Source of the DNA: Nitrosopumilus sp.
GTDB taxonomy: Archaea; Thermoproteota; Nitrososphaeria; Nitrososphaerales; Nitrosopumilaceae
Direction of reading: 5' to 3'
Assembly: GCA_965218785.1 (NCBI GenBank)
Contig: OZ244650.1
Span: 1,152,001 to 1,216,000, forward strand
Length of the DNA stretch: 64,000 nt
Below the pieces are notes generated by a model that was given only the letters and a program-made list of their open reading frames with translations, ran no database searches and was not told the origin of the DNA. Both the position numbers and the translations under genes were made by a program. Position 1 is the stretch's first letter. Every line of letters begins with the position of its first letter. Shown in pieces: positions 1 through 64,000 of the stretch.

Positions 1-271
1 CGGATTCGATATCCAATGTTCCAAAATGTTTTTTTATTTCTTCATCTTTCATTGATTGGGATATTTGAGATTCTTGTTCGGGCGTCAAAGGTCTAAGCGA
101 GTTAATTATTTGCAAACAATCTTCTGGATGTTTACTTTCCCATGCGATTAAAATTTCAATTGCCGATCTTAAAAAATCCGATGTGCTTGAAAATTTTTTT
201 GACGATTCAACTACTTCACTAATCTGTCTTTTTTGCATTGGAAGAATGGCAAATTTGTCAATCTCATTCAT
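1..271 (-). CDS. Ribbon-helix-helix (CopG/Arc/MetJ-like) domain protein, partial (runs off window start)
   Basis: Hand-translated open frame from ATG at 271: MNEIDKFAILPMQKRQISEVVESSKKFSSTSDFLRSAIEILIAW...; 'F.S.SDFLRSAI' is RHH-like; divergent from the helicase operon. Confidence 0.55.
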   Translation of the reverse strand, partial: MNEIDKFAILPMQKRQISEVVESSKKFSSTSDFLRSAIEILIAWESKHPEDCLQIINSLRPLTPEQESQISQSMKDEEIKKHFGTLDIES

Positions 272-476
272 GAAAACTATTTTACATTTACGGGTTAAAA
301 ATGTTCTAAAAAAAGGTCTATTTTTTAAATTAAGGCATTAAATGTAAGATTGACATTCTGATCGCACTTTTGACCATTAAATCACTCTAATTAATCACTT
401 TATATTTAAAAAAAGACTTTTTCTAGAAATAAACAATACTTTTAATAACAAATTATGCGTAGGGTATATATGCAAG

Positions 477-932
477 TTGAAAAAACTGATCGCCCAGACT
501 GGAGATTTTCATAAAATGTCTAGTCAGTCTTTTAGAAAAAAAACCAGAGTTGTTCTTACAAATATGGATCTAAAACTTTTTCAATATTATAATAATACAC
601 ACGGACATAATTCTAATAAGTATCTCAATTCTTCAGATTGTTGCATAGTGTGTGGTGGTGGATGTTCTTTTGATATTCAAGAAAAAATGATTGAACCTCT
701 TGTTGGCCACCATGTAAAATATTTTCCACCTATAATTGCTTTTGTTCATTATTCTTGTCATAAAAAAATTCACGATATGGATAATCCCATGAGTGTATTT
801 ATTCAATATGAAAAAGGTGATTCTAAAAAATATTATGATTCAATGAAAAAGAACATAGAGTCCAATAAATCTAAATTAAAAAATTTGGAAGAAATATCTG
901 GAAAAAATATCATCAGGAGATTATATAACTAA
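477..932 (+). CDS. HNH-like zinc-binding protein (true start may be downstream)
   Basis: CIVC ... GHHVKY ... VHYSCHKKIH pattern resembling HNH/treble-clef nucleases. Confidence 0.5.
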   Translation: MKKLIAQTGDFHKMSSQSFRKKTRVVLTNMDLKLFQYYNNTHGHNSNKYLNSSDCCIVCGGGCSFDIQEKMIEPLVGHHVKYFPPIIAFVHYSCHKKIHDMDNPMSVFIQYEKGDSKKYYDSMKKNIESNKSKLKNLEEISGKNIIRRLYN

Positions 933-1147
933 TGATACGTTATAATCAGGGATTTGATATGAATTGGGTTCCCTTCAAATCAAAATGGCCAGGAAAATGC
1001 GAAGCCTGTGAATGCTCTATTTTCGAAGGGGATGATATTTTTTGGAACAAAATTTCAAAAAAGATCAGACATGAAAAATGCCTTGATGTTGAATTTTACC
1101 AAACAATGAATCAAACACAGTATTGGAAAGGAGGCAGACATAGATGA
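932..1147 (+). CDS. Small zinc-binding protein
   Basis: SKWPGKCEAC...I..GD.I.W...HEKC; overlaps both neighbours (TAATG/ATGA-type coupling). Confidence 0.55.
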   Translation: MIRYNQGFDMNWVPFKSKWPGKCEACECSIFEGDDIFWNKISKKIRHEKCLDVEFYQTMNQTQYWKGGRHR

Positions 1148-3606
1148 CTGCTTTCGTTTTAGAATCTTGTCCAAAATGTAAGAATGCATTATATGAACAA
1201 TATATCAATGGTAATGAGATTCTTATTTGTACGAAATGTAAATTCGAAAAGATATGTAACACCGAACCTCAGATAAAAGAAGTGGTTGCACCAAATAATT
1301 ATAGGAAATTAAAAATTAAAACAAATATAGATAAAACATTACTAAAACCTGTTTCCGAATTTGAAGATATTGATTTCTCAGAATATGTCAAGCAGGAAAA
1401 AAACTGCAAATTAATTCATGAGATGATCTTACCCAAATCTGAGCCCAAATACTCTCAAAAATCCCTAGACAAATTAATCACCAGTACAAAAATTAGGAAT
1501 TTTCTAAAGAAAGATATTCCAAATTTATATTCTTATCAGGCCAAAGTAATTACAAAAATTACTGAAGATAAAAATGTCATAATCACTGCACCTACCGCTT
1601 CAGGAAAAACAAAAGCATTCTTGATTCCAATTTTAGATAAAATCATTCAAAATCCAAATGAAAACAAGGTTTCTGCACTTTTTGTTTATCCAACTAAAGC
1701 ATTAACTGCGGATCAAGTTGAAAACATGTATGATCTTATTGCGGAATCAGGCATTACAATCAAACAGTTAGACGGAAGTAAAAAAGAGCAGGAATATAGG
1801 CGTCAGATAATCTCCAATCCCCCGGATATTCTTGCAACTAATTTTGATTTTATTTCTTACCACTTGGCTCATTCCAGCAGCACTCCTTTTTCACATGCAT
1901 TTAGGGAAATGATTAGTAATCTAAAATTCATCGTAGTGGATGAAACTCATCAATGCAAAGGATTCTTTGGAACTAATATCAAATGGATTTTAAAAAGACT
2001 GCAAAGATTAAATCCAGATTTACAATTTATTGCCGCATCGGCAACTTTAAACGATGCAGTTAATTTTTGCAACAAGTTATTCCCTGTTAAAATGACTCAG
2101 ATAGAAGGATCTGGTAAAAGAGGAAGTCTGACGGTACAATTTGTTCAAACCAGCACAGAACGCTCTTTGTTAATCACATTGACCCGGTTGTTTGCAAAGT
2201 ACGGGAGACAGGTTTTGACTTTTGCAAAATCAAGAAAAGATGCCGAACTTGTTGCAATTGACGGTTCTGACAAATCCTGTGAAATATTTGTTCATCGTTC
2301 CGGAATCTCTGATCAGAAAAGAGCAATCGTGGAATCTGCATTAAGAAAAAATGAAATTAAAGCGGTTTCCTGTACGCCCACCCTGGAGTTAGGCATAAAC
2401 ATTGGCAATCTTGATGCGGTAGTTTCTTCTTTTACCCCTTATTCTAGATTGACTCAAAGAATTGGAAGATCTGGCAGACATGGTCAGGACTCTAATGCAA
2501 TAATGGTTTTAGACGAATCAAACCCAATTGCCAACTATTACATCAAAAATATTCAAAAATATTTTGATGATGATAAATTACATACGATTAACTTTGAAAA
2601 TCCCACAGTAGTAGAAAACCAAATCCTCTTAATGGCAAAAGAAAACCCTCTTTCAGAATATGAAACCACTGAATTTTCTAAAACAGTTCAAATTCTATGT
2701 GGTGACGGACGATTAATTTTCAATAATGGGAAATACCATTGTTCTGATTCTGGCTGGAAATCTCTTGCCGAATATAATATCAGAGACATGGGTTCCTCTG
2801 TTAAATTATTTAAAAAGTTGTACTATTCAGAAAAGCAGTATCATATTGGCGAAATTGAAGCTCCAATTGCCTATGATTGGCTATATCCAGGGGCATTGTA
2901 CTTTCATGATAAGATAGCTTATCGTTGCCAGTCTTTTGAGAAACGAGCAAAATATTCTAAAGCATACTTGATTCCTGAAACCACTGCCAACATGACACTT
3001 CCAATAAAATTTAAAGATGCAGACATCAAAGAAATTTATGAATCTGCAGAGGGTTCAAACTTTACAATGGCATATGGTTTAGTCCACGTTCACCAACAAA
3101 TTTCAAAATATTATGAAAAAAATAGATCTGCATCTTTAGATAATGCGGAGATTCATGATGTAGATAAGCCACTTCATTTTGATTTTGACACATTAGGTGT
3201 TGCATTTAGATTAAATTCTCAAAATATCCCTTCAAAATTACACCTATCTGATTCACTTACTAGTGCGGATGGTGCATTGCATGCCGTCAAACATCTCTTA
3301 ATTCATGCTGCAAAGATGATTGTTGGTGCTGAAAGTAGTGAAATTGATGGAATGGTTGATCCTACTAAAAACATCATTTTGCTATTTGATAATTCTATGA
3401 ATGGTGGAAATGGGGTTTGCAAAGCAATATTTGAAAAACAAGATTTAGTTATTGAGCGAGCCTTGGAATTAATTTCAACTTGTGATTGTAATGAAGCGGC
3501 TGGCTGTCCAAAATGTACCCATTGGGATGGCTGTTCTCACTTTAATGAGAATTTAGAAAAAGAAGATGCAAGAAAAATTCTAGAATCTATGAGCTCTTTA
3601 CAATAG
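1144..3606 (+). CDS. DEAD/DEAH-box SF2 helicase with C-terminal DUF1998 (MrfA/Hrq1/SftH-like) and N-terminal Zn ribbon
   Basis: APTASGKT, YPTKAL, DETH, SAT, TLELGINIG, QRIGRSGR; C-terminal CDCNEAAGCPKC; N-terminal CPKC...CTKC. Confidence 0.9.
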   Translation: MTAFVLESCPKCKNALYEQYINGNEILICTKCKFEKICNTEPQIKEVVAPNNYRKLKIKTNIDKTLLKPVSEFEDIDFSEYVKQEKNCKLIHEMILPKSEPKYSQKSLDKLITSTKIRNFLKKDIPNLYSYQAKVITKITEDKNVIITAPTASGKTKAFLIPILDKIIQNPNENKVSALFVYPTKALTADQVENMYDLIAESGITIKQLDGSKKEQEYRRQIISNPPDILATNFDFISYHLAHSSSTPFSHAFREMISNLKFIVVDETHQCKGFFGTNIKWILKRLQRLNPDLQFIAASATLNDAVNFCNKLFPVKMTQIEGSGKRGSLTVQFVQTSTERSLLITLTRLFAKYGRQVLTFAKSRKDAELVAIDGSDKSCEIFVHRSGISDQKRAIVESALRKNEIKAVSCTPTLELGINIGNLDAVVSSFTPYSRLTQRIGRSGRHGQDSNAIMVLDESNPIANYYIKNIQKYFDDDKLHTINFENPTVVENQILLMAKENPLSEYETTEFSKTVQILCGDGRLIFNNGKYHCSDSGWKSLAEYNIRDMGSSVKLFKKLYYSEKQYHIGEIEAPIAYDWLYPGALYFHDKIAYRCQSFEKRAKYSKAYLIPETTANMTLPIKFKDADIKEIYESAEGSNFTMAYGLVHVHQQISKYYEKNRSASLDNAEIHDVDKPLHFDFDTLGVAFRLNSQNIPSKLHLSDSLTSADGALHAVKHLLIHAAKMIVGAESSEIDGMVDPTKNIILLFDNSMNGGNGVCKAIFEKQDLVIERALELISTCDCNEAAGCPKCTHWDGCSHFNENLEKEDARKILESMSSLQ

Positions 3607-4192
3607 ATATGCGTATTTAACTCAATTCCGGAGAACTAACACCGGGGCAAGTTTTTCAGAACATACTGATCTAAAAGCAAGGTTAGCATCATAAAAAAAT
3701 TGACAAGGATTAGATCATATGTAAACTCAATTCCACCATATCAAACAAAATTCTACTATAAACGAGCTGAACAATGAAAACATCATCTTCGAGAGATGCA
3801 TACACAGTAGAGTAAATTGGAAATCAAAGGAAAGTCATGACAAAAAGAGTTCTGATGCAGCACACACGCACACAATAAAGGCACTAGACAGCATGGTGGT
3901 GATGAACAAAAATTCATGAGACCAATATGGGAATCTATTCAGATATTGACCTTATGAACTTTTGATCGTCACTACGAACACTTGATTCACCAGATATCAT
4001 TGTGACAAAAATTGACATACTCAATAAAAGATACATGGAAGCCGTTGCAACACACATCAAAAAATTCAAGGTAATAAAATCCCAGATAATGAAAAGAGCA
4101 AAACAAGTAATCTGTGTCAGATTGGAAAAAATTAATGAGAACAATCTGAATCATGTAATGAAAATTTTTTCCGATTAGAATCCAGTATTACG

Positions 4193-4402
4193 CTAGGCGT
4201 ATTGATAGTAGCCAAATCTTTCCAATTGTCGTCTAATTGATTCTGCAAGACGAGCAAATCCGTTACGTATTGCATGATATAGCGCAGCTAGTAAAGAGAC
4301 AATCTCATCCCATACACTACGGTTTTCTTGTTGTTGTGCCAATAACATAACTATTTCATTCAAGTATAAAAATAATTTTAAAATTTTAGTCCAATTTGAC
4401 AT
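4193..4402 (-). CDS. Small hypothetical protein
   Basis: Overlaps upstream membrane gene on the same strand; amphipathic helix; start uncertain. Confidence 0.4.
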   Translation of the reverse strand: MSNWTKILKLFLYLNEIVMLLAQQQENRSVWDEIVSLLAALYHAIRNGFARLAESIRRQLERFGYYQYA

Positions 4403-5141
4403 CTTTTTGTACGATGTTTTTCTCTTTTAGGAATAAAACAAATTTTTCCACTAGAGAATTTTCTGTTCTAATTTTGTACAAAAAAGTCATGATATAAAAT
4501 GGAGCAGGAAGATAGATTATGCTTACAATCAATTCACTTGTATCAAGTCCACGTAACAGGGTTTGTAATACATTCATTGTAACAAAGCCTCCAATGATAT
4601 ATCTGAATGGGGTTGTGGGAGAAATAATTTTCTTTTTAATTTTTAAAAACAATCTCAGATTAGATGATTCAATGATACTAATTGGAACAACAATAAGTGA
4701 AACAATTGGCGTCATTATCCATGCAAGAATTAACACATCAAAATTACTTGATATTTTTATCTCATCTGAAGGCAATGATATACCTAGTGTAAACACCATA
4801 TTGTAAGCAATGAATACAACAAATGCCCAGCTGCCTATCCACAACAAAAACAATGAACTAGTAGAACTTTTTGGAGTTGATGCAAGAAAAAAATTTTTCT
4901 CATCTAATAATTCTGGTTTGATAAGAAAGTGAAACCAGGAAAATCTCTGCAAATAAAAGAATCCTTGTGCTATCCTTTCAGATACTATTTTTGTTACTAT
5001 CCAGGCAGTTACACCAAGCAGTACACTAATGATGAGGATGATCAATACATCTAAGTTTTGAGAATCTGTTATTCCATAAACTCCAGATCCCAAAGTAAGC
5101 CCGATTAACAGACTATGTATCCATCCTTCTTTTTTATTCAA
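4386..5141 (-). CDS. Multi-pass membrane protein
   Basis: 251 aa with about six hydrophobic segments. Confidence 0.7.
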   Translation of the reverse strand: MNKKEGWIHSLLIGLTLGSGVYGITDSQNLDVLIILIISVLLGVTAWIVTKIVSERIAQGFFYLQRFSWFHFLIKPELLDEKNFFLASTPKSSTSSLFLLWIGSWAFVVFIAYNMVFTLGISLPSDEIKISSNFDVLILAWIMTPIVSLIVVPISIIESSNLRLFLKIKKKIISPTTPFRYIIGGFVTMNVLQTLLRGLDTSELIVSIIYLPAPFYIMTFLYKIRTENSLVEKFVLFLKEKNIVQKDVKLD

Positions 5142-5198
5142 TTCTAACTTACTACCTACATTACATGCTACTAAATTTTTGAATCAATGTTAAAGAAA

Positions 5199-5504
5199 TT
5201 ACACATCACAGGTTCTTATGTGAAGGTGAGCACCGTTTCGTCTTGCCCAAGTTCTTAGAACACGATGTTGTTCACGATCTTTATCACGGGATTCCGGAGT
5301 TTCCCATTCAATAATTTGTATATCTTTCCCTTTTTTTGCAATGATGTCGGGTCTCTTTGTAACACCGTCCACTGTCAAGTTTTTCGGGGTGGAATAACCT
5401 GAAATGTCTGCCCGAACTTTGTAACCGTTTGAGACATACCGTGCAGCATCTCTAGAAATTGCAGCATCATGACATGTTTGTTTGTATCCTGATCTTTTGA
5501 CCAT
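5199..5504 (-). CDS. Small PD-(D/E)xK-fold nuclease-like protein
   Basis: GYKV ... RPDIIAKKG...IIEWET motif, Hjc/restriction-endonuclease-like. Confidence 0.6.
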   Translation of the reverse strand: MVKRSGYKQTCHDAAISRDAARYVSNGYKVRADISGYSTPKNLTVDGVTKRPDIIAKKGKDIQIIEWETPESRDKDREQHRVLRTWARRNGAHLHIRTCDV

Positions 5505-5544
5505 ACAATCTGATCGCGTACTTTGTAATAAACTGTTACTCCAC

Positions 5545-5750
5545 TGGTGTGGACCCCGCTAGAATGAGAACACTTTTTGCACGTTTTTACATACAGTTAT
5601 CATTATTTATTTCTCATCCCTCATTTTGATAAAAATTCTTGAGTCAATACCCCATGCAAAGTAGATCATAGAGTGGTTCTCACCAGTATCTGAAGAATTC
5701 CGATTGACCTCATGAAAATTTGATTGTTACCACATGTATGAATTCCGGCT
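5545..5750 (-). mobile_element. IS3-family right-end remnant
   Basis: TGGTGTGGACCCCGCTAGAATGAGAA terminal IR; reverse complement matches the 3' end of the element at 58380-58517. Confidence 0.75.
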
Positions 5751-5778
5751 AGTGTAATTATGAGATTAAAAAGGAATT

Positions 5779-7209
5779 CTAAGATGATTTTGCAGAAATC
5801 TTGCCAATAATATCTGTTAATTCCAATTCAAATTCTCGTGATATATCCCCTGCCCCACTTAATGCATGACCTGTTTCATGAAGTAGTGTTCCTGCATACG
5901 ACACAATATCCTTTAACTGGTCTCGTTTGATGATGATTCTTTCTTTGTATGTTTCCCAAAGACCTACTGCCTCCATACCTGATTCTTCATTACGCATGGT
6001 CTCAGATATTAAAATCTCATTGATCATATCAGGTCTGCCTCCAATCAAATTGAAAATATCGGGGGTCTTGTTCCAAATCTTACGCTCCCTTGGATTCAAT
6101 TCATCTGGTTTGATAAATTTGAATTTAAAACTCTCATTCCATTCACGATTATACTGTCCCAGATCTCTCATGGCGTTTCCCAAAACATCTGTCCCACCCT
6201 GAATCTTTTGACTGGTTGTCTCAGGGACAACCATGATTGATAATCCGTCACTTCGGGCGTTATCTACTGCCACTGGAGATGATTGTAATTGCTCGGGTGT
6301 AACAAAAACCACGGTTGATTCAGTATTTAGAATTTTACATGCATGCTCTGAGATATTGGAATATTTCAGTTCATCATGCTGTGTGCCTCTTTGAAATCCA
6401 TCTAAATCATCCATTAAAAGCTTGGCAACTCTTTGATCTTTACTTGATAACAAAATCGTTTTTACTCTTTCTGCATATGCCGTTCTTCCTATGTTTGTTC
6501 TTTCACGATTAAGTGCTTTTCTCATTGTGCTTGTCAATGAAGTTATGTTGTATGAGAAAAGAAAATTATCTTCTTCTGCTACTTTGACTCCGTTAATGTA
6601 GATTTTAGAAATACACTCATTGTCTGCTCGCCAAAGCGGGTTATGGGAAATTGGATCTTTTGTTAGAATCTCCCCATACTGTGTTTTTTCTAATATTTCT
6701 TCACCAGAAAATTTCAAAAACAAATTCTTTGCTTTTTCCATGTCTTCGTCTGTACAACCATCTATGATGACCTTAGTTCCAACAATACCTTCATCTGTTG
6801 GTGATAAAATCACGGCATGGAGTGTGACTATGTCCTCGAATCCATGTTTAATTGATTTGTCAATTGTGATATCCCCATATTTTGATTTTATTGTTATGTT
6901 AATCTTGTGTCTATCAAATGTGGCCAAGGCATCTTTTAATCCAACTCCAAATTTACCAATAACTAATTCGGGATGAGAAATTTTCTCCTCATTTTCATTC
7001 TGGGTTAAATGTTCGTATTTTATACCGCGTCCATAATCTCGGATTACAAAACAGTTATCCTCTTTTTTAATTTCAATGTCTTTTGTATCTGTAAGTAGTT
7101 GCTCATCTATGGCATTTGCAATAATTTCTCGTATTGCATGATGTACTTCCCAATCCTCTAAAACTTCCTCGATGTTTAGATCAAATTTTCTCATGATTGA
7201 AACTAGCAT
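5779..7209 (-). CDS. GHKL (HATPase/MORC-like) ATPase with C-terminal HExxH zincin-like motif
   Basis: REIIANAID, IRDYGRG, IGKFGVG, GTKV Bergerat motifs; LLHETGHALSG near the C-terminus. Confidence 0.8.
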   Translation of the reverse strand: MLVSIMRKFDLNIEEVLEDWEVHHAIREIIANAIDEQLLTDTKDIEIKKEDNCFVIRDYGRGIKYEHLTQNENEEKISHPELVIGKFGVGLKDALATFDRHKINITIKSKYGDITIDKSIKHGFEDIVTLHAVILSPTDEGIVGTKVIIDGCTDEDMEKAKNLFLKFSGEEILEKTQYGEILTKDPISHNPLWRADNECISKIYINGVKVAEEDNFLFSYNITSLTSTMRKALNRERTNIGRTAYAERVKTILLSSKDQRVAKLLMDDLDGFQRGTQHDELKYSNISEHACKILNTESTVVFVTPEQLQSSPVAVDNARSDGLSIMVVPETTSQKIQGGTDVLGNAMRDLGQYNREWNESFKFKFIKPDELNPRERKIWNKTPDIFNLIGGRPDMINEILISETMRNEESGMEAVGLWETYKERIIIKRDQLKDIVSYAGTLLHETGHALSGAGDISREFELELTDIIGKISAKSS

Positions 7210-7227
7210 CTAAAGTTCTCATGTATC

Positions 7228-9662
7228 TTAAAAATTTTGCGTAGTTCCAACAGATGTCATTCCCTCGATTTCAATTTTCACGGTATTCTCAGAATTATCT
7301 TTGATTGTTAGTACATATGGCAATACCTCTTTCACATCTTCCACATGAGTAATTATTATAATCTGTTTGAATTGATTTGAAAGTTTTGATAGTGCCTCTA
7401 GAATGCTGTGTTTCCTTCCTTCATCTTGGCTGCCAAATATCTCGTCTAGTACGATAAAATTAACCTGCATTCCCCCTACCCGTTCTGCCAATTCCTGTGA
7501 AATTGCAATCCGTAAACAAAGATTTGCTAGATCGGCCTCTCCTCCTGAGAATCTTTTTGTTGTAAATTGATTTCCTTCATCTTCAATCTGTATGTTGTAA
7601 TCCTCATCAAGATCCATTGAAGAATATCTTCCTTTTGTGATTTTTCTAAATAATTCAGATGATCTTTGTGAAAGTATTGGTCTTATTCTGGAAATAAGAT
7701 CTAATTTAAATTCATTCATTATTCCTTCTAATTTACTTCTTGAACCAATCTCTTTGTTTATTTTATCAATTGTAATTTGTTTTTCTTTTTCTTCCTCAAT
7801 ATTGTCTACAATTTGTTTTATTTGCAATATCAAATGTTCAAGTTTACCCTTTAATTTAATCCGATGCACTCTAGTTTCACTATATTTTTCTTTTGTTTGT
7901 TCCAAATTTTTTTCAGACTGTTCATATTCTATTTCATTATATCCAATAGAATCCAATTTCTTTGTTTCAGATATTTCTTTTTTCTCAAATATTGAAATAT
8001 CAATCAAAGATTGTTTTTGTCTATCAGATAAAACAAGTATTCTTTTTACATCAGCAGATAATTTCATAGATTCATCTTTGATTTTAGAAAGTTCATCAAG
8101 ATGTTTATTTATTTTTAAATGGTGATCACGATTATATTTCAAATCAGAAAACTTCTTCAATTTTCTTACTAAACTTGTTTTATCCTGATTTAGCGTAACA
8201 ATTGTTTTCTTACATTCTTTTAATCGGATTTGCAGTGATGTTCTATCAATTTTCTTCTTGTTAAGTTCCACAATATCTTCTTCAAATTCTTCAATCTTCT
8301 TTTTAATGGATTTGAGTTCTGAATCCTGTTTTTTCTTTTTTTCAGAGTCGTTACTAATTTTATCAGATAGTTTGGACATTTCTTGATCAAAATGCTTTGA
8401 AACGTGAGGAAAATGTTCTTTTAGAGGCCGTTTACAGGTAGGGCATTCGCCATCTTTTCCGAGTTTCATTATCTTGGAAAATTCTTCTTCTAGTTCTGAT
8501 CTTCGTATATTATCGTCCTTTATCTTGGTAGAAATTACATTTATCAATTTGGTGATGTTTTCTTTCATTGTTTCGTATTTTTCTAACTCTTTATCTTGTT
8601 TTTTGAATTCTTGATCAAGCCCATTTAATTTAACAAGTCTTTTTCCAATTTTTCTATTATCGTCTTCTTGTTTTTTAATCTTAAGAGAAATTGCGGTATG
8701 TTGATCTTCCAGTCCTTCCTTCTCGGTAAATTTTCCATATAATGAATCAAGTTCATTCTTTTCTTTTTTCATTGTTTCATATTTCTTTATTTTTGGAGCA
8801 ATCTGATTCATTCTTTTTTTAGAAAGATATGCATGCTCTAGATCGGATTCTATTATTTTTTTCTCATCCATCTTGGATTTTTTTTGTGTCATAATTTTTT
8901 CATATTCTTTGCTTACTTTGTTATAGTTTAGATATTTTTTTTATGTACTGTAAATTCAGTTCGTTTTTTACTCACTTCTAACATCAATAATTTAATTTGA
9001 TGGTCATGTTCTTTGACCTGTTTTGATACATCTTTTTTATCATCAGATATTTTATCTGATTCTTTTTCAAGAGAATCTATATCTTTTAAGCTATTTTCTA
9101 AAAATAAAATTTTATTTTTATTTTCTTTTATATCACTTCGTATTATGCTTATTGCATCATCTATTTTGTTAATTCGTAGTAATCTCATTATAGTTTTTTT
9201 TCTTTCACCAGGTTGTAAATTGGATAGAGAATTAAGTTCTTTTTGTTTTGCAAAAATAGAAGCGAAAAATGTAACATGATCCATGCCGGTTCTTTTTGCT
9301 ATGAATTCAGAAACCTCTGTCATTCCTTGAACTTCGGCGATATTGCTTCCATTGATAAAGACACTGGCATGTCCAGAAGCATTTCTTCCTCTTAATTCCC
9401 GAATAATTTTGACGGTGTCAGAACCAAACATCATCTCAAGTGTGACACTACAATCTTCAGTATCTGAAATTCCAGTTGTTTTTATTTGATCTTTTTTTGT
9501 TCGAGATGCATCATTTCCATATAAGCACCATCCCACGGCCTCTATCAAAGAGGATTTTCCCGAACCATTTCTTCCCACAATTCCTACTAGTCCAGATGGA
9601 AATTCAATGTCTTCATCTTGATATCGCCTATAATTTTTCAGATGAACTCGTTTCAAGAACAT
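7228..9662 (-). CDS. sbcC: Rad50/SbcC SMC-like ATPase, split by a frameshift (ORFs 8928-9662 and 7228-8892)
   Basis: Walker A GRNGSGKSS, zinc hook CPTC, signature FSGGE, Walker B LDEIFGSQD, ITH; one extra A in the A8 run at 8935-8942 joins the ORFs (VHKKKYLNYNK...IMTQ). Confidence 0.85.
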
Positions 9663-10780
9663 TATGCTTCTTCCTCTATCACCATGCTGAGGTATTTGTT
9701 TCCTAGTGTTTTGATTTCTTTTAATTCTTTGGGTTCTAGTTTAAGTTTCTGCAAGTAGTTTTCAAATTCTTCATTGATTGAACCAATTTGAGAAGACGAT
9801 ACATTGTTGCCTTCATCAAATTTCCAATTATACACAGGTTCATAATGCAATGTATCTGACATGATTTGTCGAATTTTTTGCAAATCTAAGGAAGCATGGA
9901 CATGACGTGGTATATTGTCAAATGTTACTTTGATAATTTTATCATCTATTTTTCCAGAAACCATTTCTTCTAGTTTATCCATAACCTCTGATGCGCTAAG
10001 TTTTTCACAATCAATTGGATCAAAGACTAGCATGTCACGCGCATTTGTTGGAATGTGTTTTATTGAAAAGTCATTAAGAGTAACTTCTACAAAACCTTTC
10101 TTGTCTTTGACTTCACTGAAGCTAAGCCTTTCAGGAGAACTACAATAGTAAGCATTTTCCTTGATTTTCAAAAATTTGTGATAGTGTCCTAATGCGATAT
10201 AATCAAAATCACTTTTGAGAGCAGATTTAGGAATTGTCTGTTCTTTGAATTCTCCCCAAGATGCTTCAGCAACATCACGTATGGCTGTGTGTGCAACCAT
10301 TACGTTATATTTGAAAGATTTGTCTACTTTTAGTTTTTTTATATTCTCTTGCAAGTCCTCATCAGAATACGAATGAGGAATTGCATGTATTGCACATTCT
10401 CCAATTTTTAGTTTTTCATATTTACCGCCAAAAACAGGATAAATGTCTTGAAAGTATTGTAATATGTTAAATATTGTATCTGTAGATTTTTGTCTTGGTG
10501 TGGAATGATTTCCTGCTATTATGACAGTGGGAATATGTTCCTGGGATAACCGAGATATTTGTTTTAGTGCCACAGAAATCGCTCGATTTGATGGACGTAT
10601 GCTGTCAAACAAATCTCCTGCATGAATTACAAGATCCGGTTCTGTTGTGATGATGTGGTCTACTATCTCTTTGAAGACATTATAGATGTCGTTTTCTCGT
10701 TTGTTGATTCCAGATTCAGAGTCAAATCTGCCATAGTCGGAATATCCTAGATGTGTGTCTGAAAAATGTACTATCTTCAT
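9662..10780 (-). CDS. sbcD: Mre11/SbcD metallophosphoesterase nuclease
   Basis: SDTHLG, AGDLFD, AGNH, LGHYH, SPERLSF motifs. Confidence 0.9.
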   Translation of the reverse strand: MKIVHFSDTHLGYSDYGRFDSESGINKRENDIYNVFKEIVDHIITTEPDLVIHAGDLFDSIRPSNRAISVALKQISRLSQEHIPTVIIAGNHSTPRQKSTDTIFNILQYFQDIYPVFGGKYEKLKIGECAIHAIPHSYSDEDLQENIKKLKVDKSFKYNVMVAHTAIRDVAEASWGEFKEQTIPKSALKSDFDYIALGHYHKFLKIKENAYYCSSPERLSFSEVKDKKGFVEVTLNDFSIKHIPTNARDMLVFDPIDCEKLSASEVMDKLEEMVSGKIDDKIIKVTFDNIPRHVHASLDLQKIRQIMSDTLHYEPVYNWKFDEGNNVSSSQIGSINEEFENYLQKLKLEPKELKEIKTLGNKYLSMVIEEEA

Positions 10781-10990
10781 ACTCTATCTAGTTGGGATTA
10801 GTAGATAAGTGATGAGTTTAAACTTGAAGGAATTTCTTGACAGGTTGATTCCCACATAGGTCATAGATTTTATCTTTTTTTCCCTAATGACTTTGTTTGT
10901 TTTTTCTTGGAATCAATCTCTTTACCAGATATTACATTTTCAGTACCACCAGAATTTCGTTTTTTATTCACATATTGATGGTCACATTAT

Positions 10991-11650
10991 TTATGCCAAT
11001 AAACCTGTGTAGGGTTTTACAAGATTCCAAAATTCAAAAGGTCTTATCAAGGTTAATCCAGTAAAATTTTTAATTTGAATTTTATTCTTCAAAAGTTTTT
11101 CATCCATAGTCATAAAATAATTACATTGAAGTCTTATTGCATCACATATCAATTCTTTATCACATTTACTTAGAAATCCAATTTTTGGGAAGAATTTTTC
11201 TAATATCTGTTGGTTCTGATCATGAAAGACTGGAATATCACCATCATGTTCATTTATTACATCACAGTAATCCTTCAAATCAAAAATATATTGTGCATAA
11301 TGCATATTTCCTTTTCGGATGATCTCACTGATTACGTTTGGAGAGATGACCAATCGAAAATTACTTCTAGAAAATCCAAATAAATTCCTTAATGATTCAA
11401 TGTTTCTTGTCCCATTTTTATTCTTAGATAATGTATCATTAATCAGAACATCTTGATTATCAAATATTTCTTCATCATATTTTATCAAACAATGAACTGT
11501 ATTTGTATCTAAGAAAATTCTCGAAAATATTCGCTCAAAGTCTTGTAATGATGAATTTGGCAATGTTATTCTTTCAAACAATAATATAAAAATCTTAAGC
11601 ATGATGATTCTGTGTAATCTTCGGGTGGTTTTTCCCATAATAAAATACAA
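10991..11650 (-). CDS. PIN-domain protein (start uncertain)
   Basis: IFLDTN ... VISEI ... DKELICDA...FMTMDEKLL...IRPFEF. Confidence 0.7.
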   Translation of the reverse strand: MYFIMGKTTRRLHRIIMLKIFILLFERITLPNSSLQDFERIFSRIFLDTNTVHCLIKYDEEIFDNQDVLINDTLSKNKNGTRNIESLRNLFGFSRSNFRLVISPNVISEIIRKGNMHYAQYIFDLKDYCDVINEHDGDIPVFHDQNQQILEKFFPKIGFLSKCDKELICDAIRLQCNYFMTMDEKLLKNKIQIKNFTGLTLIRPFEFWNLVKPYTGLLA

Positions 11651-11830
11651 ATGAGAATGATGAAATGGCGGTTAATAGATGTGGCATATTGAGGATCGTG
11701 GAGGATGTTAGAAATGACATTAATCCTGGATGAGATAAATGACGGATTATGGATAACCCGTATGTTTAGTTTGTTAAGTTAATTTCAGGTCTCAGAACAG
11801 AAAATACAGGCAGATAAATGATACAAAAAA

Positions 11831-12739
11831 CTACCAACAGGACTTTTCATCAACCACCTCTTTTTCAAAACTGCTCGGATGATACAGGTATCCAGGTCCC
11901 AGACTCTGTTCAAAGTCTTGAACAATCACCAGTTCATTTGAATCAAATGTAATTCCAATGGAAACAGATTCATGATCAGGATTAATGATGTTGTCCCGAT
12001 GACCCCAGTTGGCATGAGCGTCATCGAACATCATGTCATAGTTTGCATCCAATATCGCCTGTTCCATATTCCAGATACTCCCATAACCTCCAGCAAGATT
12101 TTCAGAAACCAAATACATTTTATCATTATTGTTTTTGTATCTAAGCATTGGACCATCACCCGAATTTGAAACATGATGAATGCATCTTTCTTGTGCCAAT
12201 TGCTCAGCATAAACCTGTGGAGCCTTGGCATTACCCAGAGTGATTAGACCTACTTTGTTGTTTTTTCTATACTTGTTGATATCATCCAATGTGATCTGTC
12301 GAAGTTCATGTAACGAGGGCGGTTCAGGAGGTTCAAATGAAGGTATTTCAATTTCAGGTATCTGTATTTCAGGTATTTTGATATATGAAATCGGTAGAAA
12401 TGTCGGATTATCACGGATGATGTTCTCAACTGCCAGTCGTGCTTTGACTAAAGAATCCACAGAGTATTCAATGAATTCAGAAATAATCGGAGGCAAGTTT
12501 ATTTCATCAGAGATTTTTTTTAAATCATCTATCTCAAATATCCCCAATACAAAAAGAAACACAAGACCCACAATTATAACTCCAATCCATATGCCCACAT
12601 TTTTTAATCGTTTTTTATTTTGATTGTTTTTGTAGGAACCCTGAATTATATTTCCATCATATCTATTGTCATATTTTCCGTCTTTCCAACCTCTCCAATC
12701 ATCAGGGGTATTTTCTGCCGTATCATCCCATCTTCCCAT
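11831..12739 (-). CDS. Membrane-anchored CAP/SCP-domain protein
   Basis: One TM helix; INKYRK, ENLA, WGHRDNIINP...SIGI...VQDF. Confidence 0.8.
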   Translation of the reverse strand: MGRWDDTAENTPDDWRGWKDGKYDNRYDGNIIQGSYKNNQNKKRLKNVGIWIGVIIVGLVFLFVLGIFEIDDLKKISDEINLPPIISEFIEYSVDSLVKARLAVENIIRDNPTFLPISYIKIPEIQIPEIEIPSFEPPEPPSLHELRQITLDDINKYRKNNKVGLITLGNAKAPQVYAEQLAQERCIHHVSNSGDGPMLRYKNNNDKMYLVSENLAGGYGSIWNMEQAILDANYDMMFDDAHANWGHRDNIINPDHESVSIGITFDSNELVIVQDFEQSLGPGYLYHPSSFEKEVVDEKSCW

Positions 12740-12964
12740 ATCTGATCATTTTTTGTGTAGATTTTATATTAATATCTGTTAAAAATTCCGTATAAACTTT
12801 CTGCAATGATTTTAAAATTAATCATGTCTATCATGGACGAAAACGATCCTCATCAAGGATCCTACCAAGATAATTGAGCGGAGTTACAGGGGATCTGCCA
12901 GTAAAGTTTTTGACGTATTAAATAAAACAGCTCGAAAAGAACAGATAGTGATATGGGATAAATC

Positions 12965-13056
12965 AGAGTGGTTGTAATCCCAGTATGATGTTTTACCTCC
13001 CAACTTGCTCAAAAAGTGTATGTATGCAAGCGGTCTCATTTTAGCGGGGTCCACCA
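12965..13056 (-). mobile_element. IS3-family left end fused to a short orfB fragment
   Basis: Reverse complement TGGTGGACCCCGCTAAAATGAGACCGCTTGCATACATACACTTTTTGAGCAAGTTGGGAGGTAAAACATCA followed closely by GATTACAACCACTCT (DYNHS). Confidence 0.8.
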
Positions 13057-13530
13057 GTTTCTCTCAATTTGATTTTAAATCCTTAAATTAATGCAAGTGA
13101 CAAATCAATCTATGATGAAGAAAACATATGATCACATAACGGACAATAGGATTTTCTGGCTTGTGCATTATAAAGAACTTGATATTTATCAACCAGTTTA
13201 CGAATATGCAAATCGAAAGTATATTCAATAGTGTGTTTTTTGATGCACTTGTAAATTCGGGCGGTAGGCACAAGACAGCGATCTGACAAACCCACAATTT
13301 ATTCCAAAAATCAAGTCCAAATGAACAATAATTTTGAGTTTATCAACCAATTCAGCATCTAAAAAACAGATGGTTCATGACAGACTGGATTTCAAATCCA
13401 CTCTGTATTGACATTTTGAATTGATGACAGTTTGGAACATGACTTGAATTCAGGATTGATTACAATCCATTTCTTGAAAACATATTACTGGAATTGTTTT
13501 TATCAAAGCTTGATTCCATTGCTCACAGAG

Positions 13531-14118
13531 TCATTTTACTTTTATTTTACCGATGAAATTTTTATCGTGATTAAACATTCCATGAATTTCATATATCCCA
13601 TTAATTTTACTTCCACCAGAATACTTAATCTTCCATCCAAAATATATTATCCGATCATCCGGCACACTAAACTGTTCGGCAGTAAAATCAATATTCAAAT
13701 TTATACTCTCATTTGGACCCATGTCAAACACATCATCTAATTTATTAAATTGATATTCAGATTTTTTTTCTGATGATATATAATGGCTTGAAATGATATT
13801 TTGGGCAGGCATTGAACCATGATTATAAATTTGCATGTTAATTGAATTGTTATTTAATTCAAGAGGTTTCCCCCCTTCCCTTCCAATCCAGGGTCTTAAT
13901 CTGTTTTTTATCTCCTTTCTATATGTAAATATTTGAAATATCGTTGTAAAACCAAGTATGCCATTTACCATAATAGAGGACGCTGTGATCAATCCAATAT
14001 TATCCAATTCGGCTGATTTTTCAAAGTCATGCATCAGTCCAAAGCTGTCCTCCACAAAATATGTTATAATCCCAATTGACACCATGCATATAATTATTAA
14101 TTTTAGCTTAATTGACAA
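13531..14118 (-). CDS. Hypothetical membrane protein
   Basis: Two N-terminal hydrophobic segments, then RPWIG...IYNHGSMPA beta-rich domain; overlaps upstream gene. Confidence 0.6.
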   Translation of the reverse strand: MSIKLKLIIICMVSIGIITYFVEDSFGLMHDFEKSAELDNIGLITASSIMVNGILGFTTIFQIFTYRKEIKNRLRPWIGREGGKPLELNNNSINMQIYNHGSMPAQNIISSHYISSEKKSEYQFNKLDDVFDMGPNESINLNIDFTAEQFSVPDDRIIYFGWKIKYSGGSKINGIYEIHGMFNHDKNFIGKIKVK

Positions 14119-15331
14119 TGCTTTTCCCAGATTGTGAAGTTTCAGTATTTTTGTTATTGGGCGAAGAGCCAGGTCGCTTTAATTCAAGCAGGAAGTAGAC
14201 GGTATTTGAATTGGTTTTGGTGTATTGCTTGATTATAGAAAATCCACGATCAACAAGCATATCCGAAAATGATGACGCGTTAAATCTCGTGGAATAACCT
14301 AGAACAAATGCCGGCTTTTCTTTTGGAGTATAAACAATTGCAACAGTCTTTGATTTGGGATCAGGACTGATACGAATCTTCTTTTGTGAATCTGAGGAAA
14401 GTTTGTATTTTTTTATAAAATTATCCATGTTACCGACAGAAATTATTTCTGCGTTAATTTTATTAGAATCAAAATCCAACCCCTCAAAATCTTTGCAATT
14501 TCCTATGCGTCTGCCATTTTTATAGATCGGTCTATTATCTTTTGATAATTTATTCAAAAGTTCTATCGGACTAAAGCAAAATTTCTTTACAAATTCATCA
14601 TTATATGATTCACAGAGTTCATCATCGGTTCTGCCTCCAATCATTTCAACATCCATCAATAACAATGATCTTTCAGTCATAATATCCTTAAAAGAATCAA
14701 AAATATTGGGAATTGATGCGTTATACACTATTCCCAATGCAGTTATCAATACACATTCTGAATCTCCAAAGTCTTCTGATGTTGTCTTTGTAAAATCAGT
14801 CAGACATGGTTTTATAATCAGGGTTTTGCTAAATATTTCTTGTTCATAAAGTTTGTAGGTCTCCCTCATTCCGCGCATTAAAAGTGGGTAAGATAAATCC
14901 ACAGGAATAAATGTTAGAAGGTTATTGTCATATGTGTATTCATCTAAAAATACAGATAAAAGCTCTATTTCTTTTTCTGCACCACCAAAACCTAATGATA
15001 TGATATCCATTTTGGGGGGTTTGTTTTTTGAGCCACCCCCCCCCCCCCCCCCCGATTGAAACTTATCTAATGTGATTTCCAATATGTCACTGACATATGT
15101 TTTAATAAGATTTTTGCTTTCCTTAAATGTCTTGTATTTATCTCCTGATGAATTTAATCTTACATAAGAGTCCGCACCTGCTTCATTAAAATACCAATAT
15201 TTTTCTTCTATCACTCTTGAGGTCATGGCATCTATTACAAGATCTTCTGGAACCGGCACAGGTGTGTTATCCAAAGTCTTGGGTATACTATCCAGATCAA
15301 TATATGTCTCAATGAATGTTTTCCGTTCCAA
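14108..15331 (-). CDS. EgtD-like (histidine N-methyltransferase family) SAM-dependent methyltransferase with in-frame G18 tract
   Basis: EEKYWY, IISLGFGGAEK, FIPVDLSYPLL, LGIVYN, ESYND; poly-Gly encoded by C18 at 15036-15053 on the + strand. Confidence 0.65.
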   Translation of the reverse strand: MERKTFIETYIDLDSIPKTLDNTPVPVPEDLVIDAMTSRVIEEKYWYFNEAGADSYVRLNSSGDKYKTFKESKNLIKTYVSDILEITLDKFQSGGGGGGGSKNKPPKMDIISLGFGGAEKEIELLSVFLDEYTYDNNLLTFIPVDLSYPLLMRGMRETYKLYEQEIFSKTLIIKPCLTDFTKTTSEDFGDSECVLITALGIVYNASIPNIFDSFKDIMTERSLLLMDVEMIGGRTDDELCESYNDEFVKKFCFSPIELLNKLSKDNRPIYKNGRRIGNCKDFEGLDFDSNKINAEIISVGNMDNFIKKYKLSSDSQKKIRISPDPKSKTVAIVYTPKEKPAFVLGYSTRFNASSFSDMLVDRGFSIIKQYTKTNSNTVYFLLELKRPGSSPNNKNTETSQSGKSIVN

Positions 15332-15537
15332 TATTTTTCAATATTTGGCAAGTTATTATAAAATGTTATGTAATGGCTACACGTAAAGGGTCAAGTCGAC
15401 CCTAGTATCTCAAGCAGTTTTTCTGTCGTATTTAACCCTCTTCTGCACCATGTTAGAATACACGTCATTAGTATCCCAAACATCTTCATTCCACCCACCA
15501 TTATCTTTAATTTAAGATGAGGAAATTTTATTTTAAA

Positions 15538-16500
15538 CTATCCATCTTTTTTTATTAAAAATCGTAATATCGACATAAATTTTTGTTCAAAGTCATATTT
15601 AGATAGTCGGCTATTCTTCCGAAATAATGTAATCTCTATTAACTTACCTACATCTTTTTTACTGTCATCGTGTATTGGATATGATTTAGATTCCAAAGTT
15701 CCATTCTTCTGTGGTTCTTGATCTTTATTTAGCACTTTTATAACAACAAATCTGTCTGATAGTTTTTTATCATCTGGTACAAATCCATCTGTGGATATTA
15801 GAATGTCTGTTTTAGGATTAAAACTTAAATCATCATTCAATTTAAAATATGCATTTTTTTCCACCACACATGTATATTTTTTATCCTCTAATGTAAAACA
15901 AAATCCATTTTCTAGTGCTTTTGTTGATATGTTATAGAATTCAACAGTTTGCTTGAAATATTGAAGTATTTGATCTCTAGAATTTATTTTATCTTTATCA
16001 ATATATGATACATTCACAGATTCATTAAGAAATTCTATAATTCTATCAATATGTAAGAGAAATGCAGAAACGGTTCTTGTACATGTAATTTCTAAACCAG
16101 TTACATATACTTCATTGTCATTTTTACCTCGTATTCCTCTATGATCAACACAGGAAATAGAAGAGCCGGATCCAGGCATATCGGTGTCGGTTATTCTTAT
16201 TAGAACATATTTTTCCATAGGATCATTGTTACTTGCTAAAAACGTATCTTGGCATATCAAAATATCTGTTCTTGGATCAAATGTGATTTCAGGCGATATT
16301 AATTTAACCGTAGATTTTATTTCTTTATTAAAACATCTATATTTTTTGTTTTGGAGTATGAAATAAAATCCATCATCATCACTACCGCATTTTATATGAT
16401 AATTTTGGGTGTGAAAATATGGTTCAGATTGATTCGGGTCTTCAATATGCTTTTGAAAAACTGCAACAAGATCCTTTATTGTGATATCTCTTTTAGACAT
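15538..16500 (-). CDS. Hypothetical protein with an internal tandem domain duplication
   Basis: GFYFILQNKKYRC...FDPRTDILI repeated as GFCFTLEDKKYTC...FNPKTDILI. Confidence 0.7.
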   Translation of the reverse strand: MSKRDITIKDLVAVFQKHIEDPNQSEPYFHTQNYHIKCGSDDDGFYFILQNKKYRCFNKEIKSTVKLISPEITFDPRTDILICQDTFLASNNDPMEKYVLIRITDTDMPGSGSSISCVDHRGIRGKNDNEVYVTGLEITCTRTVSAFLLHIDRIIEFLNESVNVSYIDKDKINSRDQILQYFKQTVEFYNISTKALENGFCFTLEDKKYTCVVEKNAYFKLNDDLSFNPKTDILISTDGFVPDDKKLSDRFVVIKVLNKDQEPQKNGTLESKSYPIHDDSKKDVGKLIEITLFRKNSRLSKYDFEQKFMSILRFLIKKDG

Positions 16501-16624
16501 AAAATGATATCGGACTAGTATAATTTATGCGTGATTAATCCAGGTTCTGTAGGGTTATAGAGACCTGAAATATGGATCTTCTCTGGGATTGAAAATTATG
16601 ATTGATTATTTTTTAGCTTTTTGA

Positions 16625-19600
16625 TCAAAAAAGTCCTTGCTGTGAAATAACTTTTTCTTTATCTCCCCCATTGAATGATGGTTCATTGGATAATCGGGTA
16701 CGTATGTCATCAATTGAATGATCTATTTTAAGAATTTTAAGAATTCCATCATCTATTTTCTTCCTTGTTTCATCCTCACAAATTTTCTTCATTTCTAATA
16801 ATGGGCATTCTTTGTATTCGTCAAATATTTTGTTAAATTCATTTATCTGTTGTTTAGTTAATTTGGAAAAATCCAAAACCGCCATTTTTTTCATAGATGT
16901 TGTAGATGACAGTCCACGTCCAAAAATCTGCTTGCCACTATTGAGCCAAAAACACAGAATCCCCAAAGTAGAATTTCCCCATACAGCAAATGCCTTTGCA
17001 TATTCATCTTCAATATTGTAACTCGGAACTGACGCTCCAACTCCGAGAGTTTTTTCATTTGTATACATTACAATTAATTTTTGACTGGTATATCTTGCCA
17101 AAATATTCAGATGTATTTTAGTTGCCGTTTTTGCAATGTTTTGAGTTTTTTCATTATCAACAACGCTTTTGGGAATCGCAGCTTTATCTGGTCGGATAAC
17201 AAGACATATTTGATTTTTTGCATCATTATTATGAAGCCCGTAATATAATGTGGTGCTATCGATGGGGGAGAGTGTGAATGGGGCCCTCTTATCATTTGGT
17301 TTATTGTCTGCGATATCTCTTGATATGGGACCGAATTTATCACCCAAAACAGTCATGGGAACATCATATGATTTCCCCACCCCCCCCCCCCCCCCCGAAT
17401 ATTTTTAATTTACCATTCATTAAATTCCTCCCAAATTGTAAAATATAACCATCTAGAACTCCAACAAACCACCAATCGAATCTTAATGGGCAATCCATCA
17501 TACTGCCTACTTTTCTTTCTCCAACAATAATCGGAGTTGCCCCATTTTGTTCATCTTCAAGTTTATGGATGTTATTATTTTTCGTAATCTTTTCAACAGT
17601 TTCTAACGCACTTAGAATTGATTTTGGTCTGTGTGTGAGAACTATGAATTTTCCACGTTTGATTTTATATTCAGATAGTTGTTCTTCCAATCGCATTATT
17701 TTTTGATTGAGTTCTTTGTTTTTATTAATCAGATTATCTTTGTTGATTGATTTTTTCTTGTTTTTATGATTCAGCAACCCATTATTTTTTTTAATTGTTT
17801 TTTTCAAAGATGTGACGTTTTTTTGAAGGGAATCAATTTCTTCTATTCTTTCGGTGGATTCTTTTTTTGCTATTATGAGCATTTCATTTAGATTCGTATC
17901 AAATGAGAATGAACCATCATTATCAGAACCAAAATTCTTTATGTGTTCTGATTCTTTTGAACTTCCAGCTATGCTCACAATATTAACATCAATATATTTT
18001 AATTTGAACAATTCTCTACACTTTGACCATGAGGAACCATCTGATAACGTAGAAGGTAGTACCATCCCCATAGTACCTCCAGGTACTAATTTTTTATCCG
18101 CCAATGCAATGAAATGTGTGGCATAACCTGCATTACCATCAGCACATGTATCTGCAAATATTTTTTTTTCAAGTTTAGCCATTTTCCTCTGATCATCTGG
18201 CTTAATATCGAATGATGTAAACATGGCAAGCCCTTCCTTCCCACCTTCTCGGGTATTACTGGTAAATGGAGGATTCATTATGATATAATCTATTGAAGTA
18301 TCCGCAATCTCATGAGACATGTATTTTTTTTCTTTGTTTTTCCCAATATACGTCCCTTGTTCATCAAGTGTAGTATATGGCAAAATATGATCCAATGAGC
18401 CAAGATTATATGTTCCATTATTTTTACCCAATCCAATAGTGCTAATTTTTGTATCGTCTATGGTTATTTTTGGAAATATCCCTGCCAGAGAGGATACTGT
18501 CAAATGTACAGCACTTGGTAATACATCAAATCCAATTATACAATTTTCTATTACTTTACTATGAATTTCTCTCATATTACCACCATTAATTTCATAATTC
18601 ATTATCAACTGTTGGTATGCAGTAGTCAACAATGTTCCAGTTCCACAAGCAAAATCTGCAATTTTGATTTTCGTTATACTATCTTCATTTTCGTATATCA
18701 TATGTTTTGAATTTGGAATGACCAATCCTGCAAGTAATGTTGCAGAAGTGGGTAATGTATAAAATGAAGCAAGTGTTTTTCTATCCGAGATCGTTTTTTG
18801 AATTAAAGAACCATACATATCAGTTGAACGACTCAATTTAGATACGGATACTCGATTAGAAATACGTTGAAGATTCTCAAGAATATTCTGTGCAGTGTCA
18901 TTATTGATGTAATTTAAAATCTTTTTTGCTACATCAAATATTGCAAAATAATTTATCTCCAAAATTTTATCCCAGGTATCATTTAATTCATTCAAATTAA
19001 CGATTCCCAGATATGTGATATCCCTTATTGTTTTTATTTGATGCTCACCTGCAATATTGCTATGAAAAATAAATGCATTTGATAAAATCAATCCAGCCAT
19101 TTTCCATGTTTGTTCATTTGGTTTTTGAAAAAGTAATTTGGAAATTCTTTCTTTTGTAAATTCACCTGAACCTTGTATTAATTCTGAAATTGAATCAATA
19201 ACATCATTCAAGAAATCAACATCCTTAACTATCTCCTTTGAAGATAGAAATGCTATTTGAGATACTTTTGCAATGTTGTGAAGCGTTCCAGTTAACCAGC
19301 CATTTGTTGGAAATCGATCTGGGCTATAAACTGCATAATTAAGTTTTTTTGTTTTTTTTAATTCTTCTGAAATGTCCAAATCAATATTTCTAAAATTTTC
19401 TGGGATTTGAACTGCAATCACAATTTCAACTTTCTTACCATTTTTAAACTCTTGATCGAGTTTGTCTTTTGCATCTTTTTCTGGATTATTTGGGTGGATT
19501 TCATTTTCTATGATCACGTTCACTAACCCATCTTCCTTAATTAAAATATCTGGTCGCTTGTGCTTATTTTTAAACACATGCAATGGTTGACTGCTAACTG

Positions 19601-19670
19601 TCCAATTATACCTCATGTCATTTAGAATTTTGGCCATTTCATAACTTATGTTATCTTCGAAATTTTTCAT
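16625..19670 (-). CDS. Fused restriction endonuclease/N6-adenine methyltransferase (Type IIG-like), frameshifted at a G17 tract
   Basis: N-terminal RPDILI...IIENE nuclease motif, DFACGTG (motif I), NPPF (motif IV); ORF 16625-17380 continues in another frame directly after the C17 run at 17380-17396. Confidence 0.8.
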
Positions 19671-19842
19671 CTTTACACCTTTTTCTTTATAATTGCTAAT
19701 AGTTTTAACTATTCCTTGAAAACTTCTTTTTATATGTCAGAAATAACTATATCCTTAACTAATTCTGAGATTGTTTTCTTATTGAATAATTGATTCATTC
19801 ATCATCATTGTTTATCCCACTCTAGCTTGTTGATGTGAATTC

Positions 19843-19913
19843 TGGTGGGGACCCCGCTAGAATGAGACCGCTTGCATACGTACACTTTTTGAGCAAGTTG
19901 GGGGATAAAACAT
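19843..19913 (+). mobile_element. IS3-family solo left end
   Basis: TGGTGGGGACCCCGCTAGAATGAGACCGCTTGCATAC...GGGGGATAAAACAT. Confidence 0.8.
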
Positions 19914-19955
19914 GGATCTTTAAGGGATTTTTTGAGTTTAATTATTTTTTCAAAT

Positions 19956-20267
19956 TCACTGGGCTGAAATATTATGGTATTGAGTTTGCATTTGATGAAA
20001 CAACCCCATAATTATTAGTAAAATTCCATATTTAAAAAGTCTCGGGTGCTCAATGTTTGCATCGGGTTTTTGAATAAATCCTAAGAGATAAGATTTGTAT
20101 AAACTAAACAGCATAAAAATGAATCCTAATAATTGATATCCACTAGCAAAAAAATATTGAAGATTATTTTTATCATATTCAAAAATACCAGTAGAAACAA
20201 TTGATATTAATAGTGGAAATAGTAATCCAACTACAATTATTAATTGTGCTTGTCCAAAATCCATCAA
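19956..20267 (-). CDS. Small membrane protein
   Basis: Three hydrophobic segments; lies between two IS left ends. Confidence 0.5.
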   Translation of the reverse strand: MMDFGQAQLIIVVGLLFPLLISIVSTGIFEYDKNNLQYFFASGYQLLGFIFMLFSLYKSYLLGFIQKPDANIEHPRLFKYGILLIIMGLFHQMQTQYHNISAQ

Positions 20268-20352
20268 TTATTAAATAATTATAACAAGATATATTTCTTA
20301 TAATTGATATTATTTCCCGAAGTCTGGAATAATTCTTTGAATGCATTAGTAT

Positions 20353-20438
20353 TGGTAGAAACCTTAGTGGAGATTCCGCTAGAATGAGACCGCTTGCATA
20401 CATACACTTTTTGAGCAAGTTGGGGGATAAAACATCAT
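20353..20438 (+). mobile_element. IS3-family solo left end with duplicated IR tip
   Basis: Same ~70-bp sequence as 19843-19913, preceded by TGGTAGAAACCT. Confidence 0.75.
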
Positions 20439-20609
20439 CCAAGTAGAATCATCTACCGCAAAGTTACTATAACATACGGCAAGATTGATCATCTAGAGGT
20501 TCTATTTTATCTGAAATCTCTGCCAATTCTTTCTTTAACTTTTCTTTATTGGGACTAGTTTTAGAATTATTTAATTTTCTTACCACTTTCCTAAGATCAT
20601 TGATGATAT

Positions 20610-21074
20610 CTAATTGTTTGTTAGCATTTCATTTAGGATGATAATTCGTTTAATCTCTTTATCATAATTCGTTCGTTTCATTTTCATGCGTTGTTCATAA
20701 TATGGTATTTTATGTTTATCTAATCCTATTCTACTTTGCATTTTGTATATAAAATCAATCCAATCCTTACAAGGTGGACATAACCGATCTTTCTTTGTCA
20801 ATTCCGCAGGAATTACGATATCCGGAGAGAATTTCATTTTGTATAGAATGTCCGGCTGGATAAAAAAGAAATCATCATCTCTACAGTAACCATCATACCC
20901 ATGCCGAATAGAACCCTTTGAACGATCTCTGAGCCCACAAATACCACAAGTATATTCTGGTATTGACTCTTCTTCTTCATATTCTGGTATTTCATGGATT
21001 TTCACGGATTGGTATAGGTCTGCAAGAAATACATCTTCAGTTTCAGGATATTGCTCATCATCCCAATATCTCAT
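20610..21074 (-). CDS. Hypothetical zinc-binding protein
   Basis: CGIC ... CPPC pairs. Confidence 0.55.
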   Translation of the reverse strand: MRYWDDEQYPETEDVFLADLYQSVKIHEIPEYEEEESIPEYTCGICGLRDRSKGSIRHGYDGYCRDDDFFFIQPDILYKMKFSPDIVIPAELTKKDRLCPPCKDWIDFIYKMQSRIGLDKHKIPYYEQRMKMKRTNYDKEIKRIIILNEMLTNN

Positions 21075-21212
21075 AATTTTCAGAGATTTACAAAGATGAA
21101 AAACATTCCGTCAATATGATCTGCTCAATGATGAATAATTTGTACGGGGACAGGAAAAATTAAGATGACTGAAATTTTTTAATTCCAAGATTTGTAACAA
21201 TTCATTTTAAAC

Positions 21213-22052
21213 TTAGATGTGAACGACAGATTTCTCCTGTTTTGCTTTAATTTTTTTACTGCAAAATTTTGCAAATTCCTTTTCATTGTAATTCACCTCG
21301 TTTAGTACATCATTCTCAACTGATCCAATCTGCGGGTATTCATCATATGTTTTCCCATTCAAGACACGCCCACCAGATTTTGGTCTGAATCCGCCCCACT
21401 GCTTGAAGAAGACAGCAACCTTTTGCCTTTTGCACTGTTTGATGATATCCACCACCCATTCTTTCTTGACTGGTCTGAATTTTGCACCGCTTTCACCGCC
21501 TATTATCACCCAGTCAATTCCAGATAAATCCAGCCTTCCCATGGAATCCAAAAGTGGTTCGATGCTTAGGAACCTGGTATGACACTTTACGTTCCTTAAT
21601 GCATCAATTCTCCATCTAAAATCCTCATTCTCAACACTGGTGCCCATCCAAATGTGGTGAGGTATAACATCTGCAAAATAGTTTTTAAAAAATATGGAAA
21701 AATCAGACATGATATCCGGACGTTTGGTTAGAACCTGGTAAACATGATGATTACCTTTCAACATTGTGTAAAAACAACTTCCAATAAACTCCATCCTGGA
21801 TTGTTCATGAAAAAGATCCGACATGCTATTAACAAAAATTTTTTTTGGTTTTTTCCAAGTTAACGGAAGCTCCAAATCTTGGGGTTGCTCTGTGAATTCA
21901 AAGACATTCTTGTATTTTTTAACACCCATTGCGTTTAATCGCTTTGAGAGTTTTTCAGCATAACAGTTCTTACATCCGGGGGAGATTTTAGTGCATCCCG
22001 TGGTTGGGTTCCATGTAGCCTCGGTCCATTCAATGGATGAATTGGTTGCCAT
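21213..22052 (-). CDS. DUF5131 (phage Gp37/Gp68 family) radical-SAM-like protein
   Basis: IEWTEATWNPTTGCTKISPGCKNCYA, FVNSMSDLFH, LTKRP, WVIIGGESG, FFKQWGG. Confidence 0.9.
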   Translation of the reverse strand: MATNSSIEWTEATWNPTTGCTKISPGCKNCYAEKLSKRLNAMGVKKYKNVFEFTEQPQDLELPLTWKKPKKIFVNSMSDLFHEQSRMEFIGSCFYTMLKGNHHVYQVLTKRPDIMSDFSIFFKNYFADVIPHHIWMGTSVENEDFRWRIDALRNVKCHTRFLSIEPLLDSMGRLDLSGIDWVIIGGESGAKFRPVKKEWVVDIIKQCKRQKVAVFFKQWGGFRPKSGGRVLNGKTYDEYPQIGSVENDVLNEVNYNEKEFAKFCSKKIKAKQEKSVVHI

Positions 22053-22104
22053 GAATTGTCTTTACCTGATATGATACGCTATAAACTGCTATCGGTTTAG
22101 CAGC

Positions 22105-22151
22105 ACTCAAGAGATGTGGGATGCAGTGTCTCATTTAGATAGGGTCCACCA
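22105..22151 (-). mobile_element. Degenerate IS3-family left end
   Basis: Reverse complement TGGTGGACCCTATCTAAATGAGAC. Confidence 0.55.
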
Positions 22152-22217
22152 CATCTGATCTGATGTTTATCCATATGAACAGGATGATTTATCTATTCAA
22201 ATTGCTAGTGACCAAGT

Positions 22218-22700
22218 ATGCAGTCTGAAATTTCACCATCAAAACTGGTCACACTTTTCAAAGGCATTGAAAAGCCGATTTCAATAAATGGATTCTGTGA
22301 CAAATTGAAAATCCAAAAAATCGCTTATCTGGCACATACATATGGTGTTGATTTGGATTATCCTTTTGAATGGTACATCCGCGGCCCTTATTGCAGGCAG
22401 GTTTCTGAACACGTCCATGAAATTATCAATGCCAAAACAGGGCATACAGACTTTGCCGGATTAGACGAGTCTAAAATAACCAAGTTTGGAGAGTTATTAA
22501 GACCATACATCAATGATACGGACTGGCTGGAAATTGCAGGATCCTTGGTGTATTTGCGCAATGAAAATTATGCAGAAAGACCATTAGAAGACATTATCGG
22601 GTATCTAATTGAAGATTTGATCTGGGGTTACAAAAATTTTGATGAAAGTTTGGTTCGTTCTGTAATTACTGAAATGTCCCGCATGGAATTAATCAAATAA
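22218..22700 (+). CDS. YwgA/SocA-like (Panacea-related) protein
   Basis: KIQKIAYL...LDYPFEWYIRGPY...WLEIAGSL. Confidence 0.65.
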   Translation: MQSEISPSKLVTLFKGIEKPISINGFCDKLKIQKIAYLAHTYGVDLDYPFEWYIRGPYCRQVSEHVHEIINAKTGHTDFAGLDESKITKFGELLRPYINDTDWLEIAGSLVYLRNENYAERPLEDIIGYLIEDLIWGYKNFDESLVRSVITEMSRMELIK

Positions 22701-22732
22701 TAACACCATTGTAGGGTTTTTCTTGCAGTTAT

Positions 22733-22965
22733 CTAGGATGGTGGTCTTGCCGCCGTTGATTAATTTCTCCCTCTATTGATAGAATGTCGGAGGATGTATG
22801 TTATGTTTGCGGCAGTTCTGCCATGCTGATCCGGGTGTTTATGGGTTCTAGGGTGATTCTTGCCTTTTCCTGTGGCGTGAATTTGCTCTTTACCAGTGTG
22901 TTTTACCGCCTAACTTGTTCAAAAAGTGTGTATACACGGGTCTCATTCTAGTGAGGTCTCCACCA
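22733..22965 (-). mobile_element. IS3-family left end plus degraded orfA (HTH transposase)
   Basis: IR ending at 22965, then frameshifted KSKFTPQEKARITLE...MAEL.RKHNIHPPTFYQ...GGK. Confidence 0.8.
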
Positions 22966-23049
22966 TTACGATCCAAGCTTTACATGGAGAGTGTCATGGA
23001 TAACATGCTGGACAAATACAGGAATGTGTAAGACGAGCACATCGTAAAG

Positions 23050-23262
23050 TTGGTAAAAAGACTCGACAGGGTTATACTCAACATGTTTGTGTTTTTGCAG
23101 TATCCTGTGGATCCAACAAACAATGCAGCAGAGCGTGCACTGCGTTATGCTGTTGTATTCAGGAAGATAAGCGGACAGATTCGGGGGGATCAGTCAATGA
23201 GGAGGATGTCCAACATCATGACGTGTGTCCTGACATGGAGGACACATGAAAAAACATCGTAG
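23050..23262 (+). pseudogene. IS66-family transposase C-terminal fragment
   Basis: PTNNAAERALRYAVVFRKISG motif. Confidence 0.8.
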
Positions 23263-23350
23263 AGGAGGTCATGACTAGGATTTAGGGCAGGTGGCCTCAT
23301 ACACTAAATTATCAGAATTATATATATAATATTAAAACTATCAATCAATA

Positions 23351-23766
23351 TTGGAGCTTGATATCCTTGGTATATCTGGTATAATTGCAATTTTCCTGAC
23401 AGTTTTTGTTTTAACACGGACATATCGTAAACAATCAAGGGTTGATTCAGCTAATTTTGGTTTGAACTTGGCCAACGCTCTAACGAAAACTTATAATGAA
23501 AGACCAGAAAAAAGTGATAATACAAAAAAATATAATCATGACTTGAGAATATGGAAAGATAGATTATTTTATGAGATGGAAACAGCATCCATGTTGACTA
23601 AAAAAAAATCATAGAAGAGGACTTCGCATTTCAGTTTTTTGGACATATTTTAAAAGCAATTAATAAAAATGAAGAGTATAAAAATGAGATTACAAAAAAA
23701 AATAGGCATGATCCAGCAGTGTATGATAATTTCGTTTGGTTATTAAATAAATTAAATCCAAATTAA
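23351..23766 (+). CDS. DUF4760-like membrane-anchored protein, frameshifted at an A9 run
   Basis: N-terminal TM; one extra A at 23600-23608 extends the ORF through IEEDFAFQFFG...PAVYDNFVWLLNK. Confidence 0.5.
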
Positions 23767-24150
23767 AAGAAAAATAGATTCATGCAACTCAAGGATACCA
23801 AATTAGATCCCTAATCATTTACCAATCATTATCAGAAATTCCGATTGTGCCTTGACTCGACCCTCATCTCACGAGGGATCCGGCAGCCTGCGGTAAAACA
23901 CGTCACTACTACATATAGTGACACACAAATGTTTTTGAGATCAATTTTATCAAACCAAAAACTACAAGGATCATGGTTGCAGGGTTTAGAAGAGATACAA
24001 TACCACCCTACTGTTATTTCACTCTGGAACACTGCTAGTTGCGGCAATCGTGGTTTTCCCGGTATTTGAGGATAACGTGGATGCAAAGTTGCTGGCCGCA
24101 TTGGTAAGCGGGGAGATGACGTAAGAAGAGTATGATACGGCTAAAAAATA

Positions 24151-24351
24151 TTGTCAAGTAACGGGGGGTCCACAGACAAGTTGGTGCTGGGAATAAACAG
24201 GATCGTGCTTTTGGTATCAGTTGTATGGCTGATAGTCGGAATAAGACAGTGGGTTATACTTTCACGATGGGGCAAGAGATACAAGGTATTCAAAAAGGGC
24301 AGGGATGAGGCAGATAAAAAACTGCAAGAGGAGGAGGATGATAAACAGTGA
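24151..24351 (+). CDS. Small membrane protein fragment
   Basis: One TM segment followed by WGKRY...charged tail; looks like a gene 3' end. Confidence 0.4.
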   Translation: MSSNGGSTDKLVLGINRIVLLVSVVWLIVGIRQWVILSRWGKRYKVFKKGRDEADKKLQEEEDDKQ

Positions 24352-24558
24352 TTCTAGATGATGGTTTAGTACGCTAGGATAACCGTGTGTGCGATAGTTT
24401 CTTTTTTGGGAAATTCCTCAGTACGGGATAGCCGTGTGTGCGGGCGTTTTTGTAATGTCAGTTAATATCATGATCATCATAGTTTAGTGCATCAAGTGAT
24501 TTTTCTATCATCTTGTTTAGCTTGTGACTCTTGTTCTTCTTGTATGTGTCGTTACGAT

Positions 24559-25417
24559 CTATAGTAGTTTTCCCATGTAGTTATGTGGCGGAAGATTCCA
24601 CAGTTTCTCACAGTTGCATACTTGGCATAATAAAACCAGGTTCCATATCTCGGTGTTGCAGATATGGTCAAATGGTATAACGTGGTCTACGTGCGTGTAT
24701 CGGTCATAGTTTAGCCTGCTGTCACAGTAAAAGCAGTTATCCGTAAACAGTTTTAATTTATTCATGAATTTTCGCTGATCACGTGCGTCAGGTGTCATGC
24801 CCTCGATTTTTTGTATCATTCTCGGTGTGCCAAAGTTTCGCATCTCAAGAAATCGGATCCATTCAAGAATTACAGATTTGTGCAAAGGCATAAAATTTTC
24901 TTTGAAAAAACGTATCGCGTCTGGATTGAGCAGTATGCCTCCTTTCGGATCCGTCCTTTTGTTGCCAAATGAATCCTTGTAATCTATTGCAAAATAATCG
25001 TAGAATATCTTTCTCCCGATTCTGCCAATTGACTGAAATCTGTGTATGACATCCTTGCTGCATATGCGTATAATCTCTTTAACACAGTTTGCCACTTTGT
25101 CAGGCTCTTCGTCTTGAATCTTTTCAAATGATTGTGGATATGTGTTAATCAAATTCCTTGTGTATTTCAGTTATGACGCTGAGAATCTGGTTTTTTGGTC
25201 CATGTCGGAGCTTGGATTTGCATTCCTGCAGCCAGCAATATTTAAAAAAGTATTTTGCAATCTCTGAATATTTGACCCTCTGCTTGTCACATCTATGACT
25301 GTGCTCCAAAAGAAACCTTGCAAGTACAAATTTGTACGTGTTGTTTTTTGATCTCTTGGATAAAATTCCTATGAAGGTGTAGCGGAACTCCTCATCGTCG
25401 ATATTCTTAAACTTCAT
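24559..25417 (-). pseudogene. HNH endonuclease, frameshifted (ORFs 25145-25417 and 24559-25152)
   Basis: N-terminal NTYKFVLARFLLE; CFYC...HVDHVIPF...WNLVLLCQVCN..K. Confidence 0.75.
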
Positions 25418-25469
25418 ACAATGCGTTGTCTATAGAATTCTGTTGTTGATAAATTTTATCCTTTTAGAT

Positions 25470-25683
25470 CAAAGAAGGATTTGTAGTCGCACGAATTTGT
25501 AAGATATCAGGAAGTAGAGGCAGTCATTGCAGAAGATTAAAGAGATTACAACCACTCCAGAATTCACGCGATGTTAGGATATGTGACGGCTGGGGAATTC
25601 TTATCACGATGGGAGATGAGAAATAAGTGAAGGCGACTGTAAAAATATGAAAAAAGAAGTCTCATTTAAAGGGGTTCACTCCA
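25470..25683 (+). mobile_element. IS3-family orfB 3' fragment and right IR
   Basis: DYNHSRIHAMLGYVTAGEF...MRNK*, ends TCTCATTTAAAGGGGTTCACTCCA. Confidence 0.8.
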
Positions 25684-25850
25684 AAGACAAGAAAGAAAGA
25701 GAGGCTATACATGATCGGAGGGTGAATTATTTTTCGGATTCACCACCAAAATCAATCAGAAAAAGAGACATCATACCAATAAAATCTGCCATATTACTCA
25801 GATTACAACGTTAAGTTTATTCATTCCTAAAATATCAAACATGTATTCAA

Positions 25851-27008
25851 ATGTCAGAGGAAATAATAGTGGGGGAATCAGTAGATTTAAAACATATCTT
25901 AGAAAAAGAACCCACGATAGAAGATCGTATTGCAGAAATGAGACCAGATGCTAAAGATGGTAAAGTAGTTGCATTTATCGGAGATTCAGGATGTGGAAAA
26001 ACAGTTGTTTCAGCATTATTAAAACATGCATTATCTAAACATTTTATTCCAAATAGTAAAGGAGAGTGGGAAGCAGTACCAAGTAGTGGTTATGAATTTA
26101 TCAATTCAGTAATTTCTGAAATGAAAAAAGGGAAGTTCCCAGATCAAACATTAGAGGAAGATTATCCAAAATTGATCATAGATGTGTATCATACAAAAGG
26201 AAATACTACAAAAATTAAACTAGTATTGCGAGACATGTCCGGTGAAAATTATACTAAATTATTAAGTACAGAAAATCCTAATTTTGAAGAACAAATGAAT
26301 GCACTACTAGATGATCCAGAAAAAAATGTATATATAATATTTGCAAAAATATATGTGATATTAATTGATTGTTCGCAAAAAGATAATTGGGATGCAGACC
26401 CATCATACATTACATCAACAATAAGTAAACTAAAAGAATTCAAAGAAAAAATACACTGTTATGAAGAAGATAAAAAAATCAATAATCCAATTGCAATAAT
26501 TTTTACTAAAGCAGATAGATTGAAAGAAGCAGATCAAATAAAAACCGCTAAAGAATTAATGAAAGAATATCCAGGTTTAGAATCAAGTCTAAATATCAAT
26601 CAAGATGGCTCTAGAGGTTTCTTCAAAGTTAGTGTAGATTCCAAATTAGAAACATCTCATGAAGCAGAAAAAAGAATTAGAGACATAAAAGAACGATTAG
26701 AAAAGAAATTTTTGTTGAAAAAAAATGCACTTAAAACTACGATGAACATCGCAATAGACAAAGCAATTATAGATGTAGAAAGAAATTCTCTGGAGGAGGA
26801 TCAAACTGAAGAGATGATAAACGTAGCCAAAGAAAAAGCAAAGAATGCAGTTCTTGAAAAATACAAAAAAGAATTATCAGAAGAGATGCCCAAATTAAAA
26901 AATAAAGAAAGGCATTTGATACAAAAATGGAATGTTAAAACCCCCTTAAATTATTCAGAAACAGAATACAATAGATTCATTTCATGGATTTTTGAAAATT
27001 TGTCGTAA
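25851..27008 (+). CDS. TRAFAC-class GTPase of the 'double-GTPase' conflict-system type
   Basis: G1 GDSGCGKT, G2 FPDQT, G3 RDMSGE, G4 FTKAD; coiled-coil insert near the C-terminus. Confidence 0.75.
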   Translation: MSEEIIVGESVDLKHILEKEPTIEDRIAEMRPDAKDGKVVAFIGDSGCGKTVVSALLKHALSKHFIPNSKGEWEAVPSSGYEFINSVISEMKKGKFPDQTLEEDYPKLIIDVYHTKGNTTKIKLVLRDMSGENYTKLLSTENPNFEEQMNALLDDPEKNVYIIFAKIYVILIDCSQKDNWDADPSYITSTISKLKEFKEKIHCYEEDKKINNPIAIIFTKADRLKEADQIKTAKELMKEYPGLESSLNINQDGSRGFFKVSVDSKLETSHEAEKRIRDIKERLEKKFLLKKNALKTTMNIAIDKAIIDVERNSLEEDQTEEMINVAKEKAKNAVLEKYKKELSEEMPKLKNKERHLIQKWNVKTPLNYSETEYNRFISWIFENLS

Positions 27009-27014
27009 TAAATT

Positions 27015-28733
27015 ATGTTAATCATAGAACAATTCATCTATACTAGTGCCAATATAGGAGGAAAAAAAGGTTATCAAATTGTTGCAAAAAGTGATGAAGT
27101 ATCAGATAAAATAATTTCTGAAATAAATCCATATTTGTATCCATTAGGTGTAACTTCCAGTAAATTCATTGAATCCTGTTCTTTGCTTCTACTTGGAAAT
27201 AAAATAACATATTCAAAAATAAAAAATATCGGGATAGGTCATGATGGAAGAAATAATACAATTTACAATCACACATTAATAATGAATGTTGAAGATTTTA
27301 AAAAAATCTTAAACGATACTAGAATTTTAGACCAATATTATATAGAAGACTCTACACTTGAAGGGGAATTACCACAATTAAAAATTGAGGAAGGATCTAG
27401 AGTTAAAGACATCATCGTACCAAATGAAATTAATGAACATATACGTGAAATAATGCATGCACTTTTTAATCAAAAATCAATAGCATTTTGTTCATTAGAT
27501 AATATAGAATTAATTCAAAAAATTCTTAGTCTATTACCGCCATCAATGAGATTAATTTCATTTTCAACATTAGTTGTTCAACCATCTCAACAACCAAAAT
27601 ATCGGTTGATTGGGATTGAAAAATCTTCAAAAATAATATTAAATAACAAATTCACTAGAATAGATTTAGAACAAAACAACACCAAAAATAAACGAATATT
27701 AGATGATTCAATAGATTATTTTGTAGATTTATTAAATTCTCATGATATAAAAAAAATTGAAAAGTTTAACAAACAATTTGAGATGTTATCTGGAAATGAT
27801 TTCAAAACCAAACTAACTGTATTGTTCAATATTAAAGAATTTGAGAAATGTCTCGAAAGACCAAACAGGCAAAATAAATCTAACAAAATAATGGATTTGT
27901 TAATTAATTTTGAACCGGCATCAGCTTCTTCAATATATGATAAAATTAGAAATGATTTATCTTCAAACACAATTCAAAAATACATTGTAGAATTTGAGAT
28001 TCCACAAATTTTAAAGGATTTTAAAATGATTCCAATCAAAAAAAACAATATTGAAAATATGTTCAACAGATTAAGTGATGGAGTCTTAGAATCTAGACTA
28101 AAACTACTATCAAAATTAATGGATAAACGCAAAGAAGATTTTTTGGAATACGGCGCATCTTTAATTATAGATACAAGAAATGCATATTACAATATTATAA
28201 TATACAGAGCATTTGTTGAAAAGGATTATTTACATAAATGTATTTTTGAATCGCTGAATGAAAAAAATCATATTCAAGATTATGTGAGAAGAGGAATTTT
28301 TGAAAAAATGTTTATGCTTTCAGTTAAACACAATCCTAAATTGACATTATCGATTTTAGATCATGATAATTTCATACTAGATGATATGCATGATTCGTTA
28401 TTTTTTAAAAAATTAGTAAAAAATTCATTAAATTTTACTATTGTTAAAATCATCAAAGCAGATATGCTTTTGAGCATATCAAGAAGAATATTTCAAAAAA
28501 TACTCAAACCCACTCAAATAACTAAATCTTCAGGAACTATGGAATTGCAAAATTCGGTTTTAGAGTCCCTTTTAGAAATTGCAGAATTCCTTATAGAAAT
28601 ATTAGAATTGACTTTACAAAATCCAGAAACAAACAACAGTATGCATAATGACATACTTCTGCTAAATGACGAAATCCAACAATTCATTAAAAAAAGAAAG
28701 ATTAATCAACCATTCAGATACTCTTGGTTTTAG
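27015..28733 (+). CDS. GAP1-N2-like (GTPase-associated) domain protein
   Basis: N-terminus IEQFIYTS...GYQIVAKS...G.DGR.N....HTLI; central LLPPSMRLISFST; 6 bp downstream of the GTPase. Confidence 0.65.
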   Translation: MLIIEQFIYTSANIGGKKGYQIVAKSDEVSDKIISEINPYLYPLGVTSSKFIESCSLLLLGNKITYSKIKNIGIGHDGRNNTIYNHTLIMNVEDFKKILNDTRILDQYYIEDSTLEGELPQLKIEEGSRVKDIIVPNEINEHIREIMHALFNQKSIAFCSLDNIELIQKILSLLPPSMRLISFSTLVVQPSQQPKYRLIGIEKSSKIILNNKFTRIDLEQNNTKNKRILDDSIDYFVDLLNSHDIKKIEKFNKQFEMLSGNDFKTKLTVLFNIKEFEKCLERPNRQNKSNKIMDLLINFEPASASSIYDKIRNDLSSNTIQKYIVEFEIPQILKDFKMIPIKKNNIENMFNRLSDGVLESRLKLLSKLMDKRKEDFLEYGASLIIDTRNAYYNIIIYRAFVEKDYLHKCIFESLNEKNHIQDYVRRGIFEKMFMLSVKHNPKLTLSILDHDNFILDDMHDSLFFKKLVKNSLNFTIVKIIKADMLLSISRRIFQKILKPTQITKSSGTMELQNSVLESLLEIAEFLIEILELTLQNPETNNSMHNDILLLNDEIQQFIKKRKINQPFRYSWF

Positions 28734-29620
28734 AAAGAAATATGGCCAGTACTCTTGCTAGAGTTTTAGAACAAAAAGGTAGTGATTTATTGTTAGATAA
28801 TCAAAGATTGTGCAAACATCAAAAAACACTACAAAAAACATTGATCATAACTATCGCTTTGATAATAACAGCAGTATTTTATCCATTAATGAAACTTGAA
28901 TTAATTGAATTTCTAAATGAAATTATTCATCATTGGATAATTGTGTTTGCAATAATTTTTTTGGTAAGTAGTGTAATTATATGGATTAAAACTAAACATA
29001 TTAAGAATAAAGTTTCATCCGTAGATTTAGCTTTTTTATTTTCATATAAAGCATATATGGCATTAGAAGCATATTCAGATCGTTCACAATTTAAATCAAG
29101 ATTAAAAAATTTAGAATATGCAATAGAAAATATCAACAGACTAAGTTACAAAATATCTCTCGGATGGAAAACATTTATCAAATATAATGATATTTTACCT
29201 AATTTTGATAAAAACATGAATACTTTTGTAAATAGTTTAACTGGATTAAAAATAGCATTAAAAAAAGAAACACATAAACCAATTAAAATCCAAGTAGCAT
29301 TAATAGAAGTAATGGAATTTTTAAATAATAATAAAAATAATTTTAAAAAAATTAACAAAGAACTGGAAGAATATAATTTTTTAAATCAAACAACAAGCAT
29401 TAAACAAAAAATTAAAGAATCTATGATGAACGGAAAAAATCTAAAACATACAGTTAGGATATCATTTCTTTTATTAATAAGTATATTTCCAACAATTATA
29501 ATAATATTAATAGATCCAAGTTTCATAGCTAATGCCATAACTATTGGTGGAATTTTTACAGTGATATTATTGGGATCATACGTTGCACCACTATTAAAAA
29601 AACTAGCAATGAGCGAATAA
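28724..29620 (+). CDS. Four-TM membrane protein, third gene of the GTPase operon
   Basis: Two N-terminal and two C-terminal hydrophobic helices around a soluble helical domain. Confidence 0.65.
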   Translation: MVLERNMASTLARVLEQKGSDLLLDNQRLCKHQKTLQKTLIITIALIITAVFYPLMKLELIEFLNEIIHHWIIVFAIIFLVSSVIIWIKTKHIKNKVSSVDLAFLFSYKAYMALEAYSDRSQFKSRLKNLEYAIENINRLSYKISLGWKTFIKYNDILPNFDKNMNTFVNSLTGLKIALKKETHKPIKIQVALIEVMEFLNNNKNNFKKINKELEEYNFLNQTTSIKQKIKESMMNGKNLKHTVRISFLLLISIFPTIIIILIDPSFIANAITIGGIFTVILLGSYVAPLLKKLAMSE

Positions 29621-30309
29621 TTAAAAAATATCTAATTAATCTAATCTCAAAGAGGGTTTTTGTTTTCAAAATCTTCAATTTTTTGTTTTAATTCACTAGC
29701 AGAAAATTTGTGAATGTAATCAACAGTTTCAAATAGATAATGCTTAGGGAATTTTTCTAAAAGGAATAGATGTTACTCTTTTGTTTTTGTACTCTCAAGA
29801 TAATTTTCAAAGATCAGAATGGAACTAGATTTTATATTTCTCCATACTTAATAATTAAAATGATGGTTTTGTAAACGTGGACATGTGATTATATTTTTCC
29901 ATTCGTTAAAAAATGGAATATTGAAAAAATTCTAATTTCCGGTGCTAATACTAGGGCATGCTCAATCATCATTCATACACAACTAATATTTTTTACACTG
30001 TTAAATCTACAAGGTTTTTCAACTGTAGGCTACATTAAATTCTTAGAGACATTTCATATTCTCTCAAAATTCTGCAAATTTAGAGACATTGGATTACAGG
30101 TCTCGACAAGCATAAATTAGATCGAGTGTTAAAAATTATCGTGTAATCCCCTTTGCCTGCAATATTGTGAAAAACAATGACGACTGTATTTGGCATCAGG
30201 TATCAAACAGACATGATTTCATCATAAATTAAGAAAACAGACCCTGATGATAATTAGGCAACAACGCGATCAAGATCATAAATAAATATAATAAAAAACC
30301 ACGGATGAC

Positions 30310-30588
30310 ATGACAAATAAATGGTATCATGTAAGTTATGATTTAACAGAATCGGATAATGAGGATTATAATAATTTAATAGAAAAAATTAAAAAATTTC
30401 CAGGATATACACATATACTAAAATCAAGTTGGATTATTAATTCAAATAAGACATCACTTGAAATAAGAGAATCATTGGTGAATGCTATGAGGAAAAACAT
30501 TAAAATTTTTATCTCTGAAATAGACAAAAACTACGCATATCAGCTAAATAAATCAGATGTTGATTTTCTTCGTGATCAATTGTCTTGA
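30310..30588 (+). CDS. Standalone Cas2-like (ferredoxin-fold) protein
   Basis: YHVSYDL...DYNNLIEKIK...HILKSSWII...EIRESL. Confidence 0.65.
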   Translation: MTNKWYHVSYDLTESDNEDYNNLIEKIKKFPGYTHILKSSWIINSNKTSLEIRESLVNAMRKNIKIFISEIDKNYAYQLNKSDVDFLRDQLS

Positions 30589-30765
30589 CATAATTATATG
30601 AGACTAACACAATTAATTCAGATTTTTAATCAATTTCTCAAATTATTCTAATAAAAAAAGCTAAGGATTTTTGAATGTAGTTACGGTCAGAAAGAATTGT
30701 GGAGGATATACTAATACGATTACTCATACGATTCTTTAGACCTGTTATCTTGGTTACATTGTACT

Positions 30766-30897
30766 GATCAAGACATGAGATAAAATCTGAGATGTTTTAA
30801 TCGGAGCAGACGGTCGGCACGCATAATTTCAGACACTAAATAATTAATATTTCTAAACTCAAATTTAGAAATGTTTTATATTTACTGCCTACAATCA
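30766..30897 (+). repeat. ~130-bp direct repeat, copy 1, with 22-bp palindrome at 30850-30871
   Basis: GATCAAGACATGAGATAAAATC...TTAATCGGAGCAGAC...TTTCTAAACTCAAATTTAGAAA...TATATTTACTGCCT. Confidence 0.85.
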
Positions 30898-30924
30898 GTC
30901 TTGCAGATAAACCACAGTAAATTC

Positions 30925-31236
30925 ATGGATTTTCAAGAATTTTGGAAAATCCTATCAATCGAGCTAAAACATACTAAAAGATTTAAGACTCTGAGACAAA
31001 ATAAGTCACTTGAGACCAGTTGTAGAGATGCCAGTTCCATAGAGGTCACACCTGATTCAACCAGAGAATCAAGGAGAATCCAAATCGAACAATTTCAAGG
31101 AATGTGGTACATTATGAAAAATGAGCCCAGAAGCAAAAGATACGTCAATACCAACCAAAGATACTATTCGTTTTGGAATTCTTCATATATCCGTGCATTG
31201 ATTGATCATATCGTAGCTGATCAAGGCATGAAGTAA
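30925..31236 (+). CDS. Hypothetical protein (103 aa) between repeat copies 1 and 2
   Basis: MDFQEFWK...NSSYIRALIDHIVADQGMK; stop codon lies inside repeat copy 2. Confidence 0.65.
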   Translation: MDFQEFWKILSIELKHTKRFKTLRQNKSLETSCRDASSIEVTPDSTRESRRIQIEQFQGMWYIMKNEPRSKRYVNTNQRYYSFWNSSYIRALIDHIVADQGMK

Positions 31237-31346
31237 AATCAGAGATGTGTTAATCGGAGCAGACATCACGCATAACGACACGTACTAAACAACCAATATT
31301 TCCAAATTCGAGTTTAGAAACATTATATATTTACTGCCTTTAATCA
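31219..31346 (+). repeat. ~130-bp direct repeat, copy 2, palindrome at 31299-31320
   Basis: GATCAAGGCATGAAGTAAAATC...TTTCCAAATTCGAGTTTAGAAA...TATATTTACTGCCT. Confidence 0.85.
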
Positions 31347-31810
31347 TCACATATTCTAAGTTTGAATCGGATTACTTTTCTACCTTCTCCGTTTGAATTT
31401 CTTTCCATATCCGAATAATGTGATTCGTAACACACACGGAATTGATACTCCAAATGATTTTGTTGACGTTTTATAAAATAAAGCATCATCCGACCAACAT
31501 TATGTGATTCCAATATTGCATTATTACGATTCGTTATTTTTTGGTCGCCTAGTCCAGACCCCGTATATGTCAGATATTCGTGATTCTCATCCACCGTATC
31601 GGAATACTGCTCTAGTGTAGGGATTTTAGGAATGGTGGTGATCAAAACAATACATTCGTTGGGAGTTGACGGACGTATCCCCCCAGTATTTTGCACGTCA
31701 AATTTTTCACGTAGATCGTCTTCAGTAAAAACATCGCCACGTTTTGGGATTAGATTTTTCTGTTCTTCACTCAAGTACGTTGACAAACATGGATTTTTTT
31801 TATCTGTCAA
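31340..31810 (-). CDS. Standalone SRA/YDG-like modified-DNA-binding domain protein
   Basis: GGIRPS...VLIT...YSD...LTYTGSGLGDQ...NNAILES. Confidence 0.65.
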   Translation of the reverse strand: MTDKKNPCLSTYLSEEQKNLIPKRGDVFTEDDLREKFDVQNTGGIRPSTPNECIVLITTIPKIPTLEQYSDTVDENHEYLTYTGSGLGDQKITNRNNAILESHNVGRMMLYFIKRQQNHLEYQFRVCYESHYSDMERNSNGEGRKVIRFKLRICDD

Positions 31811-31879
31811 CTCAATATCGTCTCCCCCCCCTATTGTATATAATTAAATCGCTCTACGTCCGAGATTGATTGTATTGTA

Positions 31880-32030
31880 GATGAACAAGTCATGAGATAA
31901 AATCGGAGACATATTAATCCCAGAGTAGAAAATTAACACACATAATCACAGGTACTAAATAACCAATATTTCTAAATTCGAGTTTAGAAACATAATATAT
32001 TTACTACCCATAATCACACATTTTGAGATA
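31880..32030 (+). repeat. ~130-150-bp direct repeat, copy 3, palindrome at 31969-31990
   Basis: CAAGTCATGAGATAAAATC...TTTCTAAATTCGAGTTTAGAAA...TATATTTACTACC. Confidence 0.85.
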
Positions 32031-32052
32031 AAATACTATATCGTCAAGTTTT

Positions 32053-32871
32053 TCATGTACGTGGAGATTTCATGCCCCTTGTTGAAGTACAGTCGTACGC
32101 ATGCTTCAAGCATTGCAGTATCAGATCAAAATTTGCTTCAATGATATCAATACTTCTTTCTTGACCCTCTTGGAAAAACCACCTAACACTACGAATTCTG
32201 TCATCCTTAATGTCAAAAGAATCAGGACAAATTCTGAAACGAATCTCAGAACTTTTTTTATGGCATATTATACCTGAAAATTGTTGATTATTATGCATGC
32301 AAAAATGATAATACCATGATTTGACAGCTAGAGGATAGGAATCAGAGCCAAATTTTGAATCTATTGCAGATATTAATTTTTCAATATTTTTCCTGTTCTG
32401 TATAGTCGTCCAGCCTAACTTGTACTTCCAATCGCTAGACACATTTCCACGTTCTTGTTTATTAGAATTTTTACTGCCAGTAGAAATAGATGATTTTGAG
32501 GGTTTTTTGGAATCAAATGTGTATTGTTTTCCAAAGTCATCATACTCCTTATGACAATCCCGGCACAAAAACATGAAAACGTCTTTGATGGGCATATGCA
32601 ATTCCTTTATCTCGTTGAATAGTTTGTCAACATCTTCAACGACATATACGTCACCGTTCTTTGAGTATTTTTCAAGTGCCTTCCACATCAGAGTCTTTCG
32701 ATCCATACCATGCTTGTGTGCTGCATCAAGAGAAGAGAAGGTTTTACCACATCTTTGACATCTATTACCTAGGGTATTCTTCTCAGATTTGGTCATAATT
32801 GCAACAATATTTCTGACTTTTGGACCAAAAAGGGCATTGAATTCATCACATGTCCCTTCAAAACGAACCAT
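32053..32871 (-). CDS. HNH-like nuclease with a C-terminal (DUF5655-like) domain
   Basis: CQRC...LDAAH...LCRDCHKEYD; Ser/Lys linker; C-terminal alpha/beta domain ending LKHAYD. Confidence 0.6.
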   Translation of the reverse strand: MVRFEGTCDEFNALFGPKVRNIVAIMTKSEKNTLGNRCQRCGKTFSSLDAAHKHGMDRKTLMWKALEKYSKNGDVYVVEDVDKLFNEIKELHMPIKDVFMFLCRDCHKEYDDFGKQYTFDSKKPSKSSISTGSKNSNKQERGNVSSDWKYKLGWTTIQNRKNIEKLISAIDSKFGSDSYPLAVKSWYYHFCMHNNQQFSGIICHKKSSEIRFRICPDSFDIKDDRIRSVRWFFQEGQERSIDIIEANFDLILQCLKHAYDCTSTRGMKSPRT

Positions 32872-33896
32872 AACTAACGTTAAAGGCGCAGTATAAAAAG
32901 ATCAACCATAGAACTTGCCAAAAACTTTTTTCCTGAAAACTCTTTTCTTCTGGAAAACTTTTTCAAAACTTTACAAAAACTTTTTTCTTCTGGAAAACCT
33001 TTCTCCAAAAGATCTCCAAACAAAATACTCATCCACGCCTGAAAGCTAAACCCCCTACACAAAACCACACTCACAGTCACAACACCATATTTTCAAAAAC
33101 CACCAATTACCGGGGGGGTTTAACACCCGTGCCTGCCCACAAAAGCCAACCCCCAAAACACCCCGCTAGCTCAGATAAACATGTATGATCTTTTATTGTT
33201 GTGCGTAAAAGCTAAACCCCATAATTTTTGTAAAAAAATAAAGAATTGATAGTCAAGCTACGGATTGTAATGCATGAAACTCCTGCAAGACAGGATTGAC
33301 AGATGACATACACCAACAATTGTTACAGTATACATGCCGGCATCAATGTAAGTAATCACAACTGATTTTTTTTGGTTGTAATTAATAGTCAGCAGGTATC
33401 AACTACACAAATCACCACCATTACCTGGCATAGATTGCCCGTACTACGGCATCCTGGCCATCATTAAATGACAGACAGCAGTTGCAACATAGTAATGCCT
33501 ACTCGAATAGACCAGCCAATGCAAACCCGCATCATAACTTAATCCAACGTCTGGCAACAAGTAAAGCCGCCTGAACCCATAAAACACCTTGGAAACTATA
33601 AAACCGGATTTATCATCAATTCAACTCAATATCCAATAGGCACCCAAGAAAATTTTGCCATAATCACCGAAAAGCACCACAACGGCCAGAAGATCATAAA
33701 ATCATGAAAATACAGTTATGGATCACTACCATGGGTCATAATCCAACATGCCGTGTAAATATGCATAAAATCTGCGAAAATTTTACTAAAAACTGCATAT
33801 CACCACATCCCCCCCACACACCCACCTCTGCCATTTTTGCACTGATCTGACTGCCCGTACCGTTTCAACTATATACTAAAAAATCAGGGAAAAAGC

Positions 33897-34382
33897 ATGG
33901 TACGACTCGTGATGGTGATCCTTTTTGGCGCAGTAATAGGATCCATGGCAATAGCGTTATTTGCATACACGCAATACCAAACAAACTACATTACATCAGT
34001 TGCAGGCCAGACTGTAACAGTCGGACCAGTAGAATACGTGATCACCTTTGATGGAACCCATGCCGGAAGCGAGTCAGTTACCCCGGAAAACGTCTTTGTA
34101 AAGATCGGAATTACCGCAAAAAACGTATCCAGCGAAGAAACCCTGATGACTGGAGGGCAGTTTTACTTTGTCGATGAAAACGATAAAAAACACAGGGCCG
34201 TTTACGGTGAATTTTCTGCAAAAGACCTGTATGAGGAATCCTTACAGCCAGATGAACCAATTGAGAGGACGACACAGTTTGATGTTCCATTTGATAAAGA
34301 ACAACAGTACGAAATAATCATAAGACCGCAAAAAATGCAATCAACACTCGATACTGCGGTTATTTGTATAACAAATTGCTGA
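33897..34382 (+). CDS. DUF4352-domain membrane-anchored protein
   Basis: N-terminal TM; FVKIGITAKN...LQPDE...FDVP. Confidence 0.75.
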   Translation: MVRLVMVILFGAVIGSMAIALFAYTQYQTNYITSVAGQTVTVGPVEYVITFDGTHAGSESVTPENVFVKIGITAKNVSSEETLMTGGQFYFVDENDKKHRAVYGEFSAKDLYEESLQPDEPIERTTQFDVPFDKEQQYEIIIRPQKMQSTLDTAVICITNC

Positions 34383-34483
34383 TCGCAAATTTACAAAATA
34401 AAAAAAAGTGTCAAATTTTACTATAAGTTGGGCAATTAAGTATGACCTTTGCTATATAACATCTATAACTTTTGGAAAAAGTC

Positions 34484-34879
34484 ATGGCAATATCTAAAGC
34501 CAAAAGAGCAGAAGCTGCAAAGAAAGGCGCAAGAACTCGCAAGAGGAATGCTGCCCGAAAAGCAGCTGATGCGGCAAAAGCATCGGGAACTCGTAAGAGA
34601 CGTGCAGCGGCAAAAAGAGCAGCCCCATCTCGAAAGAGAGCAGGCAGCACACGCCGTGCAGCTCCCAAGAGAAAGTCTGCAGCAAAGCGCAAGGCGGCAC
34701 CAAGAAGAAAGTCCGCAGCAAAGCGTAAAGCAGCACCAAGACGCAAGGCGGCACCAAGACGCCGTGCAGCTCCCAAGAGAAAGTCTGCAGCAAAGCGCAA
34801 GGCGGCACCAAAAAGAAAGGCGGCGCCAAGACGCAAAGCAGCACCAAAAAGAAAGGCAGCTAAACGAAGAAAACGTTAA
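34484..34879 (+). CDS. Histone H1/Hc2-like Lys/Arg/Ala-rich basic protein
   Basis: Repeated AAPKRK/SAAKRK units; ATG at 34484; T-rich terminator after the stop. Confidence 0.75.
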   Translation: MAISKAKRAEAAKKGARTRKRNAARKAADAAKASGTRKRRAAAKRAAPSRKRAGSTRRAAPKRKSAAKRKAAPRRKSAAKRKAAPRRKAAPRRRAAPKRKSAAKRKAAPKRKAAPRRKAAPKRKAAKRRKR

Positions 34880-34908
34880 GCTGTCTTTATTTTTTTATTT
34901 ATTAATCA

Positions 34909-34930
34909 TTTCTAAACTCGAGTTTAGAAA
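34909..34930. repeat. Perfect 22-bp palindrome between convergent genes
   Basis: TTTCTAAACTCGAGTTTAGAAA; same motif as inside the 30.8-32.0 kb repeats. Confidence 0.85.
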
Positions 34931-34939
34931 CATTGAAAC

Positions 34940-35356
34940 CTACTCGCTGGTTTTTAATTCAGGCATGACAAAAACCCTGTCTGGTTTGATTTTTAGAATC
35001 ACCCGCCTCTCATCATCGCGTCTAAACGGATAATGCAGGCGATTCAGGTATTTTTGTGTGAGTTTGTCTGCATGTTTGTAATCGTAATCAGGGATCAGCT
35101 CCTCAACTGTTCCGCGAATTGTCGCCATATCAAGCGGATCGTCTTTTGATACTACAGATACTGCAACGCGCGGATCGCGTAGGACGTTTTTGTGTTTTAT
35201 CCGTCCCTCGGCCGTGTTTACCATCACGTACCCGTCATCGTAGTTTGCCCAGACTGGGGAGACCTGTGGGGAGCCATCCCTCATCACCGTGGCAATAAAA
35301 ACAAGGTTTCGATCAGAAAACAGCCGTATTGCCTTTTCATCCATCATCGTTATCAT
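34940..35356 (-). CDS. PPOX-class F420-dependent oxidoreductase
   Basis: ATVMRDGSPQVSPVW...KNVLRDPRVAVSV. Confidence 0.9.
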   Translation of the reverse strand: MITMMDEKAIRLFSDRNLVFIATVMRDGSPQVSPVWANYDDGYVMVNTAEGRIKHKNVLRDPRVAVSVVSKDDPLDMATIRGTVEELIPDYDYKHADKLTQKYLNRLHYPFRRDDERRVILKIKPDRVFVMPELKTSE

Positions 35357-35862
35357 CAGCTGCTGCCAGACTTTTCAAGAACATTAGTCATTGCCCGGTT
35401 CATAATCTCCATTACGAGATACTGGGAATAATCCTCAGATCTTTTGTTGTTCTTGGATTTGCCAGTCTTGGGTGTCAGATTTTTGAGGATCTTTTCAATC
35501 TTGACTGACGTATTGTCGATCACCTTTGAGTATTTTGAATCAAAATCCTCCGGAGTCTGAAAACCCAGCAGTTTGGTGGACGTGCCATAAAATTTTGTTA
35601 TCGCGCCACGGGATTCCTCGATTTTGACGATTTCAATCAGTCCGGAGACCTTTAGAATTTCCAGGTGGTGGCGGATTGTTGTGAGGGCCTTTGTGTGCCC
35701 TGCCTTTTTTAGAGCCTCGGAGATCTGCTCGGCAGAAAGCGCCTGGTGGTATAAAATTTCCACGGTCTTGGCCCTTATGGGATCTTCAATTGCACGCGCA
35801 TGATCCAGACTGGTAGTAACGATGCGGTTTACCTTGATTGGTTTTTCTAGTAATGTTGACAT
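35356..35862 (-). CDS. ArsR-family winged-helix transcriptional regulator
   Basis: EDPIRAKTVEIL...TTIRHHLEILK..GLI. Confidence 0.85.
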   Translation of the reverse strand: MSTLLEKPIKVNRIVTTSLDHARAIEDPIRAKTVEILYHQALSAEQISEALKKAGHTKALTTIRHHLEILKVSGLIEIVKIEESRGAITKFYGTSTKLLGFQTPEDFDSKYSKVIDNTSVKIEKILKNLTPKTGKSKNNKRSEDYSQYLVMEIMNRAMTNVLEKSGSS

Positions 35863-35950
35863 GTAAGATTAGGTTAATCTTTGATCTAAAAGATCCTTGT
35901 ATCATATTTTTTTGTCTAATAGCATTAATTTTTTTTTGCTACTAGAGAAC

Positions 35951-36061
35951 TCATAGTGCTATAAAATGATTAGAACCAATACGGGAAAAGTCATAGTACT
36001 AAAATAATTAAACCAATATAGGAAATATCATAGCAGATCAATTAAAGTCATAGCACTATGA
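35951..36061. promoter_or_regulatory. Repeated TCATAG-N2-CTATGA-type operator-like sites
   Basis: TCATAG at 35951, 35991, 36028 and 36048; TCATAGCACTATGA at 36048-36061. Confidence 0.45.
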
Positions 36062-36249
36062 TAATATTGGGAATGGTATGATTAAATTAACTGGCTTGTA
36101 GTAATTGTTGTAGCGGTCTTGAAAATATCAAAAAACGGCAAACGACAGATGATATCTCCCAAAATGCCGTACTGATGCGCACTTGGGGGATGATTCGGGG
36201 ATGCGATTCGAGTTAAAACTCGGTTAGGGCAGACGTCAGGTACGGATTG

Positions 36250-37077
36250 TTATAATTTATGCCCGGTCAGTCTTTCATATGCTGCAATGTAGCGTTGTGT
36301 CATCTTTTCAACGATGTGACCGGGGATCATCGGAGGTACGGGCCGGTTTCCCGCACTGCGCGCATCATCGAACTGTTTTTGATAGCCGTTTGCAGCAAGC
36401 CAGTCACGCAAAATCTGTTTGTCGTAGGCATCCTGGATGCATCCAACCTCAAAAGAGTCCTTTGGCCATAAACGGTATTCGTCAGGACCAATCGAATCCC
36501 CCAAGGTGATTTGATCATTTAAAATTCCAAACTCTAGTTTCAAGTCTGCCAAGATAAAGCCGGCAGAGTCGGCAGTCTTTGTCATCCTGTTGTAGATTCC
36601 AATGGATGTCTTCTCCAGCCAGGAATACTGATCCGCAGTAACCAGATTCATCCCAAGTGCCCGTGTCTTGTTGATTGGGATGTCGTGCTCTGATTTTGTC
36701 GTGGGATCAAAAATCGGTTCGGGGAGTTTTGCGGCCAGTTTTGTTATGGTTTCATCGGGTAGTTGAATCCCGCCGTTTTTCCACCTCTCTGCCAGACTCC
36801 CATAAAAGTAGCCCCGGACCACACATTCGATTGGAAGCATCCGCATCTTTTTTACGATGATTTCAGTATCTGACTTGCGTTTAAGAAAGTGGTTTGGAGT
36901 AGGCGATAGTTCGTTGAACCAAAACTCTGCAAACTTGCACAAGACCCTGCCTTTATCTGGAATCTCCTGTTTGAACTTTACATCATATGCAGATACCCGG
37001 TTTGAGAATTTGAAGAGAAGCGTATTCTCATCTATATCGTAAATGTCCTTTACCTTTCCACTTGTAAGAAACTTCAA
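36250..37077 (-). CDS. purC: SAICAR synthetase
   Basis: [43 protein letters not shown]. Confidence 0.95.
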
Positions 37078-37555
37078 ACAGTCAGGGCTTGTTTTTGTTA
37101 TAATTTAACTGCTAAGAATCGATGATTTCAGGCATACAGCAGTAAAACAGACTAGACTTTGATGCCATTATTCAAGAAGAACAGCTGTTTTTGCAGTCTT
37201 TTGGAGTAATGTGATCCATCAGACAGATCGGGCTCGTACTCCGGTAAAAATGGCAGTCAGGTGCAGCCTAGGGCAACGCAGAATATCAAAACGGCTCAGA
37301 ATTGCCGGTCATGACAAATCAGGAAAAGTCACACATGTATTATTCCAGTAATCAGCACCAGATGGATTTGACTGCCAACTAGAGATACCACAAGTTGTGT
37401 GAAACCAAAAAGACGACACAAATAATTAATGTGACTGGCAAAAAATACGACCGGCAGGAAAATGACCTGAATAGTCGGTTGTATTACCTGCAGTGGTCTT
37501 AAACAAACAGATCAAGTCACAAAGGCATCCATTCAAGATACCCGTAATAAAATCA

Positions 37556-37855
37556 TCACGCGTCATCCTGCCTTACCACGACACCGTTCCAAAATGCCAC
37601 CATCCCCTTGATCTTCATGGCAGCATCATTTGGCTGGGCGTAATACCACGCACAGTCCCTGTTGGTTTTTCCATTGACTGTAACTGAATAATAATTTGCC
37701 ATGCCCTTCCAGCCGCAAAGCGATGTCATCTCAGTCTTTAGAAAATATTCTGCTTTTATAGAATCAGCTGGAAAATAATGATTTCCCTCAACTAGTACGG
37801 TCTTGTCACTCTGAGCTATTACCACGTCATTCCAGACTGCCTGCATGCTATTCAC
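37556..37855 (-). CDS. DUF427-domain protein
   Basis: VEGNHYFP...CGWKGMANYY...AWYY. Confidence 0.9.
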   Translation of the reverse strand: MNSMQAVWNDVVIAQSDKTVLVEGNHYFPADSIKAEYFLKTEMTSLCGWKGMANYYSVTVNGKTNRDCAWYYAQPNDAAMKIKGMVAFWNGVVVRQDDA

Positions 37856-39281
37856 CCTTCATCTCCTTTCTGCTTTTAAATTCCGGGGAGATTCCAAGGG
37901 ATTCATAATTGCCTGACGAGCATGTAAAACACATCGAATCAAAGGGAATCCCGACTGCCGCTGCAAGATTTTCAGCGTCGTTATACCCCAAAAAGTCCGC
38001 GCCGATGTCATGCCGTACCATCTCTGTAATCTCCTTCTCTGTCATCTCTTTTCCGTTTGAAAAAGTCGCAAGCTCCTCCTGTGATGGAAAATCAATGCCG
38101 GCATAACAAGGAAACCGGATTGGCGGGTATGTAATTAGCATGCTGATCTTCTTGGCACCGGCCCGGCGCAGCGCCTTGTTTATCGCCTTTGAACTGGTAC
38201 CACGAACCAGGCTGTCATCAATTACAACTATGTGTTTTCCCTCAATTATCTCCCGAATTGGCATTATCCACCGATTGATCTCTATTCTGTCAGTCTGGTG
38301 TGGTTCGATAAAACTTCGCAGCGGTCCTTTTTTGCTGTATCTGTCCTTGAGTAATCCCTCATCAAATGATACGCCAAGTTCCTGTGCATATCCAAGTGCG
38401 GCAGGTCTTGCAGAATCAGGTACGGGTATCACCAAATCCGCATCAGAGATAGGGAATTTCCTTGCCAGAAACCTGCCAATATTTTTTCTTGCGACGTATA
38501 TGTTGGTGCCCTCCATGTTGCTTGACGGATGTGCAAAATAGGTAAACTCGAAAGAACAGTGCGCTCGCGTGACATCATCAGAAAATCGCTCAGTCTCCAG
38601 TCCGTCCTGGCTCAACCGGATCAGCTCGCCTGGATTCACGTTTCGCTCCAGTGTTGCACCCACCGCAGAGAGTGCCGAGGATTCAGATGCAACGATGAAT
38701 GTGTCATCTGCCTTTTTGTGTCCCAGGACCATCGGACGAAACCCCTTGGGATCACGCGCGGCGTAAACTGAACTGTCATCAGAGAGGAATGTAAAGCAGT
38801 AGGACCCGACCATCTCGTTTTTCAGAACAGAGAGCGCCTTTCCCATCTGCCCCTGTTCTGAGATCAGTGATACGAGCCTCTGTGCTGCAACAAGCGTGTC
38901 ACTTGCGTTTTGAGGCGTAAATGTACAGCCACCAACAAGATTTGATAGCTCCTCGACGTTTGTAATCGTCCCGTTGTGTGCGATACACAGGTCCTTTACC
39001 CTGAGCGGCTGCGCGTTCTCTAGGGAGCTTTTTCCCATTGTTGAATAACGCACGTGTCCGATTACGGCAGGAGACGCATAGTCAGATGCAATCGTTTTAA
39101 ATTCGGATGATGCCGCAGATACCAGCCCCAATTTTTTAAACGGGGTTTTGTTTGGGACTGCCAGCCCCCAGGCCTCCTGTCCCCTGTGCTGCAGTGCACG
39201 CAGCGCGTCAATTGCCATTGGGATCACGTTGATGCCGCTCTTGCTGTATATGCCAACCACGCCGCAGTTTTCCTTAACCAT
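37848..39281 (-). CDS. purF: Amidophosphoribosyltransferase
   Basis: ENCGVVG, LQHRGQE, GHVRYST, VIDDSLVRGT. Confidence 0.97.
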   Translation of the reverse strand: MVKENCGVVGIYSKSGINVIPMAIDALRALQHRGQEAWGLAVPNKTPFKKLGLVSAASSEFKTIASDYASPAVIGHVRYSTMGKSSLENAQPLRVKDLCIAHNGTITNVEELSNLVGGCTFTPQNASDTLVAAQRLVSLISEQGQMGKALSVLKNEMVGSYCFTFLSDDSSVYAARDPKGFRPMVLGHKKADDTFIVASESSALSAVGATLERNVNPGELIRLSQDGLETERFSDDVTRAHCSFEFTYFAHPSSNMEGTNIYVARKNIGRFLARKFPISDADLVIPVPDSARPAALGYAQELGVSFDEGLLKDRYSKKGPLRSFIEPHQTDRIEINRWIMPIREIIEGKHIVVIDDSLVRGTSSKAINKALRRAGAKKISMLITYPPIRFPCYAGIDFPSQEELATFSNGKEMTEKEITEMVRHDIGADFLGYNDAENLAAAVGIPFDSMCFTCSSGNYESLGISPEFKSRKEMKGE

Positions 39282-41445
39282 AATGTACCAGTCTCCTCAA
39301 CGAGTTTAACCAGGTTTTCTGCGTCTTATCAACGCTTAGATTAATCAGCTGTTTTTCTCCCCTGCTAAACCGGATCCGCTCTCCGGTAAACACGCCGATT
39401 TGACTAAATGACACGCCCCTTTCTTTAAGCAGCGTCTCCAATTTTTTGAGATTCTCAGGGGATGCCACCAGCAGGTAACGGGAATGACTCTCAGAGAAGA
39501 GAAGCCTGTCATCTGCGAGTTCTTCTCCGGGGACTGTATCCAGGGATATCATACAGCCGATTTTATTAGTCATGCAAAGTTCTGATACTGCCACTGCCAG
39601 TCCGCCTTTTGAGCAGTCGTGTGCGGATTTTAGCAGCAGTTTTTTTACAGAGTCTAGCACCGCGTTTATGTTCTTTTTGGATTTGGCAAAATCCACGACG
39701 GGGCACGTCCCCCCCACGAATTTATGAATATATTCAAAGTACTCTGATCCGCCCATCTCGTTTCTAGTCTCACCGACAATCACCAGACAGTCGTCTGCAA
39801 TAATTTTTTGAGGTACAAGCGGTTTTTCATCTATTAGTCCCAGAACGCCAATTAACGGGGTGGGTTTTATCGGGCCAGCCGCTGTCTCGTTATACATGCT
39901 GACCTTTCCACCAATACAGGGTATCTCCATATATGTTGCAAAGTCTGCCAGACCTTTCAGTGATTCTAGAAACGTCCAAAAGATTTCAGGATCCCTTGGA
40001 TTCCCAAACTGGAGGTGATCAAGCATGCCGACGGGCCTTGCCCCGGTGCACACCACGTTTCTGCATGCCTCCTCAAAGCACCCGATTGCGCCCTCCCGCG
40101 GGTTGAGATAGCACTGTTTTGGATTGCCATCAACTGTTACAGAAAGAAATTTCCCGTTATCTAGCCTCAGCACGGATGCATCATGCCCCGGTTTTACGAC
40201 TGTTCTGATTCCCACCTCGTGGTCATACTGGCCGTACACCCATATCCTGCTTGCAATATTCGGGGAGGCAAGCAGCATCGTCATGGTTTTAGAGTAATCA
40301 TCGGGGTTCTCACATTTGAGTTTCTCTTCGAGTTGTATCTCATCCAGATAACCGGGTCTTTTGGATGGCAGGTCAAGGAGTGTGGCATTTGCCACAACAT
40401 CTGCAGGAAGGCGCGCAAATGTCTGCTCGCCCTTTTTTATATGCACGTTATTATCAGATGTCACCACACCGATAACGGGACACGCAATGCGGAATTTCTC
40501 GCAGATCTCTTGTAGTTGTTTTAGCTTTGTGTCATCTGTGATTATCAGCATTCTTTCCTGTGATTCAGACACCATGATCTCATCTGGACGCATGTCGGAC
40601 TCGCGCGTATGCACCAGGTCAACGTCTATCTGCATTCCGATTTTTAATGCATCTGCAGTCTCTGAAACCGCGCATGAGAGACCTCCGCCGCCAAGATCCT
40701 TTATGGCATGGACAAGCCCGCAGCGTCTGGCCTCGATTACTGCCTCGATGATCAGCTTTTCAATAAACGGGTCTGGTATCTGCACTGCCGAGCGGTTCTC
40801 AGATTCCAGGGAATCAGATGCAAACTGGGATCCGCCTATGCCGTCCCTGCCGGTGGGGCCCCCCAGCAGGACCACCAGATCCCCCTCTGCTGCATGGTTT
40901 TTTATCAGGTTTGCCTTTTTTCCAAACCCGACTGCCGCAACGTCAACTAGCGCGTAGTTCGTATAACAGTCGTCGAATTCAACCTCGCCGCCAACTGTTG
41001 GAATGCCCAGGCAGTTTCCATAGTCGGCAATGCCGGTGACGGCGTTTTTGAAGAGCCATCTTGCATGCGGATCCTTTTTGATGTCACCAAAGCGCAGCCC
41101 GTTGAGAATCGCAATCGGCCGTGTCCCGGCAGACAGTATATCCCGGATGACTCCGCCAACACCGGTGGCGGCACCGCCGTACGGTTCGACTGCCGACGGA
41201 TGGTTGTGGCTTTCAATGTGTGCCGTAACAACATAGCCGTCACCGACATCCAGAACTCCCGAATCGTACCCCTTTTCATAAATGACAAGCGGTCCGGTCA
41301 TTGGAAGTATCTTGAGGTGTTTTTTTGATGACTTGTACGAACAGTGCTCAGACCACTCTGCTGCCACTATCTGCAGTTCAGTTGCAGTCGGCATCCTGCC
41401 GATCTTTGATTTTAACTCGGAGAGCTCTCCGGATTCCAGACTCAG
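39274..41445 (-). CDS. purL: Phosphoribosylformylglycinamidine synthase subunit PurL
   Basis: WSEHCSYKSS, ESHNHPS, DLGGGG, HDCSKGGL; frame is open upstream of ATG 41394 to a CTG at 41445. Confidence 0.95.
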   Translation of the reverse strand: MSLESGELSELKSKIGRMPTATELQIVAAEWSEHCSYKSSKKHLKILPMTGPLVIYEKGYDSGVLDVGDGYVVTAHIESHNHPSAVEPYGGAATGVGGVIRDILSAGTRPIAILNGLRFGDIKKDPHARWLFKNAVTGIADYGNCLGIPTVGGEVEFDDCYTNYALVDVAAVGFGKKANLIKNHAAEGDLVVLLGGPTGRDGIGGSQFASDSLESENRSAVQIPDPFIEKLIIEAVIEARRCGLVHAIKDLGGGGLSCAVSETADALKIGMQIDVDLVHTRESDMRPDEIMVSESQERMLIITDDTKLKQLQEICEKFRIACPVIGVVTSDNNVHIKKGEQTFARLPADVVANATLLDLPSKRPGYLDEIQLEEKLKCENPDDYSKTMTMLLASPNIASRIWVYGQYDHEVGIRTVVKPGHDASVLRLDNGKFLSVTVDGNPKQCYLNPREGAIGCFEEACRNVVCTGARPVGMLDHLQFGNPRDPEIFWTFLESLKGLADFATYMEIPCIGGKVSMYNETAAGPIKPTPLIGVLGLIDEKPLVPQKIIADDCLVIVGETRNEMGGSEYFEYIHKFVGGTCPVVDFAKSKKNINAVLDSVKKLLLKSAHDCSKGGLAVAVSELCMTNKIGCMISLDTVPGEELADDRLLFSESHSRYLLVASPENLKKLETLLKERGVSFSQIGVFTGERIRFSRGEKQLINLSVDKTQKTWLNSLRRLVHYG

Positions 41446-42143
41446 TTATCAACACCTGCCTTTCTTAACATGGACTCGAAGATCAGCGCGGATGGCCTGC
41501 TGTCAGCGGGGTTTATCTCCGATTCCACCGCCCTCTCCGGGTGGGGCATCATGCCGACAACGTTGCCATCCTCGTTACAGACGCCTGCAATCTGATTCGA
41601 GGAGCCGTTTACAGCACGATCATATCTGAATACGATCTGGTTTTTTTTACATAGTTGTTTTAGGGTGTCATCATCGGTGTAGTACCTGCCTTCCCCGTTT
41701 GCGATGGGGATTGGAATTCGGTCATGCAGTCCGAATTTATTTGTAAATGCAGTCGTGTTGTTCTCAACTATCAGGCTGGTCCATTCACACATAAAGTTAA
41801 GCGAGTTATTTTTGAGCAGGGCTCCCGGAAGCAGTCCGGATTCAACTAGGATTTGAAATCCGTTGCATACGCCAAGGACGGGCATTCCTTTTTCTGCCAT
41901 TTTTTGTATGTCTTTTATGACCGTACTGTGGGCTGCAATTGCCCCGGCCCGGAGCCTATCCCCATAAGAGAAGCCGCCTGGAAGAATTACGGCATCAATG
42001 TCTTTTGGGAGTGGCTTCTCATGCCAGCAGTACCGGGCATCAAGATTAAAGACGTCGCTCAAAACATGATACATGTCACGATCGCAGTTACTGCCTGGAA
42101 AAACTACAACTCCGACCTTCACAGAACTAGTTACATCTGGCAA
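41442..42143 (-). CDS. purQ: Phosphoribosylformylglycinamidine synthase subunit PurQ
   Basis: FPGSNCDRD, PGGFSYGD, GVCNGFQIL, MMPHPER. Confidence 0.95.
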   Translation of the reverse strand: MPDVTSSVKVGVVVFPGSNCDRDMYHVLSDVFNLDARYCWHEKPLPKDIDAVILPGGFSYGDRLRAGAIAAHSTVIKDIQKMAEKGMPVLGVCNGFQILVESGLLPGALLKNNSLNFMCEWTSLIVENNTTAFTNKFGLHDRIPIPIANGEGRYYTDDDTLKQLCKKNQIVFRYDRAVNGSSNQIAGVCNEDGNVVGMMPHPERAVESEINPADSRPSALIFESMLRKAGVDN

Positions 42144-42291
42144 TATTTAATCTGAATCGTGGCAAAGACAAGCGATCTGGCAGTAAGGATATGTCACGTG
42201 TTATCGATTTCCAGCCAGAATAATGGTAACAGGCCGTAATCGTGTGTTCCACATGTGTGAAACATGATAGGATCATATGAATCCGGTAAGA

Positions 42292-42555
42292 TTATGACTC
42301 CTCGTGGCATGAAATGGACACCCTGCTTACCATGGGGTTGTACACTCGCAGCTCATCGCAGACATTCTGCACTGCCAGCTGGGCGGTCCTGCCGTCTTTT
42401 TCCTGGATTGTGAATTTTAGCATTTTGGCAGTTCCTATCTTGGAGATTGTTTTATGCGCGCCCTTGAGAACAAGATCATTTAGGATAGTCTCGCCCTCCG
42501 GATCACTGATGCCTGGCTTGTTTTCGATAGTTACGTGCACGTTAAATGTTGGCAT
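42292..42555 (-). CDS. purS: Phosphoribosylformylglycinamidine synthase subunit PurS
   Basis: KPGISDPEGETI...NP; position upstream of purQL. Confidence 0.9.
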   Translation of the reverse strand: MPTFNVHVTIENKPGISDPEGETILNDLVLKGAHKTISKIGTAKMLKFTIQEKDGRTAQLAVQNVCDELRVYNPMVSRVSISCHEES

Positions 42556-42721
42556 TGGTAATTTGTTGGTTCGACCCGAGGTTAATTTATCTTCCGAAAA
42601 TGATATGCAGGTTATAGGTTGGTTAGATCATATTGCAGGTATCAGACTACCCTGTGAAATAATAATCTAGCAGGGTTTCTTTCACAGATAAAGATGTCTT
42701 TGGTAATTTGCGATATGATGT

Positions 42722-42958
42722 TGGCAGTTAGTGTCATCCAAATAAAACGGTTTTTGCATGTTTTACACCGGCACTCCCGCTATGATATCAGAGATTAGTT
42801 ATGCTTGTAAGTTCTGCGGTGCAGGTTTTGGTGTTTATTGACTGGTATTTCTGCCATTTTCCGTGGTGTGAATTTACTCCTTACTACGATGTAATACCGG
42901 ATTGCACAAAAAGTGTATGTGTAGTGGCCTCATTTAGATTGGTCATCCTCCACCACCA
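42722..42958 (-). mobile_element. Highly degraded, internally deleted IS3-family element
   Basis: Degenerate left end, RSKFTP...AEL..HN orfA trace, degenerate right end TGTAAAACATGCAAAAA. Confidence 0.55.
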
Positions 42959-43090
42959 AATAATTTGGTTTTTGGCTTGGTTCATATCAAGATGTTTTTT
43001 CTCGTTCATATTCAAAACGAGCTTTATCTAGCAAGATTTCTTCAGTCTTCATTTTGAGTATTTCTTTACTGTCTTAGATTGGTCATGTTC

Positions 43091-43216
43091 CTACTTTGAT
43101 TCCTTTGCAGGGCTTTCTTCATCGTCTTTGTTTTGAGTATGTTTCTTTACTGTTTCATAGATTGGTCTTGTTCCTATTTTGATTCCCTTTGCAGGACTTT
43201 CTTCATCTTCACTCAA
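43091..43216 (-). CDS. Small peptide (41 aa), paralogue A
   Basis: Hand translation from TTG: MSEDEESPAKGIKIGTRPIYETVKKHTQNKDDEESPAKESK. Confidence 0.5.
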   Translation of the reverse strand: MSEDEESPAKGIKIGTRPIYETVKKHTQNKDDEESPAKESK

Positions 43217-43497
43217 TAATTATTATTAGTAAATATGTTATTTAACCATTCTTTAGAGCGCTGTAAAGTTATCGTATGTCTAATTATCTTTAATATGACT
43301 TGATGCGAATTTTAGAATTAAAGAGTAGATACAAAATATTGGTTGAAAAAGAGAATGTTAAATGTTAAAAACGAACTTAAAGCAGATGAACCACTTGAAT
43401 CCACTATGCCAGAATCTGCCAGAGAACAGCAAAAACCAGTCATTACGTGGAGTCGATTAAAATCACAGATAAATAACAGATTTACTCACAGTTATTA

Positions 43498-43611
43498 TTG
43501 AGCGAAGATGATGAGCAACCTGCAAAAGGCATAACCATCGGCACAAAACCAGTGTTTAAAGAAGTACGACCTGCATCTAAAGACAAAAAAGATGATAATG
43601 AAGATCAGTGA
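43498..43611 (+). CDS. Small peptide (37 aa), paralogue B
   Basis: Hand translation from TTG: MSEDDEQPAKGITIGTKPVFKEVRPASKDKKDDNEDQ. Confidence 0.55.
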   Translation: MSEDDEQPAKGITIGTKPVFKEVRPASKDKKDDNEDQ

Positions 43612-43641
43612 AGAGATAATTTTAGAAAAAGTAAAGGCAGG

Positions 43642-43786
43642 TAAAACACCTGCTGAGATGGCAGGAATAACTGCAGATGATAAAAAAGTGGAAAACGATT
43701 ATTCAAAATGCCAGTCTAAACAGGGTTTCATAACTAGACTGTTATTTAGTTGATTTTGAAATTAATAGATCGATCTTTTTTTCCAA
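43642..43786 (+). repeat. 145-bp direct repeat, copy 1 (copy 2 at 44302-44446), containing a DDE transposase 3' tail
   Basis: Near-identical copies 660 bp apart; encodes KTPAEMAGI...WKTIIQNAS; contains CAGTCTA...TAGACTG hairpin. Confidence 0.9.
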
Positions 43787-44068
43787 TTTGTCAAATTTTG
43801 TATCCAATTTGTCAAATTTTGTATCCAATTTGTCAAATTTGCCTTCCAATTTGTCAAATTTGCCTTCCAAAGAGACAATATCAGTTTCAATGTTGTTTAT
43901 TTTCTCTAAAATTTTAGCATCAGTTACCTTCAAATCACCTATATTTTCCGCATTAATTTGTATATCATCTGTTACATATGTAGATATTACAAACAAGCCT
44001 AATGCAAGTATAGCTCCACCACTTATTCCACCCCATTTTAAACTAGTCAGACATAATTGTTTATTCAT
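43742..44068 (-). CDS. Membrane-anchored heptad-repeat coiled-coil protein
   Basis: N-terminal TM; KFDKLEG/KFDKLDT repeats from 21-bp tandem units. Confidence 0.7.
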   Translation of the reverse strand: MNKQLCLTSLKWGGISGGAILALGLFVISTYVTDDIQINAENIGDLKVTDAKILEKINNIETDIVSLEGKFDKLEGKFDKLDTKFDKLDTKFDKLEKKIDLLISKSTK

Positions 44069-44204
44069 ATCAAATTCTCTCTCCTAACATATTCATTATA
44101 TACCATTTAGTATATATCAATTCTATTTAATAAAATGATTTAGTTATAACAATATAATCAAATCCCGAAGATTATACAGCACCTTAAAAAAATGCAGGAT
44201 GTTC

Positions 44205-44290
44205 TGGTGGGACCTTGGTGGGGACCTCGCTAGAATGAGACCGCTTGCATACATACACTTTTTGAGCAAGTTGGGAGGTAAAACACCATG
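44205..44290 (+). mobile_element. IS3-family solo left end with duplicated IR tip
   Basis: TGGTGGGACCT TGGTGGGGACCTCGCTAGAATGAGA...GGGAGGTAAAACACCATG. Confidence 0.8.
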
Positions 44291-44401
44291 GTGTTAGAGA
44301 ATAAAACACCTGCTGAGATGGCAGGAATAACTGCAGATGATAAAAAAGTGGAAAACGATTATTCAAAATGCCAGTCTAAACAGGGTTTCATAACTAGACT
44401 G

Positions 44402-44671
44402 TTATTTAGTTGATTTTGAAATTAATAGATCAATCTTTTTTTCCAAATCGTCCAATTTAGAACAATTTTGTAAAACATTACCCTTGATCTCTATAACATC
44501 ACTTTTCAAAGTACCAACATCACTTTTCAAAGTACCAACATCACTTTTCAAAGTACCAATATCATCACACATCTTTTTTATGGCTTTGTGATTATTTTGC
44601 ATTTCAATATCTAATGAATCAAACTTTGTGTTCAATGTATCAAAATTTCTCTGGATAATTTCATCATTCAT
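44402..44671 (-). CDS. Heptad-repeat coiled-coil protein
   Basis: GTLKSDV repeats from 21-bp units; same C-terminus LEKKIDLLISKSTK as 43742-44068. Confidence 0.7.
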   Translation of the reverse strand: MNDEIIQRNFDTLNTKFDSLDIEMQNNHKAIKKMCDDIGTLKSDVGTLKSDVGTLKSDVIEIKGNVLQNCSKLDDLEKKIDLLISKSTK

Positions 44672-45180
44672 ATCAAATTTTCACTCCTAAATACATATTA
44701 TAAATCAGGATATGTATATTATTTAAATATTAATCATATCAGAATAACCACGATGCCTAAGTAGTTATGGTATTTTCTGTTCTAATACAATCACAGGTGA
44801 TATTAAATAGGATTTTCAAACCATCCATACTGCCGTCCATACAGTTATCCCAGATTCCATATTATCTAATCTGGAATCCATACGATCTAATCTGGAATTT
44901 ACACTTGAATTTTTCATTCATTAAATCTGCTAATTCTTGAATTTCCCCAATATTAGCCACTTTAGGATTGGATATATACGCTAGATGTTATTAGTCCAGA
45001 TATTTAATCAGATCCCAGTAACTTTGGTACCACGATGAAGATTAGTAAAGAAACAACTTTAAAAAAAAAGTAAATACCGGATATTCTCACCGGCAACTAG
45101 ACTGAATTAAACCACAAATTCCTAATTTGTTCCAGACCGGCAGACATTGGAATTTATATCAGAATATTCCACCACTACAC

Positions 45181-45648
45181 ATGGTAAAAGGCAGATCAAG
45201 GTACTGGAAGATCAACTCAGACGAGATGGACGATTTTGCATACGATCAAAGCAAGTTGTTAAACTGGGAGATCAAATGTATCAGGGAACCAGAAGAGGAG
45301 GCGCACTTTATCGGGGTATTCATGTATAGAAACGGGACCGCATATGACTATGAATCAGTAAAGGGGATATGTTACTTTCACAACAACATTGAAAGAGGCG
45401 AACTCTCATCAGTTACCAGTTTTCTAAAGGAGAGATTCGGCGGCAAGGAGATGGAAAAAGGTGAGAGGATATTCCTCAAGGATTCAAAAGAGATCTATGC
45501 CAGCAGGGACATCCAGGATCTGGCAAAAGAGATGGAGAAAAAATTCAACACAAAGGCAGTCATCTCCCTGGAATTTGAGGACCTTACTGCAGAGCAGCTC
45601 AAGGAGGCAGGACTGCCAGAGTCAAAACTACTACCAATTCCCACATAA
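45181..45648 (+). CDS. Conserved hypothetical protein
   Basis: Core-like codon usage; ATG at 45181; upstream of tatC. Confidence 0.75.
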   Translation: MVKGRSRYWKINSDEMDDFAYDQSKLLNWEIKCIREPEEEAHFIGVFMYRNGTAYDYESVKGICYFHNNIERGELSSVTSFLKERFGGKEMEKGERIFLKDSKEIYASRDIQDLAKEMEKKFNTKAVISLEFEDLTAEQLKEAGLPESKLLPIPT

Positions 45649-45677
45649 TTGATATAGCTAAAACACAAAGAGACGTC

Positions 45678-46469
45678 ATGTCAGAACTCGATGGAATCAA
45701 CAGGCATCTTGAGGAACTAAGAAAGAGCCTGCTTCGAATCGTGCTAGTCATCGGCATTATCACCGTAGTGATTCTGACGTTTCACATCGAACCAATCGAG
45801 GTGGGAGAGACCACGTTATACTACATAACACCAGAACCGCTAGACAACATCGCAGCGCAGATTACCAGCTACATGAAGGATATCCTCGTCCCCCCCGGCG
45901 TCCAGCTGATTCAGACGGCACCAGGACAGGCATTCTTTTCACAGGTATACATTGCAGCACTAGTCGGAATCGTAGCCGGGATGCCAGTCATCATCAGGGA
46001 GCTAGTCGGGTTTATCAGGCCGGCGCTAAAGGAAAACGAGATCAACATCAGCAGGAGCATCACACTGCCCGCACTGGGGCTGTTTGCTGCAGGCTGCATC
46101 TTTTCATATAACTTTGTGATTCCATACATCCTGGAATTCCTATACAAGTACGGCGAGTCTGCCGGACTGGTAACATTTCTTAATATAATGGATTTTGTCA
46201 CGTTTGTCCTGCAGTTTCTGCTGGCATTCGGGCTTTCATTCCAGCTTCCGCTGATTATGTATGCGGTATCAGAATCCGGCATGACATCTCCGGACTTTTG
46301 GCGGAAAAACATACGGTACGCAGTCGTGATTATTGTGATCTTCGGGGCAGTCATCACCCCGGATGGAAGCGGCGTTACAATGTGGTTTATTGCAGGCCCG
46401 ATGATCGTACTATACGCGGCAGGCATGGCAGTAATCGAGCGCAGGGAACGTAAAAAGTCGAACACTTAA
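45678..46469 (+). CDS. tatC: Twin-arginine translocase subunit TatC
   Basis: HLEELRK, FIRPALKENE, FGLSFQLP, GAVITPD. Confidence 0.95.
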   Translation: MSELDGINRHLEELRKSLLRIVLVIGIITVVILTFHIEPIEVGETTLYYITPEPLDNIAAQITSYMKDILVPPGVQLIQTAPGQAFFSQVYIAALVGIVAGMPVIIRELVGFIRPALKENEINISRSITLPALGLFAAGCIFSYNFVIPYILEFLYKYGESAGLVTFLNIMDFVTFVLQFLLAFGLSFQLPLIMYAVSESGMTSPDFWRKNIRYAVVIIVIFGAVITPDGSGVTMWFIAGPMIVLYAAGMAVIERRERKKSNT

Positions 46470-46493
46470 ATCCAAATTTGATCAAACAGATGC

Positions 46494-46700
46494 ATGTTTG
46501 GAGCGGGCCTGGCCAATTTTATCGCGGGGCAGGAATGGATCTTTGTCATAGTTATCGCAGTAGTCCTGATCTTCGGCGCAAAAAAGATCCCAGAGCTTGC
46601 AAAGACGTTTGGCAAGGCAAAAGGCGAGTTTGAGAAGGGAAAGATCGAGGGCGAAAAAGAGCTAAAGGACCTCAAGGATAAAGAGACGAAAACTGACTAG
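46494..46700 (+). CDS. tatA: Twin-arginine translocase subunit TatA
   Basis: LIFGAKKIPELAKTFGKAKGEFEKG. Confidence 0.95.
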   Translation: MFGAGLANFIAGQEWIFVIVIAVVLIFGAKKIPELAKTFGKAKGEFEKGKIEGEKELKDLKDKETKTD

Positions 46701-47158
46701 TCACGTCTGGTGGCAGCAGCGGCATCTAGCAGATCATCAAGGATGGCCTCATATCCCAGTTTAAAGTTATTTCTGCCAAACAGGAAATTCGACATCATCA
46801 TCATCATCATACCCCCGAGTTTCAAATCCACATCTACTACCACCCTGGTGGTGCCGTCTTTTGGAACATCAAAAAACCGCTGCCGGATATAGCTTCCCCT
46901 TGCATCCCCGCCGATGACAAAAACCTCGTGCATGACGGGCCTGTCAAGAACGTGCTTGGCCATGATCACCAGTTCCCGCCCCCCAAGATTCATGTGCTCC
47001 TCCACTACTGCAACGTTTCCGCGCACCGAGCGCACACGGACTGACGGGAAGTGTCTTGGAACCAGTCTCTGATAGTTTTCATAGCCGGATAATGTTTCAT
47101 ATACGGTCTCCCTGTCTGTCTCTATAATTTTTTCAATGGAGAATCCTGATGCGGCCAT
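46697..47158 (-). CDS. SRPBCC/polyketide cyclase-like protein
   Basis: VYETLSGYENY...FPSVRV; coupled to ubiX by TAATG overlap. Confidence 0.75.
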   Translation of the reverse strand: MAASGFSIEKIIETDRETVYETLSGYENYQRLVPRHFPSVRVRSVRGNVAVVEEHMNLGGRELVIMAKHVLDRPVMHEVFVIGGDARGSYIRQRFFDVPKDGTTRVVVDVDLKLGGMMMMMMSNFLFGRNNFKLGYEAILDDLLDAAAATRRD

Positions 47159-47718
47159 TAAATGGCGCTGCCCCATCGCGGGTATAAATCGTGATCTATA
47201 TCAAACTGGTCCAGGCATTTTCCCACGCCGTGATTAATGATGTCGTTAATTGATTTGGGTTTTGTATAAAATTCCGTAACAGGGGGGAGTATCACTATTC
47301 CAAGCCGGGATAGCTTTAGCATGTTTTCTAGATGGATTGCAGAAAGCGGCGTCTCCCGGGTCATCAGGACCAGTCTTCGTGATTCCTTGATTGTAACTCC
47401 TGCGGCACGTGCAATCAAGGTCTCGTCATACCCGTTTGCAATTGCAGATAGCGTCTTCATGCTGCAGGGGGCAACTATCATCCCGTCGATGCGGTGCGTG
47501 CCACTGGATATGGCAGATGCCATATTTTTTTCATCAGATATTCCAGTTGCAAGCGAGCGTACATAGTCTGACGAGTATTCAGTCTCCATGGAGATGCACT
47601 TTTCGGCCCATTCTGAGATTATCAGATGTGTTTGAATGTCAATTTTTTTGAGGAACTCCAGCATCCGGATGCCATAGATTACCCCGGTGCTGCCAGTAAT
47701 GCCAATGATTAGCTTCAA
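47158..47718 (-). CDS. ubiX: Flavin prenyltransferase UbiX
   Basis: IGITGSTG, APCSMKTLSAIANG, RETPL. Confidence 0.95.
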   Translation of the reverse strand: MKLIIGITGSTGVIYGIRMLEFLKKIDIQTHLIISEWAEKCISMETEYSSDYVRSLATGISDEKNMASAISSGTHRIDGMIVAPCSMKTLSAIANGYDETLIARAAGVTIKESRRLVLMTRETPLSAIHLENMLKLSRLGIVILPPVTEFYTKPKSINDIINHGVGKCLDQFDIDHDLYPRWGSAI

Positions 47719-47790
47719 CAGTTAGTCTTGGAACATACGGTATTTTATCTGTTAGATTGGGTAGTCACAGGGCAGTCTCTGTCTTGCCGT

Positions 47791-48012
47791 TTAGGTCTCG
47801 TCATATTGGGTCTCATCGTTCCGGGTCTCATCATTTTGGGTAGTAACAGCAGCAACAGCAGCAACAGCAGCAGCCGCATCTATCTCCCTCTGCCTCTTCC
47901 TCATCCTCCTCCTTTTAAGCCACATCGAGATCCCGCCTGCTGCCATCGCAGTCAGTAGAATCACCCCTGCCATCTGCAGTTCAAAATTATAAAGCACACC
48001 ACACATCATCAA
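47791..48012 (-). CDS. Small membrane protein with low-complexity tail
   Basis: TM segment, basic patch, AAV and xxDET repeats. Confidence 0.4.
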   Translation of the reverse strand: MMMCGVLYNFELQMAGVILLTAMAAGGISMWLKRRRMRKRQREIDAAAAVAAVAAVTTQNDETRNDETQYDET

Positions 48013-48091
48013 CAGTCAAAAAAAAATCTTGCGGTTTTTACCGATCTCCGGATTAAATTAGCTATATTAGATCCCACCACACAGGCATACC

Positions 48092-49183
48092 ATGATCAAG
48101 GGCTCTGAGATCAGAAAGATGGTAAACAGCTACACAGACGTAAGAATCGGGGTCCTTGGCAGCCACTCGGCGCTGGAGATAATGGATGGTGCAAAAGACG
48201 AGGGCTTTCAAACCACGGTATTTTGTCAAAAGGGAAGAGAAACCCCGTATCAGCGATTCAAAAGGATCGCAGATGAGATCATAGTACTAGACAAATTCAA
48301 GGACATGGCCCTGGCCAGAACTCAAAAACAGATGCGAGAATCAAACACAATCATAGTTCCGCACAGATCACTTACAGTATATCTCGGATACGACACCATA
48401 GAGAACTCGTTTAACGTGCCCATCTTTGGAAACAGAAAGTTGTTTCAGGCAGAGGAGAGGACTGCAAAAAAAGGACAGTACCACCTCCTGCAAAAGGCCA
48501 GGATAAAATATCCCAGGTTATTTACGGATCCGAAAAGAATCGACAGGCCGTGCATCGTAAAGGTTCAGGAAAAAAACCGGCCTTTGGAGAGGGCGTTTTT
48601 TACGGTTTCATCCTACAGGGACTATAAGGAAAAATCAGATGCGAGAATCAAACAGGGCCTCATCGCAAGAAAGGATCTGCAACAGGCAAGCATAGAGGAG
48701 CTGGCAGTTGGAACGTACATGAATTTTAACTTTTTTCACACCCCGATTTCAGAGCAGGTGGATTTTATCGGAATCGAGAGGAGGCTGCAGACAAACATCC
48801 ACGATTACAACGCGCTGCCTGCAAGGGAACAGATGGAGATGGATATTGATCTGCAAAACATCGAGGTCGGCCACACCCCTGCAAGCATCAGGGAGTCGCT
48901 GCTTGAGAAGGTAATCAGGATGGGTGACAAGTTTGTAGCGGCAGTCAAAAAAGAGTACGCCCCTGGAATCATCGGCCCGTTCTCACTGCAAAGCGTGATT
49001 ACCAAGGATCTGGAACTCGTAGTATATGACGTGTCCCTGCGCGTTCCAGGAAACCCGATAGTGGCAACTACCAGCCCATACACAAAATACCAGTATGGCA
49101 AGACATTTGGCGTGGGAAGAAGAATAGCAATGGAGATAAAGCGGGCCCAGGAGGAGGACAGGCTAGACGAGATAGTGACGTAA
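48092..49183 (+). CDS. purP: Formate--phosphoribosylaminoimidazolecarboxamide ligase (PurP family)
   Basis: GSHSALEI, RESLLEKV, IIGPFSLQ, DVSLRVPG, GRRIAMEI. Confidence 0.93.
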   Translation: MIKGSEIRKMVNSYTDVRIGVLGSHSALEIMDGAKDEGFQTTVFCQKGRETPYQRFKRIADEIIVLDKFKDMALARTQKQMRESNTIIVPHRSLTVYLGYDTIENSFNVPIFGNRKLFQAEERTAKKGQYHLLQKARIKYPRLFTDPKRIDRPCIVKVQEKNRPLERAFFTVSSYRDYKEKSDARIKQGLIARKDLQQASIEELAVGTYMNFNFFHTPISEQVDFIGIERRLQTNIHDYNALPAREQMEMDIDLQNIEVGHTPASIRESLLEKVIRMGDKFVAAVKKEYAPGIIGPFSLQSVITKDLELVVYDVSLRVPGNPIVATTSPYTKYQYGKTFGVGRRIAMEIKRAQEEDRLDEIVT

Positions 49184-49372
49184 TGATATAAAAAAAATAC
49201 AAAGACATATTTCCGGCAGGAGTCAAGCGTATCTGTTAATTGGCTAGATTGGGAAATATTCAATACCCAACGTCTGGTCTCAAATAATTAATCGGTTTGA
49301 TCTTTGGGGCAAGACTGCTGGATGCCAATTAACAATACAAACTCTTTTTTGTCCGGTTAAAACACGGTACAC

Positions 49373-49636
49373 ATGGGCAGAACAGTCTTTCTCAAAGAGA
49401 TAATCACCATATCAAAAGAGCCAAAACTCTGTCCCACGTGCAAAAAAGACGACAGGCTTGAAAAGGACGTCATACAGGAGGGCAGGTCCAACGGGAGGAC
49501 GGTTCTCTGCTCCAGGTGCGAGGCGCTAACTGTAGTTACAAGCCAGAATCTAAAAACCGTGGAGCTATCCTCAAAAAATGATGGCGTGCACATCATGCTA
49601 AAGGAGCCCTACCTGATCAGAAAAGTGACGTACTAG
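49373..49636 (+). CDS. Zn-ribbon hypothetical protein
   Basis: CPTC ... CSRC. Confidence 0.7.
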   Translation: MGRTVFLKEIITISKEPKLCPTCKKDDRLEKDVIQEGRSNGRTVLCSRCEALTVVTSQNLKTVELSSKNDGVHIMLKEPYLIRKVTY

Positions 49637-49887
49637 TAGTCCTCACCGGTCTTTTCCAGTAATTTTTTGATGATATAGCCGCGGACACTTGCAATCTCCC
49701 AGTCCCTCAGATTTGCATTTTTACACTCCTCCCTGATTATCAGACCTGCCAGGCCGTCACTCCAGATGTGGCGTCTGGGATCATATACTGCGATTATTTT
49801 TCCGTGCTTTTTGATCCTGATTCCCCCGTGGCACCGCTCAATCACCCGAAGTGCTGTTTTCTGATAGATTTTTTCAAAGTCGGCCAT
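49633..49887 (-). CDS. Conserved hypothetical protein
   Basis: Core-like codon usage, convergent overlap with neighbour. Confidence 0.65.
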   Translation of the reverse strand: MADFEKIYQKTALRVIERCHGGIRIKKHGKIIAVYDPRRHIWSDGLAGLIIREECKNANLRDWEIASVRGYIIKKLLEKTGEDY

Positions 49888-50468
49888 ACTACTGTGAGTT
49901 GTCTGTTCATCTCAAAAAGGTTATGATTTGAACTAGTTCCCATCAGTAAGTTATCGGGATCTGAAATGGGGCATTCTGATGGATGGTTCGATAACCAGAT
50001 AAAACAAAAACGATTTTCTAGCCATCTCATGTTGGTGATGCCTTTTTACAGATGAAAGAAAATACGTCTGGAATATTTTTAATAATATCAGGACCAGATC
50101 GTCATATTATGATTTAATAGAATAGAACTCTGTAATTGCAAGACAGACAAGATCACATATAACCCATCTAGATAAATTGTGGGAAAAGGTTAGCAGTGTT
50201 CTAATTTGGTGGCTCCCGCCATTAATTGAGATAATTTTAGGGATTGATGAAAAATTTGAATTAATTATCTTGTCTCACTTATATACTGATTTAGTATATA
50301 TTATCATTATGGGAACAGATTCTATGTCTCAAGATAAAAAACGAAATCCATTGGTTAATACCTCATATTTGAGTCAATTTATTAACGACGAAGTCAATTC
50401 CAGCACTAAAACAAAAAATGAACTTCCTCTTTCGAATAAAATAATAAACAGATAATACACAAGATCGC

Positions 50469-51116
50469 ATGTATGAAATTTTAGGTGCGATTGCAAGTCA
50501 TAATGGAGTTGTAATTGTTTCTAATGATAAAGATGACGATGTGCAGGATACTGTTGTTTTTAAAATAAATCAAAATTCTGTTGCTGCTGTTGTTAGAGGT
50601 AAAGTGAAAGTGAAGGAATTTTTAGATAAATACATTATTCCTAAAACTCCCAAAACTACTCAAGATACTATTACTTTAATCCAAAAGGAAATTCAAATAC
50701 ATTCTGCAGAATATGCTAAATCTAACATTTCATTTTTTATAGCAGGTTATGAAAATAATAAAGGAGGGTATTTTGCAATTTGGTTTGAGAATGAAAAATT
50801 ATACTCGCGTGTGATTCCAAAATTTTCTCATTTTATATATTTTATGGAGGATTTAACAACATACATCATCTCAAAAGTTTTCTCCGAACAAATGAGTATA
50901 GATGAATTGAAAAATCTGATGGGGTTTGTAACCTTACAATGTATCAAAGTTTTTGGTTTGAATTCTTCTGTTAATATCACTACAATAAGTAAGGATGGGA
51001 TAAAGGAAATGTCTAAAGGTGAAGTCAAAGATCTGCTATCTACTCAAGATAAAATAGATCATAAATTAAAGAAAATTTTTAGTGATTTCTTTGTTAATGG
51101 AGCTTCTGATAAATGA
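50469..51116 (+). CDS. Degenerate proteasome-fold (Ntn hydrolase-like) protein, probably non-catalytic
   Basis: GAIASHNGVVIVS, FFIAGYE, MSIDELK, VNITTISKDGIK align with the downstream gene; no N-terminal Thr. Confidence 0.6.
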   Translation: MYEILGAIASHNGVVIVSNDKDDDVQDTVVFKINQNSVAAVVRGKVKVKEFLDKYIIPKTPKTTQDTITLIQKEIQIHSAEYAKSNISFFIAGYENNKGGYFAIWFENEKLYSRVIPKFSHFIYFMEDLTTYIISKVFSEQMSIDELKNLMGFVTLQCIKVFGLNSSVNITTISKDGIKEMSKGEVKDLLSTQDKIDHKLKKIFSDFFVNGASDK

Positions 51117-51835
51117 CTCTTGCATTTGCATTACGTGGAAGTAATGGACTGGTTCTGGGTGCTGACAGTAGGGTTTCAAGTGCATTAGGAAGTGCGGATA
51201 CATCCACAAAATTCTTACAGGTAAATCGAGAAATAGGAATTTTAACTTATGGTCTAGCTGAAGTGGGATACAAGAGTATCCATTCTATAGTTGATCAGGT
51301 TAATGGTTATTCTGATTTTTCAGCCACGGCTACTCCTAGAATAGTGCATTTTTCTGAAATAACTAGGAAAACTCAAGAAATTTGTAAAAAAACTTATGAT
51401 GATATTGTAACAGAAATCAAGAAAAAAGACCCTAAAATAACTGATAGAGATCTAACTGTGGGATTCATACTTGCAGGATATGACGCTAATGAAACAAATC
51501 AATTTAAGATATATCATTTTGAAAGTCCAGACTTCAAAATAGAGGAAAGGCCGGGGGATATTATTGCTGCAAAATGGCATATTTCCCAATTTCTATCTAA
51601 CCATTTCTATTATCAAGAAATGGATGTAGAACAACTAAAACGATTGGCAAGTTTTATGTTAATTGAAACTGGAGTGATATCTACTTCTGTAGGAGGTAAA
51701 TTAAAGATTGCAACTGTAACATTAGAAAATGGTTTTCAATTACTTAACGAAAAAGAAATACAGGGGATTATTTCTGAAAATCAACCTCGTTTTGCAAAAT
51801 ATAGGAGAATTTTATTAGATAATTTACGATCTTAA
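51113..51835 (+). CDS. Proteasome beta-like Ntn hydrolase without propeptide
   Basis: M-T1-LAFALRGSNGLVLGA-D17-SR, K32, G46, FILAGYD, SVGG.L.IATVT..GF. Confidence 0.8.
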   Translation: MTLAFALRGSNGLVLGADSRVSSALGSADTSTKFLQVNREIGILTYGLAEVGYKSIHSIVDQVNGYSDFSATATPRIVHFSEITRKTQEICKKTYDDIVTEIKKKDPKITDRDLTVGFILAGYDANETNQFKIYHFESPDFKIEERPGDIIAAKWHISQFLSNHFYYQEMDVEQLKRLASFMLIETGVISTSVGGKLKIATVTLENGFQLLNEKEIQGIISENQPRFAKYRRILLDNLRS

Positions 51836-52447
51836 TTTCTTTAAAAATCAAATTTATGTAATTAAATTAAACGTATTTTTCATTTTCAAGTATGATACGT
51901 TGATCTTGCTGTGAATAAAATACTGCAATATCCACTGTATACACGCTTATGATGCCTGCCCCACACTCTCCTTTTTGGACGGCATCATCTGTTTCCACAA
52001 GAAACACAAGTGGACAGATAAGACGCAGATTTCTAGCACGAGAGATGATTTGATGGAAGAGTCATAATAATAATATACCACAAAAACAAGGTTGTACTAG
52101 CTGATGATTAATCAATAAACTAAGCTATTCCTGATAGATGATGAGTTTGCCGAATTATGAAGCAGAACCGTTTTTATGGCATATGATGCCAGACCCAAAA
52201 ACAAACAGTTGCAGACATCCTCAAGTTAAAAAAGACACCTTCAAAACCGCATTAAACATTTGGTACCACCAGATATGCCGTCATACAGAAAATGGCATGC
52301 AGACTACAAACAGGGTGGTTGCCTATCTTAGTTTCAGTCGTATTTGATCCTTCTCTCTCCCTTCTTTTTTACGCCGCATCAAAACGGCCATCAGATTCCA
52401 AACATCCTCGCTAGATACGCAGATCATAAAAACTCCCGGGGCATAAA

Positions 52448-52885
52448 TCAGACACCCATCGCCTCCTTGAGAAGGTTCCTTCTAATTAAAATGGGAATGT
52501 TATACAGCGATGCCAGCGCCATGGCATCAGATGCCCGATAGTTTCTCAATATCAGATCCTTCTTGCCTGTAAAGTACAGATTTGCCCGCAGCACCTTGCC
52601 GCTTTCATAGATTTTTACCTTGACTAGAACCAGTTCATTTTCTTCACAAATTTCCTCGATCATCCGATAAACTGACGGGATCTTCTCTGCCTGTTCCTTT
52701 CCATCAAAACTTGAGATGTGCCTTACAACCTCGCCGGAAAACGCGCGCATGGGAAACTCTTTTCCATCATCGGCCTTTAACACGGCGATCCCCTCAAGTG
52801 CATACGGATCAACAAACCCCACGTAATCAATCTTGACTGATTCATAATCAGGCTCCTGTGCTTGATTGATGTCCATGATATGCAT
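52448..52885 (-). CDS. Bifunctional nuclease family (DUF151) protein
   Basis: LVKVKIYE...ANLYF...RASDAMALA...PILI. Confidence 0.8.
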   Translation of the reverse strand: MHIMDINQAQEPDYESVKIDYVGFVDPYALEGIAVLKADDGKEFPMRAFSGEVVRHISSFDGKEQAEKIPSVYRMIEEICEENELVLVKVKIYESGKVLRANLYFTGKKDLILRNYRASDAMALASLYNIPILIRRNLLKEAMGV

Positions 52886-53004
52886 AACTGTGCTTTATAC
52901 TTATAAAGATAGCAAAATCTAGGGATCAGACGGGTAAAACAGCGCAAACTATTTTGTAACAATCAGGATTATGCGCAATACCAAATTATTTAAAATCCCC
53001 AATT

Positions 53005-54834
53005 ATGGATAGCTTGTTGTCGACAAATCCGGGGCGATCCGTATCATACGTGCTAAGCAAGTATGTTACAAAATACATGGATACAGACGTGCTGATACTT
53101 GATCAGGGTACATCCACAAGGGATGCCACCAGAATGCTGCAACACTACGAGACAGACGATATAGTAGTCACAGATAACAACAATCTTCCAGTCGGAATTG
53201 TAACAGACCAGGATATCCTAAGCAAGGTCAGTGATGTTACCGTTTACGCAGAGGCCACCACGCTCAAGGACATCATGAGTACGCCGCTTATCACGATCAA
53301 TGAAAAAGCAACGCTGCAGGAGGCCTTGAATAAAATGAGATCCAACGACATCAGAAAACTTCCCGTAATAACAAAAAAGAACCAGGTAGTCGGGATGATC
53401 CTGCAGACGGCCATCGCAAACGTGATTAGAGAAGCTACTGGCACCCCGCCGCGTCTTTTGAGCCCTCCTGTAAAGGCGGTTCTGGGAAACCTCGGGTTTG
53501 TCCTGCAGTTTGCAGGAGTCCTGCTGATAGTGCCTGCCATCGTTGCAACGCTGCTAGAGGAGACCACTACTGCCACCGGAATTTATCTCACCACGGTCCT
53601 TTTGCTAGTTACGGGATTCTTTTTGAACTCTTATGGCGAGAAATCAAGCCTTAATTTACAGCAGGCCTCGATTCTGGTCTTTTCAAGCCTGTTTCTGCTG
53701 TCGTTATTTGGCACCATACCGTATCTGTACGTGTTTCCCAGCGATGATACGGCAGTAGAGGTGTTTGGAAACGCGTTTTTCTCAAGCGCGGCAGGATTCA
53801 CAACCGGCGGAATCTCGTTGTTTGACGAGCCAGAAAACCTCTCGCAGAGCTTTACATTCTACCGTAGTTACACCCAGCTAGTCGGGGGCATGAGTTTCAT
53901 CTATCTGGTGATTACGGCGTTTTATCCCGAATCAAAGTTACAGTCCATGCGCGGTTTCATATCAGGAAGAACGCTTCACATGAAGGAGCTCTTTTCGACC
54001 ATCACCGTCATCTTTGCCGTATACATCATAATTGTTGCAACCCTGCTGTATATCCTGGGGGAGCAGGAGAGCCTGCTAGATGACTTTTCACTGGCAATGA
54101 GCACGCTGGCAACAGGCGGATTCATCCCGACATCAACGATTCTTGATGGGTTGCTGTGGCAGGAACAAGTCGTCTTGATGGGGGCGATGATACTAGGTGC
54201 GCTGCCATTTACGTTCCACTATGCGTTTGTCAGAAAAAAGTTCCTCTCACCAAAGCTTGGAAAGGAGGTCCTGACATATTTTTCAATACTGGCAGTGGCA
54301 ATAGTCCTGTTTACTGCCATCAGCGGCCTGGATCCCATACAGGGCGCGTTTTATTCCATATCAGCTAGCACCACAGCGGGATTACAACAGGAGAGTCTTG
54401 CAGGACTTGGAGGCGGGGCGCACACCATCCTGATAATTCTGATGCTTATCGGGGGGTGTGGATTCTCAACTGCAGGCGGCCTGAAGATATTCAGGCTGTT
54501 TCATCTGTGGGATGTCCGGGCATTATTTAGCAAGATAAAAAGGGACCAGTTATCAAGGCAGGCAAAAAAAGAGGTCATTGCAACTCTGATCATAATAGCG
54601 TTATTCCCCATAATCTCCGCGGTGACCGGGGCGCATCTTGCTGCCATCGAGGATGTGCCGTATCAGGAGGCGTTCTTTGAGGCAGTAGGAGTCATCACCA
54701 CCGGGGGGCTGTCTGCGGGGGTGATTGATTCAGATACGGATCCTGCAACAAAGATAGTTCTGGGGTTTCTGATGATATTTGGCAGGCTGGAGATTATTGC
54801 AATCATCTACATTTTCATCCCCAGGCTTAGCTAG
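53005..54834 (+). CDS. trkH: CBS-domain-containing TrkH/TrkG potassium transporter
   Basis: N-terminal CBS pair; four pore motifs TTGG/ATGG/TTAG/TTGG; GRLEI. Confidence 0.9.
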   Translation: MDSLLSTNPGRSVSYVLSKYVTKYMDTDVLILDQGTSTRDATRMLQHYETDDIVVTDNNNLPVGIVTDQDILSKVSDVTVYAEATTLKDIMSTPLITINEKATLQEALNKMRSNDIRKLPVITKKNQVVGMILQTAIANVIREATGTPPRLLSPPVKAVLGNLGFVLQFAGVLLIVPAIVATLLEETTTATGIYLTTVLLLVTGFFLNSYGEKSSLNLQQASILVFSSLFLLSLFGTIPYLYVFPSDDTAVEVFGNAFFSSAAGFTTGGISLFDEPENLSQSFTFYRSYTQLVGGMSFIYLVITAFYPESKLQSMRGFISGRTLHMKELFSTITVIFAVYIIIVATLLYILGEQESLLDDFSLAMSTLATGGFIPTSTILDGLLWQEQVVLMGAMILGALPFTFHYAFVRKKFLSPKLGKEVLTYFSILAVAIVLFTAISGLDPIQGAFYSISASTTAGLQQESLAGLGGGAHTILIILMLIGGCGFSTAGGLKIFRLFHLWDVRALFSKIKRDQLSRQAKKEVIATLIIIALFPIISAVTGAHLAAIEDVPYQEAFFEAVGVITTGGLSAGVIDSDTDPATKIVLGFLMIFGRLEIIAIIYIFIPRLS

Positions 54835-54907
54835 CATGATGGTAATCTTTTATCTGACGATATTCTAATCCATACAGGAATGATGCAGATGATTCTAAAA
54901 ATATAAG

Positions 54908-55642
54908 TTGTGCAAATCCCGGGAGAATACAGATGTTCGGAGCTGCATGGTCACGATGAAATTGAATAAAATATACGTTGGAATCATTGTATTATCTGTA
55001 ATTGTGGTATCTTTTGGAATCCTGTCATACCATGAAGAATCAGATTACGATGTACAGTATTTTACTCCTACAGTCAAATTGGCAGATGCACGAGCTGTGG
55101 ATATTATAACACCTCCAGAATTGTGTACTGACCTGTTAAATGATCTAAAAAAACAACATCCTGGCAAAATCAAGACACTACGTATGCTGCCTGATGGGTA
55201 TAAACTGACATCTTTTAGTGGTGATTTTAGTTTTGATTCTGATGGCATTTCGGCATTTACGTTTTATGAATCCGGAGATACTGAGTGTGGTTCCAGTATA
55301 CCCGGTAGTCCGTCTACCCATGGCATGATTAGCATAATGATACAAACATATGATGACTCTGAATTTGATACAATGGCACAACTAATTGCATGGGTTGCTG
55401 AAAAAATCCGTATAGAAAATCGCACCAATGTCATTGAAATCAATGGATATATGACTTGGGCCAAACCACCAAAACTTGCAACTGAAGAAGTTTTGTTTAA
55501 AAATGGAACCGTACTTCACACCCAAAAAGTTACACGTCCTGGTTATGTAACCGTGCTTGATGAAGAGAGCGACTTGGTATACCGGATTGAAGGCTATTTT
55601 TCATTGGATGATCTCAAAATAATGGCAGAATCCCTAAGATGA
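54908..55642 (+). CDS. Hypothetical exported or membrane-anchored protein (start probably near 54956)
   Basis: N-terminal TM; LPDGYKL and SLDDLKIMAESL (DUF4367-like) motifs. Confidence 0.6.
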   Translation: MCKSRENTDVRSCMVTMKLNKIYVGIIVLSVIVVSFGILSYHEESDYDVQYFTPTVKLADARAVDIITPPELCTDLLNDLKKQHPGKIKTLRMLPDGYKLTSFSGDFSFDSDGISAFTFYESGDTECGSSIPGSPSTHGMISIMIQTYDDSEFDTMAQLIAWVAEKIRIENRTNVIEINGYMTWAKPPKLATEEVLFKNGTVLHTQKVTRPGYVTVLDEESDLVYRIEGYFSLDDLKIMAESLR

Positions 55643-55752
55643 AAAGATTATTTTTATCTCTTGGTTCCATCCTTCTTGTGGGGTATCCCTGATGTCATGC
55701 AGACGACTGCATTACATTTTTTAATTAGTTCAGCACCAAAAGGATGTAAATT

Positions 55753-56690
55753 TCAAATTTTCTGTCCATTTAAATGAGGAATTATGGATTCGTTGAGAAA
55801 GTCCTCCAATTTGTTTTTAAATTCAATGAATTTGCCCTCATCTACATCCCGCAAAAGGAGATTCTTTTCATCGCCCCATCTAAATAATTCTCCGGACTTT
55901 AACAATTCTAGTTTTGCCTGTAAATTAACACGATATTTTCTATTCCAATTTGTGGAATGGTTTATTTTTTTAATTGAATTTTCTTGTATTTCAGATAGCA
56001 ATATGTCGAATTTCCCACATACCAAAAAAATATCCAAAAAATCTCGGGCCTTTATTCCCCGCCTAGTCATTATTGCACGAATTTTTTCACACAATATCTC
56101 TTCAGGTCTGTATACATGGAATTTCAGCTTCTCAAAATAGGGGTGTGATTATCAAAAACATAACTCAAACTTTCATCTTCTGAAACAAGGCTTGATAGGT
56201 CTCTTAATTCTGAATCATAACAGATACGTTCTACGAAATTGAATTGAATTTTTATCTCAGATAACTTTTTCTCAATTTCTGACTCGTATCTTACAAACAG
56301 GGTAAGCATTTTGCCTCCTCCACCAAATGCAAAATAACTGGGATTGTTTTTTTCAGCTTTAAAGTCAAGAGAAAATTTTACTGCGATTTTTTCAAAAAGC
56401 TTGCCTATCTGTTCTGCTTGAACAGATGTATACCTCTCAATTCCTTCATGGGATTTTCCAACAAATATGAACTGATCATTCCATGTAAAATCTAGATCTT
56501 CTGAGAATCTATAGTATCCCAAATATGCTTTTATTAGACAAGTTCCTCCTTTGAAAGTAAAATTATTTGAAAAATAGCCATCTTGGCACAAACAGGAAAG
56601 AATTTCATGCAATATTATGTCCTTTTCAAGTAGCGCCCTCTTCCGGATAGAAAACTTTTCAGATATCTTATTAATTAATTTCTCTCTCAT
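55753..56690 (-). CDS. AbiEii/AbiGii nucleotidyltransferase toxin, frameshifted
   Basis: LEKD, FKGGTCL...YYRFSEDLDF; EKIRAI..R...RDFLDI; one extra base in the run at 56140-56143 fuses the two ORFs. Confidence 0.8.
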
Positions 56691-57309
56691 GTAATATCTC
56701 CTGAATTACTTTTCTCGTAGTTTTTGGATAATGTTTTGAATATTTTTTCATTATATCCACGGATACGTTCAGACTCCAATCATATACATCTGAAATTATT
56801 CTTTTATTTGATTTTCCATTGTATTTTCCCAAATAAATAAAATCAAGGATTGTTTTTTCTGGATCAGAGAACTTTGTCATTCCATGTTTTTTTATTCCAA
56901 AACACATTAATTTTTTTGAAATTTTTATAAATCTGAATTTATGATCGTCTATTGTCATTGGATTTTGTCGGAATATCGAATCGCTGATAATATAGTCGAC
57001 TGTAAAAGTCTCATGTGTCATGTTATTAAATTTGAGTGCGGTGTAAAGACCACAATACCAATTTTCTACGCCCTTTATCTCAAGTCCTTTTGCAACTAGT
57101 TCAAGATGATTGTGTCTAGTATTACGAACAGGGGGAACTACGTGAAATATTCCTCGAAATATTCTTTGCAGGTATTTTTGTGCTTCAAGATATTTTATTG
57201 CATTATCATATTGAAATCCTGCAATCTTGCAGAATTCTTTTATCTCATATGCGGTGACAAATTCCTGTCCTCGGACATCCAATCTTTGCATGAGATCTGT
57301 GATCATCAT
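56671..57309 (-). CDS. AbiEi-type antitoxin/transcriptional regulator
   Basis: LQRIFRGIF, TAL...., SDPEKTILD; directly upstream of AbiEii. Confidence 0.8.
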   Translation of the reverse strand: MMITDLMQRLDVRGQEFVTAYEIKEFCKIAGFQYDNAIKYLEAQKYLQRIFRGIFHVVPPVRNTRHNHLELVAKGLEIKGVENWYCGLYTALKFNNMTHETFTVDYIISDSIFRQNPMTIDDHKFRFIKISKKLMCFGIKKHGMTKFSDPEKTILDFIYLGKYNGKSNKRIISDVYDWSLNVSVDIMKKYSKHYPKTTRKVIQEILHEREIN

Positions 57310-57503
57310 TTATATCACAATCTCTTATATCATATGCTATTTTAATATATATCATAATCGGTACTGTGTAATCGTCGGGATCTGATTATATCAGGTTCAC
57401 TGTAGAGTAATTGTAGCCATATCTTGTTTTTTCAATCTGCATGTCACAGATACCAATGGTATTGTTGATATGGTACCATTTTGTCAACTTTGGGTTCAAG
57501 AAA

Positions 57504-57677
57504 TTACGTAGCGGTTTCTTTTCTCTTGGCAAGGTACGGCTGCAGGTCTGATTTTATCTCTTCTGGAATGTCCTCGTATTTGAACAGTCCCATAGTAAGA
57601 CCCTGCAAAATGTTGGGCAACGTAAGCCATTCGGTTTTTAGATGGGGCGGACCGAATGTGTTTTTGTACCTCTTCAT
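57504..57677 (-). CDS. Small hypothetical protein (57 aa)
   Basis: Hand translation MKRYKNTFGPPHLKTEWLTLPNILQGLTMGLFKYEDIPEEIKSDLQPYLAKRKETAT. Confidence 0.45.
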   Translation of the reverse strand: MKRYKNTFGPPHLKTEWLTLPNILQGLTMGLFKYEDIPEEIKSDLQPYLAKRKETAT

Positions 57678-57763
57678 GATATAAAGTCTACACTCCCATT
57701 ACTTAATCATTATCACGGATTTTCGTGCATAATTTTTCCCTATCTCAAGTATTTTGTCTTCAT

Positions 57764-58078
57764 TTACTCCATGATTGATCGGATAGGATACATCCCGTAC
57801 TCGTATCCCTCTTGACTAGTCCATCCTCCAAACAATGGAAGCATGTCAATGCAGACAACCTGCTCATATGCAGGTTCCAAATCTTCAATGCCGTCCTTGT
57901 TGTTGGTAATAGCTATGATGTATAACGGATCCCTGCTGTTTGAGAACATCCTGTGCAATCTTTTGGCATGTATCGGATTTCCCACTGCGTCAAAACCTTC
58001 GCCCGTAGTTGGGTCAAATGAATAGTTTGCAAGGTCAGTGTCGTCTAGAAAATATTCAAGTCTCTTTATAGCATCCAA
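57764..58078 (-). CDS. Hypothetical protein (possibly 5'-truncated)
   Basis: 104-aa ORF next to a duplicated segment. Confidence 0.45.
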   Translation of the reverse strand: MDAIKRLEYFLDDTDLANYSFDPTTGEGFDAVGNPIHAKRLHRMFSNSRDPLYIIAITNNKDGIEDLEPAYEQVVCIDMLPLFGGWTSQEGYEYGMYPIRSIME

Positions 58079-58084
58079 ATATGG

Positions 58085-58168
58085 AGAACCTGCGTATTAT
58101 TCTGCATTTCTTTCATTAAGAAAAGAATTTAAAACAATTCCAGAACTTGTTCATTTATTATCATTAAA
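58085..58168 (+). repeat. 84-bp direct repeat (second copy 59371-59454)
   Basis: AGAACCTGCGTATTATTCTGCATTTC...TATCATTAAA, two mismatches. Confidence 0.9.
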
Positions 58169-58517
58169 TGGTGAGGACCCCCTCTAGAATGAGACCGCTT
58201 GCATACATACACTTTTTGAGCAAGTTGGGGGGTAAAACACCATTTCCAAATACCATACTCAAAGCAGAACTGACATGTCGAATCATTCCACCGGACACTC
58301 AAAAAAGGGTATTTGTGGCCACACGAGTTTGCAAGTTATCAGGATGTCGAGGCAGTCATTGCAGATGCATGCAGGATTACAACCACTCTAGGATCCATTC
58401 GGCACCGGGATATGTGACTCCTGAGGAATTCTTATCAGAAGGGGGGATGAGAAATAAATAATGGTAACTGTATGTAAAAACATGCAAAAAGCGTTCTCAT
58501 TAGAGGGGTCCACTCCA
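58169..58517 (+). mobile_element. Internally deleted IS3-family element with both IRs
   Basis: 5'-TGGTGAGGACCCCCTCTAGAATGAGA...TCTCATTAGAGGGGTCCACTCCA-3'; ESFHRTLKK and DYNHSRIHSA.GYVTPEEF integrase-core remnants. Confidence 0.9.
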
Positions 58518-58547
58518 ATATTTTAACTGGTCATGATGGTTTGAAAC

Positions 58548-58916
58548 ATGAAACCAACCTTAGATGATATAATTTCTAATTTGAACAATAAATTTAATGT
58601 CACAGATATCAAAACATTAAAAGAATTTCTTTATAATCTGATTCAGACAATAGATAATTTTGGCGAACGGTTCATCCAGGTTACAGATATGATAAACGAG
58701 TTCGTGAATACAAAAGCTAGTGGGTCTGAAAACAAAATAGATGTTTTCAGAGATGAGGAGATTGATGATTTTGAGTCAATAGCAATAGAGTGTTACATAA
58801 AAGGGGCAACTAGTATTCAGTGTATTCAATGGACAGATGAGGTTATTTCAAAAATAATTGGTATTGATGAAAAAATGTTAAATCTTCTTCAAATAGAGGT
58901 TATTCCTCATGAGTAA
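58548..58916 (+). CDS. Hypothetical protein
   Basis: 122-aa ORF with ATG start. Confidence 0.5.
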   Translation: MKPTLDDIISNLNNKFNVTDIKTLKEFLYNLIQTIDNFGERFIQVTDMINEFVNTKASGSENKIDVFRDEEIDDFESIAIECYIKGATSIQCIQWTDEVISKIIGIDEKMLNLLQIEVIPHE

Positions 58917-60702
58917 TTTGGATAATTTTACACCCTAGGATTATTCGGATATTAGTTCAAGTATTGATAAAATGAAAAATGGTGTTTGAACATAATACCC
59001 AAAAATTACCACAGATGATCAGGGCCTAGTCAAGGCACAGTCGAAACTTTTGGTTTCATGAAATATCATTACGCGGTACGGCATCAGTTGACTTTGCAGT
59101 AAATCCTTTTCAAAACGTTCTACCCATGAATAATTCAGTTGGGGCATTGCAGCAGATACTGCTATTTCCTGCACGTCCTTGTCGTGCATATAAAACATGT
59201 GTACTGCAAGTATTCATGGTTTTATTTTTGGATCTATTTCTTTTTTCTATAATTTTTTGAAATCTTCCTGTATGATTGATCTCATTGTTTTAAGACGTGG
59301 ATCGTGCAACCCGTCACGGAGATCCCCCCCCCCATACTGGATTCTAGTAATCTGATCACCAAAATGCATCAGAACCTGCGTATTATTCTGCATTTCTTTC
59401 ATTAAGAAAAGAATTTAAAATAATTCCAGAACTTGTTCATTTAGTATCATTAAACCAGATAATTATATAAAGAATCAGGGTTTTATGATACTAAAGTAAT
59501 TGTAACACCCTAACCTTAATTCATATCTTTTTTAAGGAAAGTTAGCATAAACGATACATGTCAGATATAAATTAAATTGATTCTCCCCCACTTTCAGACG
59601 AAGAAATTGCAGACATTAAGGAATTTTACAGCAATCCAAAAGTTCGCAAAATTGGGACAAAGAATTGCCTGACGAACTACACAGTGATTAAAAGTTGTGG
59701 GATCTAAAATGGGTAAATCAATTCACTAGGCAATATAAGAAACCGGATTCCAACACGCAACATATTGTAGATAATGCGCTTGCAGGTATTTATCCTCTAC
59801 AAATCCCTCCAGTCTTTGAGTGTACAAGCAAAACATGAGAACTTTTTCTTGTGATCTTTGCAAAAAATATCGTATAGGTATTCAATCCGATCCAATGGGG
59901 GAATCATAGACTGCTTCGGGTATGTGACCACAAGTCCGTCTATGGCAAAGACTAGCATCAGAATAATTTTTTTTCTTGCACCCAGCCCCACCGGATGTGA
60001 TGCTCCCAGTATCCCCTCCTCTCCCTCGGTAAACACGAATAACCAAGATGGAATGTCTTGAAAATAACTCAAGAACTTGTGATTGTCACTATAGATACAT
60101 TGGAGTGAGGGGTCAATTACGTACAACCTAATGTGAATAATTTGATTAAACGGATTTAGTGGGACGCTCAAGTATTAATAAAATTTGGAAATGAATTAAG
60201 CATGACACCTAACGCATTACTATAATCCAAAAACCTACTCATTGTCACGGTTAGAATACCACTCAAAGTATTCAAGCTCTTCTTTTGGCATTTTTGCCAC
60301 TGCCTCGGAAACTTCCTTGAACACTTTTGCTACCCATCCTTTTTCAAATTCTTTCATGTGTAATCACTGAATCCGTTTTATATAAGAATATCCTGTCATA
60401 ATTTTTCAACTTTGAGATTCTGATCGGCTAATATTTTTTCTAGTAGTTTGATCTCCTGTATCTCCTGGACATGAGGTGTGATGGATTCAACATGTCTCAG
60501 ATCGGCATTATCTGGCATCCATTTAATACTCCCTCCCCCCCCCCTGCAATCCCAGCACGAAAAATGACCAGGGGTAGTAGATCCGGTGCTGATGCTCCCA
60601 AGAAGATATGAGACGCATAGACACAAGTTATAAAATATGAATTTACACAGCTACGTCAGGAATTTGAGTGGGTTGCTTTAAAAATAGAGTGTTATCAAAA
60701 AT

Positions 60703-60864
60703 CTAGTCTTGGTTCCAGTTAGAAAACCGCTTAAAGTATTCACGCTCTTCTTTTGATAATTTTGCCACTGCCTCGGAAGCTTCCTTGAACACTTTTTCTA
60801 CCCATCCTTTTTCAAATTCTCTCAATAACCTCCGAATCCGTTTTATATAAGAATATCCCGTCAT
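60703..60864 (-). CDS. Small hypothetical protein; disrupted paralogue at about 60235-60398
   Basis: MTGYSYIKRI...EFEKGWVEKVFKEASEAVAKLSKEEREYF occurs twice at DNA level. Confidence 0.5.
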   Translation of the reverse strand: MTGYSYIKRIRRLLREFEKGWVEKVFKEASEAVAKLSKEEREYFKRFSNWNQD

Positions 60865-61186
60865 GGTTCTGTGTAGTTGTGGGGATATGGGCTTGAATTG
60901 CGATCTAATTTGAGTTGCCAAAATTTAATGTAAAAAACGATTCTGTCCCATAATCGAGGGCTAGGCACAGACACCAAATCACGATCTTCTCCAGATTGAA
61001 AATTTTTTGCCTGTTTGAAATTCAGACTTTGTGCTATTTTGAATATCTCTCCAAGTTCTGAAAAACAGTCTATGGAGATCACCCAAACCCATCACGTTTT
61101 TATTATATCTGCCCTCAAAATCATCGAGTGACAATCCAGCGTGTGTCCTGCTTTTCATATCCTGAAAAGCAGTTACATTATATTTT

Positions 61187-61669
61187 TTGTCTGATTTGAC
61201 TTCCATCATAGAAAATTTAAAGATGGGATTTATTTCAACAACAGGACACAACATGAAGAAACCATCTCGATCTACTACAAAAAAACGTACAAAAGAACAA
61301 ATTCAAAAGGCAAAATACAACGAAAAATGGGATCAAAACAATCCTGAAAAGAGAAGAGAATATTCTATAAATTATCTACAAAACAACTCTGAAAAAATAA
61401 GGGAACGTCACAGAGGATATTATCGAAACAATCCTGAAAAATACAAAGTCGCTGCTAAAAAATGGCAGAAAGAACACCCAGAAAGAGTCAAAGCCAACCA
61501 TGCCAAATGGAAGGAAAAAAATCCTGAAAAAGCCAATGAATATCAGATAAAATGGAGGAAAAACAATCCTGAAACGTCAAGAGAACGTGTCAGGGAATCC
61601 AAAAAAAAGGCTCGGGAGTTAGAGACTAAAAATAGGTTGCAGGCAAAAAAAATGAAGGGAAGGGGATAA
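61187..61669 (+). CDS. Basic NPEK-repeat protein (start possibly 61253)
   Basis: About six to seven [WY]xxxNPEK units, like linker regions of viral HNH proteins. Confidence 0.6.
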   Translation: MSDLTSIIENLKMGFISTTGHNMKKPSRSTTKKRTKEQIQKAKYNEKWDQNNPEKRREYSINYLQNNSEKIRERHRGYYRNNPEKYKVAAKKWQKEHPERVKANHAKWKEKNPEKANEYQIKWRKNNPETSRERVRESKKKARELETKNRLQAKKMKGRG

Positions 61670-61672
61670 TAT

Positions 61673-61894
61673 CTATCCGTTAAGGATACATGCTGCCAGC
61701 ATGAGACTCAGTGATAGTTGCTGTTCAGCAGTGGCATTTTCCACATCTGCATCAGTTAATTGCAGTGCTGCCTCACAATCCTGCTCCTGGATGATTTTAT
61801 CTAGATCAGGACCAGATGAAATACTCAGTGTTCCTACCCCTATCCCTATCGCAACTATGATAATAATCGGGATAATTATGGCGATTTTGTTCAT
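61673..61894 (-). CDS. Small membrane-anchored protein
   Basis: Hydrophobic N-terminus, two Cys. Confidence 0.6.
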   Translation of the reverse strand: MNKIAIIIPIIIIVAIGIGVGTLSISSGPDLDKIIQEQDCEAALQLTDADVENATAEQQLSLSLMLAACILNG

Positions 61895-62009
61895 TGTATG
61901 CAGGAAAGCACTTCCATTATTAAATTCGAGAGATTATCTCCAAGTCATATTTAGCTCAAATTATTTTACTATGGCAAATAGTTATAATCTGTAGTTTGTA
62001 GATGTTGTC

Positions 62010-62573
62010 ATGTTTGGTAAAAAATTGGGAGATCCACTACTTGATGAAAAAGAGAATGAAAAGATATCTCCCCGGTTAGACGAGGGGGAGAAGATTATAA
62101 TGTCAATCAGGCAGTCCAGGATAAAGCCAGGAGGTGCTGCCATTGTAACACCCAATTCCATATTTGTTACTCCAAATAGAATTATAATCCGAAATCCAAT
62201 CAGACTTGGATTTGGAGAGCATATTGAAGAGTATTTTTATCATCAAATTACCAATGTCCGTCTTGAAAAGGGATTGATGTCATCATCACTGGTATTTGCA
62301 ATTCCCGGGTTGACTGAAATATCAAAGACCGACAGGAAGCTCATGTTGTGGGGTCGTGATTCTGAGGGGATCATTGATGCAATTCCAAAGGCAGGTGCAG
62401 AGGCCATGTATAACTACGTCAGGGAACGAATTGAGGAGGCGAAACTCAAAAAAGAAGAGGGCAAGACACCTCAAAACACTGCAACAGATCCGATTAATGA
62501 GCTCAAGGTGAGATATGCCAGGGGCGAGATTACCAAGGAAGAGTTTGAAGAGATGAAGAGTGTTCTGGAATAA
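62010..62573 (+). CDS. Bacterial-type PH domain + SHOCT domain protein
   Basis: LDEGEKI, IFVTPNRII, ITNVRLEKG; C-terminal LKVRYARGEITKEEFEEMK. Confidence 0.85.
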   Translation: MFGKKLGDPLLDEKENEKISPRLDEGEKIIMSIRQSRIKPGGAAIVTPNSIFVTPNRIIIRNPIRLGFGEHIEEYFYHQITNVRLEKGLMSSSLVFAIPGLTEISKTDRKLMLWGRDSEGIIDAIPKAGAEAMYNYVRERIEEAKLKKEEGKTPQNTATDPINELKVRYARGEITKEEFEEMKSVLE

Positions 62574-62611
62574 AAAGAAGGGTATGGACCAATTCTGGTG
62601 ATCTTGTAGTT

Positions 62612-62845
62612 CTAATCAGATGTAGATTTTAACCGCTGATATGTGCTAGGACTTGTTCGTATAATTAATCCCTTAGAACACAAGTCATTAATTCTACTCC
62701 TAATCCTATGTCTGACATCTATATGATTTATTACTTGATTCTCCTGTGCATAAGTTTCTTCAATTATTTTGTATACATCTTGTAGGGTGTGTTTTTTTTC
62801 ATCTTCAAATATGCTTAAAACAAGATTAGACATTATTATTTTCAT
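62612..62845 (-). CDS. Small winged-helix protein
   Basis: TLQDVY...RHRIRSRINDL..KGLIIR...TY; overlaps upstream nuclease stop. Confidence 0.55.
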   Translation of the reverse strand: MKIIMSNLVLSIFEDEKKHTLQDVYKIIEETYAQENQVINHIDVRHRIRSRINDLCSKGLIIRTSPSTYQRLKSTSD

Positions 62846-63951
62846 CGATTCTCGTCCTCAATTATTTCATTCCATTTTTCTTTATGTATGTACAATAAAG
62901 CTGGATCAGTTTCAAGTAATCCTACATAATTTCTTATAAAATCATTAGTAGATCTTAAAAGACGTAAATAGTATTTTAGAGTCTGCATGACTCCGTTTAC
63001 AATAACTTGACATTCATGTTTATTTTCAGTTTTACGTATTTCATCAATTACATCATTAGTTGCATTATAATCATTAAACGTAGTTAAGAGATAATATCGG
63101 TCAATCTCTTCACGTTTAAATTTTTCGTAAGACAAAAACACCATCTCCCTTGTTATGACTTGATCATGTTTTACCTCAATCGCTTCAAATATGCCCCCCT
63201 TAGCATTTTCTATTTCTATATCTCCGATAGATCCTGTCCTGGAATCCGCGGCTGTGTGCGACTCTAGTGGTTTAAGTTTATAATCTTTGTATCGTTCTAT
63301 TTCGACAATCATTTGTTGATATGCAGAATATATTGCAAGTACAGGAAGTCTGGCTGCACCACGTCCAGCATATTCTCCTGTAAAATGTCTATATAAAATA
63401 CGTATTATTTCTTCAATATGTAAATCACAGGGGACAGTGAGTTCTATTTGTTGTCTATTTCTATCTTCTAATAATTTTTGTAAAAAATAAATCATTAAAG
63501 TATCTGCCGAATGTTCATTCACTTGTACTTCATTTATGAGATTTAAAAAAGCATCTTTAACTTTCGGAGAACTCATCTCAGCATTATAATTCATGGTGTA
63601 AGGATTGTTACTTTCAAATGACCTGGTGAGCCATCCAGAACCGGATTTCATATATGGAAAATTATTGGTACGTAGAAAATCCGTTGTGACCTTTTGATCT
63701 AAACCCCGACCAGAATATCCACCATTCATCTGTTTTTGATGATAACGTATATCCTGTTGTGGAACTATTGATTTTTTGAGAAATGATGTAAGTAATACCG
63801 CTAAAGGTGAACGAGTTGTACTTTTTAATATTATATCCGACCATTGTTCTATATTTTCAGCAAGAATGATTCGAGGTTGTTGTTGGGCGTCCTCAAAACG
63901 TTGTAAAAGTCTATTTTCATATATTGAATAATCAATGCGTCTTTCAGTCAA
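62842..63951 (-). CDS. Putative type II restriction endonuclease
   Basis: GYSGR.LD, SGWLTRS, ESHTAAD...GDIE...IEVKH (PD-(D/E)xK). Confidence 0.7.
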   Translation of the reverse strand: MTERRIDYSIYENRLLQRFEDAQQQPRIILAENIEQWSDIILKSTTRSPLAVLLTSFLKKSIVPQQDIRYHQKQMNGGYSGRGLDQKVTTDFLRTNNFPYMKSGSGWLTRSFESNNPYTMNYNAEMSSPKVKDAFLNLINEVQVNEHSADTLMIYFLQKLLEDRNRQQIELTVPCDLHIEEIIRILYRHFTGEYAGRGAARLPVLAIYSAYQQMIVEIERYKDYKLKPLESHTAADSRTGSIGDIEIENAKGGIFEAIEVKHDQVITREMVFLSYEKFKREEIDRYYLLTTFNDYNATNDVIDEIRKTENKHECQVIVNGVMQTLKYYLRLLRSTNDFIRNYVGLLETDPALLYIHKEKWNEIIEDENR

Positions 63952-64000
63952 AGAACATCACCTATTCTCTCTGTCGCGGTTTTACAGTAGTTTGGATTTA

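Follow-up and report, generated by a model that had tools for sequence, protein, structure and literature searches.

Local copies of a family-wide 28-bp palindrome and a split restriction-type gene at the terminus locus of a Nitrosopumilus genome

We analyzed a 64,000-nucleotide stretch of a Nitrosopumilus genome (hereafter the window) in which three direct repeats alternate with three small open reading frames (ORFs). The repeats, all given here on the plus strand, lie at 30750-30897 (or to 30911; R1), 31200-31346 (or to 31355; R2), and 31864-32016 (or to 32032; R3). Local alignment placed all three of these repeats, which the initial annotation had reported, with identities of 81% (R1/R2), 83% (R2/R3), and 77% (R1/R3); the length of ~130 bp given there was too short, the aligned repeats spanning about 150-165 nt. 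Each contains the last 12-13 codons of the gene103 reading frame, a 3' UTR, and a 28-bp palindrome of 11-6-11 architecture (PAL), the dyad noted earlier in every repeat, which is followed by TATATTTACT in 3/3 cases. The gene tails at the repeat starts also read as first described (IVADQGMK, ..DQDMR, and IVDEQVMR, each closed by a stop codon). R2 is the native convergent junction, in which the gene103 tail is intact and the UTR and PAL lead up to the SRA ORF's 3' end, and R1 and R3 hold a decayed tail of 12-13 codons (in R1 with a 1-nt deletion), the UTR, PAL, and a right flank.

The gene103 ORF itself (30925-31236, plus strand) encodes a 103-aa protein that matches no known family, in keeping with its earlier listing as unknown. 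It is a sporadic accessory gene, present in 37/300 family genomes, and the C-terminal tail is native to the family. PAL was absent beside gene103 homologues elsewhere (0/19 loci and 0/6 loci). Both R1 and R3 have their left boundary 12-13 codons into the gene103 tail, as would be expected of a discrete unit copied whole more than of independent decay. Upstream of R1, alignment found no significant further gene103 homology (score 28 vs a shuffle maximum of 30), and no alignment exceeded shuffle level for a fourth repeat past the HNH gene.

The genome holds no copies of the repeat unit outside the array locus. A 151-nt repeat query matched 226/300 other family genomes, solely across its PAL part (query ~73-150), and the full unit occurred in 0/300 family genomes and in 1/150 other genomes of the genus (G402, by coordinates the L127 record described below). 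A 31-nt pattern from the left part of the repeat had 0 exact matches in metagenome contigs and 0 in genome contigs, in an exact-only scan that diverged copies could escape. An RNA reading was set aside, no Rfam matches being found at E<=1 across 29500-35500. In a check for MITE-like features, the ends of R3 showed, by eye, only 6-8-nt imperfect similarity and a flanking 8-nt direct repeat; deleting the stretch between these 8-nt repeats does not restore the reading frame.

The PAL of R3 (31966-31993) is identical to the family consensus, that of R2 (31296-31323) has one departure, in the left arm, and that of R1 (30847-30874) has two, one of them in the spacer. A fourth copy, missing from the initial annotation, lies at 34906-34933. 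This near-perfect ancestral syntenic copy, PAL(A), sits between the convergent 3' ends of a K/A-rich and a PNPOx-like gene. A 22-mer (<=3 mismatches) gave 4 matches in the window vs 0 in 100 shuffles, and the whole 1.99-Mb genome has it at those 4 places and no others. The PAL cores keep 26-28 of 28 consensus positions, and the flanks of the repeats have decayed. The arms show no covariation: they vary independently, without compensated changes, and the Watson-Crick counts at the three variable mirrored positions (13, 24, and 21) are near those expected under independence (16.4, 22.9, and 21.0), which indicates that PAL is read as sequence rather than as a hairpin. In addition, the central TCGA of the 'spacer' is 97-100% conserved, and the centre is conserved like the arms. 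We ruled out PAL as a hairpin, terminator, or attC site on the grounds of these uncompensated arm changes. PAL as an origin (ORB) site was likewise ruled out, since the array is 1.17 Mb away from the sole strong cdc6 match (C1:8 kb).

With the 28-mer (<=3 mismatches), PAL was found in 271/300 other family genomes and in 27/27 genera, and, with the present genome included, in 188/195 high-quality genomes; the reversed pattern, used as a control, gave 0 matches. Genomes carry 1-6 copies, most often 3-4, in one small cluster confined to a single locus of <=6 kb, at positions conserved across genera. In 29/29 genomes from 13 genera, the cluster and the best cdc6 match are 0.41-0.49 of the circle apart, a count in which cdc6 stands for the origin and the genomes are syntenic and thus do not represent independent cases; their sizes, 1.2-2.7 Mb, are mostly rounded. 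The ancestral layout seen in relatives runs from the ribosomal operon and tRNA-Asn through two PALs, a Zn-ribbon and a membrane gene, and another PAL to DUF2299, a variable stretch, DUF4352, the K/A-rich gene, a further PAL, PNPOx, ArsR, and purine genes. In all relatives examined, the genes on either side of PAL(A) converge on it with their 3' ends, and PAL(D) adjoins tRNA-Asn at its 3' end; the PALs of the (B), (C), and R1 positions are ~50-90 nt upstream of gene starts. PAL-flanked modules vary between genera, and PAL segments have been duplicated locally in three family genomes (G169, G157, and G274).

PAL is also carried, in one copy each, by 47 circular viral contigs of 4.1-4.8 kb (about 4.2 kb). 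There, PAL occupies the midpoint between the starts of two divergent genes. Neither an integrase nor a Rep family was found in these contigs, and tblastn revealed no similarity between them and gene103, the SRA ORF, or the HNH ORF. A weak search for integrated copies, with one viral protein and no positive control, matched 0/301 genomes. A literature search returned no description of this palindrome or of a Nitrosopumilaceae dif site in the portions of text retrieved, and neither Thaumarchaeota nor Nitrosopumilus nor Cenarchaeum is mentioned in the main text of the archaeal dif study (PMC2958812).

The array forms the core-side border of a ~92-kb, low-GC, defence-rich island (C1:1,092,000-1,184,000) that has enlarged the conserved terminus locus. 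The part of the island within the window (1-30749) encodes a helicase, an SbcCD/Lamassu-like ATPase, a methylase, DUF5131, an HNH gene, and a double-GTPase/GAP1 set. Synteny with a related genome ends at the left edge of R1, which makes this edge the island boundary. The conserved genes of the terminus locus (33897-35862) comprise DUF4352 (34382 being its end, from 33897) and the K/A-rich protein (34472-34879) on the plus strand, and the PNPOx-like (34940-35356) and ArsR-type HTH (35356-35862) genes on the minus strand. From tRNA-Asn to PAL(A) the distance is 95 kb in this genome vs <=5 kb in relatives, and the GC content of that interval is 28-41% vs 40.6% for the genome. Three ancestral copies, PAL(B), PAL(C), and PAL(D), are gone, yet the total is still the usual 4, which suggests selection on copy number. 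Foreign DNA begins at the place expected for PAL(D), and PAL(C) breaks off inside its right arm; the junctions at these two former sites are not clean hybrid sites. As a candidate att site for the island, tRNA-Asn was rejected, no tRNA repeat of >11 nt being present in the following 98 kb.

Both minus-strand ORFs of the array had been taken for unrelated genes, whereas alignment with the fused relative P0006 (444 aa) identifies them as halves of a single gene. The 272-aa ORF (32053-32871), an HNH-like N-terminal module plus a middle domain X that ends in ..KSPRT and a stop, corresponds to residues 1-284 of P0006 (76% identity), and the 156-aa ORF with a TTG start (31340-31810), the SRA-fold reader, corresponds to residues 289-444 (85% identity). 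P0006 has 4 codons where this genome has 242 nt (31811-32052), made up of a C8 run, an unassigned piece of 41 nt, R3, and 20 nt, and the linker residues ..DDIE are open in frame upstream of the SRA ORF start. On this alignment, R3 splits one restriction-type gene into HNH-X and SRA ORFs. Reader and nuclease are fused in P0006, P0016, and P0021 and split here and in one 11.6-kb ENA contig that holds the same split trio (P0025, P0002, and P0005); the HNH, X, and SRA modules occur alone and in other fusions too. Both ORF halves are intact in two lineages.

The structural model of the 156-aa ORF is predicted to have an SRA fold (pLDDT 83.7), in agreement with the SRA-like reader first proposed. 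Foldseek matched it to 48 PDB chains at E<=1e-3, with SRA domains throughout among the matches listed; the best match was 5zmn_A (the ScoMcrA SRA domain; E 1.3e-8, TMq 0.62), and MspJI, SUVH5, AspBHI, and UHRF1 came after it. Pfam SAD_SRA stayed below its cut-off on this ORF, RE_AspBHI_N matched 4/9 aligned members, and PF26348 is the precomputed family on SRA proteins. The earlier call of an HNH-like nuclease for the 272-aa ORF held for the motif (CxxC..H..CxxCH, with invariant C..C, H, H, and C..CH residues) and, for the predicted fold, at a middling level. The six top VIA-align matches of the module's model (pLDDT 91.4) are HNH-type nucleases with Z of just 4.7-6.5, and EcoKMcrA and TagI are among its best fold matches, with middling scores; Foldseek at E<=0.001 returned nothing, Pfam HNH did not match the 272-aa ORF, and PADLOC mREase_IV matched weakly. 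We predict by analogy that the gene encodes a modification-dependent, type IV-like restriction enzyme.

The SRA module is polymorphic between relatives. A 670-nt segment that comprises the SRA ORF, the linker, and R3 (31347-32016) is absent from a related Nitrosopumilus genome (L127, OZ244579.1; also G301), where the order is repeat, gene103, repeat, HNH-X and the genome has just 3 PAL copies; the two genomes diverge by 16-22%. The boundary of the indel lies outside PAL, where the repeat ends on its right with the short word TAATCA. Homology that ordinary homologous recombination could use is lacking at this place. Read contigs of both forms, with and without the SRA module, were found in sequencing runs X1 to X3, in a comparison of short Logan contigs from mixed strains with ambiguous joints. 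Two read joints fit the G301-like form, and joint 31818>32488 fits the HNH+SRA architecture of P0016. Joints 30811>31932 and 32005>30912 could be recombination products or repeat variants of other strains, an insufficient basis for claiming circles. Records of diverged strains (31147-31369 and 31784-31971) keep the same junctions. The order of change, whether fused, then split, then without SRA or the opposite, hangs on a single common character, the KSPRT ending with its stop. The initial annotation had held that identical cargo in all relatives would speak against its reading; the cargo is not identical, and the absence from L127 of the SRA part with one repeat means that one module does vary. 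Of its proposed gene-capture array for anti-MGE genes, the repeats bracketing a gained or lost module and the defence-type cargo stand, and the integron and the independent cassettes do not.

The three repeats are copies of one intergenic segment around the family-wide PAL, not an integron, a conclusion that follows from the repeats being PAL-segment copies and from the two 'cassettes' being halves of one gene. We consider it fairly probable that a PAL-bearing junction at the edge of the terminus island was duplicated locally, with gain or loss between the copies, and that PAL has a role at the terminus. The native form is R2, the convergent junction of gene103 and the type IV-like restriction gene; the unit takes in the 12-13 terminal codons of gene103, its 3' UTR, the 28-bp PAL, and ~25 nt. 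This junction would have been copied twice, once upstream of gene103 as R1 and once as R3, which, as comparison with the fused relative shows, is situated in the interdomain linker of the restriction gene and parts HNH-X from SRA. With R2 and R3 in direct orientation, the SRA module and one repeat together behave as a unit by whose presence or absence close relatives differ. PAL is probably recognised, as double-stranded DNA, by a symmetric protein, as its strict conservation, the independent variation of its half-sites, and its non-promoter contexts suggest, and its role at the terminus would most likely be dimer resolution or another recombination or termination function. Such a role could keep 3-4 PAL copies in one cluster, and small circular viruses may borrow the site.

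The common left boundary of R1 and R3 and the lack of usable homology at the edge of the indel count against local duplication, as do the presence of PAL in circular viruses and the breaks in or beside former PAL sites, which hint at site-specific events. A rival reading is PAL-directed capture, of the dif-module or IMEX kind, in which a host recombinase would cross over at PAL and small circles of PAL plus a gene (gene103; the SRA module) would integrate at a resident PAL, building the array and, on a larger scale, the island. We regard this as unlikely. The 11-6-11 architecture and the terminus position suit it, going by the archaeal dif definition in PMC2958812, as do the single PAL in each of the 47 viral contigs lacking an integrase or Rep family, the PAL-flanked modules that differ between genera, the PAL-segment duplications in G169, G157, and G274, the indel of a module with one repeat, the foreign DNA starting at the PAL(D) place, and the cut in the right arm of PAL(C). 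On the other side, the repeats have ~150 nt in common, far above what duplication of a core site gives, the indel boundary is at the repeat edge and not in PAL, and the former PAL(C) and PAL(D) junctions are not clean hybrids. The near-invariant TCGA is unlike a typical Xer spacer, 3-4 copies are stable across genera, and the left part of the repeat had no exact matches in the metagenome and species-genome collections. Nor was a universal recombinase found. As the initial annotation stated for integrases, the window has no tyrosine recombinase, and the two PF00589 matches of the genome lie at C1:374 kb and C1:72 kb. The genome's own tyrosine recombinase scores 62.5 bits vs an XerA cut-off of 220, and its family occurs in 30/120 high-quality family genomes. 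PF00589 is absent from one complete genome (G229) and is represented in another (G048) by a broken fragment alone (E 0.0018, containing a stop), and PF00239 (serine recombinase) was found in 0/11 genomes. Among the PAL-bearing genomes examined, no universal Xer or serine recombinase was found. A broader proposal, which we hold to be rather unlikely, is that Nitrosopumilaceae have an enzyme of unknown kind that resolves or recombines the chromosome at PAL, the site also serving the 4.2-kb viruses and the capture and loss of modules, with the array and the island as products.

It is also possible, and in our view distinctly improbable, that the array is a one-off, decaying local triplication, the repeats being scars and the SRA difference a single accidental deletion. 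The age of the repeats (77-83% identity), the full unit in only one other genome, the same junctions in diverged strains, and the gene103 homologues without PAL elsewhere would all agree with this, but PAL cores have been kept at 26-28/28 while the flanks decayed, the total is 4 despite ancestral losses, and both ORF halves are intact in two lineages. We give still less weight to PAL as a transcription-factor operator on a BRE/TATA-like sequence, with the repeats as duplicated promoter/terminator modules for gene103 and later for the SRA ORF, a reading that seems very doubtful. The distance of ~50-90 nt to the starts at PAL(B), PAL(C), and R1, the place of PAL midway between divergent viral starts, the AT-rich TATA-like sequence abutting PAL, and the ArsR-type regulator as a conserved neighbour argue for an operator; against it, PAL(A) lies between convergent 3' ends and PAL(D) at the tRNA-Asn 3' end in all relatives examined, and a regulon site is not expected to be confined to one <=6-kb locus, always opposite cdc6.

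A true integron, with attC-flanked cassettes inserted by an IntI integrase, can be practically dismissed: beyond the superficial repeat-gene-repeat layout, IntI is missing (NCBIfam integron-integrase scores reach 27.7 bits at most genome-wide vs a cut-off of 265, in a gene 800 kb away), there are no attC cores (in 30700-32100, GTTRRRY occurs 0 times and RYYYAAC once, inside the gene103 coding region), the single-strand folding suggested earlier yields just the short PAL hairpin (z -0.3 to -2.1), a 28-bp fold without covariation, the orientation is mixed (one plus-strand gene and two minus-strand ORFs, where integron cassettes are mostly co-oriented), the core of the repeat is a motif of chromosomes throughout the family and no cassette site, and two of the 'cassettes' are one gene.

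Local duplication around PAL removes a false integron lead in archaea and turns what seemed to be independent defence cassettes into one modular, predicted type IV-like restriction gene whose reader domain is now a separable unit. It also draws attention to a strictly conserved 28-bp palindrome cluster opposite the origin in ammonia-oxidising archaea, common to tiny circular viruses, that is kept although several complete genomes are without a recognisable site-specific recombinase. Given that PAL can be used as bait, chromosome finishing and separation in these abundant archaea become directly testable. The terminus locus is, in addition, a hotspot at which about 90 kb of defence-rich DNA has gathered.

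Among known systems, integron cassette arrays share with this locus short repeats alternating with single small genes, and every tested defining feature of them is absent here. Type IV SRA-HNH enzymes (ScoMcrA, TagI, and EcoKMcrA, with the MspJI/AspBHI readers) resemble the restriction gene in the predicted SRA fold and HNH-type motif, and differ from it in that the domain order here is HNH, X, SRA and the gene is split by the 242-nt insertion. Small clustered chromosomal protein sites, parS and Ter for instance, likewise have a strictly conserved palindrome that recurs a few times near one pole of the replication map; the PAL sites differ in being at the terminus rather than the origin. PMC2958812 defines the archaeal dif as an intergenic site of 28 bp that is conserved among relatives and has inverted arms of 11 bp around a 6-bp centre, and PAL agrees with it in all of these respects and likewise lies opposite the origin, in the replication terminus region. 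PAL differs from Xer/dif in that PAL genomes are without a common Xer or serine recombinase, it is stably kept in 3-4 copies and not one, its centre is conserved as its arms are, the repeats here are ~150 nt, the observed indel ends outside the core, and the integrated virus was found in 0/301 genomes (no positive control). The accounts of IMEX and of the pdif 'dif modules' of Acinetobacter plasmids drawn on here likewise describe small modules bracketed by copies of the site, and dif-module elements likewise include small circular replicons that carry one site and have no integrase of their own.

Local alignment confirmed the three direct repeats claimed by the initial annotation, namely R1 at 30750-30897(-30911), R2 at 31200-31346(-31355), and R3 at 31864-32016(-32032), with pairwise identities of 81% (R1/R2), 83% (R2/R3), and 77% (R1/R3). 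With R2 as the query against the whole 1.99-Mb genome, these were the only full copies. Each repeat comprises, in order, the final 12-13 codons of a gene103-type sequence (gene103 being a 103-aa gene on the plus strand), a 3' UTR, a 28-bp palindrome (PAL), and ~25 nt that include TATATTTACT; the tail codons are intact in R2 and decayed in R1 and R3. An outer dyad around PAL widens the symmetry in R1-R3 to ~66 nt. The 22-mer core of PAL (≤3 mismatches) was found at 4 places in the window, compared with 0 in 100 shuffles, and genome-wide it matched those same 4 places and none elsewhere. The fourth, a near-perfect copy at 34906-34933, was absent from the initial list.

The palindrome is a property of the family and is not private to this array. 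When the 151-nt repeat was searched in the 300 other family genomes, matches confined to the palindrome part were obtained in 226, and the PAL consensus (ATRTTTCTAAA-YTCGAR-TTTAGAAAYAT, ≤3 mismatches) was present in 271, representing 27/27 genera; the reversed pattern, used as a control in family genomes, was found 0 times. Among high-quality genomes, source genome included, 188 of 195 carry PAL, with 1-6 copies per genome (mostly 3-4). These tallies take in 7 unpublished genomes (G077, G092, G093, G206, G228, G258, and G260), and no claim depends on any single one of them.

In relatives, PAL copies occupy fixed positions within a single ~4-5 kb locus, which runs from a ribosomal-protein operon through tRNA-Asn, PAL(D), 43 nt, PAL(C), a Zn-ribbon gene and a small membrane gene, PAL(B), DUF2299, a variable stretch, DUF4352, a K/A-rich gene, and PAL(A) to a PNPOx-like gene, an ArsR-type regulator, and purine genes. 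Since PAL(A) is flanked by convergent 3' ends and PAL(D) directly adjoins the tRNA 3' end, PAL is not simply a promoter element. In R1-R3, the sequence flanking PAL is similar to that beside PAL(B) in relatives. A 135-aa Lys/Ala-rich, histone-H1-like protein (window 34472-34879) is kept beside PAL(A) in all relatives examined, and the gene of an 82-aa Zn-ribbon protein lies between PAL(C) and PAL(B); both proteins are candidate DNA-binding partners of PAL. Local duplication of PAL segments was also seen in other genera and species: a 249-aa membrane gene flanked by two PAL copies sharing ~65 nt (G169, L076 4525-8635), a Zn-ribbon module with PAL doublets at both sides (G157, L077 36-852), and 3 PAL copies with a 71-nt period adjoining type I restriction-like ORFs (G274, L070 7528-7697).

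The cargo had been described as three independent defence cassettes, with unrelated genes filling slots 2 and 3. This description failed, as both minus-strand ORFs align to a single 444-aa protein, P0006, whose residues 1-284 match the 272-aa HNH-X ORF (76% identity) and residues 289-444 the 156-aa SRA ORF (85% identity); four residues separate the two segments. Elsewhere, the two ORFs are a single gene. In the window, the halves are separated by 242 nt, R3 included; linker residues are still in open frame upstream of the SRA start, and the upstream half (HNH-X) terminates in ..KSPRT*. The 156-aa ORF is predicted to fold as an SRA domain, its best structural matches being ScoMcrA (E 1.3e-8), MspJI, SUVH5, AspBHI, LpnPI, and UHRF1, with weak sequence matches to ScoMcrA and RE_AspBHI_N. 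The N-terminal module has invariant Cys and His residues in an HNH-like pattern; a Foldseek search with its model returned no match, and the best matches in a wide structural scan were HNH nucleases with only middling scores. A whole-library search distinguished HNH, X, and SRA as modules, all three of which are also found singly or in other fusions, including HNH+SRA without X (P0016 and P0021). This make-up indicates that the cargo is a predicted modular, type IV-like, modification-dependent restriction gene plus one small gene without a known family.

For that small gene, gene103, searches of Pfam, NCBIfam, PADLOC, PHROGs, and the protein atlas turned up no family. Of 300 family genomes, 37 carry a homologue, and the C-terminal ends of these homologues identify the tail as part of gene103 proper; PAL was found near homologues in 0 of 19 fetched loci and 0 of 6 further genus loci. 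Homopolymer C beside gene103-type sequence recurs in the window, where a C8 run (31823-31830) lies at the left junction of the stretch splitting the restriction gene, and in G259, where a C13 run (L044 1810-1822) comes immediately after the stop codon of a homologue of gene103.

Variation of the cargo among relatives, a check named in the initial annotation, was indeed observed. In L127 (OZ244579.1, handle G301), a Nitrosopumilus MAG chromosome with the same core-side neighbourhood as the source genome and three PAL copies only, a first repeat is followed by gene103, a second repeat, and the HNH-X gene, the SRA part and one repeat being missing. Its single repeat before HNH-X resembles R2 as far as the right edge and R3 past it, and the difference therefore corresponds to the 670-nt segment 31347-32016, whose limits are set by the short word TAATCA at the repeat edge and not by PAL. 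The L127 HNH-X protein ends in KSPRT*, like that of the source genome and unlike the fused form; this shared end mildly favours the order fused, split by R3, SRA lost, the direction being not secure at 16-22% divergence. Homology between the two genomes ends at 30758, the left edge of R1, so that R1 lies where shared DNA gives way to variable DNA. The full repeat unit was found in 1 of 150 other genus genomes (G402, with coordinates identical to the L127 record). One 11.6-kb ENA contig also encodes the split trio (protein identity 80-94%), and the short, mixed-strain contigs of three public sequencing runs from two studies (X1-X3) include the source-genome form, a G301-like form, and an HNH+SRA form.

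Synteny mapping revealed that the ancestral PAL locus has been pulled apart in the source genome, with tRNA-Asn at C1:1,091,852, the Zn-ribbon pair at C1:1,099,783, an inverted DUF2299 at C1:1,120,849, the array at C1:1,182,750-1,184,016, and PAL(A) at C1:1,186,909. The distance from tRNA-Asn to PAL(A) is 95 kb, compared with ≤5 kb in relatives. The inserted DNA (GC 28-41% vs 40.6% for the genome) begins exactly at the tRNA 3' end and is rich in defence-type genes, i.e., a DEAD/MrfA-type helicase, an SbcCD/Lamassu-like ATPase with a phosphoesterase, an Eco57I-type methylase, DUF5131, an HNH gene, and a double-GTPase/GAP1 set. Three ancestral copies, PAL(B), PAL(C), and PAL(D), have been lost; what remains of PAL(C) is its last 7 nt, ahead of the Zn-ribbon gene, the break lying within the right arm.

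Outside the window (C1:1,091,927-1,121,480; L074 and L075), the Zn-ribbon/membrane pair and DUF2299 are parted by 8-kb and 21-kb insertions. Within it, the defence-type genes at 1144-22052 encode a DEAD/MrfA-Zn helicase (SngC/BrxH-like), a GHKL ATPase, an Eco57I/N6 methylase, DUF5131 (PDC-M41B), and an AAA_23 and SbcC-Walker-B ATPase pair with a metallophosphoesterase. Three genes of very low GC (25-27%) at 25851-29620, encoding a double-GTPase (DO-GTPase1/2), a 572-aa GAP1-N2 protein, and a 298-aa membrane protein, resemble a conflict system built around GTPases. The ~1 kb that separates the HNH-X gene from DUF4352 (32872-33896) lacks a convincing gene and contains 21-27-nt direct repeats spaced 40 and 55 nt apart at 32912-33002; the overlapping stretch 32484-33235 is 82% identical to L127 and is therefore conserved non-coding DNA or an unrecognised gene.

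We consider local duplication the probable origin of the array, with some room for doubt: the native gene103/PAL/restriction-gene junction would have been duplicated twice, one copy would have landed in the linker of the restriction gene, and the resulting direct repeats would then allow gain and loss of the SRA module. Capture directed by PAL itself, in the manner of dif modules, would agree with the common left end of R1 and R3, the position of the indel limit at the edge of the repeat, the PAL copies in viruses, and the breaks at former PAL sites in the source genome, but it would require a recombinase of an unrecognised kind, and we regard it as unlikely. The integron interpretation initially proposed is rejected, every defining feature tested having come out against it.

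As for recombinases, the main tyrosine recombinase of the source genome scored 62.5 bits on the archaeal XerA model (cut-off 220), and only 30 of 120 high-quality Nitrosopumilaceae genomes carry a member of its family, often as multiple copies, in the manner of an element-borne integrase. The gene at L064 (C1:373,755-374,981) adjoins an actin-like gene and encodes a 409-aa tyrosine recombinase whose C-terminus carries a Zn-ribbon; because the family of this recombinase occurs sporadically and in multiple copies within Nitrosopumilaceae, it is probably the integrase of another mobile element. Among five complete PAL-bearing genomes searched for PF00589, G229 gave no match and G048 a broken fragment only, and none of 11 genomes yielded a serine recombinase.

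The exact PAL 22-mer was also found in 47 IMG/VR contigs (L080-L126), all of 4,082-4,751 nt and apparently circular, 6 of them with terminal redundancy as in circular genomes. Each carries one exact copy between two divergent gene starts and encodes 8-11 small proteins. None of these proteins matched Pfam or PHROG above noise, and hence no integrase or Rep was recognised; one of them, searched in 301 family genomes, gave 0 hits and no sign of integration.

With regard to chromosomal position, the best cdc6 match in the source genome lies at 8 kb and the array at 1.183 Mb, i.e., 0.41 of the circle apart; the cdc6-PAL cluster distance is 0.43-0.49 both in ten further genomes and in 18 complete genomes of eleven other genera. 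The cluster thus lies roughly opposite cdc6 in 29/29 genomes (13 genera, 1.2-2.7 Mb), which is consistent evidence and not 29 independent tests, given that most genome sizes were rounded values, that cdc6 serves as a stand-in for the origin, and that the genomes are syntenic with one another. In 40 distinct host variants, out of 98 sites in fetched loci, pairing at variable mirrored positions was 13, 24, and 21 vs 16.4, 22.9, and 21.0 under independence. Mirrored positions therefore pair no more than independence predicts, which indicates that each half-site is selected as sequence, as for a symmetric DNA-binding protein, rather than as one arm of a hairpin; the TCGA centre is conserved equally to the arms. 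Taken together, the evidence speaks for PAL being a protein-bound chromosomal site that acts at the terminus, in preference to a hairpin, attC site, or ordinary operator. Compared with Xer/dif, the corresponding recombinase is missing, whereas the features of the site are alike: PAL matches the archaeal dif definition, as excerpted from PMC2958812, in its 11-6-11 layout, intergenic position, conservation, and terminus location.
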